From IMG/VR virus record IMGVR_UViG_3300042922_000643, positions 187,544-251,543 of that record: DNA of 64,000 bases, one strand, 5' to 3'. Position numbers and translations under genes: made by a program. Within the stretch, counting starts at the first letter, position 1. Every line of letters starts with the position of its first letter. The notes under the pieces were generated by a model that made no database searches, was not told the origin of the DNA, and worked only from the letters and a program-made list of their open reading frames with translations. Shown here piece by piece: positions 1-64,000 of the stretch.

Positions 1-256
1 AATTATTCGCGTTACTGCAAAATCAAACACAAATTCGGTTGCTGGGTATCTCGCAATGGCTCTGCGTGAACATGGACGGGTTGAGATTCACGCTATTGGC
101 GGGGGTGCTGTAAATCAAGGGGTCAAGGCTATTGCAATCGCTCGCGGATATGTTGCTCCAAGCGGTGTTGATTTGATTTGCATTCCTGCCTTTGATCACA
201 CAGAGATCAACGGTGAAAGTAAAGTCCAGATCAAGTTCATCGTTGAACCTCGCTAA
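1..256 (+). CDS. spoVS: Stage V sporulation protein S homolog (5' end truncated by window edge)
   Basis: Frame is open from base 2: IIRVTAKSNTNSVAGYLAMALREHGRVEIHAIGGGAVNQGVKAIAIARGYVAPSGVDLICIPAF...KFIVEPR. This matches Bacillus SpoVS along its length. Confidence 0.95.
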   Translation, partial: IIRVTAKSNTNSVAGYLAMALREHGRVEIHAIGGGAVNQGVKAIAIARGYVAPSGVDLICIPAFDHTEINGESKVQIKFIVEPR

Positions 257-326
257 ATCGTACTTCGCTTATTCCCTAGCTCACACCTTATGTATACCTA
301 AAATTAAAAATGAGGAGTGTTTATTC

Positions 327-788
327 ATGCAAAGATTGCAAGGTATCGTGTCAGAAATCCCTACCCCTCCAGTTGCTACTCCTGTTCAAGAAGAGAAAGC
401 ACCTATGCCTATTAAGCCTGCGCGGGAATTCAATGCTTATTCTCCGTACTCTTATGGCCGAATGATGGAGCTTGAAAGATTGTACGCTAGAGAGCAGAAA
501 ATGAAACGTCTCGAATCTTTTACGATCAAGGTATCTATTGCTCTGACTCTAGTATTCTTCTGCGGGTTTATTACAACGGAGGTCTTAGGAAATAAGGCTC
601 CTTCTGTCGAATGGCAGAAAACTTATGTATATCCTGGCGATACGATGTGGGAACTGATTAAGGAATACAACCCAGATAAAGCATCTAAGTATGATATGCG
701 AGATCTTATTCAAATTATGACTGAACACAATGGTAATTCGAGTCGTATCCAGGCAGGTTCAATGATCAATGTACCCATTCTAAAATAG
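327..788 (+). CDS. Membrane-anchored LysM protein, YneA-like cell-division inhibitor
   Basis: GAGGAG RBS before ATG 327; single TM segment (VSIALTLVFFCGFIT) followed by C-terminal LysM (VYPGDTMWELIK...IQAGSMINVP). Confidence 0.7.
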   Translation: MQRLQGIVSEIPTPPVATPVQEEKAPMPIKPAREFNAYSPYSYGRMMELERLYAREQKMKRLESFTIKVSIALTLVFFCGFITTEVLGNKAPSVEWQKTYVYPGDTMWELIKEYNPDKASKYDMRDLIQIMTEHNGNSSRIQAGSMINVPILK

Positions 789-790
789 GA

Positions 791-1132
791 GTGATAACAA
801 TGGCATTTAAAATTGCGGCATTATTTACAAGAAAATCGGAGGCAGACTTAGTGTTGACACCTACGAACACGCTTAGCCAACGTCAAATTCAACGGATGTA
901 CAAAGTAGACTGGATGATCGAGTACAAGTACGGGATGCTGATGCTACTCGTTGGTTTAATTGCTGATGGCACAGAGGAACCTGGTGATATCCAGCTCGCC
1001 ATTCATATCACTCGGGAGATTGAATATCTGATTGAAGTCAGTCAATACATTCCAGAGAAGCATAAGGAATCTGTAAACCAAGACAATAAAAGACTTCGCG
1101 AGTTCTTTGAGGGATTAACTGTAATTAACTAG
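791..1132 (+). CDS. Hypothetical protein
   Basis: ORF with RBS, co-oriented. Confidence 0.6.
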   Translation: MITMAFKIAALFTRKSEADLVLTPTNTLSQRQIQRMYKVDWMIEYKYGMLMLLVGLIADGTEEPGDIQLAIHITREIEYLIEVSQYIPEKHKESVNQDNKRLREFFEGLTVIN

Positions 1133-1200
1133 GCGAAAGGGCACGTCGTGAGACGCCCCTCGTATAGAGTTTGCCTCTCTATACCTGATGATGCTAGGCA
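1129..1200 (+). ncRNA. Hammerhead ribozyme (type II topology, with loop-I pseudoknot)
   Basis: CGAAA - stem III (GGG/CCC plus CGTC-GTGA-GACG) - UC cleavage site at 1161 - stem I GTATAGAG/CTCTATAC - CTGATGA. The 3' AGGCA can pair with stem I loop TGCCT. Confidence 0.75.
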
Positions 1201-1309
1201 TACGTATCACAGATAAGCAAATACAAATGAAGGAAGGTGATTGGCTAATTAATGGCAATGCTCTACGTTTCATCCCATCTCATGTATCATCAAACCCAAA
1301 ATTAAAGGA

Positions 1310-2176
1310 GTGTTAACTACTATGTTTATAACTTATATCCTACCCCTGATTGCAACTATCTTATTCCTCTACTCCGCTGCTGCTTACCGCTTGAAAACAA
1401 AGAAGGCTCAACAACTAGAAGAAGAGGTTCGGGTGGCTGAAGAAAAGGAAGAGAAGGAAAGAGAAGTTGAAGCTAAGGAACGTGAAGTCATCATTAAGGA
1501 AGAACTGGTGATCAATCGTGATACTACTTTCAACTTTCCTCCTCGCATTCAAGGTCTTATCAAAGACTACAACTTCATCGTGTTCAAATTTACAGATGGG
1601 GATCGGACTACACCTTATGGTCGCTTGAATGACTTGATCAACTGTGAACAATTAACTCGGGAAGAGTTGGATAACCTCCGTAATTATGAGGCCCTGCTGA
1701 GTGAGCTACGCAGTAAAGCATATCAAGGTGTAAAACCTCGTGGCTACAAGATCTTTCTTGATATCATCGTGGGAGAAATCCTGCAATACAATCTAGGATA
1801 TCTAGGTCTAACTGACCGCAACCAAGCTGCTGTTAAGATTGCTAAGCATGACGACAATAATATGTATATCAGTCACATCTATTTCTCTGTCGATCTGCGT
1901 AGTGAAATTGTACGAGCTTATCCGATCTCTACAAAGGAAGGAGAAGAATTGTTTAAGAAGGAAATCCTCGCTGATTCATCTCTCTGCACGGTGTTCGATC
2001 TAGAACTGGAACGCTTCGAGCAATTGAAGAAGGAACTCCAGAAGTATAATCAACATCACCGTAATATTAAACCTGTAGAGGGTAGCTCACGCATGGAATA
2101 TGTTCAGGTTCCAAGTGTAGCTAAGGAAGATGAGGCTGTGGATTTCAACAATATACCAGTGGCTCCTCAGCGCTAG
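1310..2176 (+). CDS. Hypothetical membrane-anchored protein
   Basis: N-terminal TM helix then charged coiled coil; AAGGAG RBS. Confidence 0.7.
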   Translation: MLTTMFITYILPLIATILFLYSAAAYRLKTKKAQQLEEEVRVAEEKEEKEREVEAKEREVIIKEELVINRDTTFNFPPRIQGLIKDYNFIVFKFTDGDRTTPYGRLNDLINCEQLTREELDNLRNYEALLSELRSKAYQGVKPRGYKIFLDIIVGEILQYNLGYLGLTDRNQAAVKIAKHDDNNMYISHIYFSVDLRSEIVRAYPISTKEGEELFKKEILADSSLCTVFDLELERFEQLKKELQKYNQHHRNIKPVEGSSRMEYVQVPSVAKEDEAVDFNNIPVAPQR

Positions 2177-2221
2177 TATGGACACCATCGGATTGGCACA
2201 CCCCATATAGGAGGGATCATC

Positions 2222-2770
2222 ATGACGATTGTTACTTTACTGTTACTCCTTGTCATTGGTGCCGTTACTCTGAAACTTTATGTTCGTTATCAGAGAATTC
2301 GAGTTAAGGAATTACGCAGGGAAAGAGAACCTGCTATCTTTCATGTAAACCCGCGAAAAGGAAGAATACACCTTCGTCAGCCTATCCAGAGAAATCTTCG
2401 GCGAGCTTCGTGGATGATTGCACAGAACAATCCCCGTGTTAACGACAACATTAGGGAGTATTGTGAAGTGTTAGGCGTTGACAATTCTTGTTCCTATTTA
2501 GACACCTCAAAGCTGTGGGATACGACGGGTGGTAGCGCTCGTCGTCTTCTTCTGCGAGCAAAACAAAAGATCTTTTCGGAATCTAGTCTGTTCAGCATGA
2601 TTGCCCGTAACGATCTGAAGAAAGAATCTGTCTTGATCAATCGTGTATTGAACAAGGTTAGATGCAGAAGAAATCGCAGCTATAAACTACTAATCAAATT
2701 CATAAGAAAAGAAGGAGAAGTGGACCCACATGAAAACAAATCGCCAAGACTTATTCACAGGTGTAAATAA
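2222..2770 (+). CDS. Hypothetical basic membrane-anchored protein
   Basis: N-terminal TM helix, Arg-rich body; RBS. Confidence 0.65.
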   Translation: MTIVTLLLLLVIGAVTLKLYVRYQRIRVKELRREREPAIFHVNPRKGRIHLRQPIQRNLRRASWMIAQNNPRVNDNIREYCEVLGVDNSCSYLDTSKLWDTTGGSARRLLLRAKQKIFSESSLFSMIARNDLKKESVLINRVLNKVRCRRNRSYKLLIKFIRKEGEVDPHENKSPRLIHRCK

Positions 2771-3287
2771 CAATTCCGTATACAATGAAGCAGGTGTTGA
2801 GCTGTTCCTTCGTATCACACTGTATCGCACCTATCTGTTATATCACGCTCAGAACGTAATTTACAGAAAGAGTGTGATCAGCGATCATGTTGACTTAGAA
2901 GTGTATGGAGCAATCATTGAACAGTTCTATGTTGACGCAGACGGTGAAGAACATGTTGTGCAATCTATGGATAGTGGACCTCTCTCTGGGCAACAATATG
3001 AGGTTAGCTACCTAGTAAACAATCTTGTTCGTATGCCGATTGGTTCGTTGGATCAGGTCGCTGCCTTCATTACGGAAGAGAAAGCCACCTGGAATAAGAA
3101 TATATGGGGCAACCCATTTGGTAAAGCAGCGGAGAATGCACTGAAAGAAAAGCGGAGAAGAGAAGCGTTCTCCTCAACGGAAGAGACTCATAACTACCAA
3201 CGCAGCAAGAAGGCACTCGCTAGATTCAACCATGAGTCTGTATTTCTAAGCAAAGGAAACGCAACGAAAGGAGGACTGAATATCTAA
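2730..3287 (+). CDS. Hypothetical protein
   Basis: AAGGAG RBS; stop overlaps next start. Confidence 0.65.
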   Translation: MKTNRQDLFTGVNNNSVYNEAGVELFLRITLYRTYLLYHAQNVIYRKSVISDHVDLEVYGAIIEQFYVDADGEEHVVQSMDSGPLSGQQYEVSYLVNNLVRMPIGSLDQVAAFITEEKATWNKNIWGNPFGKAAENALKEKRRREAFSSTEETHNYQRSKKALARFNHESVFLSKGNATKGGLNI

Positions 3288-3712
3288 TGGCTATTCTGAT
3301 TGCAGACACAATTGCGCATATTGTCTATAAGCTGAAGGATCAATTAGTTAGAGCACTTATCCAGCATGAATCTTTTGTTATTCACCTTGAGGACACTCAT
3401 TTACACCCAGAACTTGCAGATTGCACTATTCCATGTGAATTCGATCAAAGTACACGCAGAGTAGAGAAGATTAAGGAACAGGTCGAGCAGTACAGCCTGT
3501 TTGATCCCTCACTGCTGGACTATATCGAACAAGTAGACCAAGAGATTGGTAATATAGCAGATCGCTTCTTAGGCTGGGCACATCGCAAAATGATCAGCAC
3601 CAGAGAAGCTATGGATAAATTCGGTCGTTCACAATCAACGATCTATCGCTGGATACGGTCTGGCAAATTGCAGGCGGTAAAAGAAAGAGGTCGTTGGTTG
3701 ATCTCCGCGTAA
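3287..3712 (+). CDS. DNA-binding protein with C-terminal excisionase/MerR-like HTH (HTH_17 type)
   Basis: ISTREAMDKFGRSQSTIYRWIRSGKLQAVKERGRWLI is a typical HTH_17 pattern. Confidence 0.8.
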   Translation: MAILIADTIAHIVYKLKDQLVRALIQHESFVIHLEDTHLHPELADCTIPCEFDQSTRRVEKIKEQVEQYSLFDPSLLDYIEQVDQEIGNIADRFLGWAHRKMISTREAMDKFGRSQSTIYRWIRSGKLQAVKERGRWLISA

Positions 3713-4222
3713 TTTCAGTATGTGTTTGACCGCTCACAAGTAACCTTGAATTCTGAGGTGAGGGGCTGCTAGAGATAGCAGTGATAAGGCAGGGCTTGGG
3801 TGAGCGTAAATAAGGTAAGGAGGAAGAGATCCAGACGGAGAGAGTCCGTCAACGAACTGTATTTGCCTTTGGGAGAGGCAGTTACCGTAAATGAGGTTGT
3901 CTTTTGCAAAATACTCTAATCGTACCCTTTTCGCACCAGTAAAGAGACTTTTATTTAAAACTCTACGAAAAAGGTGACCTCACATGAACAACAAGACTAT
4001 CAAAATCCCGAATACAACCAGATTGGCAGACGCACTGGGTTTTACCTCGCTAATAAAGGAGGTGATGCCGATGTAGATCCATTAGCACTTGAGCCATGCG
4101 TTTTTTAAGTGGAGGGTGGAGTTTCTCTTAGCCTGACCGACACGCCGTCCTAAAAGAATTTGGATTTCTGTCCTGAAGTATGACACTAAACTGCTTACAC
4201 CAACTATTAGGAGGATTTACAA

Positions 4223-4606
4223 ATGGAAAAGAATCAAATCATCACTATGTATGCCGCTTATCGTTTCGAGGATATTGAGATTGAGGAGCAAGCACAAATG
4301 CTTAAAGCAAACAATGCTGCTCTCTCCCCTACGATTCGTCGTGACGCTCTGGATTGCCTGGAAGTCATTGAGCTGATTAAAGAGGTCTATATGACCGCCG
4401 CTCAACAGGGTGTAAACATCCTGGGGATGCGCTTTGATCTGGCCTTCCAATACGCTACAGGTCAAACCCTAGATCGTTATAAAGATCGTGGTATCGTTGG
4501 CTCGGCATGGTCTGGTGTAGACCGTGGCATTGACGTCTCTGTTGGCGTGATGCGTACAGGGCTCAATCGCTTTGGTCAATGGCTGTCTAGTAAGACTGCT
4601 AAGTAA
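4223..4606 (+). CDS. Hypothetical protein
   Basis: AGGAGG RBS, biased codon usage. Confidence 0.7.
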   Translation: MEKNQIITMYAAYRFEDIEIEEQAQMLKANNAALSPTIRRDALDCLEVIELIKEVYMTAAQQGVNILGMRFDLAFQYATGQTLDRYKDRGIVGSAWSGVDRGIDVSVGVMRTGLNRFGQWLSSKTAK

Positions 4607-4668
4607 TCTAGTAAATCTATTAACCATCCGTCAGCTCAATAAGGAGCGGGATAAAGGAGAAAACTATT

Positions 4669-5196
4669 ATGTCTAACCTGTCTTTCGAACAAATCCGTAA
4701 AGCTATGTCCGTTAATGTTGCTACTGCCCCGTCTGCTGCTCTGGAGAAAACGAAGAAGGCTGTAAGCGCCGTAGGATCGTTTGTAGGCGGTGTTCTTCCT
4801 GCGACTAACAACGCCCTGGATGAACGTACAGAACGTCTCCTGGAGCTTCTGGTGATCACTCAGATGGATCTCTCGCACTTGCGTGACCAACTCGGTATGG
4901 ATATCAATCCAGAGGAGATGGATCAGCAGGCTATGACGGATGCCGTGTCCATGTATATGAGCTCATTCAAGAAGAAGCGGGAGAAAGCTGTTGAACCTCA
5001 ACCTCAAATGACTGCTCCTGGAACGGTAGAGCAATCACGTCTGCAAGCATTCCTTCAGGGGGGCACACAAGAAGCACCAGCTCCATCTGCGGCTCCTGTC
5101 GTAAACGTAGCGCCTGTGGTAGGGGTGAGCAAACCTACCACCCTTGGAGACATGACTGTCTCCATGGAATCCCCAACAGAATGGCATAAGATGTAG
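4669..5196 (+). CDS. Hypothetical protein
   Basis: AAGGAG RBS, biased codon usage. Confidence 0.7.
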   Translation: MSNLSFEQIRKAMSVNVATAPSAALEKTKKAVSAVGSFVGGVLPATNNALDERTERLLELLVITQMDLSHLRDQLGMDINPEEMDQQAMTDAVSMYMSSFKKKREKAVEPQPQMTAPGTVEQSRLQAFLQGGTQEAPAPSAAPVVNVAPVVGVSKPTTLGDMTVSMESPTEWHKM

Positions 5197-5273
5197 TCTT
5201 GTCGTGTCGGGCTGTCTGCAAGTCTCGTACTACCAAAAAATCGCGCCCAAAGAGGCCAAAGGAGAAATTTCTA

Positions 5274-7277
5274 ATGAAAAATGTTAACGTTACTGCTGCT
5301 AGTTTTGTCGTAGGTAAGAATGCGGATCTGACTGTACGTGTTGCTGAAATGGTAGAGGCAGGCGTGTTGACAGACAAAGCATTTGAAATGGCTGAGCTGG
5401 TAAAAGCAGGTATGTCTGTTGGGATCACTGTTCGTAATCCTCACAACAAGAAAGAGCATATCGCTGAGGTCAACGAATTGGTTGGCATCCTGAATCGTAT
5501 GGTTGCTGAAGATCTGGAAGTTGTTGTTGAAGAAGCTCCAAAACAAACTACAAAGAAAGAAGTGGTAGAAATGAAAACAGCTCCAATGACAAAAGAAGAT
5601 ATTAAGGCTCGCATCATTCACCTGGAAGGCGAAATTGTATTGGCTGAGAAACTGTTCACAGATGGCAAACTGAAATTCGACAAAAAGACTGAACGCATCA
5701 ACGCTGCGGATCGTGAGATTGATATTCTCAGACGCAAGCTGGCTGAACTGTCTGCCCCTACTGAAACAATGAGCGGTCACACTCGTACAGCAAGAGAACT
5801 GTGGGCAGACCGTCATGTCGATATCAGCGCAGGTAGTGCGACTGCTGCTCAGAACGATCACAGTAAGGGTGCAAGAAACGCTGCATTCCGTGAAATCTCG
5901 GATCGTATTGAATATGCAAAGAATGACTATATGGCATCCCTGAAGTCCAATGATGTTGTTGTGTATGACATCGTCTACAAACAGGGTGACTATGATCGTA
6001 TTGGTAACATCGTATTCCGTGTTCCTGCTGGTATGATGGAAATCAGCAAATGGACAGGTGAAAAGTATGAATGGGTATCCATGGACGATCATGACTATGA
6101 TGGTACACTGCCTACTAGACGTCGTCTGATGGCTGGTTCTGGCTTCATCCGTTTGGCTATCAAGATGGATGCCAACAAAATGCCATATATCTCTTGGCCG
6201 AAGTCCAAAGGTAAAAATGAAGGTCAGTACTATGAAGTATTCAAGACAGCTGATGCTCGCTTTGACTTCTTGACTTCCGATAACAACCTGAATCTGAAAG
6301 CAGCTCTGGAAACTTTCTTGCTCACCTTCTGGGGTAAGCTAATGACTGCCAACGTTCGTAATCGTTCAGCTTTCAATGCAAGCTGCAACAATTGCAGATT
6401 CAAGACTGACCTGCCAATCTATGATGGTGTGGATGAAGAGTATGAGCACAAAGCAAATGCTATCGACACTTCTGAGCTGGGTCAATATGGTTCCCGTATG
6501 CCACAGCTGATCTGCACCGTGCATAGCCAACTGATGGACCGTGATCTGATTGAAGAAGTGAATGAATCGGAAGCTGTGCAAGGTAAACAGTATTTCGATG
6601 AAGAAGGTAATGTTCGCTTTGCGGGTCCGAATCATGTTGTGGTTGGTGGTAAGCCTGTTGCTCTGTATAATCTGCGGAGTCAGGCTACTGTAGACACTTG
6701 CGCTGGATGCCCGTTCTACTCCAAGAACGAACGCAAACCAGACAAACGTTATGACAAGGAAGTTGAAGAAGCAGTATTCGAATACACCAAGGCTGGTGGC
6801 AAGATCGTTCGTAAAGAAGAAGATGGCCGCCTGGATCTGAAAGCTATGGGCATCTATGTGAGCAAATACTGGACAGATCGTGCAAATGCAAACGCTCAGC
6901 CTGTATTCACGAAGACTATCGAGCATGGTAATACAAAGTGGACTCTGGGCTTCCCTGGTGAATTCGAGAACCCACAAGACTTCATGGTTATGGGTATCGG
7001 CGGTATTCGTATCTATGGTTCCCCTGATGTACTGCGTGTTGCGAAATGGGACTTCGTTCCACAAGTCGAAGCATTCCGTGCAGAAGAAGCCTCGGTTCTT
7101 AAGCTGGTTGATATCATTCACCAGACTGCAAATCAGATCACTCGTATTGATCAGGCCACCCTGGATAACGTCATTAAGATGATCCAGACTACACCTAAGC
7201 CAGTGAAGGAACCATTGGTGACTCGTTACAACCGTGCGATCAAACGTTTGGCTGATACGATCCGCGAAAATCAATAA
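5274..7277 (+). CDS. Large hypothetical protein with putative Zn-binding Cys clusters and a SpoVG-like segment
   Basis: AAAGGAG RBS before ATG 5274 (preferred over 5199); CNNC, ICTVH and CAGC motifs; YISWPKSKGKNEGQYYEVF segment. Confidence 0.75.
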   Translation: MKNVNVTAASFVVGKNADLTVRVAEMVEAGVLTDKAFEMAELVKAGMSVGITVRNPHNKKEHIAEVNELVGILNRMVAEDLEVVVEEAPKQTTKKEVVEMKTAPMTKEDIKARIIHLEGEIVLAEKLFTDGKLKFDKKTERINAADREIDILRRKLAELSAPTETMSGHTRTARELWADRHVDISAGSATAAQNDHSKGARNAAFREISDRIEYAKNDYMASLKSNDVVVYDIVYKQGDYDRIGNIVFRVPAGMMEISKWTGEKYEWVSMDDHDYDGTLPTRRRLMAGSGFIRLAIKMDANKMPYISWPKSKGKNEGQYYEVFKTADARFDFLTSDNNLNLKAALETFLLTFWGKLMTANVRNRSAFNASCNNCRFKTDLPIYDGVDEEYEHKANAIDTSELGQYGSRMPQLICTVHSQLMDRDLIEEVNESEAVQGKQYFDEEGNVRFAGPNHVVVGGKPVALYNLRSQATVDTCAGCPFYSKNERKPDKRYDKEVEEAVFEYTKAGGKIVRKEEDGRLDLKAMGIYVSKYWTDRANANAQPVFTKTIEHGNTKWTLGFPGEFENPQDFMVMGIGGIRIYGSPDVLRVAKWDFVPQVEAFRAEEASVLKLVDIIHQTANQITRIDQATLDNVIKMIQTTPKPVKEPLVTRYNRAIKRLADTIRENQ

Positions 7278-7293
7278 TTACTGTCGTCTAGTC

Positions 7294-7331
7294 GGCGGGG
7301 CTATGGGAGAGCACCTATAGCCCTTTTTGTT
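7294..7331 (+). terminator. Intrinsic terminator
   Basis: GGGGCTATGGG...CCTATAGCCCC followed by a T-run. Confidence 0.8.
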
Positions 7332-7418
7332 TTGCATAGAAGAGGGATCAGCGTCTCTATCTATTAAAATGCTGAATAAAACTAATCGCCCCAAAGAGGG
7401 CCAAAGGAGATCAATCAC

Positions 7419-9371
7419 ATGAACAAATTTTTCGCAGGCGTACAAAACGGTATCTACACTCAGTCCATCAAAGCTTCTGACCTGGTCAATGACAAGAAGC
7501 TGCAATCCGAGCTGGTAAGCCAAGCAATCTCTGAAGGCAAAGCATTCTCGATCACTTCGAATGATAAGCAGATGAAGACAGACGTGGCTCGTACGATGCA
7601 AAGTCAGTTCTCGGCTCGGGTTCAAGCATTGGTAGACTCTGCAATTGAACTGGAATCCACAGAGATTCTGGATCAGCTGCGTGAGGATGGCAAGATTGCC
7701 AAGGAAGTCTTTGAGTATGTAGAAGACCTGTATACCTCCCGCCTCGAAGAAATCCGCAACCCTTATGTTCCTGCTGCGGAAGTTATGATTGAAAAAGGTG
7801 TGAACCTCACCAAAGAACAAGTGCTGGCTCAAATGATGTCGATGGGTCTGATGCTGCATGAAACTTGCATCACACCTGCTGGTGAAGGCGTAATCGTTGC
7901 GTTTGAAGCGACTGCAAGTGGCACCATTGCAGCTGTCTCCGTTGATGGTGCATCCCCACGTCGCTATATGGCTACAAAGCTGGAAGGTCAAGGATTCCAA
8001 AACCAAACTCAAGGAGTGATTTCGATGGTAAACAAGAACGTACAATCTCAGGTGGCAATCAGCAACGACAACAACAATACAATCAAAGGAGAAGTGAAAA
8101 CAATGATGAACAACAATGTGAGTGAAGAGGCTAAGTCGATGGTAGAAAAAGCAATCCTGGGTGAAGTGTCCGAGAACATGCTGAATGACGAAGAATATGC
8201 TGAGCTGGTTGAACTGCGTTTGAACATGAGCGCTGAAGATCGTGAAGCATTGGCCGATGCAAAGATCCAGCAAGAACTGGCTGCCTTGGCTCAGCAGGAA
8301 GATGCAGGTAAAGAAGAAGTGGCTAAGCTGGCGAACTCCGAAGCTGCTCAAGCATTCTTGGCACTGGCTGGAAGCGCACCAGCTCCAAAGGCTACTGAAG
8401 GCGAAGTTAAAGCCCCAGTAACTGGCGGAGCTCCTGTCATTGCCGCTAACCAACGCAACAACCGTTCCAACAACACTACTCGTCAAGCTGCTGCCGCTGC
8501 TAGCCAACCACAAAACAACCAACCAAAAGGAGAAGTGAAAACAATGACAACAACTACTAATAACAATGCAGGTAACAACAACAATGCAGGTTTCCAATCC
8601 GTACAGTCTTCCGCATTCTCGGGTGCAAATGCTGGTGCAGGCCGTTCTGCTAACACTACACTGGAATTCGCATTCGGTGGAGCTAATACTGCTGCAACTG
8701 TACAGGGATGGGAAAACATTGAGTCCAAGCTGGCTGAAATCAACTTGGATGAATATGTAGGCCGCGGCACTAACGGTAACCAAGATTTCGTATGGTATGT
8801 ACAAGAAGCTGCTAAATATGAAGGAATGATGATGGACCTGACTACTCTGCAAGAAAACGCAATGGCTAACCCTGAGCTGGGTATCACTGCGATCAAATTC
8901 TACACTCCTGCTTCTGTTGCTGCTCTGTACAACCGTCAGCCAAACGAAAAAGACTTCATCGTCGTTGAAGTGTTCTTCGGTCTGACTTCTTACGAGTTCA
9001 CTTTCCGTCGTGGTACTTCCAACCGTGATTCCAAGCCTTACATCTACAGCAACAACATCGCTCGTAAACAAGCTAAGAACAGCGCTAACTTCTATTGCGA
9101 ATATGTTTCTTCCCGTCGTACTGACAAGCTGACTATCGTTCAACAAGCTGATGGCACTTTCCGTGAAGCTCGTAAAGTATGGGAAAACGGCACACAAGTG
9201 ATCCACACTGAAGATGCTCCATTCGCAGTTGAAGTGGGCGGCGACACTTGGGTGAACGTAGCTCCTAACTACGGTATCAAGATTGGTCAGGCTGTATTCG
9301 TTCAAATCATGTTGCTGGTTGACGAAGTATCGGGTCTGAAAGGATTCCGCGACGCAAAAGCTAACAACTAA
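7419..9371 (+). CDS. Large hypothetical protein with low-complexity linkers and in-frame internal starts
   Basis: 650-aa ORF with strong codon bias; AAAGGAGAAGTGAAAACAATG occurs twice in frame. Confidence 0.8.
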   Translation: MNKFFAGVQNGIYTQSIKASDLVNDKKLQSELVSQAISEGKAFSITSNDKQMKTDVARTMQSQFSARVQALVDSAIELESTEILDQLREDGKIAKEVFEYVEDLYTSRLEEIRNPYVPAAEVMIEKGVNLTKEQVLAQMMSMGLMLHETCITPAGEGVIVAFEATASGTIAAVSVDGASPRRYMATKLEGQGFQNQTQGVISMVNKNVQSQVAISNDNNNTIKGEVKTMMNNNVSEEAKSMVEKAILGEVSENMLNDEEYAELVELRLNMSAEDREALADAKIQQELAALAQQEDAGKEEVAKLANSEAAQAFLALAGSAPAPKATEGEVKAPVTGGAPVIAANQRNNRSNNTTRQAAAAASQPQNNQPKGEVKTMTTTTNNNAGNNNNAGFQSVQSSAFSGANAGAGRSANTTLEFAFGGANTAATVQGWENIESKLAEINLDEYVGRGTNGNQDFVWYVQEAAKYEGMMMDLTTLQENAMANPELGITAIKFYTPASVAALYNRQPNEKDFIVVEVFFGLTSYEFTFRRGTSNRDSKPYIYSNNIARKQAKNSANFYCEYVSSRRTDKLTIVQQADGTFREARKVWENGTQVIHTEDAPFAVEVGGDTWVNVAPNYGIKIGQAVFVQIMLLVDEVSGLKGFRDAKANN

Positions 9372-9385
9372 TATCCATTCACCAT

Positions 9386-9417
9386 GGGGAGTCCTTCGGG
9401 GCTCCTCTTTTATTTTA
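9386..9417 (+). terminator. Intrinsic terminator
   Basis: GGGGAGTCC-TTCG-GGGCTCCTC followed by a T-run. Confidence 0.85.
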
Positions 9418-9431
9418 AATTAGAGGAGACG

Positions 9432-10037
9432 ATGAAAATGATTAAACTCTTACCCATAGCTCCAACATTAGAGATTAAAAAACCTGAAGACAAAATGCTC
9501 TCGGATATCTTTTGTGATATTCGTCAATATGTAGATAGTGAGCTCTGTGCTATTTGCTTGGTTGAGTTTAGTAGTGAATTGTCTGCGGATGGGGCGACCA
9601 TTGAATTTTATAGTACAAAAGAGTCAGATGAATTGATCTACTCTCGCATCAAATTAGGTACGGGGCTCAAGGGAAATCCTGAGCTGTTAGTTATTAGCTA
9701 TGCCCATGAGATAGGACATCTAGAGGATATCATTATGAATTTTGATAGCAAGTTGAATGCTTATTCCGAGGTTTGTGGTGAACCAGGGAATCCTGAAGCT
9801 GAGCTCAGGGGAGAGGATCGGGCCTGGCTGAGATCTATCGATCTATTACACAGGCATAAGTTTGCTCTATGGTCTTCTTTTTTGGATTGTGTCCAAAGTT
9901 CTTTGTTCACCTATGTCGAAGAAATGATGTTGTCTCGTCAAGATCAACACAGGCTTTTAACAAGTATGATGTCACGCTATCAGAAGAAAATTGATAGTTT
10001 GGTTCTTGAGCCCGAAACGAGCGAACGCGAGGCATAG
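9432..10037 (+). CDS. Zincin-like HExxH metallopeptidase (ImmA/IrrE-like)
   Basis: YAHEIGH motif with downstream EDRAW glutamate; GAGGAG RBS. Confidence 0.6.
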   Translation: MKMIKLLPIAPTLEIKKPEDKMLSDIFCDIRQYVDSELCAICLVEFSSELSADGATIEFYSTKESDELIYSRIKLGTGLKGNPELLVISYAHEIGHLEDIIMNFDSKLNAYSEVCGEPGNPEAELRGEDRAWLRSIDLLHRHKFALWSSFLDCVQSSLFTYVEEMMLSRQDQHRLLTSMMSRYQKKIDSLVLEPETSEREA

Positions 10038-10256
10038 GGCGACTTGCTGTAAGCAGTGGAAACCTAAAGACGTAGACACGTCGGTGGACGGCCTGAGGAC
10101 CCTACGTGGTTAGGGCCTTCGGCAGGTTCATCGCCTACGGCTGATCGCTGATGGCGGTAACAAACCCGTGGCGGTAACACCCTCACCCTTTTTTTCATAA
10201 AGAGGTGGGTGATTTCGGTAACAGGAATCAACGAGTCCGAGGAAAGGATGATCGAT

Positions 10257-10628
10257 ATGAAATGGCTGGAAGTGTATATGCAGGGGGAATTGCGGTATCA
10301 GGCACCGATTGTGGTCTTAACGAAGATTTATGATCGTGAAACGGGAGAGGGGTATATTGCTTATCTCTCCGAGGAATCCTTTGAGGGATTGAAACATGCG
10401 GTTCGTAGTTGCGAATCGACTTGGAGTTTCACGTATAGTTCTGTGGCTGACTTTGAGACCCTGGTCTATGCGGCGACAGATTCGGTGAATAAGCTGCTGA
10501 AAAGCGCAAGGCATGGCTGGTGTCACCTACAGAATGCCTCGGACAAGAGGTTCGGGGTATCTTATGTGGTCGTGGACATCAATAATAGCGTGGCGGTGTC
10601 GTACCTGAGCGATATGGAGGACGAATAG
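10257..10628 (+). CDS. Small hypothetical protein with shared C-terminal tag
   Basis: Ends NNSVAVSYLSDMEDE. Confidence 0.7.
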   Translation: MKWLEVYMQGELRYQAPIVVLTKIYDRETGEGYIAYLSEESFEGLKHAVRSCESTWSFTYSSVADFETLVYAATDSVNKLLKSARHGWCHLQNASDKRFGVSYVVVDINNSVAVSYLSDMEDE

Positions 10629-10629
10629 G

Positions 10630-11004
10630 ATGAGGTATCTAGTCAGTCTCTTAACAGGAGAGAAGTACCAGATTATCGCGATGGAGAAAGCGCTGGAGCG
10701 GGGCTATGTCTGGGTGGGTGTACTGGCGACGCGTGATCGAGTCGTCTCTGACTTTGGGCGGGAGCAGGCCTATGGTGTGGGCGAACTGAGTGAAGCTCGG
10801 TGCCTTTACCTGGATGAGGAATACACGCATGTCTCTTTTGAAGAGATGATGCATCATGCAGGCAACAGGTTCTACTGGATACGGTTTTTGATGGATATTC
10901 CGACGCTGGAGATCCAAGGCAAGGGGGCTGACGCTGCGGTGATCATCGCCGAAGAGTCAGGGAATGAAGTTTGCCTACGGCTCCTACAGGAGGTGGAGGA
11001 ATGA
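10630..11004 (+). CDS. Small hypothetical protein with shared C-terminal tag
   Basis: Ends GNEVCLRLLQEVEE. Confidence 0.7.
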   Translation: MRYLVSLLTGEKYQIIAMEKALERGYVWVGVLATRDRVVSDFGREQAYGVGELSEARCLYLDEEYTHVSFEEMMHHAGNRFYWIRFLMDIPTLEIQGKGADAAVIIAEESGNEVCLRLLQEVEE

Positions 11005-11396
11005 AGCGGATACGCTTTACACGGCTAGAGACTGTCGTCGATAAAGAAGTCGTGGTGATCAGCCAGGAGGAGAATCATGAGGGTCACTATTGGGTGCTTC
11101 ATGAGGTTACCCCTGAAGAGATCGAATTGGATGCAAAGAATGGATATCCAGGGATCTTTGGGACCACAGGAGCGCCATTACGAGGGGAGCAGGTACTGTA
11201 TGCCCGTCCAGGGTTTGACCTGTTTTCGGATGAAACCATTGGTGACTTGACCATGGATAGTTCCAAGTATCGGTGGGAGAAAGTTAAACATTTGAGTGGT
11301 GTGGGGATGACAACGCAATCGCCCACCGAGCTGATGTTTTACGAGGATGATAGTAATCAAGGATTTGTATCGATCCTGGAAGATATAGAGGAGTGA
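11001..11396 (+). CDS. Small hypothetical protein with shared C-terminal tag
   Basis: ATGA overlap with upstream gene; ends SNQGFVSILEDIEE. Confidence 0.7.
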   Translation: MKRIRFTRLETVVDKEVVVISQEENHEGHYWVLHEVTPEEIELDAKNGYPGIFGTTGAPLRGEQVLYARPGFDLFSDETIGDLTMDSSKYRWEKVKHLSGVGMTTQSPTELMFYEDDSNQGFVSILEDIEE

Positions 11397-11537
11397 GGCA
11401 TTGCGAGTCATCATGATTCTCCTCATGGTCGGGATTGCCTTCGGCGCACTTGGACCTGTATTCTGGTTTGTGGCGGCGCTGTGGCTGATCCTGGCCTGTA
11501 TTCAGAAGTACCGTGACTGGGAGAGGAGGCACAAGCT

Positions 11538-11954
11538 GTGAAGTTTTTAAAGATTAAGCAGGGAGCAGAGCTGTTTGGGAATTCCCTGGTCCCTGTTCAC
11601 GCCATCATTGATCTGGGTCCCAATAGTAATTCAGAAAGAGGGCGGGATCGGCGGCGATACCTATGGCTGATTACCTTACCTGAGCCGCTGATGAGGATCA
11701 GGTCTTCTCTTTCGGGGTACAGTGGGAGAACTAGCCTGGCAAGAGAGCTAAGGCGATGGTACGATTTCCACGACATGTCAGGAGGGAGCTTTACCCTCTC
11801 TTATGTGGAGGCGAAGGTCTATCAGGATGAGGGGAGTCATTACGGTAACGATTTGCTGTGGATTCGTCCGAATGAAGTCGCTTATGTGGATGAGCTTGAC
11901 GAAGAGCAGCTGGATAATGATCGCCTTGTAACGTACCTAGAGGAGGCGGAGTGA
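11538..11954 (+). CDS. Small hypothetical protein with shared C-terminal tag (paralog of 11951)
   Basis: Shares VHAII, YL.LI.LP and L.WI.P with the next gene; ends DNDRLVTYLEEAE. Confidence 0.75.
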   Translation: MKFLKIKQGAELFGNSLVPVHAIIDLGPNSNSERGRDRRRYLWLITLPEPLMRIRSSLSGYSGRTSLARELRRWYDFHDMSGGSFTLSYVEAKVYQDEGSHYGNDLLWIRPNEVAYVDELDEEQLDNDRLVTYLEEAE

Positions 11955-12370
11955 TGAGTAAGTATCTACTTCGGCTGAACGAGGGAGCCCAGGCAATGGG
12001 ACGGAGTTTCCTTGAGGTACATGCGATCATTGCCCTTGACGTGGGTGAGGGACGGTATATTTATCTGATCTCCTTGCCGAAGGATCTGTCTTCGATGAAA
12101 GATTCCTTTCGCGGCTATGCCCTTCATCCTTCCGCATTGAATTCGAACCGAGTGAAGGAGCTACGGCACTTATATACCTTTCATACCGTTAGCTGCGCAG
12201 GATTCGAGGTGACCTACGCGGCAGACAAAGTGTACCGAGAACATGGAAGCGAGATCACAGGGCGAAGAGACCTGATCTGGATTAACCCGCGAAAGAATGC
12301 GTATGTGGACTTGATCGAGCCCGACGCGCTGAACAACGAAATCTATGTGCAGTTACTGGAGGAGGGATAA
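11951..12370 (+). CDS. Small hypothetical protein with shared C-terminal tag (paralog of 11538)
   Basis: Ends NNEIYVQLLEEG. Confidence 0.75.
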   Translation: MMSKYLLRLNEGAQAMGRSFLEVHAIIALDVGEGRYIYLISLPKDLSSMKDSFRGYALHPSALNSNRVKELRHLYTFHTVSCAGFEVTYAADKVYREHGSEITGRRDLIWINPRKNAYVDLIEPDALNNEIYVQLLEEG

Positions 12371-12372
12371 CG

Positions 12373-12765
12373 ATGGGGGATCGTAGACAGTTCATCCTGC
12401 TGGATAAAGGTCCTGACTTTGCCGTCGGCGTTCCGATTCGGGTCTACTGTATGATCGAGGTGTGGGATAAGATCCTCTACCTGGTGGAAGAAGCGGACGT
12501 TTACCGCGACCAGAAGGGGACATTCTGCAAGCATTATGCAACCAATTCGGGGAGAGGGTCAAGTCATCGCGCTCTATGGTACGAAGAAGAAGTCTACGCG
12601 CGAGAAGGTACATCCTTACGGCCTGGACTCATTTGGATCTCCATTCGTGCGCCAGGACGATTATCCCCCGAGGAACTGGCGAATACGGGAACGATTGACA
12701 TGGCCACCGCGGAAGACCTCACGAATGAACAGGTCCTAGCAACCTTGGAAGAGGTGGAGCCATGA
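12373..12765 (+). CDS. Small hypothetical protein with shared C-terminal tag
   Basis: Ends TNEQVLATLEEVEP; distant paralog of 11538/11951. Confidence 0.7.
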   Translation: MGDRRQFILLDKGPDFAVGVPIRVYCMIEVWDKILYLVEEADVYRDQKGTFCKHYATNSGRGSSHRALWYEEEVYAREGTSLRPGLIWISIRAPGRLSPEELANTGTIDMATAEDLTNEQVLATLEEVEP

Positions 12766-13148
12766 GGTGGGTGATGCTTCTGTGCGAGAAGAACAATCAG
12801 GTCGAGGGCGTTCTCTTTCCTGTGTTTCGTATTCTGGAATTCAGAGGAGGGACCCATGCCTACTTAATCGGTATGCCTGATACCTACAAGAGTCAGAGGT
12901 CGTTCGATTATATGCGCAAACAGATTGAGGAGAGTCGCTTTATGATAGACACTACCTCTCAGGCTGCGTCGATGAAGACCACGTATGCCGCCAAACCCGA
13001 GTATGCGGCAGCAGGTCCTAGGGAGATTCCCAATACCTGCTGGGTGCATACCAGCCGCTCCGATGCCGAAAGCTTTGTGGATATCGAAGGTGTGCTAAAC
13101 AACGAACAAGCGTTACAGTTCCTATATACAGAGGATATGCAGGAATAG
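12762..13148 (+). CDS. Small hypothetical protein with shared C-terminal tag
   Basis: Ends NNEQALQFLYTEDMQE. Confidence 0.7.
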   Translation: MRWVMLLCEKNNQVEGVLFPVFRILEFRGGTHAYLIGMPDTYKSQRSFDYMRKQIEESRFMIDTTSQAASMKTTYAAKPEYAAAGPREIPNTCWVHTSRSDAESFVDIEGVLNNEQALQFLYTEDMQE

Positions 13149-13227
13149 AAATGGTTTGGGCCTATTATTGACCATATCATGTATATTGATTGCATAAACG
13201 ATGCATAAAAGGAGGAAATCATGCATA

Positions 13228-13638
13228 ATGTATATTCAATGTACGGATCATACAGGGTATAGCTATACAGGGAAGGTATTGCACCAAGCCAAAGGGCAGC
13301 AGGGAATGTACTACAAGGTGGAACGTACCCCTGATCTTCAAGCCTTTATCGAGGAACGGAACTATATCGTCATGACTTCCTTGTCCCAGACCTGCCCCAC
13401 TCAGTACCGCGACCCTGATTACACGAGTCAAAAGTGGAACGATCAGGATCGCCCTTGGCTTCGACAGCTCAAGATGGAGGAAATCGGCATCACCATAACC
13501 ATTCTCCCAGGCCTCAACAACGAGGATATGCTCCTCATGCTCCCCGATCAGGACGACGATCAAGGGATGCAACCTGGCCGTAAATACCCAAATACTGGGG
13601 GTCTAGGTACTAAAGGTAAGAGAGGTTGGGGTTGGTAG
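13228..13638 (+). CDS. Small hypothetical protein, tag followed by an extension
   Basis: AGGAGG RBS; NNEDMLLMLPDQDDD followed by about 25 extra residues. Confidence 0.65.
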   Translation: MYIQCTDHTGYSYTGKVLHQAKGQQGMYYKVERTPDLQAFIEERNYIVMTSLSQTCPTQYRDPDYTSQKWNDQDRPWLRQLKMEEIGITITILPGLNNEDMLLMLPDQDDDQGMQPGRKYPNTGGLGTKGKRGWGW

Positions 13639-13790
13639 AGGTAGGATAGTGGCTGAATCCCTTGCTGCGTAAGGGTTTATTCATTTTCGCACTTTGAAAG
13701 GGGTAAACACACGGGGTAAGGGATTTTTCTATGTTCCTGTACGTGTTAATATGTATACATATGTATTAAAACACACAAAGGAGGTATAGT

Positions 13791-14192
13791 ATGCAATTTA
13801 GATATCCCATAACTAGTAAGACTATGATTATTACTGTGACTGAAGGTATCCTTGATATCTCCTTTCTGAACTATTATGCTGAAATGCAGAGTAAAGCTTC
13901 TGTCTCTGATCTACATAGTATTATTGTGTTCCTTGAGTGTGTAGACTATCTTAAAGATAAGGACTATACAAAGGAACTGGTTACGGATGCTGATGGGTAT
14001 ATTGTTCTCTATAGAGCTAAGGATGCAATATGGGCTCAATTTAAGATTGGTAAGCATAGTGGGAAGTATGTCTGTGTCTATACGTATAATCCTTCTTATA
14101 TAGGAGAGGGTTATATACAATATACTCCTGAATATCCTATGGAACAGAAGGTATTCCCGCCGCAGCCACCTAAGGAGGATAATCATGGATAA
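13791..14192 (+). CDS. Hypothetical protein (family B, ends VFPPQP)
   Basis: AAGGAGG RBS. Confidence 0.7.
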   Translation: MQFRYPITSKTMIITVTEGILDISFLNYYAEMQSKASVSDLHSIIVFLECVDYLKDKDYTKELVTDADGYIVLYRAKDAIWAQFKIGKHSGKYVCVYTYNPSYIGEGYIQYTPEYPMEQKVFPPQPPKEDNHG

Positions 14193-14333
14193 GAAGGAAA
14201 TTCTGAGTAAGATCAAGTTGTTGCTGGGTAGCGAGCATCTTATTGACGATATCGATGATGATGTTCTTGGTGTAGATCTTGTCATTTATTCAGGAGGGAA
14301 GGTATTTATACTCAATCTGAAGGAGGCGTAAGT

Positions 14334-14678
14334 ATGCGTGAGTTAACCAAGGTTGAAGGTTTGGTCTTGTATGATATCAGTACTCGCTATGATGTAATGG
14401 GTATCCGTACTGAGGATCATTGTACACGTTTTACTGATGTAGTAGATACGCTTAAAGAAGAAGGGCATGTGTATTCGGATGCCGCGACCATTTTGAATGA
14501 GCTTATTGAATTGGGCCTTATTGTTCTCGACGATCACATGCCGCTGTATTCCCCGACCAAAGCAGGGAATAAGTACTGTGATGATATGATGGGATATTCG
14601 AACAATGAACCTGCCTATACGTGTTTATGCCGCGGGGCCAATTTCTGCATTCAGTGTAATCCGAAACAGTTTATGTAG
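14334..14678 (+). CDS. Putative winged-helix protein with C-terminal Cys cluster
   Basis: ILNELIELGLI...YSPTKAG wHTH-like pattern; CLC..CIQC. Confidence 0.5.
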   Translation: MRELTKVEGLVLYDISTRYDVMGIRTEDHCTRFTDVVDTLKEEGHVYSDAATILNELIELGLIVLDDHMPLYSPTKAGNKYCDDMMGYSNNEPAYTCLCRGANFCIQCNPKQFM

Positions 14679-14702
14679 GACATACATAAGGGAGGGTACA
14701 TA

Positions 14703-15125
14703 ATGTCCATTCTGATGAAGAAGGATAACACAGGTTACAATAGTGTAATCCTGAATGAGTTTGGGTTAGTGCTGAATCAAGTAACGTATATCCCTGAGAA
14801 TGAACGGGATATGTATGACGGCGAAGAAGAAATGATAAGACAGGTTGGTGTACGTTACGAGGACCTGAATACGACTATTGCTGTACTCTCTGCTTTGCGT
14901 AATGCTAACGCTTTGGGATTAGAGGTTAAGGGCCTCTTCCTCCATAGGTATGATGATGTCAATCATATTGTTACTCCTAGAGGAGATGACTATGTGGTTA
15001 TTCATCGTATGCCTTTTCTTCCTACTATGGATATGTATCCTAATAGTGCTGGATATGCTGTTAGTTCTATTCATAAGGATATAAAGGTAGAGGTATTCCC
15101 GCCGCAACCAAAAGGGGAGGTGTAG
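14703..15125 (+). CDS. Hypothetical protein (family B, ends VFPPQP)
   Basis: Contains DLNTTIAVLSALRNA helix motif. Confidence 0.7.
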   Translation: MSILMKKDNTGYNSVILNEFGLVLNQVTYIPENERDMYDGEEEMIRQVGVRYEDLNTTIAVLSALRNANALGLEVKGLFLHRYDDVNHIVTPRGDDYVVIHRMPFLPTMDMYPNSAGYAVSSIHKDIKVEVFPPQPKGEV

Positions 15126-15126
15126 T

Positions 15127-15705
15127 ATGACCATTGAACTGCACAAGCTTGAGGTGGAACCTCTGGTCGGCGGCGTGTTGATCACCGAGCTGGGGTCTGG
15201 TAAATATGGTGATGAAGACGAAACGGTAGCTGTATATCAGAAAGATATTGATAACCTTGTCGTTGTTCTGCACGCTTATAGCAATATGCTTAAGTTCGGT
15301 ATGGATATGAGTTTGGAACTTAAGGTATATCAAGAATACATTGTTGTTAACTACCTTGGTTCTGCCTATACGATTGTTGGTTATCTCTCTGTAGATACGT
15401 ATAGCTCCCGTACATCCAACTCTCTTAAGTGTATAGGCGAGAGCATGTTCATAAAAGAAGGTCTGAAGAGTCTCCCGCAGCAGTCTACTGTTTCCAATTA
15501 TGATGATCTGCAAGTAGGCTGGCATGTCGATATCGTAGATAAGGAGCATGGATTCTTTAATCGTTTGGGCCAGATTGTCGGTACCCGTGATGATAAGAGA
15601 AAATTCATGGTGTTCTTTGAATCAAACGTCTGCCAACCTACGGATATAACACTAGAGTTTCGTCGTGATCAGATTAAGCGTAGAGTCATGAGGGGAGAAG
15701 TGTAA
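15127..15705 (+). CDS. Hypothetical protein (family B domain plus SH3/KOW-like C-terminus)
   Basis: DIDNLVVVLHAYSNM; LQVGWHVDIVD...GQIVG. Confidence 0.65.
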   Translation: MTIELHKLEVEPLVGGVLITELGSGKYGDEDETVAVYQKDIDNLVVVLHAYSNMLKFGMDMSLELKVYQEYIVVNYLGSAYTIVGYLSVDTYSSRTSNSLKCIGESMFIKEGLKSLPQQSTVSNYDDLQVGWHVDIVDKEHGFFNRLGQIVGTRDDKRKFMVFFESNVCQPTDITLEFRRDQIKRRVMRGEV

Positions 15706-15707
15706 CA

Positions 15708-16073
15708 GTGAAGTATCTTATGCTATTATCATTATTAATATCTGTCCCTGGCTGGGTTGCTTATCTCTGTGGTAAGCGTAATAGAGACTGGATGTGGATG
15801 AGCTGGTTCATCACGGGTATACTGATCTTCGCTATCTCTATTGGCTGGTTAATCGGCTACGATGTTAGCAGAGATAACTATAGGGAATATCAGGCTCTTC
15901 AGAGTACGATTACCATGGTGAGGGAACGCGGCGCTTCTGATATCGAAGAAGCTACGTTTATCCCTATGATCATGGACGCGAATTCATCTTTGGCTCATGC
16001 AAAGCGTGTGAGTAATACAATATTCCAAGACATGATCATGGATAAGTATGCTGACTGTGATTATCTGAAATGA
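15708..16073 (+). CDS. Hypothetical membrane protein
   Basis: Two N-terminal TM segments. Confidence 0.65.
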   Translation: MKYLMLLSLLISVPGWVAYLCGKRNRDWMWMSWFITGILIFAISIGWLIGYDVSRDNYREYQALQSTITMVRERGASDIEEATFIPMIMDANSSLAHAKRVSNTIFQDMIMDKYADCDYLK

Positions 16074-16082
16074 GGTATTGTT

Positions 16083-16310
16083 ATGAAACCTGAACAAGCG
16101 GCAATTCGTCGTCAACACAGTCGTAACATGGCTACACTTATTGCCGTACTTGATGAGTATTCTGCCTACAATCTTGATAAAGTAGCAGGTAATGATTGCT
16201 ATCGAGTTGTAGTTCATAGCCAGTACGGACTTGGATCTCCAGAGCTGGTTGGTTCTCCCGAAGAAATTATAGAAAAATTGGCTGTCATGAGGCGAATTCG
16301 TTTTAGGTAA
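16083..16310 (+). CDS. Hypothetical protein, paralog of the C-terminal domain of 17144..17713
   Basis: YGLGSPELVGSPEEIIEKLA..IRFR versus YGLASPEMTGSASEILAKIA..VHFR. Confidence 0.7.
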   Translation: MKPEQAAIRRQHSRNMATLIAVLDEYSAYNLDKVAGNDCYRVVVHSQYGLGSPELVGSPEEIIEKLAVMRRIRFR

Positions 16311-16675
16311 ACCGCCAACTATTTGAAAGGAGCGTTGTCTTATGCAACCTGTATTAGAAACGCCGAAGAAAGAACATGACTGGAAGCCTGGGCATTCCAA
16401 AGGGTATTCTCTGGGTTGCTCCCGATGTGGTATTACTACATCGATTCAATCTCCGATATGGAATACTGTAATTCACAGCGAATGTAAGCCTGAAGTGCAG
16501 CTATGATGGGATTTTCTTCCTGGCGACTTTACAGACCAGATGGAGCTGATAGTGAGCGGATACGTTCCCTATGTGCTCGTGAATTTCTGAAGTCATTCCG
16601 CAAAGACGATCATACTGTAATCATTACTGTCTCTAAGGATGGTTTATTTGTTACTCTTGTGGAAGGAGTATAACT

Positions 16676-17128
16676 ATGACTATAGACTTGTTTGAAGATA
16701 GGTGGAATTCTCTTTCTATTAGTAAGGAGACTACCTACAAGGGTGGTAGCAGCTATGTTCTTACGGGTGTTACTACAAACGAAGAGAATGACTTTACTTA
16801 TGAAACAGAAGTTCCTCTTTATCCTCATGAGCTGGGTGAAGTCGTATCTAAGCTTCTTGTCTACTGTAAAGAACAAGGTATACATGTAGGTTTCCCGCCG
16901 ACGGTAGGAGAGCCTGTGAGTCAGATTCTTTATGTGACAGCACTTGTACGTATTAAAGATCCTGAATATCCGTTGTATGGGAAAGAAGGATATGTGTCTT
17001 GTCTATCCATACCTTTGGATACAAATAATGAGTACTGTACGGTTGTGTTATTAACTACTATGCACGAGGTCATTGTATTAAGATCTCAAGTAGAGGTAAT
17101 CCCGCCAAAAATAAGCAGCACTATTTGA
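16676..17128 (+). CDS. Hypothetical protein
   Basis: AAGGAG RBS; SH3/KOW-like C-terminus. Confidence 0.65.
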   Translation: MTIDLFEDRWNSLSISKETTYKGGSSYVLTGVTTNEENDFTYETEVPLYPHELGEVVSKLLVYCKEQGIHVGFPPTVGEPVSQILYVTALVRIKDPEYPLYGKEGYVSCLSIPLDTNNEYCTVVLLTTMHEVIVLRSQVEVIPPKISSTI

Positions 17129-17143
17129 AAGGAGCGTTACATA

Positions 17144-17713
17144 ATGGCAAAGAATAATTTTTATGGCGTGAAGGTTGGTGCGGCCCCAGGGGTGTATGAA
17201 ACTTGGGCTGAGTGCCAGCAACATACCGATGGATATCCTGGCGCAAAGTACCAGGGTTTTAAGACCCGTGAAGAAGCAGAAGCTTTTGTTGGGATCGCCG
17301 CGTCTGCTCCAGAACCTCTACTGGCTACTGCTGTAAGTATCAATGACTCTGTGCAAGCAGCAATGGATCTCTTTAGTGGCCATCCTGTAAAAGACAATTT
17401 GAATCTTAAGCAGGCTCAGGATGTATCCGTGCCTTGGACGCCTGAAGTAGTAGCTGCTGTGTTTACGCCTAAGGAAATGGAAGAGATGGCTGAGAGTCGG
17501 AAGAAGGCACGTGTTTGGCATACGAATAAAGTGTTTGAGCTTATTGCTCTGTGTGAGCATTACTTTGCTTATGACTGGAATAAAGAAGGCAATGCCGATG
17601 GATATCGTGTGACCCTTTATAATGATTATGGCTTAGCTTCGCCCGAGATGACGGGTAGTGCTAGTGAGATACTGGCTAAAATAGCTATGTTGGAACCTGT
17701 CCATTTTAGATAA
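17144..17713 (+). CDS. Protein with N-terminal RNase H1 hybrid-binding (Cauli_VI) domain, no RNase H catalytic domain
   Basis: FYGVKVGAAPGVYETWAECQQHTDGYPGAKYQGFKTREEAEAF. Confidence 0.85.
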   Translation: MAKNNFYGVKVGAAPGVYETWAECQQHTDGYPGAKYQGFKTREEAEAFVGIAASAPEPLLATAVSINDSVQAAMDLFSGHPVKDNLNLKQAQDVSVPWTPEVVAAVFTPKEMEEMAESRKKARVWHTNKVFELIALCEHYFAYDWNKEGNADGYRVTLYNDYGLASPEMTGSASEILAKIAMLEPVHFR

Positions 17714-17916
17714 GAGGGGGATCGCTTAATGAGAAGAAAACGTAGCTCAGGTCATTACGTTTATACACCATTTATGCGTCCTATTATTATTACTGCCAGC
17801 GATTGGAATCCCCATAGAGCACATGAAACATTGGCTAGTCTCGTGGATTTATCAGGAATGACTTATCATGTAGATGATGCTAATAACTTGCACGTTGTAT
17901 TAATATAATGATAATG

Positions 17917-17950
17917 GCCGCCATCCATTCGTGGGTGAGCGGCTTTTTTA
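17917..17950 (+). terminator. Terminator-like element, duplicated at 19542
   Basis: GCCGCCATCCA...GGGTGAGCGGC followed by a T-run; near-identical copy at 19542-19572. Confidence 0.7.
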
Positions 17951-17975
17951 ATGTCTATAATAAGGAGGGGTCGAT

Positions 17976-18224
17976 GTGAAAACTGAGAAAGGAATGATCA
18001 TTAAGATTGGCCCTCACCCTACCATTAATCCAAGTGCTCTAGGTTTAGTATACGTTATTACAGAACCTAAAAGTTGGGGCAGCCTGGATACAGGGAAAGT
18101 TATTTCAAACCCAAATGGATGGTTAAGTGAAGAAGTAAGGCATGCGTTTGATCCTAACTATGATGTTCTTTTGCCTGAAAATAATGAATATTACGCTAAA
18201 TTTTTTCTAAAGGATGATTCGTAG
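17976..18224 (+). CDS. Small SH3-like protein with shared C-terminal tag (paralog of 19608, 19861)
   Basis: G.I..IG..P...A.GL.Y and H.F.P.YD motifs; ends NNEYYAKFFLKDDS. Confidence 0.75.
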   Translation: MKTEKGMIIKIGPHPTINPSALGLVYVITEPKSWGSLDTGKVISNPNGWLSEEVRHAFDPNYDVLLPENNEYYAKFFLKDDS

Positions 18225-18246
18225 TTTCGGAAACCCATGAAAAATA

Positions 18247-18681
18247 ATGAATATGGAGAGGTTGATGAAAATGAGCACTATTACGGTCAAGGATACGGAT
18301 AGCGTACGTTTGTCTATCATTGTAAACCAAAAACACATTCTTCTTCAGCAGATGGAGAAAGAAGAAGAGGATGCTGATTATCTACATAGTTCTATCGATG
18401 TGCATGATACTAATCTAGATCATCTGATTGCCGCGCTTTCTGCGATTTCAAATGCTAAGAAACTGGGCATCGAGATTACGAACCTAATTAATTACCATGG
18501 CTATATTTGTCAGGGATTAAGCGAGTTCGGTCAGATCGTTGTTCTTGCTTATGCCCAGCCCTATATGAAGATGGGTGATTTGGCAAAGTATGAATTGTCT
18601 ACGGCTTATAGCTATAAGGTGGGGCAAATACTCGACGTGGATTTTGAATACTGGCATCTGATTAACGAATTCGCCAAATAA
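18247..18681 (+). CDS. Hypothetical protein (family B)
   Basis: NLDHLIAALSAISNAKKLGI. Confidence 0.65.
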   Translation: MNMERLMKMSTITVKDTDSVRLSIIVNQKHILLQQMEKEEEDADYLHSSIDVHDTNLDHLIAALSAISNAKKLGIEITNLINYHGYICQGLSEFGQIVVLAYAQPYMKMGDLAKYELSTAYSYKVGQILDVDFEYWHLINEFAK

Positions 18682-19054
18682 TAAAAGAGGGTGAGTTTAA
18701 AAATGACACCTTTTCAAGTCTTAGGGGTATTCGCAATAGCGGGTACACTGGGTGGTCTTGCTGGAATCATTATTCGGCGTTATCAGAAATAGGAGGTGCA
18801 GTATGGACACGCCGCTTAAATTAACGATCTATCCGTTTTATGCTGCACCTAAATATATTCAAGATCTGAGTCGGAATGGTGGAGATGAGGATCATGTTTA
18901 CATTATATACCAAGATGACGATAAGATATTTGGAGATCTGGTAGAAGACATTGTCGATAAGATGGCGAAATGTGACTATCATCGGTATGAAGAGCTTTAC
19001 CAAGGTCGTCCTTGTTATATATATATTACAAATCATGGGTAAGGAGGCAAGATA

Positions 19055-19534
19055 ATGTCTGATTTCTCAGCTCTTACGGGATTTGAAAAGCTGATTGTTA
19101 ATGCTATGCGTGTAGATTATTCCATTACAACGAAAGAAGCTGAACGTATCGTTCGTAAATACCTTCTGGTTATTCGAGATATTAACGATACTCAAGATAC
19201 GCCACTCCTTCAAGCCGCTCGTTATTATGATGCACATAAGTTGAACACTGATCCTTTAATATGGCTTGAGCGTAATATAAAGATGAGAAAAGCGACCATT
19301 CCTGCGTATATTAATACACCTATGACGATTCCGTCGCTGTATAAGGTGTTTGTACTTGAAATTTCTGTTTATAACTTCAACGAAGTAGCTTATCAATATG
19401 AAAAAGAGTTTGAGGAAGAACCTACAGCGTCTGAAATTGTCTTGGCTTGCCAGTATATCCGTAATAAATATGGCCCCTATAGGGTATCCGCCACCGTTTT
19501 TACACGCTATAACTACAGCGAACAACAAATCTAG
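19055..19534 (+). CDS. Hypothetical protein
   Basis: AAGGAGG RBS. Confidence 0.65.
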   Translation: MSDFSALTGFEKLIVNAMRVDYSITTKEAERIVRKYLLVIRDINDTQDTPLLQAARYYDAHKLNTDPLIWLERNIKMRKATIPAYINTPMTIPSLYKVFVLEISVYNFNEVAYQYEKEFEEEPTASEIVLACQYIRNKYGPYRVSATVFTRYNYSEQQI

Positions 19535-19607
19535 GGAGCCTGCCGCCATCCAATCGGGTGAGCGGTTTTTTCTATGTAGACTCATCAAAACCAAGGAGGT
19601 GCTAGTT

Positions 19608-19883
19608 ATGTCAATTGAAATAGGTAGCATTGTCCGTCTAGGTGAAAATCCTTCTGTGTATGAAACAGCATGGGGTCTAATTTTTGTCATTGAAAATTTT
19701 AAAGAAGAAGATACTGTTATTCAAGTTCATGGTCACATTTTAAAATCTCCTGGCGGTTGGTGGGGGTATATGAATGAGATCAGTCACGAATTTAATCCAG
19801 AGTATGATACTATAATGAAGGCTGATAACATCCAGCTGCTATCTCTCCTAGAGGAGGAGGATGAGTATGGAGATAAAGATTAA
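19608..19883 (+). CDS. Small protein with shared C-terminal tag
   Basis: AAGGAGG RBS before ATG 19608; ends DNIQLLSLLEEEDE... Confidence 0.75.
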   Translation: MSIEIGSIVRLGENPSVYETAWGLIFVIENFKEEDTVIQVHGHILKSPGGWWGYMNEISHEFNPEYDTIMKADNIQLLSLLEEEDEYGDKD

Positions 19884-20133
19884 AAAAGGCATGATTATTC
19901 AAATCGGGCAAAAGCCTAGTGTAGATAAATCTGCTCAAGGCTTGATCTATGAAGTTGTAGATGTCATGTCTACTTCGGGTAAAAGTACACGAACTTATGG
20001 AAAAGTTACTCATGATCCAGGTCATTGGGGAATGAGTGATGTTAGGCATACATTTGACCCTGAATATGATAGTATTGTCACCTTTTCCAATGAACATGCT
20101 GTTACGTTTCTCAAAGATCAAGATGAGGGGTGA
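19861..20133 (+). CDS. Small protein with shared C-terminal tag
   Basis: Ends SNEHAVTFLKDQDEG. Confidence 0.75.
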   Translation: MSMEIKIKKGMIIQIGQKPSVDKSAQGLIYEVVDVMSTSGKSTRTYGKVTHDPGHWGMSDVRHTFDPEYDSIVTFSNEHAVTFLKDQDEG

Positions 20134-20348
20134 TTACTTATGCAGTATATTTACAATAGTTTAATCTTTGCACTATTACTCATAATCTCTCTTGTCATTT
20201 TTGCGGCTCCATTGTGTCTTTCCTTGCTAATTTTTGCAAATATAGTATGGCCTCATTTCATTGCTGCATTCATTGGATTCGTTCTAATGGTTGCATTTAT
20301 CCAATTCTCTGTTGAACTTGAGCTTTTTTAATTAAAGGAGGAGTTAAG

Positions 20349-20861
20349 ATGAAGAGCAAGGCTACAGGTATTACGCTGAGTGATCAGATGCTGAGGGAGT
20401 TTGGCGTAGAGAAAATGAGTATCTGTGAAAGTAGCGATGGGAACCACATGATTCCTGAGGATGCAGATGTTGTTGTATTCGGCGAGCTGAAGAATTTGGA
20501 GAAGGATATCCCTGTTCGGATTAACTATTTAACCAGCTTGATCAATGCGAAAGCTGCCTATGGTTCAGAACAGGCTGGTGGATACTTGCGCGGAAAGCGA
20601 GATGCCTATCAGGAAATCATGGCTGTCCTTGTTCCTGGAGAAATGGACAGGGGTAATGCTGATATTCTATTGGAAGCTGCGGCTCGTCATGAGCGAGTAG
20701 CTAAGGCTAAAGCTGCTATTCATACTGCCATTCGTGTAGACGAGGATCAATATCGTCATGTATCCATGGAAAAGCTTAGAGATGCAGTGGACGGCCTGGA
20801 TGAGCTTACGCTGCGTGAACTGGTATTGGATCATGTCTATCGTGGTGGATCATTTAATTAA
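20349..20861 (+). CDS. Hypothetical protein
   Basis: AAGGAGG RBS. Confidence 0.65.
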   Translation: MKSKATGITLSDQMLREFGVEKMSICESSDGNHMIPEDADVVVFGELKNLEKDIPVRINYLTSLINAKAAYGSEQAGGYLRGKRDAYQEIMAVLVPGEMDRGNADILLEAAARHERVAKAKAAIHTAIRVDEDQYRHVSMEKLRDAVDGLDELTLRELVLDHVYRGGSFN

Positions 20862-20897
20862 TGTCGAATAGCAAAAATAGAAAGGTGGTACATATTA

Positions 20898-21245
20898 ATG
20901 GAATTATTACGTAGATTGGATACGGCATTGGCTTTGATTGAGAGCATGACAGATACGGTGAACGATGCGGAGCCTGCGCAGGAAAAGATTAAACGGGCTA
21001 TTGAAATGGCCAGATCTGCACGGTGGGAAAATGGCGTATTGCTGACTTCTTATTTGTATAAAGATGATGTGGAGGAATCCATCCTTAATGGTTTTGTAAT
21101 CACTTTCAAAAGCGGATATTTTTATGTACGTCATCCGTCGTATCCCGATATCAGTTTGCTGGTCGTTAGAGAAATGGAAGACGTAGAAGAGTACTGTACG
21201 GAAAAGAAATTTGAAGAAGCAACAAAATTCCTGCTCGAAGGTTAA
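20898..21245 (+). CDS. Hypothetical protein
   Basis: RBS; followed by a terminator hairpin at about 21252-21290. Confidence 0.65.
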   Translation: MELLRRLDTALALIESMTDTVNDAEPAQEKIKRAIEMARSARWENGVLLTSYLYKDDVEESILNGFVITFKSGYFYVRHPSYPDISLLVVREMEDVEEYCTEKKFEEATKFLLEG

Positions 21246-21316
21246 ATACAGGGCCTTACGTAGTTAACAGCTGCGTAGGGCTTTTTTTATGTTAATATAC
21301 TTAAGGAGGATGATGT

Positions 21317-21580
21317 ATGAAAAAAGCTCTTTTCTTCTTCTCTTTAGTTACACTTCTTGTTGCTTGTAGCAGTGATTCTGTCGAAAGCAAGGGAACTCCA
21401 AACGGTTTCGAGTCAATCACCTATGATGAGATCAATGGTAAGGTTGTCATTATGATGCGTAACGTCCAAACAGGATGTTATTACGTATTCACTTCGAGTA
21501 TGTCTACTTCTGGCATGGCTGTTGCACAAATGTACGTACCTGATACAATGACGGGCGATCCTGAGCCTTATTGTGATTAA
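21317..21580 (+). CDS. Putative lipoprotein
   Basis: Signal peptide with lipobox LLVAC. Confidence 0.7.
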   Translation: MKKALFFFSLVTLLVACSSDSVESKGTPNGFESITYDEINGKVVIMMRNVQTGCYYVFTSSMSTSGMAVAQMYVPDTMTGDPEPYCD

Positions 21581-21589
21581 AAGAAAGGA

Positions 21590-21877
21590 GTGATTAAAGT
21601 GAGTATGTCCACCCATATTTACGGTATTAAACCCGCTGACCAAAAGTTTGCGGATATGAAGCTAGTCTGGGATACTTGCGAAAAAATGGGGATTTCTCCG
21701 CCGCAAGAAGTTTGGGAATTCTTCGGTAAAGAAGAACCTGACCCAGCGGGTGTTATCACGGAACTTCCCGCGGAATGTATCACGCCAATTGAAGAAGAAT
21801 TCAGAGAAGGGTGCTACATCGATATTCGGAAATTGCCACTTGACGTGAAGATCATTAAGTTTGTAAATAGCTACTAG
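21590..21877 (+). CDS. Hypothetical phage protein
   Basis: ORF with RBS. Confidence 0.65.
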   Translation: MIKVSMSTHIYGIKPADQKFADMKLVWDTCEKMGISPPQEVWEFFGKEEPDPAGVITELPAECITPIEEEFREGCYIDIRKLPLDVKIIKFVNSY

Positions 21878-21910
21878 TAGTACATATTATAATTCGAGGA
21901 GGAATTTATT

Positions 21911-22423
21911 ATGTCTAATCCAACTTCTGTTACTGCATTCGTATACAATCTGGGGATTACAGCTAAAGATCCAATAACAGGGTACCAGGGAATCATCATT
22001 GGCCGCGCTCATCACTTATTCGGTTGCTCGCAATATGGCATTGCTTCTCGGGATCTCGATAGCAGTGGTCAAGTTCGCAAAACAGAATGGTTTGATGAAG
22101 CTCGCATTGAAGTCGTCGGCGACGGCACTCGCACTGTCGAAGAGGTTCAAGAAAATGAATTTGCTAAAATCTTTGGGATCTCTATCGGCAAAAAGGTACG
22201 CGATAAGGTAACAGGCATTGTCGGTATTACTACGTATGCCCTCGAATACCTTTACGGTTCCAACCAATATGCTGTTGATCCTGGTATTGATAAAGAAGGC
22301 AAGATCCAAGACAGTTATTCTTACGATGAAGGCCGCCTTGAAGTCATTGACGAGGGTGTTAAGCCTGCGGAAGTTACAGGCCCAAAACGCGGAGGAATTA
22401 ATCGTGACGCTCCTAGATTTTAA
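21911..22423 (+). CDS. Protein with two tandem SH3-like repeats
   Basis: LG..AKDPITGYQGIII..FDEARIEVV and IG.KVRDKVTGIVGITT..YDEGRLEVI. Confidence 0.75.
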   Translation: MSNPTSVTAFVYNLGITAKDPITGYQGIIIGRAHHLFGCSQYGIASRDLDSSGQVRKTEWFDEARIEVVGDGTRTVEEVQENEFAKIFGISIGKKVRDKVTGIVGITTYALEYLYGSNQYAVDPGIDKEGKIQDSYSYDEGRLEVIDEGVKPAEVTGPKRGGINRDAPRF

Positions 22424-22913
22424 AAGGGAGCCCGTTGTCAGAACCTTTCTAGTTGTAACCCGCACCAAAAACGGAGTCACTGTTCGTCGTTATTTGGTTG
22501 GTGCAGAAAACGCTGCTGGGGCGAAGAATACCCTAAGAAAATATCTTACAGGGGTTAATTATCCGATATCTGTACAACAGGAAGTAAAAAATAGATTTTT
22601 GGAGCTTGGGCAAATCAAACATTACGATTAATAAATCCAAAGCCTCTTATCCTCTGTGGGTAGGAGGCTTTTTTTATGTGAAGGAGATGATCATATGTGG
22701 TATATTTATTTTCTGGCTTGTTTTACATCCGTTTATGTCGCTTACTGTGCTGGCAAAAAGAAGGGTCATGCTGAGAAAGAGCCTCGGATTCAATATTTGC
22801 TGGAATGTTATCTCAAGCAGAATGAATACTACGAAGATCAGCTTCGTCGTGCTAAGCGTGCTCTGCGGGAATGGCGTCTTAAAACTCAATAAAATCCTGG
22901 GAGGTACATAAAT

Positions 22914-23381
22914 ATGGCTCTGATTATTCTTAAAGGCGATCTACTTAAAAGTGACTGTGATGTCATTGCTCATCAAGCAAACTGCTATAGTCGTATGGGC
23001 GCAGGCATTGCAAAACAAATTGTTCAGAAATGGCCTGTTGTTGCCGTTGAAGATCGCAATTTTCATATCACATCCCCCTCTAAGCGCCTTGGTCAGTTTT
23101 CCTACGCATTTGTCGAGCAGAATACTGTAATGGTCTGCAATTTGTACGGCCAGCTAAATTACGGGACTGGAGCTGTTCAAACTAACTACGCCGCCTTAGA
23201 AAGCTCCATTCGCTTAATGATGGATTTTCTGAAACAAAGTCCCGTTTTCAAGAGTAAAAAGATAGGTTTCCCGTTTCGACTGGGATGTGGACTTGCGGGT
23301 GGCGACTGGGCCGTTGTTTCAAAGATCCTCAATCGTATTTCCGAAGAATATGACGTAGATCTCTACGCTTACAGTTTGTAA
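22914..23381 (+). CDS. Macro domain protein (ADP-ribose binding/hydrolase)
   Basis: KGDLL, HQANC, MGAGIA, NLYGQ and P.RLGCGLAGGDW motifs. Confidence 0.9.
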   Translation: MALIILKGDLLKSDCDVIAHQANCYSRMGAGIAKQIVQKWPVVAVEDRNFHITSPSKRLGQFSYAFVEQNTVMVCNLYGQLNYGTGAVQTNYAALESSIRLMMDFLKQSPVFKSKKIGFPFRLGCGLAGGDWAVVSKILNRISEEYDVDLYAYSL

Positions 23382-23516
23382 TAAAAAGTTAAGACGGCTT
23401 ATGCTGTCTTAATATAATCTCTAAGGTAGGTTTGGTCACCTTGAGTATGCTTATGGGGATAAGCGTGCTTTCCTTGGGGATTATATTAAGCCTGTATATA
23501 AAGGAGGTTACATATT

Positions 23517-23957
23517 ATGAGATTAACTACTCAATGTGGAGATTCTATTCTTCTTAAAGTTGGCGACAATGTTGTGATCAAATGCACCAAAGCTGCTGAT
23601 GATTATACTTCTATCAGAGTTACACTGAATAAAGAGTATGATGCAACTGTTGGTAGTTCCACTTATCTGAATTTAGTTGATGATAATGGGGTTCCTTTCA
23701 CCGTTTCTGTTGATAGTCATTATACTCTCGGAGAATATTTCGTAGCACTTGATAGAAATACGATTGCTACAATTAATCCTTCTCTAAAGAAAAGTCGGCT
23801 AAAAGAATTTGTCAGCGGAGGATTTTTTGTTGATTCCAATCTCGATGATCAAATCAATAAATGGCTTGACGATCATCCGAATGTTGAACTCGGTAACATT
23901 CATTACGTAAGAAGTGGTGAAGTTTCCGCGGCCATGATTGTTTATAAGGAGGCATAG
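23517..23957 (+). CDS. Hypothetical protein (C-terminal Cse60-like segment)
   Basis: AAGGAGG RBS; LDDQINKWL..IHY..AMIVYK. Confidence 0.55.
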   Translation: MRLTTQCGDSILLKVGDNVVIKCTKAADDYTSIRVTLNKEYDATVGSSTYLNLVDDNGVPFTVSVDSHYTLGEYFVALDRNTIATINPSLKKSRLKEFVSGGFFVDSNLDDQINKWLDDHPNVELGNIHYVRSGEVSAAMIVYKEA

Positions 23958-24131
23958 TATGATACTCTATGCTTTGAGTTCAACTTTACAGTTAATGGCT
24001 GCAATTTTCTTTTTTCGACAAATATTATCTAACAAAGGCTTCCTTCGCTATATTGCTATTATATTAACTACTGTAAATATCTTTTTACTCTTTACTAATC
24101 TTTATACGGCAATTGGTTAAGGAGGTTCGTA

Positions 24132-24434
24132 ATGGCTGAAAAAAAGCCCAAGCTTAATTTGTGCAATCAGGAATACAAAGGTATCCATATTAGGCTCATT
24201 GACCGCGGCTACTCTTCGGATGATAAGGCTAAACGGTATTTACTGATCGTTCCCGATGGATTAAAGGCCCAGACGAATCAGAATGTCTGGATTCCAAACA
24301 AACACTTGGAAGAAGACGGAACCCTCAAGCCTGGTGAAAATATTGATTATGTGTTCCGTAAAGCACAGAATCAGTTGGAATACGCGGGTTATCTTGGCCC
24401 AATTATTGGAATTAAGCGTACAACAGAGGTCTAA
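24132..24434 (+). CDS. Hypothetical phage protein
   Basis: AAGGAGG RBS. Confidence 0.65.
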   Translation: MAEKKPKLNLCNQEYKGIHIRLIDRGYSSDDKAKRYLLIVPDGLKAQTNQNVWIPNKHLEEDGTLKPGENIDYVFRKAQNQLEYAGYLGPIIGIKRTTEV

Positions 24435-24469
24435 ATGCCATTATATTACATAAAGGAGATTGGATAACT

Positions 24470-25588
24470 ATGAAAGTTGTACAAACTGGCGATATTTTTA
24501 GAATATTTGGTGATGATCTGCAAACTTTTGATCAGCTACCCGCAGGCAATTACAAAGTCTGTTTTGATCCTAAGCAGGGGTTCTTTCTGATCAGTACTGA
24601 CTCATTCAAAGTGAGTGAGAAACAGTACGGTCAACATCCTTTAAAAATTGCTAAAGTTGAAAAACTTTTCGACACTCTGGATCGTAGCGCAGGGATCATC
24701 CTCAGCGGGGATAAAGGTATGGGTAAGTCGATGTTTGCGCGTACTCTTTCAGCGACTTTTGCGGAAGATCGTGAGAATCGGAATATGCCAACTATCATTG
24801 TTAATTATGCATACCCTGGCATTGTTGATTTTCTTGAATCAATTAAGCAAGAATGCGTTGTTTTATTCGACGAATTTGAAAAGGTCTTCAACGGCGAAGA
24901 ACAAAAAGAGTCACAGGATAGATTACTGGGTCTCTTTGATGGTATTTCTCAGACAAAACGACTATATGTGATTACTGTCAATGAAATTCGACGGGTTAGT
25001 CAGTATATGCTGAATCGTCCTGGTCGGTTCCATTACCACTTGCAGTTTGGATTTCCTTCACATGAGGAGATCGCTGAGTATCTGACCGACAAACTCAATC
25101 CAGAGTATGTTAACCAAATCCCTCTTGTGCAGCGGTTTTCAAGCCGCGGCAATCTGAACTATGATGCTCTACGAGCGATTGCTCATGAGTTAAATCAAGG
25201 ATACTCTTTTAAAGAGACCATCGAAGACTTAAATGTTTCTTCTACGGAAAATGATTCTTCTATCTATTCTGTAGAGATTCACTACAGCAATGGTTTTGTA
25301 GGGTCAACACAGGTCAGTCTTAACCTGATGAGTCCACGATTTAGATTTGATCATGAGACTCCTAATGGCGACTATCTTTCTATAAGCTTCTGCCCTCTTG
25401 ATGTTGTCATTACTGATAAAACACTTTTTACTGTAGAAGCTGGCGAAGTTCAACTATCTGTGGATTTTGACAACGGCAATGAAGAATATACTGATAAAAG
25501 CAAGATATTTGTTGAACGAATGGTTTTCAAGATTGATGATAAAAGAAGACCAAAATATGGCAAAGAAATTGAGAACTATCTGGTTTAA
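24470..25588 (+). CDS. AAA+ ATPase
   Basis: Walker A GDKGMGKS, Walker B VLFDEFEK, SRH-like NRPGRF. Confidence 0.9.
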   Translation: MKVVQTGDIFRIFGDDLQTFDQLPAGNYKVCFDPKQGFFLISTDSFKVSEKQYGQHPLKIAKVEKLFDTLDRSAGIILSGDKGMGKSMFARTLSATFAEDRENRNMPTIIVNYAYPGIVDFLESIKQECVVLFDEFEKVFNGEEQKESQDRLLGLFDGISQTKRLYVITVNEIRRVSQYMLNRPGRFHYHLQFGFPSHEEIAEYLTDKLNPEYVNQIPLVQRFSSRGNLNYDALRAIAHELNQGYSFKETIEDLNVSSTENDSSIYSVEIHYSNGFVGSTQVSLNLMSPRFRFDHETPNGDYLSISFCPLDVVITDKTLFTVEAGEVQLSVDFDNGNEEYTDKSKIFVERMVFKIDDKRRPKYGKEIENYLV

Positions 25589-25644
25589 AAAACAGCTCTT
25601 ATGCCCGCCTTTGTGCGGGCTTTTTTTATGTAAAGGAGGCTTTC

Positions 25645-25923
25645 ATGATGGGAACTAAACGTGGAGTTATAATCCAATGTAGCAATCCAAGTTCATGGTA
25701 TAAGTCTGCCATCGGTATGATTTTGGATGTTCAAGAAGGTTATCTTATTCGAAATTCTTATAGTGTTGTTGAGAATCAGCTTTCGGTAAGTCAATTTTCA
25801 ATATTTAAAATCAGCGCAAGATTTAGACCTTCTGTTTGTTTAGTGCAAATCCAAGATTTTTGTTTTGAAATCTCTAATGAAATGATGGTCGATAAATTAC
25901 TCTCATCTGATGAGGAGGTATAA
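25645..25923 (+). CDS. Small protein with shared C-terminal tag (related to 32956/33246)
   Basis: CSNPSSWY..IG motif; ends SNEMMVDKLLSSDEEV. Confidence 0.65.
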   Translation: MMGTKRGVIIQCSNPSSWYKSAIGMILDVQEGYLIRNSYSVVENQLSVSQFSIFKISARFRPSVCLVQIQDFCFEISNEMMVDKLLSSDEEV

Positions 25924-26322
25924 TATGCAAATCGGGAAATATGTAACCGTCACTGACGACTTTAAGAGTATTAACGTGTATACTCATATCGTTCCTTTCG
26001 AAGAGATGGAAGAATTGATCGCTGTTCTAGAATCTATTCAATTTATCAAACATACAGATCCTGCTGGTTTTGATTTGAATAATCTTTATTACACGGGTGA
26101 TGAGATGTGGATTCAGCGAAAATCTTCTACGAATAGTGTTGAATATGTTCAGGTCTATGACCGAGATCTTCCACAATCCACTTATGACGTTTGCCTGGAT
26201 ATAGGCGAGCATAAAATAATACCTATCTTTCATTAAGGAGGAATAAGTATGCGTTTCTTTGAGATATTGATCGCTATTTTTGCTGTTATACTGGTAGGGC
26301 AAGGCGAAGAGGAGGCTTACTA

Positions 26323-26709
26323 ATGGGAAGGGTATTACGTATTTTTCTGGATGACCTTCGGCCCGCTCCTGAGGGATGGGTCTTGGTTAAAACAGCCGAA
26401 GAATGTCTCAATTTATTAGCAAAAAATAAAGGTTTAGTCAGTTCACTGTCTTTGGATCATGATCTTGGTGACCAGAGTGAAGATGAAAAGCATGGCTACT
26501 GGTTTGTGAAACAAATGGTTGACCGCGGCCTTTATGCTGATGTCATTAACCTTCACACTTCCAACCCCGTGGGCCGCGAAAATATGCTGATGTATCTTTT
26601 AAATGCCATTGACTTTGAGGCCTTGCCTAATCATATCCGTGTTCTGAACTGCCCACCAGCAGGATATCTCGAAAACGTAGAGAATGGCTGGTACGATAAG
26701 GAGGAATAA
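26323..26709 (+). CDS. Cyclic-phosphate-processing receiver-like domain protein
   Basis: IFLDDLRPAP, LSLDHDLG and HTSNPVGRENM motifs. Confidence 0.75.
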   Translation: MGRVLRIFLDDLRPAPEGWVLVKTAEECLNLLAKNKGLVSSLSLDHDLGDQSEDEKHGYWFVKQMVDRGLYADVINLHTSNPVGRENMLMYLLNAIDFEALPNHIRVLNCPPAGYLENVENGWYDKEE

Positions 26710-26926
26710 TATGCCAGGAGTTGTTATACTCACTATTGTTGTTTTCTTCTTCTGTTGCGTCGCAATTTTTAATTTGTTTGATGAAAATATCAAAGAATTC
26801 AACAAGGGAGTTCTTAGTACTATTGTCGTCCCGATTTTTCTTTCTATTATTTTCTCTGCCGTTTGGCAGTGGTTCGATTGGATTGGAGGATGGTGATTAT
26901 TCGCCATCTTTACTACATATAAGGAG

Positions 26927-27475
26927 TTGTTTGCTATGCCAAAAGTTGTTAAAGGATCATTTGTCGCAATTGTAGCTAAAGATGCTCGTCCACTGTTTAA
27001 GGATCTTCGGTTGTCAGAAGAAATTCGGAATACAGAGATTCCCGTAGTCCTTATGATTAATCGGGTAGACGGCAAGATTGGTTTTCCTGGCGGCACAATG
27101 GAAGAAGGAGAAACTCCGATTCAAACAGCACTGCGTGAAGTTGGCGAAGAAATCGGCATCCTATGGGAACAAGATGACGCTGAGCTTGAGTATGTCGGTC
27201 AAACCACATATGAAGATGATCGTATTGATTTAAGTACGCATCTTTTTGTTCAGTTTGTTGATTATTCCGATCTCACATCTATCTGCGATGAGATTCGTCT
27301 CTGCGATCATTTTGGCTCTGAAATCAACGGATTTGTTGAACTCGGAATCTTCAATCATCGTAAGGGTGGTTATTCTGAATTCTTGAAAAATAATTTCCCG
27401 CATACGGCTAAAGAACAACTAGAAATGCTGGTCGAAAAATACGGTCTTCTTGTCGATCTAGTAAGTCCAGTGTAA
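26927..27475 (+). CDS. Nudix hydrolase (NUDT16/decapping-like)
   Basis: Nudix box GGTMEEGETPIQTALREVGEEIG preceded by RVDGKIGFP. Confidence 0.9.
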   Translation: MFAMPKVVKGSFVAIVAKDARPLFKDLRLSEEIRNTEIPVVLMINRVDGKIGFPGGTMEEGETPIQTALREVGEEIGILWEQDDAELEYVGQTTYEDDRIDLSTHLFVQFVDYSDLTSICDEIRLCDHFGSEINGFVELGIFNHRKGGYSEFLKNNFPHTAKEQLEMLVEKYGLLVDLVSPV

Positions 27476-27702
27476 AATCCTGTTAGGAGGAATCTTTTGA
27501 TGATTAACGGGTACGGTTTTCTTACAATCATTGTTGTGTGTATAACGATTATTGTGATGTATGAACAATTACAAAGCCGTAAAAAGTGGGAAGCTTATTA
27601 TAAGCGCCCTCTTCCTCCTGGCGTTAAGTGGCTTAGACCTAATGGTACTAGAGAATACTCGACTCAAAACGAAGAGGCACGAATAAAGGAGGATGATGAC
27701 GA

Positions 27703-28119
27703 TTGAGTACAATTCATACCGCTGATGAGATTCAAGCATTATGCGATTATCTGCATGTAGGATTTGTGAACCATGATAATAAACAGGCTTTTTCCGATAG
27801 TGATAACATTATTATCGAAGATGAGACAGGAACTCCAGTCGCCGTCACCTTTCATGAATTGGTAGAGGCCACAAAAGAGCCTATCGCTATTGATACAAAA
27901 GTCCGCCTGATCTTTAAAGACCATCAAGATGATAGTTGGCTTGTTGTACCTAGCGATTTTGATAGTAGGGATACTCCCGAAGGATATCAAATTGCTCCAG
28001 GTTGGGGTATTGTTACAGGCTATGATCATGAAGACTCACGTTCGTATGGCGGTAAAACCCCGATTGTCGTCGCTCGATTTATTTATGCAGGTTATGATCC
28101 TAAATATTGGAAAAGGTAA
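27703..28119 (+). CDS. Hypothetical protein
   Basis: ORF with RBS. Confidence 0.6.
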   Translation: MSTIHTADEIQALCDYLHVGFVNHDNKQAFSDSDNIIIEDETGTPVAVTFHELVEATKEPIAIDTKVRLIFKDHQDDSWLVVPSDFDSRDTPEGYQIAPGWGIVTGYDHEDSRSYGGKTPIVVARFIYAGYDPKYWKR

Positions 28120-28210
28120 GTGCTGTCGCCACTCTATTGCAGGGTGTGCGATTTTTTTTATAGAAATTGTGTTCCGAAAAGTAATTGACCACTACAAGGA
28201 GGAATGAATC

Positions 28211-28684
28211 ATGTATTATAATATTCGTTATGGACTTTATGGTATGATCGTCAAGGGTTCCGACGTTGTTGAAGCCATTCATAATTTCGTTAAAGATCGT
28301 GGCAATTATGCGGAAGGTAAAGGCGTCCTCTCTGAACTTGTTCAACAAGGTAAAATCCTCTACAGACGGGAAAATGACGTTCGTAAATATGACTGGGATG
28401 CACAAAAAGAGATTTCTGTCCCGACATATCGTATTGCTGAAATCTCTGGATATACTGATTCTTCTTCGTGGATTAATATGCCGCCAAAGGTTGAAGAAAT
28501 CGGAAGTAATAATCAGTCTTATCATGAAGGACATATTGTCAGCAAGGAATCATTCAATGTCATTCATGAGCAAACGCTTCGTGGCCGTATTGACCTAGCA
28601 CTTGAACGCGGAGACAAAGAACTCTTTACTATATTAAGTAAGGAGCTTTGCGAGCTTATGCAGCCTAAGGAGGGCGCGATATGA
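28211..28684 (+). CDS. IDEAL-domain protein
   Basis: C-terminal IDLALERGDKELFTILSKEL; paralog of 28681. Confidence 0.8.
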   Translation: MYYNIRYGLYGMIVKGSDVVEAIHNFVKDRGNYAEGKGVLSELVQQGKILYRRENDVRKYDWDAQKEISVPTYRIAEISGYTDSSSWINMPPKVEEIGSNNQSYHEGHIVSKESFNVIHEQTLRGRIDLALERGDKELFTILSKELCELMQPKEGAI

Positions 28685-29043
28685 AATATAATAATTATAA
28701 AGTTCATTACGGAAGTGATAGCTGGGCTGTTCAGGCTGACTCTCATGATGAGGCAGTCTTACATATTGTAGAATCTAATCCTGTTTTGAATCACTTTTTT
28801 GAAAAGGGAAAGATTCTTTATCGTTTTGAAGATTTCGTTAATGCTCGCGTAGCCGTATATACTTCTGGGAATAAAGAACCAGGATGGATGTTCTTGAAGA
28901 AGAAAGCCAAGTATACGGATTTGGATCGGACGATTCTGGAGGCTACACTCCGCGGACAGATCAATCGTGCTCTCGACACAGGAGACAAAGTGAAATTTAT
29001 GGAGCTTACAAAACAATTAAACGATCTGCTAATTCTGAATTAA
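28681..29043 (+). CDS. IDEAL-domain protein
   Basis: C-terminal INRALDTGDKVKFMELTKQL. Confidence 0.8.
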   Translation: MKYNNYKVHYGSDSWAVQADSHDEAVLHIVESNPVLNHFFEKGKILYRFEDFVNARVAVYTSGNKEPGWMFLKKKAKYTDLDRTILEATLRGQINRALDTGDKVKFMELTKQLNDLLILN

Positions 29044-29928
29044 GGAGGATATCTATGGAACATATTCGCAAGATCATTAACGAAAAAAAGAAATTGGAAT
29101 GGAACATGTCCTTTATTGATAAGGATACTGTACACATCTTTCAAGAACCTCTTCCTTTCCGCAACGAACCAGACTCTATTTTTGTTTATCCTGAAAATAT
29201 TGATGAAATGATCTTTACTTTGATTGCAATGCGTAATATGAAACTCCACAATCTTCCTGGGCCTATTTATACAATGGAAGGTCGTTACCTCGTTTGTGTT
29301 GTCGAATCTACCACGCATGATGGAGAAACTGTTGTTGTCACTGTTTGCGACAAGAACACCCTTAATGCTCAGGTTGGGGAAATTCATGATATTCATGGAC
29401 TGGAACTCTCGCGATTGCGTACCTTGCATACAGGTGAAGAATATTTTGTTTATCGTTCAAAACAGGAATAAAGAAAGGGTGTTGTTCATGTCTCCACTTA
29501 CAGTTCTGGTTATTGCTACATTGAGCGTATTTTTTGGACTCCGTTCTTCGAAAATGTACGAAAAAGGTAAGAAGGATGGTATCCGTCTTGCGAATCGTGA
29601 ATCCAGTAAAGAAAAACATGCCCTCTTTTTGCAGGGACTTGAAATGTCTATGCAAATTTCAATGATGGCCATGCGGCTCAATGAAATGAAACCCTACATG
29701 CATATTATCGACGAGTTGAATGAAGAGGCAAAAGAATCTGTTCATAGTAGCCTCCAAGACGCTCTAAACGGTAAGAGTAGAAGTAGTGAGTATGTTTCTG
29801 ATGAGGCTGTAAAAGCACGTAGAGAGACAGCTAAAGAGACTTTGAAGAAAGTACATGAACAAATTCATGGTACTTCAGCCAGCGGATTTGATGTATAACA
29901 ATGCATAAATATACAGAGGAGGATCGTT

Positions 29929-30558
29929 ATGAAATTCCGCTTATTTCTGTTCAAAAAATACTGTGATCACCCCAAATTATCGTTTTTAGCTTTCCCTCTT
30001 ATTATGGCGTGTCTTCCAATGGATTTGGCTTATATGTATGCCTATATTGAAGGGAACTTTCCGAAAAGAATTGAGCTTATGGCCTATCTACATAGAAATT
30101 ATCGCAGATATATAAACTCCATCAATCTTGCTATGAAAATCAGCTGCTTTATGCAATTGGGAGTGATCTCTCTAGTAACAGTCTCCTTTCCTTTGGGTTG
30201 GAGGGTGTTTGGCTTAATATCCATGTTGTCGTCTCTAGCATTATTGATTTTTACTTTTAACCTTCTTCACTGGATGAAAAAAGCGAGGGAAATCAACTCT
30301 TTTTATTACAATTTTTTCTATCATCAAAAGAAAAAAGAAGAAAAGAAAACAAATCCAGCGTCTTCGGAAAGCAAATTTCAAAAAGCGCTCCGTATTTTAG
30401 GAGTACCTTCTTCATGCACAGACTTAAGCGCTGTACGTCAGCAATATAAAAAGCTGATGAAAATGTACCATCCCGATGTTTATAGAGGTCATGATGCGAA
30501 TCAAAAGTCAAAGGAAATTATTGAAGCTTATCAACTGGTAGAAAAAACACTATCCTAG
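29929..30558 (+). CDS. Membrane protein with C-terminal J-domain
   Basis: TM segments; LRILGV...YKKLMKMYHPD...EIIEAY. Confidence 0.85.
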   Translation: MKFRLFLFKKYCDHPKLSFLAFPLIMACLPMDLAYMYAYIEGNFPKRIELMAYLHRNYRRYINSINLAMKISCFMQLGVISLVTVSFPLGWRVFGLISMLSSLALLIFTFNLLHWMKKAREINSFYYNFFYHQKKKEEKKTNPASSESKFQKALRILGVPSSCTDLSAVRQQYKKLMKMYHPDVYRGHDANQKSKEIIEAYQLVEKTLS

Positions 30559-30738
30559 GAGGTATAAGTATGAAGAGCCGCTGGATTGATGATGCTGGAA
30601 ATAGCTACACTATGCGTCCAGTTGAAAACAAGGGATTAGTTCAAATCGGCCAAGAAATACTGATTGGAGTACTTATTGCTGTAGTTGCTGTCGGTGCTGT
30701 ATTATTAGTTAGCGCGTTAATTTAGGGGGAAGATTACC

Positions 30739-31407
30739 ATGTCAACTGTTATGGAGCCCGTTGTGGAGCAGGCTTCTAATCCTGATGCTTTGTTCTTTGA
30801 ACTTGTTGACTGCAAGGATGAAAATCGTCGTAAAGAAATCATTGATATTTTATATCTGCATCATAAAAATTTGGCATATTTCATTGTGAATAAAAGAATA
30901 ACGGATAAAATATGTGAAAAATACCGCATGACGATGGATGAATTTTATTCTATCGCTTGCGAAAAGCTTTATCGTTGTATTCCGCTGTATGATCCGACCA
31001 GGAAAGTTATGTTTTCAACATATGCTGGCAGATCAGTAACATTAATTTTGCTTAACGTGTTTAGAGATTTTAAACATGTTGGCGAAACTGATACTCTTAA
31101 TAAAAGTGATTCAAGTAGTGACGCTTCTTCTCAGAGCGAGGAAAAGATCTGTTTAATCAAGGATTCTTTTGATTTATTAGAACAAACAGTCAATCGGAAA
31201 ACGATACAGGAATTCTTCGATCACCTTTCCACTATAGAAAATCCTCGAAATGTAAAAGCTTACTACCTACACACTGTTAAAAGCATGACAATCAACCAGA
31301 TCGCTGCCGAACTTGGTATGACAAGATCCAATGTGGGCCGCTTAATGCTCAAAATAAAAATCATAGCTCAGAAATACGCAGAAGAACACAATGTATTTGG
31401 GAGGTAA
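30739..31407 (+). CDS. Sigma-70 family (alternative/sporulation-like) sigma factor
   Basis: Region 2 YDPTRKVMFSTYA; region 4 HTH TINQIAAELGMTRSNVGRL. Confidence 0.85.
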   Translation: MSTVMEPVVEQASNPDALFFELVDCKDENRRKEIIDILYLHHKNLAYFIVNKRITDKICEKYRMTMDEFYSIACEKLYRCIPLYDPTRKVMFSTYAGRSVTLILLNVFRDFKHVGETDTLNKSDSSSDASSQSEEKICLIKDSFDLLEQTVNRKTIQEFFDHLSTIENPRNVKAYYLHTVKSMTINQIAAELGMTRSNVGRLMLKIKIIAQKYAEEHNVFGR

Positions 31408-31601
31408 GTATCATCTCTATTTTCTTTTTAATGGTAATCTGCATGATTATATCGGCAGCTCGGTTCTGTAGAGAATACAGCGAGCTGCCTTTTGGTCCGA
31501 AATTTCAGCTACTTTCTAGTATCCATATGTTTATTTCACTTGTGATCATTCTTGCTGGAGTATATCTTGGAGTTCATCTCCGACAGTAAGGAGGTATTGA
31601 A

Positions 31602-31790
31602 ATGAATGAGGGAGCGAAATACGAAGCGATGCTTAAATTATCGGCCGAAATGGTATTGTCCAAAGCTCTGATCAAATGGAAGCTAGAAAAACTGCTCCGA
31701 AATATTGATTCTGCTCTTGATACAGGTGATAAAGAAGCTTTCATTGTGTATTCAGAGGAGTTCAGGAGGTTGAAAGATGCTACAGTTTGA
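31602..31790 (+). CDS. IDEAL-domain protein
   Basis: IDSALDTGDKEAFIVYSEEF. Confidence 0.8.
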   Translation: MNEGAKYEAMLKLSAEMVLSKALIKWKLEKLLRNIDSALDTGDKEAFIVYSEEFRRLKDATV

Positions 31791-32839
31791 TTTTGAAAAT
31801 CTTAAACCTGTTGATTTTGAACTCAACCCGAGTATTCCGATTGGCACGAAAGTCATACCTATTGATAAAAAAGTTGGATGTTCTTTAGAATATTCCGTTC
31901 TTGGACGTGCTAAAAATTATGGTAACGATCATCTTTATGTCGTGGGGTATAAAACAATTCCTGGAATCTCTAAAAAGAATGAACGAGTCGTGGATTCATG
32001 TTTGACATATGTTTGTTTTCACAAAATGCTTGACTATAGCGATGGCGATTATTTCATGTGTTCCGATTTGATTGTCGCAAACGATCTTAGCAATGCTTCA
32101 ATTCTTCAAACTTTAAAAGATGTCGATGAAGGAGAGTAATCAGAGATGGATAATCCTAGAGGTATTCTTCCTCAAGACTTTGGTGATTCTCCATCTATAC
32201 CGATGGGGACTCCCGTTGTCATCTTAAGTAAAAAATGGGGTGTCCCCCTTGTAGACACTAAATACAGAATGTACTCAGGAGAAGGTCTATTTATTCTTTA
32301 TGTGACAAGATACAGTCTTCGAAAATACTGGATTAACGACCAACAATATCAAGTGGTTGTCTACTCTTGTAGTGACAATAACGTTATCGGTGATGGTGGA
32401 GATCATTTTGTACGATCTGACCTGATGCCCGTGTCTGAAATAAGCAATGATGAATTTCTCTTTTTATTGAAGGAAGTTGATTCGGAAGCGTAGGAGGAGA
32501 TGATCCTTGGCATTGGATTTTAGAAAACTTACCCCTCAAGATTTCTCCCAAAAAGGAATACTTCCGATTGGTACTCCTGTTATTGCTATTGATAAGAGCT
32601 GCGGATGTACCCTTGACCTCTGTTTAAACGAATTTTATATGAAAGATAAGATTCCTTTAATTTACGTAAGCAAACATATGAAGTACCATCATTTTTCAGA
32701 TGGAGTCGAAGCGGAAATGATTATATATGTTTGCAATGCGAAGAGCGATGAAAACTATGGAAATTATTTTACCCGCTCAGATCTTATCCCTCTTGAACAT
32801 ATGAATAATGAAACTGCTCTAACTTTACTTGGTGAATAG
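31777..32839 (+). CDS. Three tandem paralogs (31777-32139, 32146-32493, 32507-32839), each with the shared C-terminal tag
   Basis: Shared L.P.DF...IP.GT.V...K..G and YVC...GDYF..SDL; tails SNASILQTLKD, SNDEFLFLLKE, NNETALTLLGE. Confidence 0.8.
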
Positions 32840-32955
32840 TTCCTGGTTTTTAGGGGGTGTGTGCCCTTCAGAGCTGGTCCCTCTGATTGTTTCGGCGACA
32901 GTATTTATGAGATACTGCATCGCCTAAAAGACAGGAGAAACAAGGAGGTAACGTT

Positions 32956-33503
32956 TTGAGTTTTCATAGCAAAGTAAAGATGCAACCTCATTACATTGAA
33001 GTTCTTCTCACTGGATGCATAGAACCTAGTTGGTGGTACCGTGGTTATATCGGGGAAATATGTACACTCGATACCTCTAAAGTTGATGGTGTAGGCAAGT
33101 TGGCAGGTCATCCTATTGTTAATGGAGGTGGTGGCTGGATTGCTTTTTGTGATTACATTGATCTGAACAATGCTAATAATGAACAACTTCTAATCTTATT
33201 ACAAGAATATTAAAAGGAGGGTATCAGCATGTAGGAGGTGAGTGAATGGCTCGATATACTGGAGAATATTTACCTGGTTACGTCGATGTATTGATACTAC
33301 GATGTTCAAAAGCAGAATGGTGGTATACGGGAAAAGCTGGTCAAATATTTACTGTTAATACCCATAGAACACGTGGTCAAGGAAAAGAAGCAGGCTATTC
33401 TGTTTTAGATAGAGGCTCTTGCTGGATTGCACATGCCGATTGTATTCAACTTGGAGAGGGCATGAACAACTCAAACTTACTGCACTTATTACAAGATATT
33501 TAA
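32956..33503 (+). CDS. Two tandem paralogs (32956-33213, 33246-33503) with the shared C-terminal tag
   Basis: Shared C....WWY.G..G.I and WIA..D.I.L; tails NNEQLLILLQEY, NNSNLLHLLQDI. Confidence 0.8.
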
Positions 33504-33529
33504 ACCAACTCAAAGGAGAGTATGAAAAA

Positions 33530-33976
33530 ATGAAAACTCAAACGGAAACTAAGGTAGCTATCCATGCACGTAAATTCTTTGAAGACGGTGGAATTGACAA
33601 AAAGACCGTTCGCGTATCTGAAGCGAAGGTCCAAGAAGCCTCTATTCAGCTTTCTGAGGCAGGCTATGAAATTCTGCGTACTCAAACCGTTACGGTCAGT
33701 GCGATTTCTTATCTGTTCCGTGAAATAGCAGCGACACCAGAATATCCTGCTCAAGAAATGCAATTGCTGGATCACGATGGCGAGTTTATCCTTCGGCATA
33801 CCGTGTTCAATCCAGACAAGCCTGTTGTGAATGAGATTACGCTCTCCGAAAGCTTGAATATCGTAGAGGCAAATGCAGCCTTTGCTGTGTATGCAAAAGA
33901 GAATAATCTTCCGCCACAGTTCCAAGCAGAAGATCTCACACTGTATACGGGTCACACTTACGCATCAGTGTTGTAA
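33530..33976 (+). CDS. Hypothetical protein
   Basis: AAGGAG RBS before ATG 33530. Confidence 0.7.
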   Translation: MKTQTETKVAIHARKFFEDGGIDKKTVRVSEAKVQEASIQLSEAGYEILRTQTVTVSAISYLFREIAATPEYPAQEMQLLDHDGEFILRHTVFNPDKPVVNEITLSESLNIVEANAAFAVYAKENNLPPQFQAEDLTLYTGHTYASVL

Positions 33977-34633
33977 AAATATGGAAGTTCCCGTTTAGAT
34001 TCTAATAGGCAAGATTTACAGCTTATTTAGCAATCTTTAAAGGTTTGCAGCTACGTCGTAAAAGGCGAGAATAAACCGTACGTCCAAAAATGGACAGAGC
34101 TCGGGCCTTACAAAGCCACGCTCTGCGGCTTGTTAAGTTTTTTACGTTCTGCTCACGAGCACTGTAGCTGCTACCCGCGGCGAATGTCCTACCGTCCATT
34201 CTCTCGAACGCGCTGCTTCCTAGTTATGTTTTGCCGACTCTATTCTTCTTATGTTTAAACCACTAAAAGTTACTTGAGTCGGCGTTAGCAACAAAAACAA
34301 CTGTAAGTAATACTGTCATACTATGATTAAAACGTGCTTTTTTAGCGAATAACACACGGTTTTAAAAAGAAGTTGTGACAGAAATGTGAACAAGAAAGGA
34401 GAGGGTGTAATGAATGCAAGAGTGTTCATTCTTCAGCTGCAAATCGTATTAACCTTGACGAATACACTCATGTTTTTCGTCTACCCTTTGATTGGAGAAT
34501 CTTTGGACTTGTTCTTCTTGTTCCTACTCGTTACAAGTTGGTGGATAACAATCTTCCATAATCCCATAGCTAAAGAAGTGTGGGAAAAATGGCGTAAAAA
34601 ATAACCTCTATCGTTACGAGGGGAGGTGAAAAA

Positions 34634-35297
34634 ATGACATCAATTCTTGAAATGACTCCGAAGGGTACGTTCAAAGACGGCTTTAACTTTGCTATTATGA
34701 ATCATAAGTGGGCAATCACTAAAGTTATATGCCCCTTCTGTGAAGATACAAAGGATAAGCGTATGTGTCACCGCATTGATACCACAGAAGGAATGCTGGG
34801 CCGTGTAGTTCTCTGTTCAGAATGCGGCGCTGCCTTGTTCTTGGTATTTCAACCGTTATTGGGTTTTGTAAGGCCCGTTCTTGGCTATTGGAAAATTAAT
34901 AGAGAGGTAGGTGAACAAAATGGCATTAAGTCAGAAGGTGCTGGAAGGAATGAAGCAATTCAGGGATAGCCTTGCTGCTGAAAATGGGTTTGTCCTTGCA
35001 ATTGTGGCGGAATCCGATTTCAATCAGAATTGTCTTTGTCCACATTGTAATTCTGAACTTCCACCGCATCGGCTTGAAGGGATAATGGATTTACCGTCGC
35101 ATCTTGGAGAACTGCTGCTTTGTGATGAATGCTTACAAGCTTTTGTTACAGTAGCGTATCCGACATTGATGCACGATGAGTCACCCGTGTTCCTTAATGT
35201 TGTACTGCGAAAAGAAGAAGAATCTCCTCTTATCAAAGCTTTGATCAATGAGCGGGTTGGCGATATGATCGCTACCATTATGACCATCGATATTTAG
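34634..35297 (+). CDS. Two overlapping Zn-ribbon proteins (34634-34969, 34911-35297)
   Basis: CPFC/CSEC and CPHC/CDEC pairs. Confidence 0.65.
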
Positions 35298-35347
35298 AAC
35301 AAACATGAAGACGCCTGTCTACGGATTGGCGTCTTTTTTATTCTCCT

Positions 35348-35456
35348 GTTTTTGAAGGGGATTAAGAAGTTATACGCTCTTTGAACTTTCTTGTAACCAA
35401 TCGCGGCTAAGGTTAGTTCATCTAAGGAGTCGAATCTTCTAATTCCCTTCAAGAAC
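35348..35456 (+). ncRNA. UAUAC/CGAA hairpin element A
   Basis: Outer stem TTGAAGGGGATTAAGAAG/CTTCTAATTCCCTTCAA; TATAC 35371, CGAA 35431; inner stem GCTCTT/AAGGAGT. Confidence 0.65.
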
Positions 35457-35477
35457 CATTATAAAGGAGGAATAAGA

Positions 35478-35834
35478 ATGTCATTGCTTGCGATTAGGCC
35501 CCAAAAGGAAAGACCGTTGATGCCAAAAGACTATTATAATCAGACTGCATCTTTATCCCTTAGGATGCTCTCAAATTTGTCTGACAAAATCGTATCTCTT
35601 CGCCAAGCTATGCGCGAAGTGGGTGTCAATGGAGATGCTGATGCTATCTACATTGAACTCGACGGTACTGAACGTCTTTATTTCCATTATTTCAATCAGA
35701 TGCGAATCGCAAGAGGATTTAAGCCGCTTGAAGGTGAAAAATTCTCGATGTCTCTTAGCTCTCAGCATAATCTTGATGCTATCACTGTATATGTTGACGA
35801 AGAAATTCGTTATGAATCTCTTCTTTTTAAGTAG
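35478..35834 (+). CDS. Hypothetical protein
   Basis: AAGGAGG RBS. Confidence 0.65.
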   Translation: MSLLAIRPQKERPLMPKDYYNQTASLSLRMLSNLSDKIVSLRQAMREVGVNGDADAIYIELDGTERLYFHYFNQMRIARGFKPLEGEKFSMSLSSQHNLDAITVYVDEEIRYESLLFK

Positions 35835-35872
35835 GTTTTACACAGTATATAAAATCCAAGGAGGAATTACTT

Positions 35873-36673
35873 ATGCCAGCTTTAGTATCGATTGAATCCG
35901 CAGGAATCCTTTCAAAAAATGCTCGTCGTGTCCCAGGAAGATCTGTTATTGACGTTCGTCCGCAAATCGGAGATCCCGTGTTTACGCCGCCGATTGAATT
36001 GGCCCTCAAACGTATGAATAATCAGATGACCCTGAACGAATTTGTAGCGGAGTATTTAGTATTCTTGAATGAATCTGTGCAATCGAATCCAAAAGTTTGG
36101 GTGAAGACACTTCGTGAAAGAGCAGTTGTTTTTGCAGGAGGTGCCTTTATTACGGAAGTTGTTTCTTTGTTTATGACGAAAATGGGCGCTCAACTGCTTG
36201 AGTCAAAAACACCTTATCTTTCCTCCGAACAAAGAGTTATGATCCTTGATTTTAATATTACACCCCTCCCTAAAGAACCTCGGGGAAGAATGGTTGTTGA
36301 TCCTCTAGCGATCAACGCTATTCAGAGTTCGACTTGCCGTACGTGCCGTGAGAACCGCTCAGCATACGCTAAGGAGGACAACAATACGTATGTGTATACT
36401 TTTGTAGATAAGAATGAAAAAGACGATACGCTGGCAACCAGGAACGTTTCCTGCTGTGCTAGTAATACGTTCGCCGATGGTATTGTTTATCAATGTCCGA
36501 TATTCCAACATTTGATTGATGGCTATAAAGCAGGTGTAACCAGTCAAGGTACGAATCTTAATCCTTGTAAAAACTGTGTAACGCATATCGACAATGGTGG
36601 TAACTGCATCGGAGACAGATGTCCTGACGGCACCTTTGATATTATTCCTGGATCGGGGCTTATTCGATCCTAA
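35873..36673 (+). CDS. Hypothetical protein (DUF488-like N-terminus, Cys-rich C-terminus)
   Basis: VIDVR...FTPP.EL; multiple CxxC. Confidence 0.55.
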   Translation: MPALVSIESAGILSKNARRVPGRSVIDVRPQIGDPVFTPPIELALKRMNNQMTLNEFVAEYLVFLNESVQSNPKVWVKTLRERAVVFAGGAFITEVVSLFMTKMGAQLLESKTPYLSSEQRVMILDFNITPLPKEPRGRMVVDPLAINAIQSSTCRTCRENRSAYAKEDNNTYVYTFVDKNEKDDTLATRNVSCCASNTFADGIVYQCPIFQHLIDGYKAGVTSQGTNLNPCKNCVTHIDNGGNCIGDRCPDGTFDIIPGSGLIRS

Positions 36674-36688
36674 AGGGGTTGACAAGCC

Positions 36689-37482
36689 TTGAGTAGACGA
36701 TCAATACCCGTTGAGCAGCGACTTCTCCCAGGCACAATCATAGTTGTTGGGGAGAAGTTTGCTGTTAAACATGGATATGCAGGTATCATTGGAAGTATTG
36801 GTAGAATCATAAATTATGAAGAGTCAACTAGAAACTATGATTGTTATAAAATACGGGCTTCTTCAGAAGGCTTGCGGAATTATTGGTATATTCAAATAGA
36901 AGACGCCAACGAAATAGATAATCAGTCGCTTCTTTCTTTGCTACCTGATTATGAGTAGGAGGATAATATGAGCTTAAAAATAGAGCCAGGAATGTCTGTA
37001 ATTGTTGGCGATAAACACGCTGTATCTGAAAATTATTCTCCAGCCGTCGGATATCCAGGCAAGGTCGTACGCATTGCAACAGAAAACAGAGTTATAGTAG
37101 CAGTGGATCGGTCAGCAGGCTTAGCTAGTGGAAACTGGTTTATCAACAGTAATGACCTTATTCCTGCAAATAATGAAGTTCTTATTTCTAATCTAACTGA
37201 CTATGAATAGGAGGTTTCTTAGTGCAATCTAATAAGCGACGTCCAAACAGTCTTCCTGTAGGTACTAAGATTCGAGTAGGTTCTGCTCAATCTGATCGAG
37301 GGTGGTATCAGGAAATCGTTGGAAATGATGCAGAGATTGCTCCTTATAATCAAAATGAAACTTTCCAAGGTTTTGATTATACAATTACAATGAAAAATGG
37401 AAGTACATGGTTTATTTATGAAGTCGATGCAATTCCATTTTACAATAGTAGTCTTATAGATATGCTTCCTGATTATGAATAA
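36689..37482 (+). CDS. Three tandem SH3/KOW-like paralogs (36689-36958, 36968-37210, 37222-37482) with the shared C-terminal tag
   Basis: G..I.VG....VG..G.I...W.I...D; tails DNQSLLSLLPDYE, NNEVLISNLTDYE, YNSSLIDMLPDYE. Confidence 0.8.
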
Positions 37483-37483
37483 A

Positions 37484-37596
37484 TTGAGCTTACTATGAAC
37501 TACTTAAAGGATTTATATAGTTTGGTTTGGACTCAGGGATTTACAACCCCTCCAACTGAACCTGAATATTCTTTGAGTAGTTCATAGTAAGCTCAA
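37484..37596 (+). ncRNA. Variant hairpin element B (UAUAU/UGAA)
   Basis: About 30-bp outer stem TTGAGCTTACTATGAACTAC.../...GTAGTTCATAGTAAGCTCAA. Confidence 0.55.
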
Positions 37597-37727
37597 ATGG
37601 ATTTATAAGCGATTTTATTCTCTTGCCTGAATGGTAGACTCCAAGGAGCCAATGCCTTAGAGAGCGTGGAATCGCTGAATATCTGTTTGTAGCTTACTAC
37701 CTAATATGAAACGGAGATGAAGTAAAC

Positions 37728-38276
37728 ATGACACAAAGTAGGGTAACATCGACCAGTAATGTTGTCATGACGGCGGAACAACTCCAGATTGCTGAAGAAG
37801 CATTGAGTCAAACTGTACGTCAGGGAACCATGAAAGTGGATGACGGAACTCCTCAGTTCGCGCCGACAATTAAACCCACTACCTTAGTACTGGAAGGCGC
37901 TCCACAGCGTCAGAACAGGGATTCTAAGTGGTATTTGAACCGCGAAGGGGAGTTATCCGTCGTAACAAACGAAGCCTCTAATGAGGCGCTGGGCATCCTT
38001 GAATTGCGTGTATCCAATGCAACAGAAAATCAGCAAGCCTCGGGAATTCTTTGCAAGGTTTCTATGAATTCACTAGTCGGATGGGATTATGGTATCAGCA
38101 TTTTTGAATCCAGAAATGAACCTGGTGCAATCTACCTTCGGACAGACGGCAGCCGTGAAATCGGTACAGACTCCCGCGGTAAAAAGGAATACTACCGTCC
38201 TCGGCAATTGAACAACGCAACAGAAGCTCAAATTTTGAGTTTCGTATCGAAGTTCTTGAAACCACGTCAACAGTAA
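37728..38276 (+). CDS. Hypothetical protein, possible SpoVG-like fold
   Basis: GISIFESRNEPGAIYL...GKKEYY...LNNATEAQIL resembles the SpoVG pattern. Confidence 0.5.
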   Translation: MTQSRVTSTSNVVMTAEQLQIAEEALSQTVRQGTMKVDDGTPQFAPTIKPTTLVLEGAPQRQNRDSKWYLNREGELSVVTNEASNEALGILELRVSNATENQQASGILCKVSMNSLVGWDYGISIFESRNEPGAIYLRTDGSREIGTDSRGKKEYYRPRQLNNATEAQILSFVSKFLKPRQQ

Positions 38277-38327
38277 AGACCTCAAGGGGAGGGGTTAAAC
38301 TCCCTCTCCAAAAGGAGGCTATCATAT

Positions 38328-38642
38328 ATGATTTTTGATCCTGGCAGTTTAATTGTTGCATTAGAAAATCCCTATACCATCACCAAAGAAGGGACAATTT
38401 GGACTGTTCTTTATACTTACACAACAAAGACCTTAGAAGATGCTATGATTGTTACAAGCCCAACGAATATCACAGCTATTCAACATTATAAAAAATCCAT
38501 AGAAGTAAATCCTAAAGTATTCCCAATAAAAGGGGAATGTAAGGAATGCTATAGTGTTCTTTCTCGTTATTTTACTCAACTGAACGTCTTTAATAATGAA
38601 GAATCCTTAGTTTTTCTACAAGATTTAGAATTGGAGGTGTAA
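38328..38642 (+). CDS. Small protein with shared C-terminal tag
   Basis: Ends NNEESLVFLQDLELEV. Confidence 0.7.
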   Translation: MIFDPGSLIVALENPYTITKEGTIWTVLYTYTTKTLEDAMIVTSPTNITAIQHYKKSIEVNPKVFPIKGECKECYSVLSRYFTQLNVFNNEESLVFLQDLELEV

Positions 38643-38644
38643 AA

Positions 38645-39421
38645 ATGACACAAGCAATCAATGGGACTTTTGAGCTTGTGATGCTCGGAACAGGCTCCAT
38701 GCAGGCAAATAACTATTTCAATAATAACGCTTTGTTGATGTCTACCGATTACACTCTAGCAATAGATTGTGGAACGACTTTTAAGCAAGCGTTATGCGAA
38801 TTGGGTTTCAATTATGCAGATATCGATGGCATATTGATTACCCATATTCACTCTGATCACGTCGGCGGCCTTGAAACACTCGCCTATGCAGGAAGATATG
38901 AACTCGAACGTAAGTTTGATTTAATCGGTGATTCTGAAATGATCAAAGAGCTCTGGGATAGCACTCTTAAGGGTGGTCTTGAGCTCACCGCTGAAGGCAG
39001 AATGACGATCAACGATTATTTCAATGTTATTGAGCTTCCGAGAGATACTGAAAAGATCATTGGCGGTTATGCTCTTGAGCTTTTAAAAACACCTCATGTT
39101 CCTCAAAAGGTGAACTATTCGGTATTCATCAATCGAAATATCTTCTATTCAGCAGATGTCCGCTTCGATGAAAAGCTTGTTTATCACGCCTTGGAAGAAA
39201 GAAAATGTACATTAGCTTTCCATGATTGCAATTTTGGCGATCCGACAGTCGTTCATGCTTCTTTTCAAGACTTAGCAACATTGCCCCGTGAAGCCCAGCA
39301 AAGAATTTATTTGATGCATTACGGTGACAATGTTGAAGATTTCTACGGTCAAACGGGTGAAATGTCTATTCTTGAACAAGGTGTTTTTTATAACATCGTC
39401 AATGGTGTAATTACAAATTGA
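38645..39421 (+). CDS. Metallo-beta-lactamase fold hydrolase (RNase Z/phosphodiesterase-like)
   Basis: LGTG, IDCG, THIHSDHVGG, YSAD, HDC and LMHY motifs. Confidence 0.9.
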   Translation: MTQAINGTFELVMLGTGSMQANNYFNNNALLMSTDYTLAIDCGTTFKQALCELGFNYADIDGILITHIHSDHVGGLETLAYAGRYELERKFDLIGDSEMIKELWDSTLKGGLELTAEGRMTINDYFNVIELPRDTEKIIGGYALELLKTPHVPQKVNYSVFINRNIFYSADVRFDEKLVYHALEERKCTLAFHDCNFGDPTVVHASFQDLATLPREAQQRIYLMHYGDNVEDFYGQTGEMSILEQGVFYNIVNGVITN

Positions 39422-39439
39422 AAGTGAGGCGCTGAAAAA

Positions 39440-40267
39440 ATGTTTATTGCAGGTACTCAAGTCTATTATGTTGAAATTCGTCAGGGCAGCAAGGTTAAAC
39501 GGATTGTTCTTCCTATGGAAGACGGCATCTTGGACAAGCTGAAGGCTTTCCTTTCAGAGTATCCTTATCTGTTTCATGCTCGGCAAGGTGAAGCGCAAGT
39601 GACTTCTCACGAAGTTGCAAATCCACCTGCTGTGATTTTTGATAATCTCCACTTCAAGGCAGATCATATCATTAATGCAACAATGTATGGTCATCCCGAC
39701 ATTCCATCAGGCACTCTTCGCTATTCTGCGGAATTGATTGCCGCGATTCAGGCGATGCAGCCGCTAAAATCACAGGTTGTTGAGGAAGAAGTAAAACCTC
39801 TTACTCCTGATGAAGAACTTCGGTTGAAGCTTGCAGGTCAACAGAGTGAAGCAGCTCAACAACAAGAAAAATCCAGTGTTCAGACAGTTGCTCCAGCGAA
39901 AGAGCCTGTAGTTATTCCTCCGCCAGCACCATCTGGTGAAGATCAGCTTAGACGCCAGCTCGAAGAAGCAAAACAAAGTAGGGTTTTTACCCCTCAGGCA
40001 GGCGCTGCTGGACAGGTTATACCTCATACTCAACAAGAAGCAGGTTCCGAAAGAAAGGTTTCAACGTACGCTTCAGTTAATGACGTTATCGATATTCTCG
40101 GAAGAATGAGTACGAAGCTTGATTTCGTGGTTGCTATGAGCAGTTTGCCTGCTGGTAACCTGACAGGAAAAGAACTCTCAGTTTGGTTTGCGAAATCAAC
40201 TGTTGAGCACGGCTACGACAAAACGTTTGAAATTTTGGCTTTGAAACTCCAAGGAAAGTTGGAATAG
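39440..40267 (+). CDS. Hypothetical protein
   Basis: 275-aa ORF; has an EDQLR motif like those in 40884. Confidence 0.7.
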   Translation: MFIAGTQVYYVEIRQGSKVKRIVLPMEDGILDKLKAFLSEYPYLFHARQGEAQVTSHEVANPPAVIFDNLHFKADHIINATMYGHPDIPSGTLRYSAELIAAIQAMQPLKSQVVEEEVKPLTPDEELRLKLAGQQSEAAQQQEKSSVQTVAPAKEPVVIPPPAPSGEDQLRRQLEEAKQSRVFTPQAGAAGQVIPHTQQEAGSERKVSTYASVNDVIDILGRMSTKLDFVVAMSSLPAGNLTGKELSVWFAKSTVEHGYDKTFEILALKLQGKLE

Positions 40268-40270
40268 CCG

Positions 40271-40678
40271 ATGAATGATAACACGATTCAATTGATTAGG
40301 GACTATGTGGATCAAATATCCGCTTCCCTGGGTGTTGCCGCTGAAAAGGTCTTTGAGGCCTTGATGCGGCAGCAAATGATCGAAGGTGTAATGGGTATTA
40401 TCGTTAAGTTGGTATTGTTTATTTCAGCCATTGTCGCTTTCAAATTGTATTATCGCTATGTCTTTACAATGTATCTGAAGAATAAAGAAGCAGGTAAATA
40501 CGACTACTTGGATGAAGGACCTATCTTCATATGTGTAGGCCTTGCGCTTTCAATCGTTTTTATCTTCGTCACTTTCTTAATTTTGATCTTGAATTTGACA
40601 ACGCATTTAACTCAAATCCTCAACCCTCAATATCATGTATTGAAAGATCTTCTTTATATGGTAACGGGGAAACAATAA
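40271..40678 (+). CDS. Hypothetical membrane protein
   Basis: Two TM segments. Confidence 0.7.
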   Translation: MNDNTIQLIRDYVDQISASLGVAAEKVFEALMRQQMIEGVMGIIVKLVLFISAIVAFKLYYRYVFTMYLKNKEAGKYDYLDEGPIFICVGLALSIVFIFVTFLILILNLTTHLTQILNPQYHVLKDLLYMVTGKQ

Positions 40679-40883
40679 AACTTTTTGTTATATCTTGGCA
40701 AGTACCTTAAAGTCAAGTATACTTAAAGGAGGCGAGGAAGATGTAATCCTTCAGGTAACAACTAGATTAATTCTAGTATGCAAAATACATTTGGGCTAAA
40801 GGTCGCTAGTATTAGGGGCGGCCCAGCATGGCTTGAGGGGATTAGGGCTATGCACAAAATAATCATCTTGAGGAGGATGATGT

Positions 40884-42563
40884 ATGTCCTGGAAAAAAGT
40901 AAGTGACATCGTAAAAGACAGCCTGATTGATTTGAGGGGTGTCGAGTACAAGGTGATCGAGAACAAACATTCCGATCTTCTTGTGGCTAAAGTCAGTAAC
41001 CCTGCATTCGTACTCAGCTTAGAGACACTGATTGATATCGTTCAAAATGACGACTGGGAAGGATCGGCACATGAGATTTACGTGAAATCCGAACCCAAAC
41101 CGCAGATTCCGCAATATACCGCGGCAAGAAAGCCAGGCGTTCAAGAGGACTTTGTTCATTCAGAGATTCAATCTCGGTTTGCAGCCAAAGGCCCTTCGCT
41201 TGAAGATCAGCTGAAAGCTGCAACAGCAGGTACGACACCAGAACGCAAGGTATTTGCAACTGCCGTAGCAGGTCCAAGCCTTGAAGATCAACTCAGAGCA
41301 GCTAGAACCGAATCTGGAATCTCAGAAGTTCGTTCCCAGCTTGCTGGAGTTGGTGTCCAAGCAGCTTCGGCAGCACAGGGCGTTGCAAGGGTTGATCAGG
41401 CCGTTGAAAAGGTGGCTAAGCTCAATTCAGAACGTCACTACAACGTTCAAGGCCAGATGTCTCGTGTAGAAGGCTCTGTTCGTAATGTCCAGAATCAGGC
41501 TACCGAGCTTAGCTGGCATGTGCAAAGCGTGCAGGACGATGTCGAAAACGTGGTGGAACGCGTAAGTTCCTTAGAGCATCAGGCGCTCGAAGCCAGAATC
41601 AATCAAGACCTGAACACCCAAAAATCGGCGAAAGCCCAAGGAGGAAATTCTATGTCTATCAAAAAATTGCTCGGTAACTTCACAGGTCTGTTCGGTAAGG
41701 TCGAAGGTCAGTTCGCTTATTCCCCAGCTGGTCTGGCAGTTCGTAAGAACCCTAACGAATACGGCTCCAACTGGATCGTATACGATGCTAAAACTCGCTC
41801 CCTGACTGACGTTCAAGACTTGGTTCTTGACTTCAATATCCCTGCATTCCAGCTGCCTGTCACTGAAGACGCCGTGAACGAAGGCGACATCATCCTGAAC
41901 AACGGTAAATTCCAGTACGTTGTTGAGATCAATGATGGATACGTGAAAACGATCTCTCCTTCCGACAGCTCGTACAGCAGCGTTATCCCTACCCGTAACC
42001 AGTTCCTGAACAAAACGTTCTACACTACGGTGAAGACGCTTAGTCTGGCTGGCGAAGGTGGATTCGATCCGATGTTGCTGATGGCTATGAACAAAGGCGG
42101 CGACAAGCAAGATCTGCTTCCATTCCTGCTCATGAGCGGTGGACTGGGCGGTAATGGCGCAGCTGCAACTGGCGGCATTGATCCAATGATGCTGGCTCTG
42201 ATCGGTGACAACACCGAAGACTTGCTTCCATTCCTGCTTCTGCAACAGGGCGGCGTGGCTGACAAAGGTATCAATCCTTTGATGCTGCTTCTGATGACTG
42301 ACAAAGGCGGCGACTCGAAAGATAGCCTGCTTCCATTGCTCTTGATGGGTGGCGGTCTTGGTGGAGCTGGTGGCGCTCAAGCAGGTGGTATCCAGTCGAT
42401 GCTTCCGTTCTTGCTCATGAGCGGTGATAAAGGCGGAGACAGCGGAATCAAAGACATCTTGATGATGCAAGCACTGGGCGGTGGCGCTGGTTTCGGTAAC
42501 CTCTTCGGTGGTACAGCACCAGCTGCAACTCCAGTAACTCCAGCGGCTCCAGCGGCTGAGTAA
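40884..42563 (+). CDS. Hypothetical protein with coiled coil and C-terminal (D/N)PMLL/LLPFLLM Gly-rich repeats; in-frame internal start at 41652
   Basis: AGGAGG RBS at about 41640 before ATG 41652; about 8 hydrophobic repeats. Confidence 0.8.
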   Translation: MSWKKVSDIVKDSLIDLRGVEYKVIENKHSDLLVAKVSNPAFVLSLETLIDIVQNDDWEGSAHEIYVKSEPKPQIPQYTAARKPGVQEDFVHSEIQSRFAAKGPSLEDQLKAATAGTTPERKVFATAVAGPSLEDQLRAARTESGISEVRSQLAGVGVQAASAAQGVARVDQAVEKVAKLNSERHYNVQGQMSRVEGSVRNVQNQATELSWHVQSVQDDVENVVERVSSLEHQALEARINQDLNTQKSAKAQGGNSMSIKKLLGNFTGLFGKVEGQFAYSPAGLAVRKNPNEYGSNWIVYDAKTRSLTDVQDLVLDFNIPAFQLPVTEDAVNEGDIILNNGKFQYVVEINDGYVKTISPSDSSYSSVIPTRNQFLNKTFYTTVKTLSLAGEGGFDPMLLMAMNKGGDKQDLLPFLLMSGGLGGNGAAATGGIDPMMLALIGDNTEDLLPFLLLQQGGVADKGINPLMLLLMTDKGGDSKDSLLPLLLMGGGLGGAGGAQAGGIQSMLPFLLMSGDKGGDSGIKDILMMQALGGGAGFGNLFGGTAPAATPVTPAAPAAE

Positions 42564-42579
42564 GAAAGGTTGATGTGTC

Positions 42580-42756
42580 TTGGGCGAGAAGGAACTTCGG
42601 CAAGCTGCTAGAGGGATGTATAAAACCGCTGAACAGATGAAGATGCTCAGACTTGCCCAAGAAGGCACATTGGCTCAGTATCTTCTCAAGAAAGAGTTCA
42701 GCAAGATGCAACGCAAGATGAATGCCAAGGTCCGCAAGGCTCTTGGTATCAAGTAG
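42580..42756 (+). CDS. Small basic hypothetical protein (58 aa, not in ORF track)
   Basis: AAAGG RBS, TTG start: MGEKELRQAARGMY...KVRKALGIK. Confidence 0.55.
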   Translation: MGEKELRQAARGMYKTAEQMKMLRLAQEGTLAQYLLKKEFSKMQRKMNAKVRKALGIK

Positions 42757-42930
42757 TCGAACCGACGTCGGGGCTCCTTGAAGTGATAAAGACTTCGGGA
42801 GCTCTCCTTTCTTAAAGTGACTAGATGAGGATGATGGCTGCGGGTAGGGGCAAGTTGGCTTGCTGTGTAATCTAGTTATTATTCATTCGTTTTACCCAAA
42901 CCAAAACCCAAATTAGAGGAGTGTTGCATT

Positions 42931-43296
42931 ATGGCACGCACAGTACACTACGGAACTAACAAACCTTTCACTATCTTCGACGACAAACTTTCTATCGAAG
43001 ACATCAAGAAGACTATGGCCGATTATTTCCCTGAAGTTGCAAACGCTACGGCACGCGTCGAAGGCGACAACATTTACCTGGAAGTGAAGGCTGGTACGAA
43101 AGGTTCGGGACCACGTACTGTTCATTACGGCACTAACAAGCCGTTCACAATCTTTGACGAAAAGCTGTCGATTGAAGACATCAAGAAAACCATGGCTGAC
43201 TACTTCCCTGAAGTAGCAAACGCCAGCGCTCGGGTTGAAGGTAACAACATCTACCTGGAAGTGAAAGCAGGCACTAAAGGCCTGATCTTGGCCTAA
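42931..43296 (+). CDS. Tandem di-ubiquitin-like protein (Prok_Ub / PRTRC protein C type)
   Basis: Two near-identical 58-aa units, each ending KAGTKG; LS.E.IK..MA.YFPEVANA pattern; capped by LILA. Confidence 0.85.
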   Translation: MARTVHYGTNKPFTIFDDKLSIEDIKKTMADYFPEVANATARVEGDNIYLEVKAGTKGSGPRTVHYGTNKPFTIFDEKLSIEDIKKTMADYFPEVANASARVEGNNIYLEVKAGTKGLILA

Positions 43297-43332
43297 TCTG
43301 CTTCTAGCAGAATTGGCTAGATTCTTGTAAAC

Positions 43333-43374
43333 TAGGGCAGGAGGGGCTACCAAGCTCTTTCCTGCCTTTTTTTA
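43333..43374 (+). terminator. Intrinsic terminator after the Ubl gene
   Basis: GGGCAGGAGGGGC...GCTCTTTCCTGCC followed by a T-run. Confidence 0.75.
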
Positions 43375-43417
43375 TGTAACTTTGGGCAAATAGACTCAAA
43401 AGGAGGTTCGGAAAACA

Positions 43418-43861
43418 ATGGATGAAATCTTAATTACTAGTATTAATGGTGTACCCATCAACAGAGCAGTCCCACTCACCACAGAAGAGGTTTTCTTCGG
43501 AGAAGATGATCAAGTTGAAGGCGGTAATGGGCTTGAGCAGGAAGCTGCAACAGCTGTAGAGCCTGAAGCACAAAAAGACGTCTGGGAAGCTAATGAATTC
43601 CAGTCCGTTTATCGTCAGCTCATTGGTCATTTCGAAACATTAGAATCCCGAGACACACTGGATAGTCGGACACGGGAACTTATGAGCTTGATTGGTGAAG
43701 CTACAACTGTTTCCGAATTTGATAGTTATAGCGATGACCAACTCAACAGTTTTCTTTCTCAGATTCATAATGTTCTTCCGCGTCTTGAAAGAAACTTTAG
43801 CCAGTTCGATTCGGATATGGCTAGATCCCGCGCAGTCGTCGCCGATATTGATTTTATTTAA
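43418..43861 (+). CDS. Acidic hypothetical protein within the Ubl cassette
   Basis: AAGGAGG RBS. Confidence 0.7.
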   Translation: MDEILITSINGVPINRAVPLTTEEVFFGEDDQVEGGNGLEQEAATAVEPEAQKDVWEANEFQSVYRQLIGHFETLESRDTLDSRTRELMSLIGEATTVSEFDSYSDDQLNSFLSQIHNVLPRLERNFSQFDSDMARSRAVVADIDFI

Positions 43862-43875
43862 GGAGGTGTTAGGTC

Positions 43876-45504
43876 ATGACAATCGGAGTAATTGATTCAG
43901 TTACAATCGCGCAGCGTATTCGTTACATCCAAGACACAAGAGAGCTTAAGTCTAAAGGTGTTCTTGAAGAGCCAGCTCCTATACCTAGGACCGAGCAAGA
44001 ATGGAAAGATACTGTTCGCGATATGGTTTTTGCATACTTAAAGAAAACATTCCCTGGATGCTACGTGCGTCCCCACCTGGGAACTGAAATTTTTGCGCTC
44101 CGTCTCGACACGGAGATATTCATGAAAGCGGAAAAGATCAAGCAATGGTATCGCCAATCTGCATCATGGGGAACCTGGTTCCAAAATGCTTATACCAGTT
44201 TGTCGAATATCATCACAGATCAATCTTATTTCGATCTTAACAGTGAAACTGTGAAAAAGGTCGTCGTGGACGGTGAAAATTTTATTCACGTAACCTTTAA
44301 TATGACGAATATGGGCGGTTACTCCCAACGCGGCATGACGAAGATTATTGAATTGTGTGATCGTATCGTCCAAAGAGAAACCGCTCTTAGCAACCATTTT
44401 GATAATATTCAAGCCGCGATTCGTGTTGAAGAAGCAAGAAGAGAAACTGTGCGTATTGAACGCGCTCGTGTCGAGAAAGCAAAATATATCCAAGAATTAT
44501 CTTCTCGATTGTTGGTGCCATTGGGATCTTATAACCCTACAGGTATTACATTCGACGATAAATTCAAGAAAAAGATGGCGGAATGGTGCGCCGAAAACGG
44601 CCATCAACCAGTCAGAGCTCATGAAGCAACCTATAAAACAATGGTTCCAGTGGATACCGTTGTTCGTTTAATGAACAAAGTCGGTGAAAAAGATGCTGAT
44701 TGGTATGCTGTTCCACAATTCGGTGGCCATGACGTACCAGAAGGATTCAATCTGGTTACGAAAATTGGTAAAGTTACTGGCCATTCGGAAACAGAAGAGC
44801 GTTCGCGCGGTGGCGCAGCTCCGATTGTTGTTGAAAAGTTTGTTTACCTCTCTTTCGATATGAAGTATTGGGAACATACTCTTCCAGAGAATTACAGGGA
44901 AATTCTTGAAGCGACCCTTCGGATTGAAGAGGAATCTAAGATCGAGTTTGAGCGCGAAGAAGCAATTCGTGAAGCAGAACGTAAACGTCGTGAAGAAATC
45001 GCTTTGCGTGTACAGACGGCGAAGAATCAGATTCGAGAGGAGATCAAGAGAAAAAAGGACTTAGCCAAAGAAGCTTATTACCAAAGCGTCAGAGAACTGG
45101 ACATCGAGATGGAAAAGCTTATCAGCGAAATCGTGATCGAAGAACCGCCGTCAAGTCCAGAGATTGAAGCTCAAGCCTCGCTGCCTTCTTTCGAAGAATT
45201 CCTTGCGGGGTTGAAGCCAGTAGCAAAATCATCTTCAGCTGATCAGCTTGACGAAGATATCATGGATGTTCTGAAGAAGATTAATCACGGCAGAGGTGCC
45301 TACTACAACGATAGAGCTGTTCCTTGGGAAAAGTTTGTCGCTGTTCACGGGCCATCGAGAACTATCCGAAAATGTTTCCCAACTCTTGAGAAGATGAAGG
45401 ACTACGTCCGAGAACAAGGTTTCTCTGCTCTTACACTGAGGGATTTTGAAAAAGGCGTGTTCGACTATCTTGATCCTACGCAGAAGATCTGCGAATATAA
45501 TTAA
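43876..45504 (+). CDS. Coiled-coil hypothetical protein within the Ubl cassette
   Basis: 542-aa ORF, AAGGAGG RBS. Confidence 0.75.
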   Translation: MTIGVIDSVTIAQRIRYIQDTRELKSKGVLEEPAPIPRTEQEWKDTVRDMVFAYLKKTFPGCYVRPHLGTEIFALRLDTEIFMKAEKIKQWYRQSASWGTWFQNAYTSLSNIITDQSYFDLNSETVKKVVVDGENFIHVTFNMTNMGGYSQRGMTKIIELCDRIVQRETALSNHFDNIQAAIRVEEARRETVRIERARVEKAKYIQELSSRLLVPLGSYNPTGITFDDKFKKKMAEWCAENGHQPVRAHEATYKTMVPVDTVVRLMNKVGEKDADWYAVPQFGGHDVPEGFNLVTKIGKVTGHSETEERSRGGAAPIVVEKFVYLSFDMKYWEHTLPENYREILEATLRIEEESKIEFEREEAIREAERKRREEIALRVQTAKNQIREEIKRKKDLAKEAYYQSVRELDIEMEKLISEIVIEEPPSSPEIEAQASLPSFEEFLAGLKPVAKSSSADQLDEDIMDVLKKINHGRGAYYNDRAVPWEKFVAVHGPSRTIRKCFPTLEKMKDYVREQGFSALTLRDFEKGVFDYLDPTQKICEYN

Positions 45505-45516
45505 GGAGGATTTACC

Positions 45517-46296
45517 ATGGCAAATGAATCTGTTCAAGCTCCAGCTCCGACGGCTGCAACACCGAAAATTACCATTGAAATTATGGCAGACCATGCACAA
45601 ATTACCACCGTGAAAAACGGTGTTCATGCAGTTAAAAGTACAACTCTTGCGGATATTCAAAGCGTTCTTGTTCGTGACCGTTCACTTGAGACTCCCCTTC
45701 TTCCAGGGGAGTTTGGAACTCAGAAGTATATCGCTTCAGGTTCCCGTGAATTGTACGCAGTAACGACTCCTGAGCATATTCGCAAGGTGACTTTCGATGC
45801 TCGTGGAGATGGCCGCGGACTTGTTGAATACAAGATTCCAGTTCCATCAATGCTCTGGATCATGATCGTTAATTGTAAGGACAATCGTCGTAGTTTGCAT
45901 CACACCATGGCGTACGCAATTCGGAATCCTATCCTTAGTGAAAGAGATCCGATGTACGTATTCCCGTTCTCTAATGTGAATCATGAGTACTGCTGCTGGG
46001 GTGAAAATGAAGTTTCGATCAGCATCCCAAAAAGTATTCAAACGATCCCTGATCAGTTCATGTCGGGCTACTTTAACAGTGATCTTGACGGCAATAAATT
46101 CCAATCATTCGATTGGAAGAAAAATGACCGTGTGATTTCCGCATTCCGTACGAGTCATTTCTTTGAATATCTGGACGAAGAACAGAAGAAAGCTGAAGCC
46201 GACGGCAAGAACGCGGAATTCAAGTGGGATGCTCTTCATTCTGCTAATAAGAACTTCGCAGAAGCCATTGCTCAAGAAGCTCGGCGCTTAGGCTAA
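45517..46296 (+). CDS. Prokaryotic E2 family D (PRTRC protein B-like) conjugating enzyme
   Basis: IPVPSMLW...AYAI...MYVFPFSNV..YCCWG...FM...FNSDL signature with a candidate catalytic Cys. Confidence 0.8.
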   Translation: MANESVQAPAPTAATPKITIEIMADHAQITTVKNGVHAVKSTTLADIQSVLVRDRSLETPLLPGEFGTQKYIASGSRELYAVTTPEHIRKVTFDARGDGRGLVEYKIPVPSMLWIMIVNCKDNRRSLHHTMAYAIRNPILSERDPMYVFPFSNVNHEYCCWGENEVSISIPKSIQTIPDQFMSGYFNSDLDGNKFQSFDWKKNDRVISAFRTSHFFEYLDEEQKKAEADGKNAEFKWDALHSANKNFAEAIAQEARRLG

Positions 46297-46441
46297 GAAG
46301 GAGAGGAATGTTGTGATCGAATACTGGAAACAGCGCTGGAATCTTGATATCGGCTTTATAACCGAATACTGGTGGTTGTATATCATTCTTGCAGTCGTAT
46401 ATGTTCTTGTCTTTCTTTTTATGAAAGGACGGGATTAAGAT

Positions 46442-46870
46442 ATGCCACGCAAACCTTGTATAACTCACAATGATGTTAAAATTTGGCGGGTATACGACGG
46501 CGGAGATTCAAGAGCTTATTGGTTTGCGTGGCATCCTGGCCATACAGAGGACGGCGACGATTTCCAATTCGATGTTCGTGATCTTTCCACTTACCGTCGT
46601 AGCTATGAAGAATATATTAAACAAGGTATGTCTGCTGCAAAAGCTTACGCAGGTTATCAGTCAGATATCAGAAGATTCATTAAGGAGGCCATTGATAAAG
46701 AAGAGATACTTCCTGATGGCCCCATCCCTCGTGATGACAACAATATTAAAGAACATCGTCCCGAAAAGCTGAAGTTAATTCGTGAAGTTTATGAAGCTAA
46801 GCGGCGGCAAACTTGGGAAGAAATGATCAATCGTTTTAATAAATCAAAATCGGAAGGAATGAGTATATAA
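46442..46870 (+). CDS. Hypothetical protein
   Basis: ORF between E2 and JAB. Confidence 0.6.
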   Translation: MPRKPCITHNDVKIWRVYDGGDSRAYWFAWHPGHTEDGDDFQFDVRDLSTYRRSYEEYIKQGMSAAKAYAGYQSDIRRFIKEAIDKEEILPDGPIPRDDNNIKEHRPEKLKLIREVYEAKRRQTWEEMINRFNKSKSEGMSI

Positions 46871-48246
46871 TGACAAAGAAAGAAAAAGCATTGGCAGCAG
46901 CAGCGGCAGCTGAAGCAACAACTGGAACAGCAACTACGGAGGTAACGGCTCCTGTTCAAACAAGAGAAGAAGCAATGGCAGCGTTTCGTGCTCAACTTGC
47001 TGGTGAAATTTGCCAGTATGTACCATTCTCCGTTGGCTTAACTCTTGATGATGTATCGAATATGCCTACAAACGTTGTTATCGCAAAAAATGGTCTGTTT
47101 CGTGTATCCAAGACACCTATCGGTTATTTTGCAACTCAGCTGGCCGTAGGAGACGCTAAATTCGTTATTCCTGGTGTTCAGGAAATCAAGAAGGGTGTTA
47201 CGCTTTCTATTCCAAAAATTCCTTTCGAGTACTGGCTGGAAGTTCTGTCATTTTATCGTGATGTATATAACAAGGATAAAACAGAAGCATCATTATTGTT
47301 CTTCTGGAATGACCGCGAAATTACATTGCCTACTGAATTCACTGATGGTACTCCGATTAAAGGTCTTTCGGAACGCGGCCAGCTAATCATGTATTGTCCG
47401 TCCCAGAAGAATAGTAGCGGTCTTTCAAACTTCACAGCAGATACTATGGTTCCATGGCTGCGGACGAACACAACGCCGTTACTCGAAACCCATTCTCACC
47501 ATACAATGGGCGCTTTCTGGTCGTCAACGGATAATGACAATGAGAATATGAATCAGTTCTATGGCGTCTACGGTGAAATTTTGAAACCTGATCCAAAATT
47601 CCTTTTCCGTTATGTGCATGGAACAGACAAGTCGGATATTGACTTCTATGAACTGTTTGAAAAACCTGTCACTATTACTCAGGTTATCATCGGCGATAAA
47701 GTAATTGATATTCAAAATGCCGTAGAATACAAAGGTCCATGGCCAAATCTTGAATATCCTGCTGACTGGATGGAGAAACACGCTGTTAGTTACACAGTGA
47801 CTCCCAGTTATGGCGGCGCAGCGGGTGGATATGGACGTGGCGGCCAGGGCGGTGGATACGGTCAAAATAATGGATATGGTTATGGCGGCGGCGCAAGCGG
47901 GTACGGACGCGGTGGTCTTGGCTATGATGATGACTATGTTGCAAGCCAATATCGTGCAGGAGCTGGAGGAACCGCAGGTGCTGCGGGACAAGCCAAGCTG
48001 CTTGAATTCGATGAGAGCAAAAAAAACACCGTGGACGGGGAGGACGTGGCCGATCTGACCGACGGAGTGGTCAAAAAGGTTATCGAAACAAAAACAAGCA
48101 CCGTTGAGATCGTGGCCTTGCAAAGATTGTCCCCCTTTTCCGAAAAGCAGATTTTTTCGCTTTGTGAGGAATTGTCAGAGATGGGCTACGACCAAGTTAT
48201 TCACGGGACGATCCAAGCGATGATTGGAATGACGGAGGAGGCGTAA
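46870..48246 (+). CDS. JAB/MPN+ metallo-isopeptidase (PRTRC protein A-like) with Gly/Tyr-rich tail
   Basis: E(A) ... ETHSHHTMGAFWSSTD JAMM motif. Confidence 0.9.
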   Translation: MTKKEKALAAAAAAEATTGTATTEVTAPVQTREEAMAAFRAQLAGEICQYVPFSVGLTLDDVSNMPTNVVIAKNGLFRVSKTPIGYFATQLAVGDAKFVIPGVQEIKKGVTLSIPKIPFEYWLEVLSFYRDVYNKDKTEASLLFFWNDREITLPTEFTDGTPIKGLSERGQLIMYCPSQKNSSGLSNFTADTMVPWLRTNTTPLLETHSHHTMGAFWSSTDNDNENMNQFYGVYGEILKPDPKFLFRYVHGTDKSDIDFYELFEKPVTITQVIIGDKVIDIQNAVEYKGPWPNLEYPADWMEKHAVSYTVTPSYGGAAGGYGRGGQGGGYGQNNGYGYGGGASGYGRGGLGYDDDYVASQYRAGAGGTAGAAGQAKLLEFDESKKNTVDGEDVADLTDGVVKKVIETKTSTVEIVALQRLSPFSEKQIFSLCEELSEMGYDQVIHGTIQAMIGMTEEA

Positions 48247-48292
48247 TTGCCTCCTGTTTTTCTTTACTAAAAATTGATCGGAGGAATGGAAA

Positions 48293-49255
48293 ATGGATTT
48301 TGAATTGAAAAATAACTTCGTATTGGATGTAAAAGCAAATGAACCAAAACATTTTGTACTGATCGGTTGCGGCGGTAATGGCGCATATTTCATTCGGGAC
48401 TTCATTCGTCAAGTTGCTATTCAAAACATGCAAATGTCTATGTCTTTGGATAAACGTTCGCACTGCGTTACTGTTATCGATGCCGACGAAGTTGAAGACA
48501 AGAATTTGACTCGTCAAAACTTCGTACAGAAGGACGTCGGATCTAATAAATCACAGATTCTTGCAAATCGTTACGGTTCAGCTTTCGGCGTACCGATTCG
48601 GTATGTGCCCGAATATATTCAGAACGAAGAGCATCTTTTGTCTATCATTCAGGGACAACCAGGAACGCCTGTCATCCTCGGAGCTGTCGATAACAATAAG
48701 ACCCGTAAGATCATCTATGATACCTATAAGAAGCTCAGCGGAGCCTTCTGGATCGATGCTGGTAACGAGCAATATGCAGGCCAGGTTGTTTGTGGGTATA
48801 ACTACCCTAGCGCACCTGACACAAGCAAAGCTCGGGAACCTCATCAGTTCTATATGCCTTGTGCAATTGATATTTATCCTGAAATCGCTGAAGCAACAGA
48901 TAAACTTCCTGGTGAATTGTCCTGCGCAGAACGTTCAGTATCTGCACCGCAGAACATTTTCACAAATATCACAGCTGCAACAATCATGATGGGATTTGCG
49001 AATATCATTCTCACCGCATCGAATGTTGCTGAAGGCGAAGGACTTCGCTGTCATGCTGTAACTTTCAATACTCATAATACCATCGCTCAGACTACTCGAT
49101 TGAATCATGAAGATTTATTAGCTGCACGCTATGTAGCTCCTCCTGTAGCTGAAGCACCAGAAGCTCCAGTCCCTACACCAGCGGTGAAGAAACCTGCATC
49201 CAAGAAAAAGAAAGCTCCTGCATCCGCTGCTCCTGTTCCTGCACCAACAGCATAA
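48293..49255 (+). CDS. ThiF/E1-like ubiquitin-activating adenylyltransferase
   Basis: GCGGNG, DADEVEDKNLTRQNF, GAVDN, WIDAGN and SCAE motifs. Confidence 0.92.
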   Translation: MDFELKNNFVLDVKANEPKHFVLIGCGGNGAYFIRDFIRQVAIQNMQMSMSLDKRSHCVTVIDADEVEDKNLTRQNFVQKDVGSNKSQILANRYGSAFGVPIRYVPEYIQNEEHLLSIIQGQPGTPVILGAVDNNKTRKIIYDTYKKLSGAFWIDAGNEQYAGQVVCGYNYPSAPDTSKAREPHQFYMPCAIDIYPEIAEATDKLPGELSCAERSVSAPQNIFTNITAATIMMGFANIILTASNVAEGEGLRCHAVTFNTHNTIAQTTRLNHEDLLAARYVAPPVAEAPEAPVPTPAVKKPASKKKKAPASAAPVPAPTA

Positions 49256-49736
49256 CTGAATAAAAAAATGAAGGGGGAGGCGACTCTCCCTTGTACATAT
49301 TATATTGAAGGAGGCGCTATGATGCTTGAATTTGGTAACCGTCGGCGAATAGTCCGACTTGAAAATAAAGTAATCGAACTGTTGAAAGAAAACAAAGAGC
49401 TTCAAAAAAGTTTAAAGGAAAAAAGAAAGTTCTACGATCCTCAATGGGGAAAAGAAATCACCGTCTCTCCTTATGTATTTGAAAGGTATATCAAACATAT
49501 AGGCCGACCCACTCTTGGAGGATACCTGGTATATTGTGAAGATGGTACTTCTTATACGGTAAATATCGACGAAGAAATGAGTGACGGATATATCCGTTTT
49601 GAACAAGCTTTTGAAGAACCACACGGGGAATGTAAATATTGTTCTAAATTTTTTAAACTTTTTGATGGGTACCCGAAAGATAGTCCTGATTTTTGTAGCC
49701 ATGACTGCTATAATCGTTTCTTAAAGGAGACTTAAC

Positions 49737-50042
49737 ATGAAAGTCCTACTTCCTAATGGAAATTGGCCTTATAGTTTTAGACCTCAATTACCGTGTGCTG
49801 TCTTGATGACTATTCAATATGAACAGAAAATTTATCATCTTATTCATAGATCAAATTATAATCCTATTTCCTATTCGGGTCTTTTACCTAGAGCCCAATT
49901 GCTTTACATTGATCCTAATCATACCCACTTACTTACTCTAATCAATTTTTCAGATTTTATGTGGACTGAAGAATCAGAGATTGATCTGTTCGAAGAATTT
50001 AATAATGAGTATCTATCCCACAAATTACTTACCGATTTCTAG
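49737..50042 (+). CDS. Small protein with shared C-terminal tag
   Basis: Ends NNEYLSHKLLTDF. Confidence 0.65.
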   Translation: MKVLLPNGNWPYSFRPQLPCAVLMTIQYEQKIYHLIHRSNYNPISYSGLLPRAQLLYIDPNHTHLLTLINFSDFMWTEESEIDLFEEFNNEYLSHKLLTDF

Positions 50043-50367
50043 GACCAAGAAAGGAATCAGTTTCTGGCTCTTTTCTTGGTCCTAGAAAAAGATGTTTCCA
50101 CCTTTTACGACTCTGACATTGCGGAAACAAGAGTTCGTTCACGCGAAGGCTGAACTTATTCTACTTTTTTTCTTCAACGACAAAATCCCACCTCTCCCCT
50201 TTCTATGACTAAACTAGAAAGTGATTACAATGTAACGGCCCGTCCAAAAGGCGTCAGTGGTTTTGTAGGATGCTATCCACGAGGGATAGCGGGATCGAGA
50301 GAGCACCAGGAAGTTTCGTGGGGACCTGGGTAAAAGTGAAGCATCTTTCTAGAACCAACCAAATGAG

Positions 50368-51338
50368 GTGATCGTTATGAGTATGGAAGGTATTCTTAAA
50401 TTCTATCCAGAAGGTTCTATTATCTGGAAAGGAAAACACGATACAAGAGATAATTACTGTTTTATTAAAGTAGTAAATCGTGAAAGTGGTTGCTCAATCC
50501 CTAAAGAATGTTATGAATATTTACACAAAATAGGATTAGGTGAGTTTACTCATGAAGGTAGAAGTTGGCCCTATACGTTGAGTAAAGGCTGGTCTACTAT
50601 GGTAGATAGTCTCGACGGTATAGAAGTGGTTCCGCCTTTTCATATAAATAATGATACTCTTATCCATATGCTTTTGGACGAGGAGGATTAATCTATGCGT
50701 CCTAATGATTATATTACAAAATATGTTCCTGACGGAGCAATTGTCTGGGCAGGTTTGGACCCAAGTTCTTCATACGAAACATATTGCAAGATTTATGTTT
50801 ACACCTGGAGGGCTTTTGATGAGTGTTATATCCCAGATGAATGTGCCAAATATTTAAAGCGTATGGGACTGCAAGATTATATTTACCGTGACCCACATTC
50901 TAATGGTTATTTAAAAGGCGAATATCGTTTAATGGGTGGATATTATACTTCTTGTGATAGAATGACATATGAAACTGTTTATTCTTTTAACAATTCAACT
51001 GCTATTACTTTTTTACCAGATTTGGAGGAGCACTAATGAATAGTATAGCTGACTTCTTTCCAGTTAAAAGTGTACTTTGGTCGGGGTTGTCACCGATAGT
51101 TAATAGTACCTGTCATATCGAAGTTTGTAGTGACCCTTCCCACCACTGCTATATACCTCCAGAATGTGCTAAATTTTTAATAAGCATGGGGTATAAAGAA
51201 TGCATAGTGGAAGATTATTACTCCTGGGAATACGCTTTAAGAGGAGGATTCCATGTAGGTGGCTTAAAAGAACCAACAGTCACTTTTAAACAAATCTCCA
51301 ATTCTACTTTTGCAGAATTTTTGAAAGATACTGAATGA
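50368..51338 (+). CDS. Three tandem paralogs (50368-50691, 50695-51036, 51036-51338) with the shared C-terminal tag
   Basis: Shared P....W.G...C.I.V...C.IP.EC..YL..MG; tails NNDTLIHMLLDE, NNSTAITFLPDL, SNSTFAEFLKDT. Confidence 0.8.
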
Positions 51339-51343
51339 AGGTA

Positions 51344-51372
51344 TTGCAACTGTATTGACGTTATGGTACAAT
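51344..51372 (+). promoter_or_regulatory. SigA-type promoter
   Basis: TTGCAA - 17 nt - TACAAT with an extended -10 TG. Confidence 0.65.
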
Positions 51373-51423
51373 CATTTTTGTTGAGAAGTGATCGGGAAAA
51401 TACATTAAAAAGGTGGAGATAAA

Positions 51424-51972
51424 ATGAACCCAGTTCGAGAAGAAAATAAGATTACAATTGCTGAAACCGTTGCTGTAAAAACCTATATGACACGTCACCT
51501 CAGCGAGCTGCAATCGGAGCGTACTCGTGCTGCTACAGAGGAAGTCGATAAAGGCGCTACTGCTGAAATTCCAGCACGTAACGTTGATGTAATCACAGAT
51601 GAAATCTGGGAAACGTTCAAAGATATTCGAACTATTGAAAATCTCCTTGAACAAGCCAACATTCAAAATTATGTTGAATGGGATGGGCAAAAGATCACTG
51701 TTAGCGAAGCAATCTCTTTCGCTAAACAAATTCGTAGCCAAATTGATACGCTGAAGAGTCTCGGCCAACGAAAGAAGATTGATAAGGTTCCAAATCGTCC
51801 ATTTGGCACAACGGATTCGGTTCCCCAAATTCGTGTGGCTCTTTACGATCCTGATAAATACCGTGAATATGCGGCAAAGCTGGAACGTCAAGTCAATGCT
51901 CTTTCTAGAGACATTGATCACTCGAATCACACGAATTATATCGTGTTTGACGCTTCAAAATATATCGGATAA
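51424..51972 (+). CDS. Coiled-coil protein, DIP1984-like
   Basis: ITIAE...L..L ... TVSEAI...Q...LD..I...N pattern. Confidence 0.55.
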   Translation: MNPVREENKITIAETVAVKTYMTRHLSELQSERTRAATEEVDKGATAEIPARNVDVITDEIWETFKDIRTIENLLEQANIQNYVEWDGQKITVSEAISFAKQIRSQIDTLKSLGQRKKIDKVPNRPFGTTDSVPQIRVALYDPDKYREYAAKLERQVNALSRDIDHSNHTNYIVFDASKYIG

Positions 51973-52032
51973 TATGGAGGTAGACATAATCATCTTCCTC
52001 TTTTACGTAACCTGAGCTAGCACTTTGATGCT

Positions 52033-52151
52033 GCTCAGCTTGAAGGATATAACGTTTATACAGTGTTTTCGCTATAGACCGTTGACGCCTTAGCTGCTGA
52101 GGTTATATGCGATGTACGGCACTCGAAGACCTTGCATCCTTCAAGCTGAGC
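52033..52151 (+). ncRNA. UAUAC/CGAA hairpin element C
   Basis: Outer stem GCTCAGCTTGAAGGAT/ATCCTTCAAGCTGAGC; TATAC-AGTG ... CACT-CGAA. Confidence 0.7.
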
Positions 52152-52260
52152 GAAGAAGATTATACGACGTGCTGAAGAGTAGCCATATCCGACGCCTGAG
52201 CGAACAGGGGCTAGGCTTTGAAATCCCCTGACTCCTAAGACATTAGCGTCCGAATTCTTC
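52152..52260 (+). ncRNA. UAUAC/CGAA hairpin element D
   Basis: GAAGAA/TTCTTC; TATAC-GACG ... CGTC-CGAA. Confidence 0.65.
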
Positions 52261-52478
52261 TCCCCAGCTTGAAGAGTATAAGTGGTAGTAGGCCTGGAAG
52301 CAGCCATCTTAAGAGTGGGACAGCGGCTATAACTTGCTCCGTGACACTGGGCTAACTCGGGTAGCGGATAAAAGCATTTTATAGAGAGGAAATAAGGAGG
52401 CACCCCGTAACTGGTAAGGCCGACCTTTCCCTTTAGCGTAATAGCACACCATTTATACTTTTCAAGCTGTTTGGGGAA
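52261..52478 (+). ncRNA. RNA carrying a 23S rRNA L11-binding (H43/H44) domain mimic
   Basis: GTAGGCCTGGAAGCAGCCATCTTAAGAG (52288-52315) ... AGCGTAATAGCACAC (52435-52449), closed by an approximately 25-bp terminal stem. Confidence 0.7.
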
Positions 52479-52538
52479 CAGCAATCGTCTATTTCCAGAA
52501 AATCAGCCTCTATCATGAGGGAGGAGAGAAATCTCCTC

Positions 52539-52882
52539 CACAGCTTGAAGCTCCCAAGTTAAATAAAATAGTCGTTCAAATCGACGGCGTGGGTTATCCT
52601 CGCCAGCCATTGGAGGCACTTGGGAGTTACAAGCTGTGGGAACACAGCAGCAGGAAGATGTGAGCAACAGGGTTCTAGCCAGCTGACCTGGTTAGACGCG
52701 TATCGGCGGTGGTTATCCAGCGTGCGAGACACAACCAAACCAACTTGACATTGGTGTTACCTTAGGCAGGTACAAGAACCAACGTATAAGCGAATAACGG
52801 TTGACACCTTACGATAGTCACATCTAACATACTCCTTTGGATATTTCCTTTCGGAAATTCGGAAAAGTCTCTGCTTCCTGCT
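52539..52882 (+). ncRNA. Two further stem-enclosed structured RNA candidates
   Basis: CACAGCTTG..CTCCCAAGT/ACTTGGGAG..CAAGCTGTG; AGCAGGAAG/CTTCCTGCT and AGATGTGA/TCACATCT. Confidence 0.5.
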
Positions 52883-52951
52883 TTATTTTAATATTCTCTA
52901 GGGGGACACATGGTGTGTCCTCTTTTCCATTTCTATAAGGCGGTGATATTT

Positions 52952-53347
52952 ATGAATTACCTTGATCCACGAGAAGGAAAAGAAATCACAGGTAGTACGG
53001 GGGAAATCCGCGTCAGACTCGTTGGTGGATCATTTCATGAATCTGCCTTTGCTACTGTTAAAGAGGGGGACGAAGTTACCCTTCAAAAAGAACCCAAAAA
53101 TAAATATGACAGATATGCTATTGTAGTGCTCTCTGAAAATAACCGTGTTTTGGGTTATATTGCCAATAGAGTAGAAACTATTGGGAGAAACAAAGCAACA
53201 AATTCCGCAGCGGATGTATATAGACATATCAACGATAGAACATCAGCTATCATAATTGATAAGAGTCCAAGCTCTGCCGTACTTTTGATTAATGCTTCGA
53301 ATGAAGTTTTTTTAAATAGATTAAAGGAGGAGAAGTTCGATGATTAA
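52952..53347 (+). CDS. HIRAN domain protein with shared C-terminal tag
   Basis: LVG..F, GDEVTLQKEPKNKYDRYAIVV...LGYI; ends SNEVFLNRLKEEKFDD. Confidence 0.85.
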   Translation: MNYLDPREGKEITGSTGEIRVRLVGGSFHESAFATVKEGDEVTLQKEPKNKYDRYAIVVLSENNRVLGYIANRVETIGRNKATNSAADVYRHINDRTSAIIIDKSPSSAVLLINASNEVFLNRLKEEKFDD

Positions 53348-53929
53348 TTCTAGATCATCTTCTTTAGTAGAATTAATAGAGATGTCTCTCTTAGCTAATC
53401 ACGAAATTCTAGTTCTTTTATCTCGTAACTCTGGTTTTAGTTCACAAGCTGGAGAAAAAGAAGTAGGTCGTATTTTAAAATCTATTGGTTATATGAACGA
53501 ACCTTGGTTTAAAGTTGAATGGAGCATCAGAAGAACTACCAACAATTATCCATTAGAGGATCTTATCATTATTTCTTCAACGGACTTTAATAATGAAAAT
53601 CTTTCTAAGATTTATCTTAGAGATATGGATTAGGAGGTTCGTTCTATATGATTACAGAAGAAATTATTTTAAGCCATATTCGTCATGGAAAAGTGATAGA
53701 AGTTTTGCTATCTCGATATTCTGAATACGCTGAACAAGCAAAAGAAGATGAAATCGGAAAAATTACTGGCAAACTGGATGATGATGGTGATCTTGAAGGT
53801 ATATGGTTTCAAGTCGAATGGGATTCAGGCGATGTGAATTATTATCATTTATCAGATCTGATTTTCATTAATTTTTCTACGGATAATTACAGTATGCTTT
53901 CTCTTCTCCAAGATATCGACGACGTATAA
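53340..53929 (+). CDS. Two tandem SH3-like paralogs (53340-53633, 53648-53929) with the shared C-terminal tag
   Basis: Shared I.VLLSR.S....QA...E.G.I..WF.VEW....N.Y.L.DLI; tails NNENLSKIYLRD, DNYSMLSLLQD. Confidence 0.8.
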
Positions 53930-54069
53930 AGTAAAGTCACAATAGGATTTATACGCTTCGATATAGTCAAGACCCGTAGTCTATTACTGGGTTGAAGCCA
54001 CGTAACCTTCCATCGGAAACGTGGCTGTCTATAAATCTGCCGAAGATCCTATTGTGACTTTACTTTATA
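53925..54069 (+). ncRNA. UAUAC/CGAA hairpin element E
   Basis: Perfect 24-bp stem TATAAAGTAAAGTCACAATAGGAT/ATCCTATTGTGACTTTACTTTATA; TATAC 53950, CGAA 54041. Confidence 0.7.
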
Positions 54070-54086
54070 ATAAGGTGGGAACATTT

Positions 54087-56246
54087 ATGAGAACGTTAGT
54101 CCTTACTCGTGGTATAATGGCTTCTTCAAAATCAACATGGATTGCTGAAAATGGTCTTGCACCTTTTACTTTATCTAGTGATAACTTGCGTCTACTCCAT
54201 TCTGCTCCACAGCTTCAAGAAGATGGCAAGCAGGTAATAGCGGGATCGCAAGAAGGTAAGATCTGGAAACTTTTATTTGAAGTTTTGGAGCGACGTATGC
54301 AAAACGGCGATTTTACCGTCATTGATGCAACACATATTACTTCGAGTTCCATTTCTGAGTATCGTGAACTGGCTAATAAATATCGTTATCGCGTGTTTGT
54401 AGTGGATTTTACTAATGTTCCTTTGGAAATAGCTTTAGAGCGGAATAAAAATCGTGAAGAATATAAGTATGTTCCAGAACATAAGATTGAAATAGCTTAT
54501 GCTAAGCTTTCAGAAAATCATGTGCCTTCTTATGCGAAAGTTATTAAACCAGAAGAATTCTGGGATCATGTTTCATATACAAAAATTGATTACAGCTCTT
54601 ATCGCAAAATTCATCATATCGGGGATGTTCATGGATGCTACAGTGCATTAATGACTTACCTTTCAGGCGAAATGAAGGAAGACGAGTTGTATATTTTTGT
54701 TGGTGATTATCTAGACCGCGGCATTCAGAACCGCGAAGTTTTAGAATTCCTCATTCAGATTAAAGACCTTCCAAATGTTATTCTTCTTGAAGGTAATCAT
54801 GAAACTCATCTTCGCAAATGGTCAATGGATGAAACCGTTAAAAGTTTAGCATTCAACCACTATACCGAAAAAGAGATTCATGATGTTAATAAGTCCGCTG
54901 TTCGTGAACTGTGCAGAAAGTTCAGACAGGTTTGTTATTATGAATATTACGGCAAAACAGTGCTCGTCACTCATGGAGGCTTATCCTGCATTCCAAACGA
55001 ACTTGCTTTGATCTCGACTTCTCAATTTATTAAAGGAGTAGGAAATTATGAAGTTGATATTGATGCTATTTTCTCGGCTTCTGAACAAGATGGAACGTAC
55101 CAGGTCCATGGTCATCGCAACATCTTCAGACTGCCTATGCAAGCCGCTGAGCGTTCTTTTAACCTGGAGGGTAGAGTTGAATCAGGAGGAGACTTAAGGG
55201 CTCTTACACTAACTCCTGAGGGGTTTCAAGAGCATTGTATCCAGAATCATGTTTTTACAACAGAACATTCTCCAATGCCTCCCGTTGTAGGTTCCAAAAC
55301 AACTACAGACAATTTCATTGAATACCTTCAGTCACACAAAATGGTTAAAGAAACACAGATAACTGATCATATTTCATCTTTTAACTTTACACGTAAAGCA
55401 TTCAATAATGGCGTTTGGGATACGCTTAACATCAAGGCTCGCGGCCTTTTTGTGAATAAGCATACTCGAAAGATCGTTAGCCGATCTTATGATAAGTTTT
55501 TTAATATTGACGAAGTTCCAGCTACAAAGATGGGAACATTAGCCAATACCCTGGAATTTCCTGTGATTTTGTCAGAAAAACCGAATGGATACCTAGGTAT
55601 TATCGGGTATGATGAGGAGACAGATGAACTGATCTACTCTTCCAAGTCTGAAACTCGTGGTACTTATGCGGTATCATTCAGAAAACTTTTCGAAGAAAAA
55701 GTTCCTGTTGAAATACGTGCTTGGCTTAAAGGATATCTTTACGGAAATGACGTGTCGATAACTTTTGAGGTTATTCTTCCACAAGAAGATCCACACATCA
55801 TAGAATATAAAGAGAATACTTTGATCTTACTCGATATTATCCAGCGAAATGTTCAGTTCCAAAAGAGATCTTATTCCGAGGTTGTTGAGCTCGCAATGAA
55901 TCTTCTTCTTCCATATCGTAAAATCAAATATGTCTTCCATAACTGGTTAAGTTTCTATCACTGGTATCAAAACGCATCTCAAGATTATTCTGTTAAAGAA
56001 GAAGGGTATGTCCTTGAAGATAATTCAGGTTTTATGACAAAGATAAAATTACCGTACTATCTTTTCTGGAAGCAAATGCGTACAGCAAAATTCCAGGTGA
56101 AGATGGAGGGCTATATGCTTCCTCAGTGGTTGCCGCCAATTCCTGACGATCTTAAAAATTTCGTTGGGTGGGCTAAACAGCAAGATCAGGAGTATTTGAA
56201 ACGCGTGGATGTTATCCAGTTGCGTACAGATTACGAGGGCTCTTAA
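54087..56246 (+). CDS. RNA repair enzyme: polynucleotide kinase - metallophosphoesterase - Rnl1-like RNA ligase
   Basis: P-loop GIMASSKST and VIDAT; GDVHG, GDYLDRG, GNHE, HGG; KARGLF, SYDKFFN, EKPNG, EGYV, KIK. Confidence 0.9.
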   Translation: MRTLVLTRGIMASSKSTWIAENGLAPFTLSSDNLRLLHSAPQLQEDGKQVIAGSQEGKIWKLLFEVLERRMQNGDFTVIDATHITSSSISEYRELANKYRYRVFVVDFTNVPLEIALERNKNREEYKYVPEHKIEIAYAKLSENHVPSYAKVIKPEEFWDHVSYTKIDYSSYRKIHHIGDVHGCYSALMTYLSGEMKEDELYIFVGDYLDRGIQNREVLEFLIQIKDLPNVILLEGNHETHLRKWSMDETVKSLAFNHYTEKEIHDVNKSAVRELCRKFRQVCYYEYYGKTVLVTHGGLSCIPNELALISTSQFIKGVGNYEVDIDAIFSASEQDGTYQVHGHRNIFRLPMQAAERSFNLEGRVESGGDLRALTLTPEGFQEHCIQNHVFTTEHSPMPPVVGSKTTTDNFIEYLQSHKMVKETQITDHISSFNFTRKAFNNGVWDTLNIKARGLFVNKHTRKIVSRSYDKFFNIDEVPATKMGTLANTLEFPVILSEKPNGYLGIIGYDEETDELIYSSKSETRGTYAVSFRKLFEEKVPVEIRAWLKGYLYGNDVSITFEVILPQEDPHIIEYKENTLILLDIIQRNVQFQKRSYSEVVELAMNLLLPYRKIKYVFHNWLSFYHWYQNASQDYSVKEEGYVLEDNSGFMTKIKLPYYLFWKQMRTAKFQVKMEGYMLPQWLPPIPDDLKNFVGWAKQQDQEYLKRVDVIQLRTDYEGS

Positions 56247-56273
56247 GAGCCCTTTCTCTTAGGAGGTGAGACC

Positions 56274-56693
56274 ATGTCATATCATTACTATACAACCTCA
56301 ACAACTTCGACAACTTATAGTGGTTATTACAATACAAGTCAAAGAAAGAAAGCTGCTAAAAAACACAGACCCTTATCAGAAGAGTCAGAATTACTATCCA
56401 TCATGATATCCGACAAATTAAAAAGGAATAAGGAAGTATTCATAAGCCTTAAAATGGATACCCGTATTTTAAGGGATTTGAATAGGGTCTCTGGGGGTAC
56501 GATAAATCAGACAACTGTTTTAAAAGTACTCGGTGTTTACGTGAGTTCCTTTGGAAATCATAGCGTTATTACTCAGCATCCTGACATTTTAGCAGGAAGA
56601 GATATTAAAATATCTTTTTGTGATTTGGAACCAAAATTTGTAAATGAATTCGATACGGAAGATATGTTAATCATACTTCCTGATTTTGAATGA
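56274..56693 (+). CDS. Hypothetical protein with variant C-terminal tag
   Basis: Ends DTEDMLIILPDFE. Confidence 0.6.
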   Translation: MSYHYYTTSTTSTTYSGYYNTSQRKKAAKKHRPLSEESELLSIMISDKLKRNKEVFISLKMDTRILRDLNRVSGGTINQTTVLKVLGVYVSSFGNHSVITQHPDILAGRDIKISFCDLEPKFVNEFDTEDMLIILPDFE

Positions 56694-56698
56694 AGAAT

Positions 56699-56819
56699 CG
56701 CCTAATCAAAAGAGCATACTTATTATACGAACTGATTTGCCTGCCCTCGATGGAGGGTCGCTGACAGTAAGTCGTTGTGCTTACCTGTTCCGAAGTAAGT
56801 ATGTTCCTTTGATTAGGCG
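56699..56819 (+). ncRNA. UAUAC/CGAA hairpin element F
   Basis: CGCCTAATCAAA..GCATACTTA/TAAGTATGT..TTTGATTAGGCG; TATAC-GAAC ... GTTC-CGAA. Confidence 0.7.
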
Positions 56820-57178
56820 CATATGAGACATCTTTACTCATGCTGTTAAGAGATGGCAGCCTTCTCGTAGGTCTATCCTCCGAGGAGTACGAATCGGCTT
56901 CGTATCGCGTGTTATGTGAACAAGTCGGCTGGCGTGGTGTGCTGGCTTAATTGAATACCCCAAGTTGCCACATGCGTAAAGAAAGATCTGAGAACCTAAT
57001 CACGGTGAGGTTATAAGGACCTAGAGCCATACTTGAGCTAATCCCAGGGAACGTAATTCGAGACGGAAGTATGGAGAGAGCGATCTCCAGAACCCAAGAT
57101 CGTAAATCGTAGACGGACGAGGCCATGTCATTACTCAATGTGGTCCTGAATCCTTGCCAAAAAACTTTTTCGCTGATG

Positions 57179-57251
57179 ACAAGATTAACTCAGTTGGTAG
57201 AGTAGCCGCCATTATTGGAGGTCAGTCGCAGGTTCAAGTCCTGCATCTTGA
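57179..57251 (+). tRNA. tRNA-like element with non-canonical anticodon arm
   Basis: Acceptor CAAGAT/ATCTTG; D arm ACTC-AGTTGGTA-GAGT; T arm GCAGG-TTCAAGT-CCTGC; anticodon arm irregular; no CCA. Confidence 0.6.
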
Positions 57252-57278
57252 AAGTGGCGAAACATAAGTCAGTATTCC

Positions 57279-57350
57279 GCAGGTATAGCTCAGAGGTAGA
57301 GCGGGGCCAGGTTGCTGGTCATGTCGCGGGTTCGATCCCCGTTATCCGTG
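57279..57350 (+). tRNA. tRNA-like element with 4-nt anticodon loop
   Basis: D arm GCTC-AGAGGTA-GAGC; T arm with GGTTCGATCC; GGCCAG-GTTG-CTGGTC; no CCA. Confidence 0.6.
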
Positions 57351-57486
57351 GAATGCTGATGCTTTTAAAAAATTTACAGCAAGAGGTATTTTCTTCTTGT
57401 TTTCTTGCCAATTATTGTTTATATTATCTATAGTGAAAATGTAGATAATATCTGGGCAGGAAAGTAAACCAAGGAGCTGACACATT

Positions 57487-57906
57487 ATGATTAAGAGATT
57501 GCGACCTTTTGTAACTTCTTTCAGCGAAGCCATCATGTCCCAGCACACACATGGGGAAGAGGTATGCGTTGGTGGAGAAGTTAAACATGTGCTCGACGGC
57601 TCCCTATTCCTGAGTGAAAAGGATATGGAAGACACAAATAAGGACCCAGGCGTTTACTTGAAACTAGACGACGGGGTTGGCTTTAATTATATCGTAGCAC
57701 CTAAAATCGTTTGCGAACGGTTTGAAAAGGAACATGGTCCCTTACAAGGAGCTGTTGTCCTTGCCGTTGGCAAAATAATGGAGCTCGACATGAGGCAGGA
57801 GAAAAAAAGAAATGTTACGTTTACGGACCATCCAGAAAAGACCAAGCGCGTGGCTGCGTACTATCTCGGCCTTGTCCCTGAGCTTAATGAAGAAACTGGT
57901 GATTAA
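57487..57906 (+). CDS. Putative OB-fold protein (similar to the DnaE C-terminal OB domain)
   Basis: VCVGGEV...YLKLDDGVG...VVLAVGKI pattern. Confidence 0.55.
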   Translation: MIKRLRPFVTSFSEAIMSQHTHGEEVCVGGEVKHVLDGSLFLSEKDMEDTNKDPGVYLKLDDGVGFNYIVAPKIVCERFEKEHGPLQGAVVLAVGKIMELDMRQEKKRNVTFTDHPEKTKRVAAYYLGLVPELNEETGD

Positions 57907-57938
57907 GGAGGGGTATTCCTCTCCTTGATTATTGGTTG

Positions 57939-58052
57939 TATAGATATTAAAAGAAGCTTTGATTTATACGCGAATGACTGCTGATGCCTCCCGATGCGAG
58001 GTTTGAGACGTCGATAATTTGCCGAAGATCAAGGCTTCTTTTAGTATCTATA
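57939..58052 (+). ncRNA. UAUAC/CGAA hairpin element G
   Basis: TATAGATATTAAAAGAAGCTTTGAT/ATCAAGGCTTCTTTTAGTATCTATA; TATAC-GCGAAT ... ATTTGC-CGAA. Confidence 0.7.
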
Positions 58053-58066
58053 TCCATGTTGTTTCC

Positions 58067-58174
58067 TTGAAGGAAAAGAGAAGCTATACGTAGGCCGTAT
58101 ACTAGAGGCAATTCGTCCACCGTTGGTAGCGGGAGTATATATCTTTATCTGCCGAAACTTTTCTTTTCCTTCAA
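58067..58174 (+). ncRNA. UAUAC/CGAA hairpin element H
   Basis: TTGAAGGAAAAGAGAAG/CTTTTCTTTTCCTTCAA; TATAC-GTAGG ... TCTGC-CGAA. Confidence 0.7.
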
Positions 58175-58191
58175 CAAAATAATATGATATC

Positions 58192-60805
58192 ATGAGCTTA
58201 TCTAGGGAAAAGGAAGTGATAGTTTACGTGACCTCGACGCAAGATTTATCTTTAGCCGCTGCGAAAGAAGAGCGGGGAGTCAGTTCACAACGCTTTACGC
58301 ATCTTCATCTGCACACACCAGGTAGTTTGCTAGATGGATTTTGTCGTATAGCTGATCTAGTAAAACTCGCTAAAGAATTTGGTATGGACGCCGTGGGTAT
58401 TAGTGACCATGGAAATTGCCATTCTCATGTCGAGTTTTTTCAAGCTTGTAAAGAAGCAGGAATTAAACCAATTATGGGTATGGAAGGTTATATTACGCCT
58501 CACCGTAGTTGGAAAAAACCTGAGTTTACAGCCAAGCATTACAAAAAGCTTTCCTATCGTTATCGCACTAAAGCAGAGATGCAAGAAGACGGCGCGGAAC
58601 AAATCGTTATGGATGGCAAGAATCTCGTTCCTAATGAGATCATTGATGCCTATCTCCGTAGTGAATTGGCAAGCCTAAACCGTTTGATTAAAGATGAGAG
58701 AGAAAACGGTAATGATCCAGAGCTGTTGAAGGATTTGTACGCGGCCAAGGATGATACTCGTATCTCAATCAATGCTTTGATCAGCTCAGGAGATCTTATT
58801 TATTCAGCGGTTCCTTCTCTAGCGACAGCAAATCTTTTTGAAATGCGGCCGAAGACGGCACATCTTTTAATGATTGCACGAACGAACGAAGGATATCAGA
58901 ATCTGCTTAAAATCACCAGTATTGCTCAGCTTGAGGGTGTTTATTACAAACCACGTGCTGATTATAAGTTAATTAAACAGTATGGGAAAGGCATCATTGC
59001 TACTAGTGCGTGTCTTGGCGGAGAAATCCCTCAGCTTATTCGTAAAGGGAAAGAAAGACTCGCTAAGAACATTGCACGGTTTTACCAAAGCTGCTTCGAT
59101 GAGTTTTACTTTGAGCTACAACCAAGCCATTTGGAAGAGCAACACTATGTAAATGAAGTCCTGATCCGCTGGAGCGAAGAAATGGATATTCCGCTCGTTG
59201 CGACTTCAGATGCTCATATGCTGCGTCCAGAAGACCTGCCTATTCACTCCGCATTAACCAAGATTGGTAAAGCCCAAGATGATGCGGATATCAACGTTTA
59301 TGAAAGCTGTTACTTCAAAAGCGCAGATGAAATGCTAGAAGGCGGAATGCCTGTAATTGCACTAGAGAATGCGTATCTCATTTCTCAGAAGTGTAATGTT
59401 GAGCTTCCCCTCGGTAGAATTCACCTGCCTAGATTCACAGTTCCACCCGAGTATACATCAGACACCTACCTTTTAGAGCTTACAGACAATGCTTTGTTCC
59501 AGATGGCGCTCGAAAAGGATATTGATATCACCGTATATAAAGATCGTTTGAAGGAAGAACTTCTCGTTATCTTCGAGAAAGGATTTTCTGATTACTTTCT
59601 TATCGTTTGGGACTATATTGCTTTTGCGCGGCGTCAAGGCATTCTAGTAGGACCAGGCCGCGGTAGTGCAGGAGGTTCTCTTGTTGCCTATCTGCTGAAA
59701 ATCACCAATATTGACCCTATCAAGTATGATCTTCTCTTCGAACGGTTCCTTGACCCTTCGCGTATGGACTTGCCCGATATTGACAGTGACTTTGATTATG
59801 TACGAAGACACGAGGTTGTTGAATATATCGCTGGAAAATATGGTCAAGATCATGTAGCTCAAGTTATTACATTCGGGTCTCTATCTTCAAAAGCGGCATT
59901 CAAAGACGTGGGCCGTATTTTAGGTATTGACCATAATATTATTAACACAATGAATAAACTAATTCCTGTTGTCTTTGGAAAGCCTTATGGCATTGACAAG
60001 GCCTTAGAAGAAGTCGAAGAATTAAGGGAGTATGAAAGACGCTATCCTGAAATGTTCGATCTTGCTCGAAAAGTTCATTCCCTGCCTCGGTCTACAGGTA
60101 TTCATGCTTGTGCTCTTGTTATTACACCAGAGCCTATTGAGGAAATGGTACCCTTGATCAAGGGAAAAGCAGGAGAAATCGTTACCCAGTACGACGGCCC
60201 TACATTAGCGGAACAGTACGGTATCCTCAAGGTTGACTTGTTGGGACTGAAAAACCTATCTGTCATTGATATCGCCCGTAAGCTTGTCCTAGAGCGATAT
60301 GACCGCGATATCGATCCTGATACATTAGAGTTTGATGATCCGCGCGTATTCAAGACTATTCAACAGGGGCACACGGCGGGGCTCTTCCAAATTGAGAGCA
60401 GCGGGATGACCAAAATGTTTCAAAGTCTAAACCGCGTTACATTCGATGACCTTGTAGCAGGAATAGCTTTATACCGTCCAGGCCCAATGCAGCATATTCC
60501 CGACTACTGTGCTCGTGCAAATGGATACACAGAGGTAACTTATCCATGTGAAGAACTGCGTCCTGTGCTAGAAAAAACGCATGGTATTGCCGTCTATCAA
60601 GAATCTATCATGGCAATGTCCAGAGTTATGGCGGGATACACAAAAGCTGAGACTACTAAGCTGCGTAAAGCGATTTCCAAGAAAAAAGAAGAGGTTATGC
60701 GTCCAGCCTTGGATGAGCTTTTCAAACGAGTCACGATGAATGGCCACTCGGAAGAATTGGCAAAGAAAATCATCGACATCATCGAGCCTTTCGTAGGCTA
60801 TGCGT
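58192..60805 (+). CDS. dnaE: DNA polymerase III alpha subunit, exon 1
   Basis: PHP domain HLHLHT..SLLDG, GPGRGSAGGS, PDIDSDF, KVDLLGL; reads to FVGYA before the intron. Start could be GTG 58228. Confidence 0.95.
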
Positions 60806-61275
60806 TAATAGATGAACGGAAGTGTTCATGAGCGCCCTTGGCGAGCAATCGCCATTGAATAACTAGGTGAATTTAGGGGAGTCCTGGAGCAACAGTCGTG
60901 AGACAGATGTATGGTGACCCTAAGCGAAGTTTTGTGTAGATGGTGGCGGAATAGGTAGACGATAGGTCGGCTTAGTAGGTTTGGGTTGTGGTTCGAATCC
61001 ACGATGCGCAATACGCGTAGACGCCGTGACGGTAAAAACCTGGCTATGTGAGGTGCAAATCCTCACCCACTATACAAAAAACGTTCAACGACTATTCTTG
61101 AAATGGCCATGAGAATTGGCAACAGAAGTAGGGCCTATGCTTATAAAGATAGGCGGGTGAGAGTCCCTTAATCCGAAGCGCCTAGCATCCTCAGAACTTT
61201 GGGGATGGTGATATAGTCTACTCCCTCTCTGCTCGACAGAGAATTCAAAATATGGGGAAACCCAGGGTGAGATGG
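60806..61275 (+). mobile_element. Group I intron in dnaE (470 nt, no homing endonuclease ORF)
   Basis: 5' splice site after U60805 and terminal G61275; splicing restores GYA-F-NKSH. P3 CTAGGTG/CGCCTAG, P GAATTTAGGGGA, Q CCCTAAGC, R GTTCAACGACTA, S GATATAGTC. Confidence 0.92.
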
Positions 61276-62207
61276 TTAACAAATCCCACAGTGTAGCATA
61301 TGCTATCGTCTGCTACATGACCGCTTACTTTAAAACATATTACCCTTTGGAGTTTATGGCGGCGTTGTTAACAGTATTTGGTAGTAATGTTAAGAAAGCA
61401 GTCCCTTATATCGCTGAATGCAAACGTATGGGATTCGAAGTATTGCCACCCGATGTAAACAAATCGGGATACGGTTTCGTAATCGAAGGCACAAATCTTC
61501 GTTTTGGCTTGAACAGCTTAAAAGGTCTTGGTGAAGTTGCGCTTGAACGCATTATAGAAGAGCGTCCTTTTGTAGATCTGGAAGATGCGATCAAACGAGT
61601 TCCGAAGAAGTTCTTGAACAAACGCGTCGTCGATGTGCTTAGCCTTTGCGGAGCCTTTGATGATCTTGCGAATGAAAAGAATCGGATGAAAATCGTTGAG
61701 AAAGCATATAAACTTCGTGGAGAGAAGAAATTTGATCTCACAAGTTTTATTGAAAACTTCGATCAAAAGGCTAAGCTTGATCATGAGAAAGCTATTCTAG
61801 GCGTCTACGTCAGTGGTCACCCACTAGATGGCTACGCTACCGCTGTCGGGCCTTGGCTTGAAAAGTCTGAAGGGGATCGATTCGATACCGCGGGAATTAT
61901 TGCCGAATTCAACGTGATTAAAACCAAGAAAGGTGATGAAATGGCCTTTGTAGATTTGGATACTATCGAAGGTCTGCAAACTATTGTCATCTTCCCTCAG
62001 CAGTATTCGTCCATTCGTGGCCAGCTTGTTGAGGAACTGATCATGAAGATTACGGTTCAAGTCGAATACAATGCTGTGCGCGGCGAACGTAATTACATCG
62101 CCAAGAAGATCACGATTCCGAAGAAGATCAATAAGGGACTTTATATCCCGAAAGCTGCTTTGGAAGAAGAAGACACTACCAGTGAATATGAACAATGGGC
62201 ACAATAG
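61276..62207 (+). CDS. dnaE: DNA polymerase III alpha subunit, exon 2
   Basis: NKSHSVAY..YFKTYYP.EFMAALL, LPPDVNKS, FGL..LKGLG, LGVYVSGHPL, C-terminal OB fold. Confidence 0.95.
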
Positions 62208-62384
62208 GGAGGTGATGTAAGTGCTGACTGAATTTGAGAAAGAATTGCTTATAGAAATACTCAACCATCAGATTAGCTGGCGCTTGCATAATCGCTCCCG
62301 CATGAATCAAATCTATGATCTTCGTCAGATCAAGAAGAAAATTGAGGAAATGCCAACGGAGTGACATATCTCACAAAGTCAATA

Positions 62385-62413
62385 TTGAAATAAAAGTTTC
62401 TATCGTGTACAAT
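62385..62413 (+). promoter_or_regulatory. SigA-type promoter for nrdI-nrdE
   Basis: TTGAAA - 17 nt - TACAAT. Confidence 0.6.
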
Positions 62414-62485
62414 ATACTTCACAAGGAGCGTTCCTGCTATGGACGCTCCCTTTCTTTCCCCTAATCGTTCAAGGAGGACTACTAG

Positions 62486-64000
<1,515 letters not shown>

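Follow-up and report, generated by a model that had tools for sequence, protein, structure and literature searches.

The GTPase-associated centre (GAC) of 23S rRNA is formed by helices 42-44, binds uL11 and the base of the uL10-bL12 stalk and makes contact with EF-G, EF-Tu, RelA and the elbow of tRNA. Extraribosomal RNAs that imitate protein-binding sites of rRNA are known from the leaders of ribosomal protein operons, for example the L10 leader (RF00557). These leaders are cis-acting, are located 5' of the bacterial gene that they regulate and bear only a loose likeness to the rRNA site. GOLLD and ROOL are large, ornate structured RNAs of phages and prophages that are often found near tRNA genes. 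Structured RNAs that stand in a row, are enclosed by helices and follow a single promoter are found in the rRNA operons, which are cut by RNase III, and in the tRNA cluster of T4. The current explanations for the tRNA clusters of phages are codon usage and the evasion of defences that cleave tRNAs. The locus described here is a non-coding gap in a phage genome that resembles each of these systems in part. The favored reading, to which a probability of about 0.6 is assigned, is that the gap is a locus for phage non-coding RNA in which the third of five domains is a copy of the GAC that acts by mimicry and the other domains are independent modules.

The window, which is the whole stretch of DNA that was analysed, covers the final 64 kb of an IMG/VR virus record of 251,543 bases that is rated complete, with a G+C content of 42% and a jumbo phage genome size of 251.5 kb. 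The sequence was matched in three soil metagenome DNA runs only, and zero RNA runs contain it. Positions 51973-52951 form the largest ORF-free stretch in the genome (251,543 bases). Five mechanical ORFs within it have zero Pfam or PHROG matches, and protein-coding readings of the gap were rejected. The upstream gene had been described as DIP1984-like, however, its match to NF038048 (E 0.0088) scores 16.2 bits where the cut-off is 70 and the gene belongs instead to phrog_25222, with few relatives, which are found in Bacillus phages at 31-33% identity. The surroundings are RNA-centred, with a Pnkp-like RNA repair enzyme and tRNAs 3' of the array. Searches for close relatives via the upstream protein found none in IMG/VR or metagenome contigs, and none were found via the Pnkp-like protein. 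A word-index protein search found one relative with a 51% identical protein, which led to the locus called L027 here. The coordinates of the features are collected in Table 1.

Table 1. Features of the non-coding gap and its surroundings, numbered from the first position of the window.
Feature	Position	Strand	Remarks
182-aa gene, phrog_25222	51424-51972		5' of gap; PHROG match
Sigma-70-type promoter-like site	51947-51975	+	TTGACG, 17-nt spacer, TAATAT; overlaps end of upstream gene
Unit 1, 119 nt	52033-52151	+	Fold z -5.6; closed by 16-bp perfect helix
Unit 2	52154-52261	+	6-bp closure; fold z -0.18, no better than shuffles
Unit 3, putative GAC-mimic RNA	52262-52476	+	Stem ~26 bp; fold z -4.4
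Unit 3, outer shell helix	52262-52285 with 52451-52476	+	Array-specific
Unit 3, core	52278-52457	+	Covariance model R1 end to end
Unit 3, P1, predicted helix 42 equivalent	within core 52278-52457
Unit 3, helix 43 with 1067-type loop	52291-52305
Unit 3, helix 44 5' strand	52313-52316		GAGU
Unit 3, inserted domain	52317-52433
Unit 3, subtype-specific hairpin inside insert	52398-52423	+	GNC stem, ACC / UAAG internal loop, 3-bp stem, tetraloop
Unit 3, 1095-type loop and closing pairs	52436-52445		GUAAUA
Spacer with small hairpins	52477-52538	+	62 nt; fold z -2.35
Unit 4, 100 nt	52539-52638	+	Fold z -7.5; closing helix ~20 bp with shared shell
Unit 5, 234 nt	52649-52882	+	9-bp closing stem; homolog at ~7312-7495 of L027
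Intrinsic terminator	52900-52934	+	Terminator scan; 11-bp hairpin then U-rich tail; 5' of HIRAN gene
HIRAN-domain gene	true start 52952		3' of gap; Pfam HIRAN match from 52952 start
Pnkp-like kinase-phosphatase-RNA ligase fusion	54021-56246		Downstream of gap
Two tRNAs	57179, 57279	Same strand as unit 3	Downstream
DnaE-type polymerase split by group I intron			Downstream of gap

The plus strand of 51973-52951 folds with an energy of -322.5 kcal/mol compared to -268.7 ± 8.1 kcal/mol in shuffles (z -6.6), and the minus strand folds less well (z -5.0). The initial annotation placed a SigA promoter at 51344, and a site is present there (9/12, with TG), however, a second site is located at 51947-51975, directly before the array. 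This site, a consensus match only, also scores 9/12 in the consensus scan and is the likely start of a predicted non-coding transcript. The terminator-like site at 52900-52924 is the sole one that the terminator scan found in the region. The initial annotation also described five abutting units that are each enclosed by their own stem. The gap does contain a real folded RNA cluster, and closing stems of their own are found in units 1, 3, 4 and 5; unit 2 is weak in both closure (6 bp) and fold (z -0.18), and the units are not strictly abutting since the 62-nt spacer (52477-52538) parts units 3 and 4. The closing helices of units 1, 3 and 4 are 16, ~26 and ~20 bp long and those of units 2 and 5 are 6 and 9 bp long. 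The initial annotation proposed a polycistronic precursor that is cut into separate RNAs; the nearly perfect helices of about two turns that RNase III processing of such a precursor would call for around each module are seen in units 1, 3 and 4 and not in units 2 and 5. The claim that several stems share a common sequence is borne out by the 10-mer CAGCTTGAAG, which occurs four times in 251,543 bases; units 1, 3 and 4 each carry one of these copies in the closing stem (at 52036, 52265 and 52541). AGCTTG and CAAGCT are each found three times in the array compared to 0.39 per kb across the window. The fold z-scores, the closing helices and the presence of CAGCTTGAAG in three closing stems indicate that the array is real and non-random.

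The closing helix of unit 1 bears the shared shell as CAGCUUGAAG / CUUCAAGCUG. The inner loop of unit 2, UAUACGA / CCGAA, recurs by eye in a module at 56699-56820, and the spacer holds an 8-bp GGAGGAGA/UCUCCUCC hairpin at 52520-52539. The interior of unit 4 features three small hairpins, one of which has a T-loop-like UUCAAAU loop. Helix-closed modules similar to those of the array occur elsewhere in the window, at 23408-23490 and at 56699-56820; the latter lies just 5' of the tRNAs (fold z -7.0). The former had been named as a similar unit in the initial annotation and is strongly structured (z -6.8), whereas a second such unit, 50258-50358, is unstructured when 50250-50365 is folded alone (z -0.4). 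Within 1.3 Mb of phage loci, units 1, 2 and 4 had zero homologs, as did the leader and two other gaps, and scans of IMG/VR and metagenomes with two patterns from units 4 and 5 returned chance matches in coding sequence only. Because homologs were not detected, the case for units 1, 2 and 4 as functional RNAs is one of folding energy, and this support fails for unit 2. A short-word BLAST search of the other units against an E. coli rrn operon for mimics of further parts of rRNA gave chance-level matches only. The best candidate, unit 4 as a mimic of 23S 2472-2487 (15/16, E 0.22), is not claimed, and the helix topology differs. A search of Rfam 15 at the gathering score found nothing within the array, including GOLLD, ROOL, tRNA, Y RNA-like, ribosomal protein leader and ToxI families. 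At E values up to 10 the array gave chance-level matches only, such as MIR396 (21.9 bits against a threshold of 80) and ToxI (19.2 against 50).

Unit 5 is the sole unit besides unit 3 with a detectable homolog. Unit 5 and L027 are 63% identical over 201 nt (E 2e-6), and both sides are changed in 5 of the 27 consensus pairs. By eye, the 9-bp closing stem is kept in L027 by two compensatory changes, GG/CC to AA/UU. L027 features a 1,071-nt array of helix-closed modules in the same slot, and at 7186-7302 the AGCUUG / CAAGCU shell of unit 4 is found in the same position, with the rest of the module being different. A GAC mimic was not found within the 12.5 kb of L027 that are covered. An alternative to separate modules is that the five domains form one integrated large RNA, similar to GOLLD or ROOL, that would work as a single uncut particle. 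Such a particle would fit a stretch that lies as a whole between one promoter-like site and one terminator, that is highly stable when folded in full and that has a counterpart array in the same slot of L027. However, GOLLD, ROOL and any other Rfam match are absent even at an E value of 10, and the minimum-energy fold needs no long-range pairing between domains except for weak pairing of the outer leader. Over 100 other phages also carry unit 3 by itself, and what the array shares with L027 is limited to unit 5 and the shell of unit 4. An integrated RNA is thus considered unlikely. The view of the initial annotation that these are separate modules holds up, given that unit 3 stands alone in those phages and that unit 5 recurs in a distant relative with otherwise different modules; the predicted domains are conserved independently of each other, i.e. 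the array is modular.

The GAC identity of unit 3 is absent from the initial annotation's reading of the modules. At the level of its predicted fold, unit 3 is a copy of 23S helices 42-44 in which the 5' strand of helix 44 gives rise to an additional, inserted helical domain. Two segments of E. coli 23S rRNA (rrlB), 1068-1079 (a 12-mer) and 1090-1100 (an 11-mer), have exact matches in unit 3. A covariance model, R1, was built from 42 other members of the family with the window excluded. Unit 3 matches it over model positions 1-165 of 165 with 82.7 bits and an E value of 8e-20, which is rough as are all E values of this home-made model. The elements of Cronobacter phage GAP32 and Aeromonas phage 4_4572 score 84.6 and 96.9 bits. 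The model also aligns end to end to real rRNA, E. coli 23S 1048-1112, with 52.3 bits, and a Paenibacillus 23S fragment scores 61.4 bits. A scan of the genome for the GAC mimic determined that unit 3 is the single copy. Unit 3 carries P1, the helix 43 loop, GAGU, an insert helix, UUUGG, a GUAAnA loop and an ACAC tail. The pattern of the hairpin inside the insert is found exactly in 19 IMG/VR contigs and in Aeromonas phage 4_4572, and covarying variants were seen by eye in other members.

Unit 3 deviates from the family at several positions. The 1067-type loop is UGGAAGC compared to UAGARGC in the family, position 1065 is C instead of U, and positions 1057-1081 form a U.U. The linker 1080-1086 is shortened by 3 nt relative to the other 91 members and is the sole such case among 92. 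These deviations fall in the tertiary core that is read by uL11 in rRNA. The fold of unit 3 may also differ from the ribosomal one since the insertion sits at the site of the A1088-A1090 tertiary contacts. Unit 3 is atypical as well in that the shared shell helix of the array extends the native P1, and in that its tRNAs at 57179 and 57279, which are on the same strand, are 4.3 kb away and not around the element. Two other identities were considered and rejected. The purine-rich AGUA segment of the insert was examined by eye as a mimic of the sarcin-ricin loop, however, it pairs with downstream pyrimidines and does not form a hairpin. A theta (HDV-like) ribozyme, a type reported near phage tRNAs (PMC10879173), does not fit, given that there is no Rfam HDV match, that the architecture differs and that the element is located upstream of or between tRNAs.

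A BLAST search of the gap against GenBank phages returned one short match, to Aeromonas phage 4_4572, in an unannotated gap just 5' of tRNA-Met. Side by side, unit 3 and this element share two blocks inside the closing helix. A 21-base pattern from the 3' block was found in 19 IMG/VR contigs and an 18-base pattern from the 5' block in at least 119. When the 3' pattern was cut by its first base to 20 letters, three true copies were found in 185,579 species genomes, all of them on MAG contigs. The family was surveyed by scans for exact patterns, and thus the sample is biased towards the conserved blocks. Some records labelled as phage contain real rRNA contamination, as seen from matches that are annotated as 23S rRNA and from the loci L087 and L152. 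The cultured carriers include Aeromonas phage 4_4572, Cronobacter phage GAP32, Serratia phage BF, Pseudomonas phage pf16, the Xanthomonas phages XacN1, XbC2 and XaC1, and Erwinia phage Kaldavass. In Kaldavass a hypothetical protein is annotated over the element; in all of the other cultured carriers the element lies in a gap without an annotated feature. A search of 14 other family loci with Rfam found tRNAs only. A phage GAC mimic was not found in the full-text literature that was searched, in which the coverage of subscription journals is partial, so that an earlier description is possible.

A tRNA is located within 600 nt of the element at 67 of 113 distinct loci and within 2 kb at 79 of 113, and the nearest tRNA is on the same strand as the element in 79 of these 79 loci. 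One member lies directly 3' of a strong promoter and 5' of a tRNA array, and others lie between tRNAs. The remaining 34 of 113 loci are without a tRNA within 2 kb; in GAP32 an annotated tRNA is absent from the 2.5-kb flanks of the element. There is no recurrent protein neighbour, the best being shared by at most 6 of 132 loci. As judged from these genomes, the family is large, phage-specific and linked to tRNAs. The strict same-strand linkage (79/79) and the placement of some members between a promoter and tRNAs or between tRNAs could suggest that the GAC-like module acts on tRNAs, either by binding phage or host tRNAs or by aiding their maturation, and that the variable insert contributes to specificity. 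The ribosomal 1067 loop contacts the tRNA elbow, and the 1067-type loop is nearly invariant in the family. However, any stable RNA processed by the tRNA machinery would be just as likely to be co-transcribed with tRNAs, the linkage is lacking within 2 kb at the 34 loci that include GAP32, and the tRNAs are 4.3 kb off in the window. Additionally, the features kept from rRNA belong to the uL11-binding core no less than to the loop. A role of this kind is regarded as improbable, slightly more so than the integrated RNA.

The structure of the family was derived from 95 distinct members, in which both loops are conserved, the 1067-type as UAGARGC and the 1095-type as GUAAnA. Of the non-canonical pairs that mark the rRNA, U1060.U1078 is kept in 93 of the 95 and R1056.A1103 in 88, and a purine is found at both of the latter positions in 91. 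The paired positions of helix 43 and of the closing helix, on the other hand, covary freely. The pair 1058-1080 is 99% paired with 5 pair types, P1 features up to 6 pair types, and the pair 1082-1086 switches between U-A and C-G across the family. All members but one or two have an insertion of 36-511 nt between 1090 and 1091, and the first four pairs of the insert are 84-100% paired with 4-6 pair types, with a figure of 92-100% for its first helix. The covariation was tested on an alignment of 42 sequences (A5), with the window excluded and a hand-drawn structure. In this alignment 91.3% of the cells are paired compared to 66.4% in shuffles, and the covariation score is 0.612 compared to 0.155 in shuffles, a value that was reached in 0 of 500 shuffles, with slid controls giving 0.11-0.18. 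This covariation excludes, as highly improbable, the notion that the phage acquired unit 3 as a fragment of host 23S rRNA without function and that the rest is spacer folding by chance: blocks identical to 23S rRNA and the real rRNA contamination in some records labelled as phage would be in line with it, however, the closing helix is unrelated to flanking rRNA, the insertion is absent from rRNA, both are kept by many compensatory changes in more than 90 distinct phage sequences, and the flanks are phage genes and tRNAs.

The favored reading, a non-coding RNA locus with a GAC copy among independent modules, suggests the following mechanism. The gap would be transcribed as one RNA of ~950 nt, from the promoter-like site at 51947-51975 to the terminator at 52900-52924, with five helix-closed domains. 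The AGCUUG/CAAGCU shell helices would be processing or stability signals by which the domains are released as separate RNAs. Since the long shell helices are probably such signals, the domains may be released separately, and long closing helices of shared sequence would suit a double-strand-specific nuclease. Free unit 3 RNA would then bind something that normally recognizes the ribosomal GAC, and molecular mimicry of the GAC would be the most likely mode of action. Candidate partners are uL11 or the uL10-bL12 stalk proteins, the binding of which may weaken uL11-dependent RelA signalling. Alternatively, the partner may be a host factor or toxin that is directed at the GAC, and the RNA may then serve as its sponge or decoy during phage translation. 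A translational GTPase and RelA are further candidate ligands. A host partner is in keeping with the absence of a conserved protein neighbour and with the lack of L11, L12 and L10 genes in the phage genome. The units other than unit 3 are independent modules whose targets are putative.

A bacterial toxin has been reported that ADP-ribosylates exactly the 1095-1098 loop of 23S rRNA (PMC8661411). GAC-directed attack therefore exists in nature, and there is no link of such toxins to the phage described here. The phage genome does not contain a NADAR gene. A bolder form of the proposal is tentative, and it is doubtful that all of its parts hold. In this form many phages, jumbo phages among them, would carry a free GAC decoy among their tRNA genes that soaks up a GAC-directed weapon, for example a Tre23-type rRNA ADP-ribosyltransferase, or that soaks up uL11 and thereby blunts the RelA-dependent alarm. 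In the present phage it would form a single cassette within a battery of helix-shelled modules, each of which would imitate or bind a different host target and be released at the common shell sequence.

If the favored reading is true, a functional centre of the ribosome is copied by a class of stable phage RNAs that had so far escaped notice. A co-transcribed GAC mimic would then be a second translation-related function of phage tRNA clusters, one that protects or manipulates the factor-binding site of the ribosome. Since members of the family are found in cultured phages, this idea can be tested directly. For structural work on RNA, the family would also be useful as a set of naturally occurring GAC variants that bear insertions. 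For annotation, more than 100 intergenic phage gaps that appear empty would gain an identity, and the array in the window would be a set of independently evolving RNA cassettes, neither repeats nor junk.

The closest known structure is the 23S GAC itself (E. coli 1051-1108), the uL11-binding 58-mer or thiostrepton loop. The phage family has the same predicted secondary structure, 1067 and 1095 loops that are nearly identical, the same U1060.U1078 and R1056.A1103, and the same covarying 1082-1086 and 1058-1080 pairs. However, the phage RNAs are stand-alone, phage-encoded and 60-600 nt long with a closing helix of their own, they feature an insert of 36-511 nt between 1090 and 1091, and they have A instead of U at 1101. 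The ribosomal protein leaders are similar in that they imitate a protein site of rRNA outside of the ribosome, as the phage RNA also would, however, the phage RNA is a near-letter-for-letter copy of the rRNA site, a ribosomal protein gene is absent nearby and there is no match to an Rfam leader. In comparison to GOLLD and ROOL, to which there is no match at E values up to 10, the present array is modular and its domains appear to be independently conserved. The pseudo-ToxI of phage phiTE (PMC3475682) is likewise reported to be a phage non-coding RNA decoy that acts by imitating a host RNA. Pseudo-ToxI imitates an antitoxin repeat, whereas unit 3 imitates a ribosomal domain and would have a decoy role by inference only. 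The rRNA operons and the tRNA cluster of T4 share with the array the serial arrangement of helix-enclosed RNAs behind one promoter, with processing being putative here, and they differ from it in that the modules of the array are neither rRNAs nor tRNAs.

The window features helix-closed RNA modules outside the RNA array as well as within it. A 122-nt module with a closing helix of ~25 bp is located in a 485-nt gap upstream of two tRNAs, and its folding energy gives a z of -7.0 relative to shuffled sequences. The inner loop words UAUACGA and CCGAA are common to this module and unit 2 of the array. The initial annotation had named two further stem-enclosed units outside the array, at 23408-23490 and 50258-50358. 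The first was confirmed as an 83-nt Y-shaped, helix-closed module (z -6.8) within a 135-nt intergenic gap, while 50250-50365 alone was not significant (z -0.4).

In the relative phage L027, which shares unit 5, the slot of the RNA array is occupied by an array of 1,071 nt (6509-7579), which likewise consists of helix-closed modules and is located immediately downstream of a NADAR gene. The modules mostly differ from those of the window, and one of them features a tRNA-like T-arm followed by CCA. Two other large gaps of L027, 4142-5005 and 8252-9487, also contain tRNAs.

In the family that mimics the GTPase-associated centre (GAC) of 23S rRNA, the phage locus L047 (IMG/VR) features a GAC copy without the insert (3710-3776, ~65 nt), which scores 37.6 bits on the family covariance model R1, and another IMG/VR phage, L085, has two copies at 5138 and 5456, 318 nt apart. 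Insert subtypes recur across loci of the family (for example L058, L083, L091, L136, and L056); one features GCGAAAUGU ... GAUGUG blocks and another, as in the copy of the window, a GNC-ACC-hairpin-UAAG-GNC element. The inserts may have a function of their own. A number of short "phage" entries, as well as one contig from IMG/VR (H30-H42, L087, L152), contain genuine 23S rRNA sequence, which is probably host contamination, and need to be removed from surveys of the family.

Features of the window outside the RNA array
Feature	Position	Details
Y-shaped module	23408-23490	
JAB-like and ThiF/E1-like genes	46870-49255	JAB-like call weak
RNA repair fusion gene	54021-56246	phrog_8238, 790 bits
122-nt module	56699-56820	
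tRNA gene 1	57179-57252	ARAGORN call, anticodon not assignable by ARAGORN
tRNA gene 2	57279-57350	Rfam only, without ARAGORN call
Polymerase ORF 1	58192-60831	PHP, NTPase, finger
Group I intron	60814-61243	Rfam, 50.1 bits
Polymerase ORF 2	61272-62207	HHH

The two polymerase ORFs are parts of a DnaE-type DNA polymerase III alpha gene that the group I intron interrupts. The JAB-like and ThiF/E1-like genes, which lie upstream of the RNA region, suggest a ubiquitin-like conjugation set when taken together with a Prok-E2 gene that the relative L029 has in addition. A gene between the array and the tRNAs encodes a Pnkp-like RNA repair enzyme of 741 aa, in which polynucleotide kinase, metallophosphatase, and T4-type RNA ligase are fused.

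Follow-up and report, generated by a model that had tools for sequence, protein, structure and literature searches.

A family of free-standing phage RNAs that reproduces the GTPase-associated centre of 23S rRNA

Introduction

Why does a jumbo phage carry, between its protein genes, a copy of the GTPase-associated centre (GAC) of 23S rRNA closed by a stem of its own? The question is raised by a non-coding stretch of ~215 nt in the window, i.e. the 64 kb of DNA analysed here, which are the final part of a 251.5-kb IMG/VR phage record of soil origin. A sequence-only reading of this DNA had proposed that the stretch is a phage RNA imitating helices 43 and 44 (H43 and H44) of 23S rRNA, and the strings on which it relied are present on the + strand, inside a 940-nt gap between + strand ORFs. 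We find that the element, at 52262-52476 (+), reproduces helices 42-44 of 23S rRNA, i.e. the GAC, and that it belongs to a large family of phage RNAs; uL11, a ribosomal protein bound, like the translation GTPases, by this domain, is a plausible ligand.

Results

Similarity to 23S rRNA

Alignment to the actual E. coli rrlH gene sequence finds both halves of the rRNA domain in the order that had been reported: 52288-52312 corresponds to positions 1059-1085 and 52435-52449 to positions 1090-1104, and 18 of 21 bases are identical between 52288-52308 and E. coli 1059-1079. The significance of this similarity, which the sequence-only reading had left to be checked, is high. A covariance model (R2) for which 33 other members from phages were used, with the window left out, gives one match on the two strands of the 64 kb, at 52271-52465, with 112.2 bits and an E value of 7e-24; the fold of the + strand has z = −3.8 relative to shuffled sequences, compared with z = −0.95 for the − strand; and a model built from phage members alone (R1), when run over the E. 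coli K-12 chromosome, recognizes exactly seven places, each of them the GAC of one 23S (rrl) gene. The 251-kb genome contains a single copy of the GAC-like RNA.

The window holds no other rRNA, as had been claimed. Rfam detects rRNA in no part of the 64 kb, and the flanks of the element are phage ORFs; searches with Rfam 15, of the window at gathering threshold and at E <= 10 and of eight member loci at gathering threshold, returned only tRNAs and one group I intron, the window accounting for the intron and two tRNAs. Weak Rfam matches to MIR396 and ToxI were rejected as chance. The Rfam LSU model also leaves the window unreported at E <= 10, which is expected because the domain is interrupted by an insertion of 118 nt. 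The group I intron (60814-61243, +) scores 50.1 bits, barely at the Rfam gathering score; the two tRNA-like genes (57179-57252 and 57279-57350, both +) lie above the Rfam tRNA threshold and both have abnormal anticodon arms, the first being read by ARAGORN with a two-base anticodon and the second being missed.

In Firmicute-type rRNA, AAAGAGU is directly followed by GCGUAAUAGC. The phage RNA can therefore be described as the rRNA domain with a helix (P3) and a UUUR linker placed between 1090 and 1091 and with A in place of U1101. For matching a phage GAC to the GAC of host rRNA, the single usable assembly contained three different rRNA types.

Architecture of the element

The whole unit (52262-52476), which is supported by the leave-one-out model R2, by an inverted repeat and by the fold score of z = −3.8, consists of a terminal stem (P1), an H43-like hairpin, P3 with its insert and a conserved arm, and an H44-like hairpin; all of these parts are on the + strand. 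P1 is the equivalent of H42. Its 5′ strand (52262-52285) contains CAGCUUGAAG and has its partner at 52449-52476; the long terminal stem described earlier proves to be 22 bp plus CCCC/GGGG across a UUU bulge (52262-52287 with 52449-52476), i.e. an anchored length of 26 bp. The H43-like hairpin (52286-52310) represents rRNA positions 1057-1081, as judged from the alignment to rrlH 1059-1085, and its loop reads CUGGAAGCA vs. UUAGAAGCA in rRNA. The junction AAGAGU that follows (52311-52316) is equivalent to A1084, A1085, G1087, A1088 and G-U(1090), the 1082-1086 mini-hairpin being shrunk to AA in this copy.

The sequence-only reading had also proposed that the insertion is closed by its own helix; the helix exists, but its register was not GGGA/TTCC as given, because covariation puts the 3′ strand one base further 3′ (GGGA/UCCC). 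P3 is formed by GGGA at 52317-52320, which pairs in a fixed register across the family, and UCCC at 52428-52431, whose register is supported by covariation, and it encloses 107 nt. These comprise a variable insert (52321-52398), for which an MFE fold predicts nested hairpins, and the conserved arm (52399-52421), which is supported by a 22-mer shared with IMG/VR contigs, by covariation and by an arm-only model (R3) that was built without the window and finds it at 52385-52429 with 51.8 bits. The elements of the arm are, in order, a 2-bp stem (GG/CC), CAC, CC, a CCG/UGG stem with a UAAC tetraloop, and UAAGG. We considered and rejected the arm as a second rRNA mimic: its alignment to 23S positions 2115-2129 (L1 stalk) scores only 20, for an estimated E of ~0.1; a likeness to H69 seen by eye is not the best alignment; and the arm-only model has no match in the E. 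coli chromosome or in 23S/5S loci. A UUU linker (52432-52434; UUU in 76 of 83 distinct members) leads from P3 into the H44-like hairpin (52435-52447), which represents 1090-1102 by alignment to rrlH 1090-1104 and carries the loop GUAAUA including A1095; the equivalent of A1103 and the 3′ strand of P1, with its UUU bulge at 52470-52472, complete the unit (52448-52476).

A family in phage genomes

The search for homologues that had been recommended recovered 138 distinct relatives, after removal of duplicates, in phage contigs and in cultured phages. A blastn search gave one cultured relative, Aeromonas phage 4_4572, whose copy, with a tRNA-Met gene close downstream, has 32 of 34 bases in common with E. 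coli 1055-1088. The 22-nt arm motif common to the window and 4_4572 matches 19 IMG/VR contigs, a looser 3′ pattern matches 49, and a 5′ pattern covering the GAC-like part alone matches at least 119. Cultured carriers are Aeromonas phage 4_4572, Pseudomonas phage pf16 (between tRNA-Asn and tRNA-Pro), the Xanthomonas jumbo phage XacN1 and Ralstonia phage RSP15, and probably also Pseudomonas phage UNO-G1W1 and Vibrio phage 2.275.O; the GenBank records of the cultured carriers leave the sites unannotated. A few members are on contigs binned to bacterial or archaeal genomes, and 85 matches of a 16-base pattern in prokaryotic genomes were rejected as mostly chance, without H43 and H44. A search by the upstream ORF gave no relatives of the window's phage.

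The RNA is built as follows, from 5′ to 3′: P1, two or three purine-rich bases, H43, the 1082-1086 mini-hairpin, GAGU, P3, UUU, H44, A and the return of P1. The sequence of P1 is variable, and P3 is a 4-bp helix around an insert of 23 to ~350 nt (the range found for the stretch from GAGU to the UUU linker), whose length is lineage-specific. The window belongs to a subfamily of ~20 of the 107 members recovered by the 5′ pattern, in which the arm occupies the 3′ end of the insert. Another insert subtype is marked by the motif pair GCGAAAUGY ... RGUGAUGUGG, which resembles a box C or kink-turn motif, recurs inside P3 of many members (e.g. L026, L129, L017, L165 and L193) and is absent from the window copy. 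One viral contig (L011) carries three paralogous GAC-like RNAs within 2.4 kb (2695-2901, 3882-4045 and 4755-5062), in which the core is kept, including a U/U-A triple, the P3 domains differ, and only one has the canonical arm. On a high-GC contig of an Actinomycetota MAG (L063, 4270-4327, −), the arm, the P3 3′ strand and an H44-like hairpin occur together with a 5′ half unlike H43; this sequence may be a divergent actinophage variant.

Covariation and tertiary contacts

We aligned 101 distinct sequences to a model made without the window and without P3. Pairing is found in 94.8% of cells vs. 70.8% in shuffles, and the covariation score is 0.528 vs. 0.141, a value that none of 500 shuffles reaches; controls with slid partners stay at or below 0.10. 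Changes on both sides occur in 17 of 23 pairs, all nine modelled pairs of P1 covary across the 101 members, and helices 2, 3 and 6 are at least 99% paired with compensatory changes (RNAalifold and pair counts). For P3 at its fixed register, 92.5% of cells pair among 83 distinct strand pairs, compared with 47% when partners are permuted (maximum of 55.7% in 1000 trials). The arm behaves in the same way: its stem pair covaries (G-C 27, U-A 20, A-U 4, C-G 1), as does the pair closing its loop (G·U, U-A, G-C, A-U), the tetraloop is UAAN or GNRA, and the asymmetric internal loop between the 2-bp and 3-bp stems, CACC opposite UAAGG, is invariant.

The likeness extends to tertiary structure, for which we compiled position-by-position statistics from 52 members. 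Within H43, the pair 1064-1074 is C-G in 43 and A-U in 9, and 1058-1080 takes all four pair types. The GAC of rRNA contains the tertiary triples C1072·(C1092-G1099) and G1071·(G1091-C1100) (PMC2952862); in the family, the first is C/C-G in 47, U/U-A in 4 and C/C·A in 1, with U/U-A also found in a divergent paralog on contig L011, and the second is G/G-C in 51 of 52. G1091-C1100 is present in all 52 and A1095 of the H44 loop in 51. The lone pair 1082-1086, which E. coli forms as U-A and H. marismortui as C-G (PMC2952862), alternates between U-A, C-G and A-U in the family while UAA is retained in the loop; position 1061 is U, A or G, and U1061A is a known stabilizer of GAC tertiary structure (PMC1802607). 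We conclude that the family has an rRNA-like secondary and tertiary fold. The proposal of H43/H44 mimicry by a phage RNA is borne out by the size of the family, by covariation in every helix, by the covarying triple and lone pair, and by the reciprocal model match.

These covariation data refute the most trivial explanation of the element, i.e. an inert fragment of host 23S rRNA or an assembly contaminant, to which we give practically no credence. Real rRNA pieces do occur in phage records: the match in Paenibacillus phage Pd_22F (L258, MZ092003.1, ~82.8-85.2 kb) is genuine 23S rRNA with flanking rRNA and was left out of the family; it lies at the genome end and represents host DNA that was packaged or else an artefact of assembly. 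The window element, however, has no flanking rRNA; its insertion is absent from every rRNA examined; the same sequence was found in three separate soil metagenome runs; and the 138 distinct relatives carry compensatory changes and a covarying triple.

Genomic context

A same-strand tRNA gene lies within 30 nt of the core in 58 of 137 members (42%), where few nucleotides are left beyond P1, and within 400 nt in 85; 74 of the 137 have no tRNA within 100 nt. The window phage has only three tRNA-like genes in 251 kb, and its GAC-like RNA lies outside any array. The median length of P1 is no different by tRNA proximity (10 vs. 11 bp, p = 0.28), and a P1 of at least 20 bp is found in 12 of 74 members away from tRNAs vs. 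none of 58 beside them. In the window, the GAC-like RNA (element B) is the middle one of three strongly structured elements, flanked by element A (52033-52151, z = −4.65) and element C (52538-52639, z = −7.76), and CAGCUUGAAG stands at the start of the long closing stem in each of them. Elements A and C match neither Rfam nor the GAC models and may be co-processed small RNAs; element C holds a hairpin like a tRNA T-arm (GUCG-UUCAAAU-CGAC). The restriction of very long P1 stems to members away from tRNAs, together with the closing stem shared by the three RNAs, suggests two excision routes: array members would be released from the transcript by tRNA-processing enzymes, and the window copy probably by a double-strand-specific nuclease cutting its 26-bp stem.

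Upstream of the three stem-closed RNAs lies a promoter-like site (TTGACG, 17 nt, TAATAT; 51947-51975, +), which is a weak consensus match of a kind no more numerous in this sequence than in shuffled sequence. Immediately downstream of the cluster, a gene for a HIRAN-domain protein (52910-53347, +) is overlapped at its start by a terminator-like hairpin (52900-52924). Further upstream, at 46870-49255 (+), adjacent genes encode a protein that weakly matches a JAB domain and one that is ThiF/E1-like; the pairing suggests ubiquitin-like conjugation or deconjugation and may serve anti-defence.

This context bears on the reading of the RNA as a cis-acting element, i.e. an mRNA leader, a riboswitch-like regulator or a spacer guiding the processing of tRNA arrays. 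The RNA lies between genes, shares the strand of its neighbours and is often only a few nucleotides from a tRNA, and rRNA-mimicking leaders are an established regulatory principle. However, no downstream gene is conserved and no ribosomal-protein gene is nearby; the RNA has a terminal stem that closes it; over half of the members (the 74 of 137 given above) have no tRNA within 100 nt; and tRNA processing needs no GAC-like tertiary fold. We consider a cis-acting role very improbable.

No protein gene recurs as a neighbour in more than 4 of 52 loci, which points to a partner supplied by the host, and genes for uL11, MazG and RelA/SpoT are absent from the phage genome, a result that speaks neither for nor against a role in the stringent response. 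The gene at 54021-56246 (+), ~1.5 kb downstream of the GAC-like RNA, encodes a 741-aa fusion of polynucleotide kinase (PNK; AAA_33), metallophosphatase and T4-type RNA ligase 1 (Rnl1), i.e. a tRNA/RNA repair system in one protein, and homologs of ~41% identity lie 1.2-1.4 kb downstream of the RNA in two further loci, L142 and L151. With only 3 of 167 loci, the fusion was rejected as a conserved neighbour.

The repair enzyme nevertheless enters into one further explanation, which by analogy to phage tRNAs that replace or evade the targets of anticodon nucleases sees the RNA as an anti-defence decoy: a free GAC replica, with or without uL11, would bait a toxin, from host immunity or from a competitor, by which the stalk base is modified or cleaved. 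Toxins for this exact site exist, e.g. Tre23, which ADP-ribosylates helix 44 of 23S rRNA in the GAC (PMC8661411). The family RNA is found in tRNA arrays, precedes the PNK-phosphatase-Rnl1 enzyme by 1.2-1.5 kb in the three loci named above, follows a gene annotated as 2′-5′ RNA ligase in XacN1, and keeps a highly conserved H44 loop (A1095 in 51 of 52). The linkage to the repair enzyme is nevertheless confined to those 3 of 167 loci, tens of thousands of ribosomes would have to be outcompeted, and our literature searches found no anti-phage system that targets the GAC; we know of none. We regard this decoy reading as unlikely.

Suppressor-type tRNAs are present in 13 of 167 loci (e.g. L131, L122 and L114), a count taken without a baseline, and comprise 12 amber (CUA), one ochre and no opal; the one in L131 ends 16 nt before the RNA core. 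A link to UAG recoding and RF1 is possible, as a lead that lacks a baseline.

Conservation of the uL11 footprint

The C-domain of uL11 contacts positions 1058-1060, 1062-1065, 1075-1083 and 1088 of the GAC (PMC1802607). Family members all have G1059, U1060, G1063 and A1077; G1062, U1065, C1075, U1078 and C1079 are kept in 92-98% and C1076 in 87% of members; and position 1088, the A of GAGU, is present in nearly all. Every contact position is invariant, at least 87% conserved or covarying as part of a pair, with 1082-1083 missing from the window copy, compared with P1 and P3, which vary freely. Position 1067 is A in 43, G in 7 and U in 2 members (83% A). A1067 is the base contacted by translation factors and thiostrepton, so its relaxation fits selection for the fold or for uL11 better than selection for contact with factors or thiostrepton.

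The window copy is an atypical member of the family: it has G1067 and C1065, and a 3-nt deletion removes the 1082-1086 mini-hairpin. The functional case is weakened by the incomplete conservation of A1067 in the family, with G in this copy, and by the loss here of the 1082-1086 element, which falls in the range contacted by uL11; with G1067, C1065 and no mini-hairpin, the affinity of the window copy is less certain than that of the family consensus. More generally, the phage RNAs have G·A or A·A where E. coli rRNA has the pair A1090-U1101, and their junction is four-way instead of three-way, so that their affinity for uL11 could differ from that of rRNA. The base identities of H43 could also be kept for RNA-RNA tertiary contacts alone.

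The relaxed A1067 also speaks for a reading in which the GAC fold is reused as a scaffold that merely holds P3, with the real function (another partner, catalysis or oligomerization) residing in P3 and with no ribosomal ligand. P3 is always present, at 23 to ~350 nt, and contains recurring sub-modules, i.e. the arm with its GNRA-like tetraloop, which could dock back on the core, and the GCGAAAUGY...RGUGAUGUGG motif. Minimal members such as L186, however, have as P3 a mere 23-nt hairpin, from which the core alone appears sufficient; H43 and H44 retain rRNA base identities beyond what pairing demands; and the paralogs on contig L011 vary in P3 and keep the core. We doubt the scaffold reading.

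Discussion

Our analysis establishes what this RNA looks like and suggests what it may do. The sequence-only reading had put forward, as possible roles, titration of uL11 that blunts the stringent response, baiting of toxins and recruitment of translation factors. Conservation of the uL11 footprint makes binding of uL11, or a decoy action, plausible for the GAC-like RNA; the footprint is kept while P1 and P3 drift, and no partner is encoded by the phage, which points to host uL11 as the ligand. As a core mechanism, we hold the binding of uL11 or of other stalk-base ligands to be quite possible, at slightly short of even chances.

The mechanism that we propose is as follows: a stable, trans-acting phage RNA, whose core takes the tertiary structure of the 23S GAC (H42-H44), would be freed from its transcript and bind host uL11 off the ribosome, and ribosomes would then face competition from a free stalk-base replica for the ligands of that site. 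The phage would probably gain in one of two ways: uL11 would be drained from the ribosome pool, or effectors aimed at the stalk base would be absorbed. Loss of uL11, as known from rplK mutants, weakens both RelA activation and RF1-dependent termination at UAG. Two points count against a simple sponge: the RNA would need to rival ribosomes in number, and a sponge leaves the elaborate, subtype-specific P3 domains unexplained. We entertain, tentatively and as somewhat less than an even prospect, that many phages encode a free, working replica of a ribosomal functional centre and that this RNA recruits host uL11 into an off-ribosome particle that would reprogram or shield translation during infection, either through a loosening of RelA or RF1 control or through the capture of immune effectors directed at the ribosome.

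The comparison with known systems starts with the 23S GAC itself (E. coli 1051-1108). The phage RNA agrees with it in its helices and their order, in the 1067 and 1095 loops and in the covarying 1072 triple; the family also has the 1082-1086 mini-hairpin, of which the window copy keeps only AA, and in many phage members H43 is identical over 21 nt. It differs from the rRNA domain in being phage-encoded and free-standing, at ~100-450 nt and with no other rRNA; in being closed by a variable stem instead of H42; in having P3 and the UUUR linker between 1090 and 1091, which make a four-way junction; and in having a purine·A mismatch at 1090-1101 and an A1067 that is not invariant.

Leaders of ribosomal-protein operons, such as the L10 leader and the L1 site in the L11 operon, are also RNAs that copy an rRNA binding site of a ribosomal protein off the ribosome. 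They belong to cellular genomes, where they regulate ribosomal-protein mRNAs in cis, and they usually imitate rRNA only in part; in contrast, the phage element stands alone, is closed, has no ribosomal-protein gene and carries its mimicry to tertiary contacts. No Rfam leader family matches it. With the RNAs of phage tRNA clusters (phage tRNAs, GOLLD and ROOL), to which the stable RNAs C and D of T4 also belong, it shares a position in or beside tRNA arrays, a structured non-coding nature and, presumably, co-transcription and excision. The Rfam models of GOLLD, ROOL, YrlA and tRNA do not match the GAC-like RNA, and to our knowledge neither GOLLD, ROOL nor any other tRNA-cluster RNA copies an rRNA domain. 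Phage pseudo-ToxI is another phage RNA that imitates a host RNA, possibly to neutralize a host factor; pseudo-ToxI copies an antitoxin repeat and its target has been demonstrated (PMC3475682), whereas the GAC-like RNA copies a functional centre of the ribosome and its target is only proposed.

Neither Rfam 15 nor full-text literature searches gave a description of a phage RNA mimicking the GAC. The present family may be among the ~10,000 unnamed candidates in a catalogue of viral structured RNAs (PMC10690425), which states that they do not overlap with predicted rRNA and is silent on rRNA mimicry. The family is large and well supported, is absent from Rfam and from GenBank annotation, and is apparently undescribed. 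Viral decoy RNAs and rRNA-mimicking leaders are known; no virus is known to carry a functional centre of rRNA as a stand-alone copy.

If the ligands of the stalk base do bind, phages manipulate the ribosome by means of a detachable replica of one of its RNA active sites, a strategy that we know for no virus. In that case no earlier viral RNA would have been a decoy for an rRNA domain, and the tRNA arrays of phages would have a cargo of a new class, one that explains the purpose of gaps in them. Phage biology would be connected with the stringent response, with termination and recoding, or with toxins that attack the ribosome. Structural studies and work on thiopeptide antibiotics would also gain GAC variants that occur in nature, fold by themselves and have insertions built in. 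Because pf16, 4_4572, XacN1 and RSP15 are cultured, the question is directly testable, and whatever the function proves to be, a large new family of structured RNAs stands.
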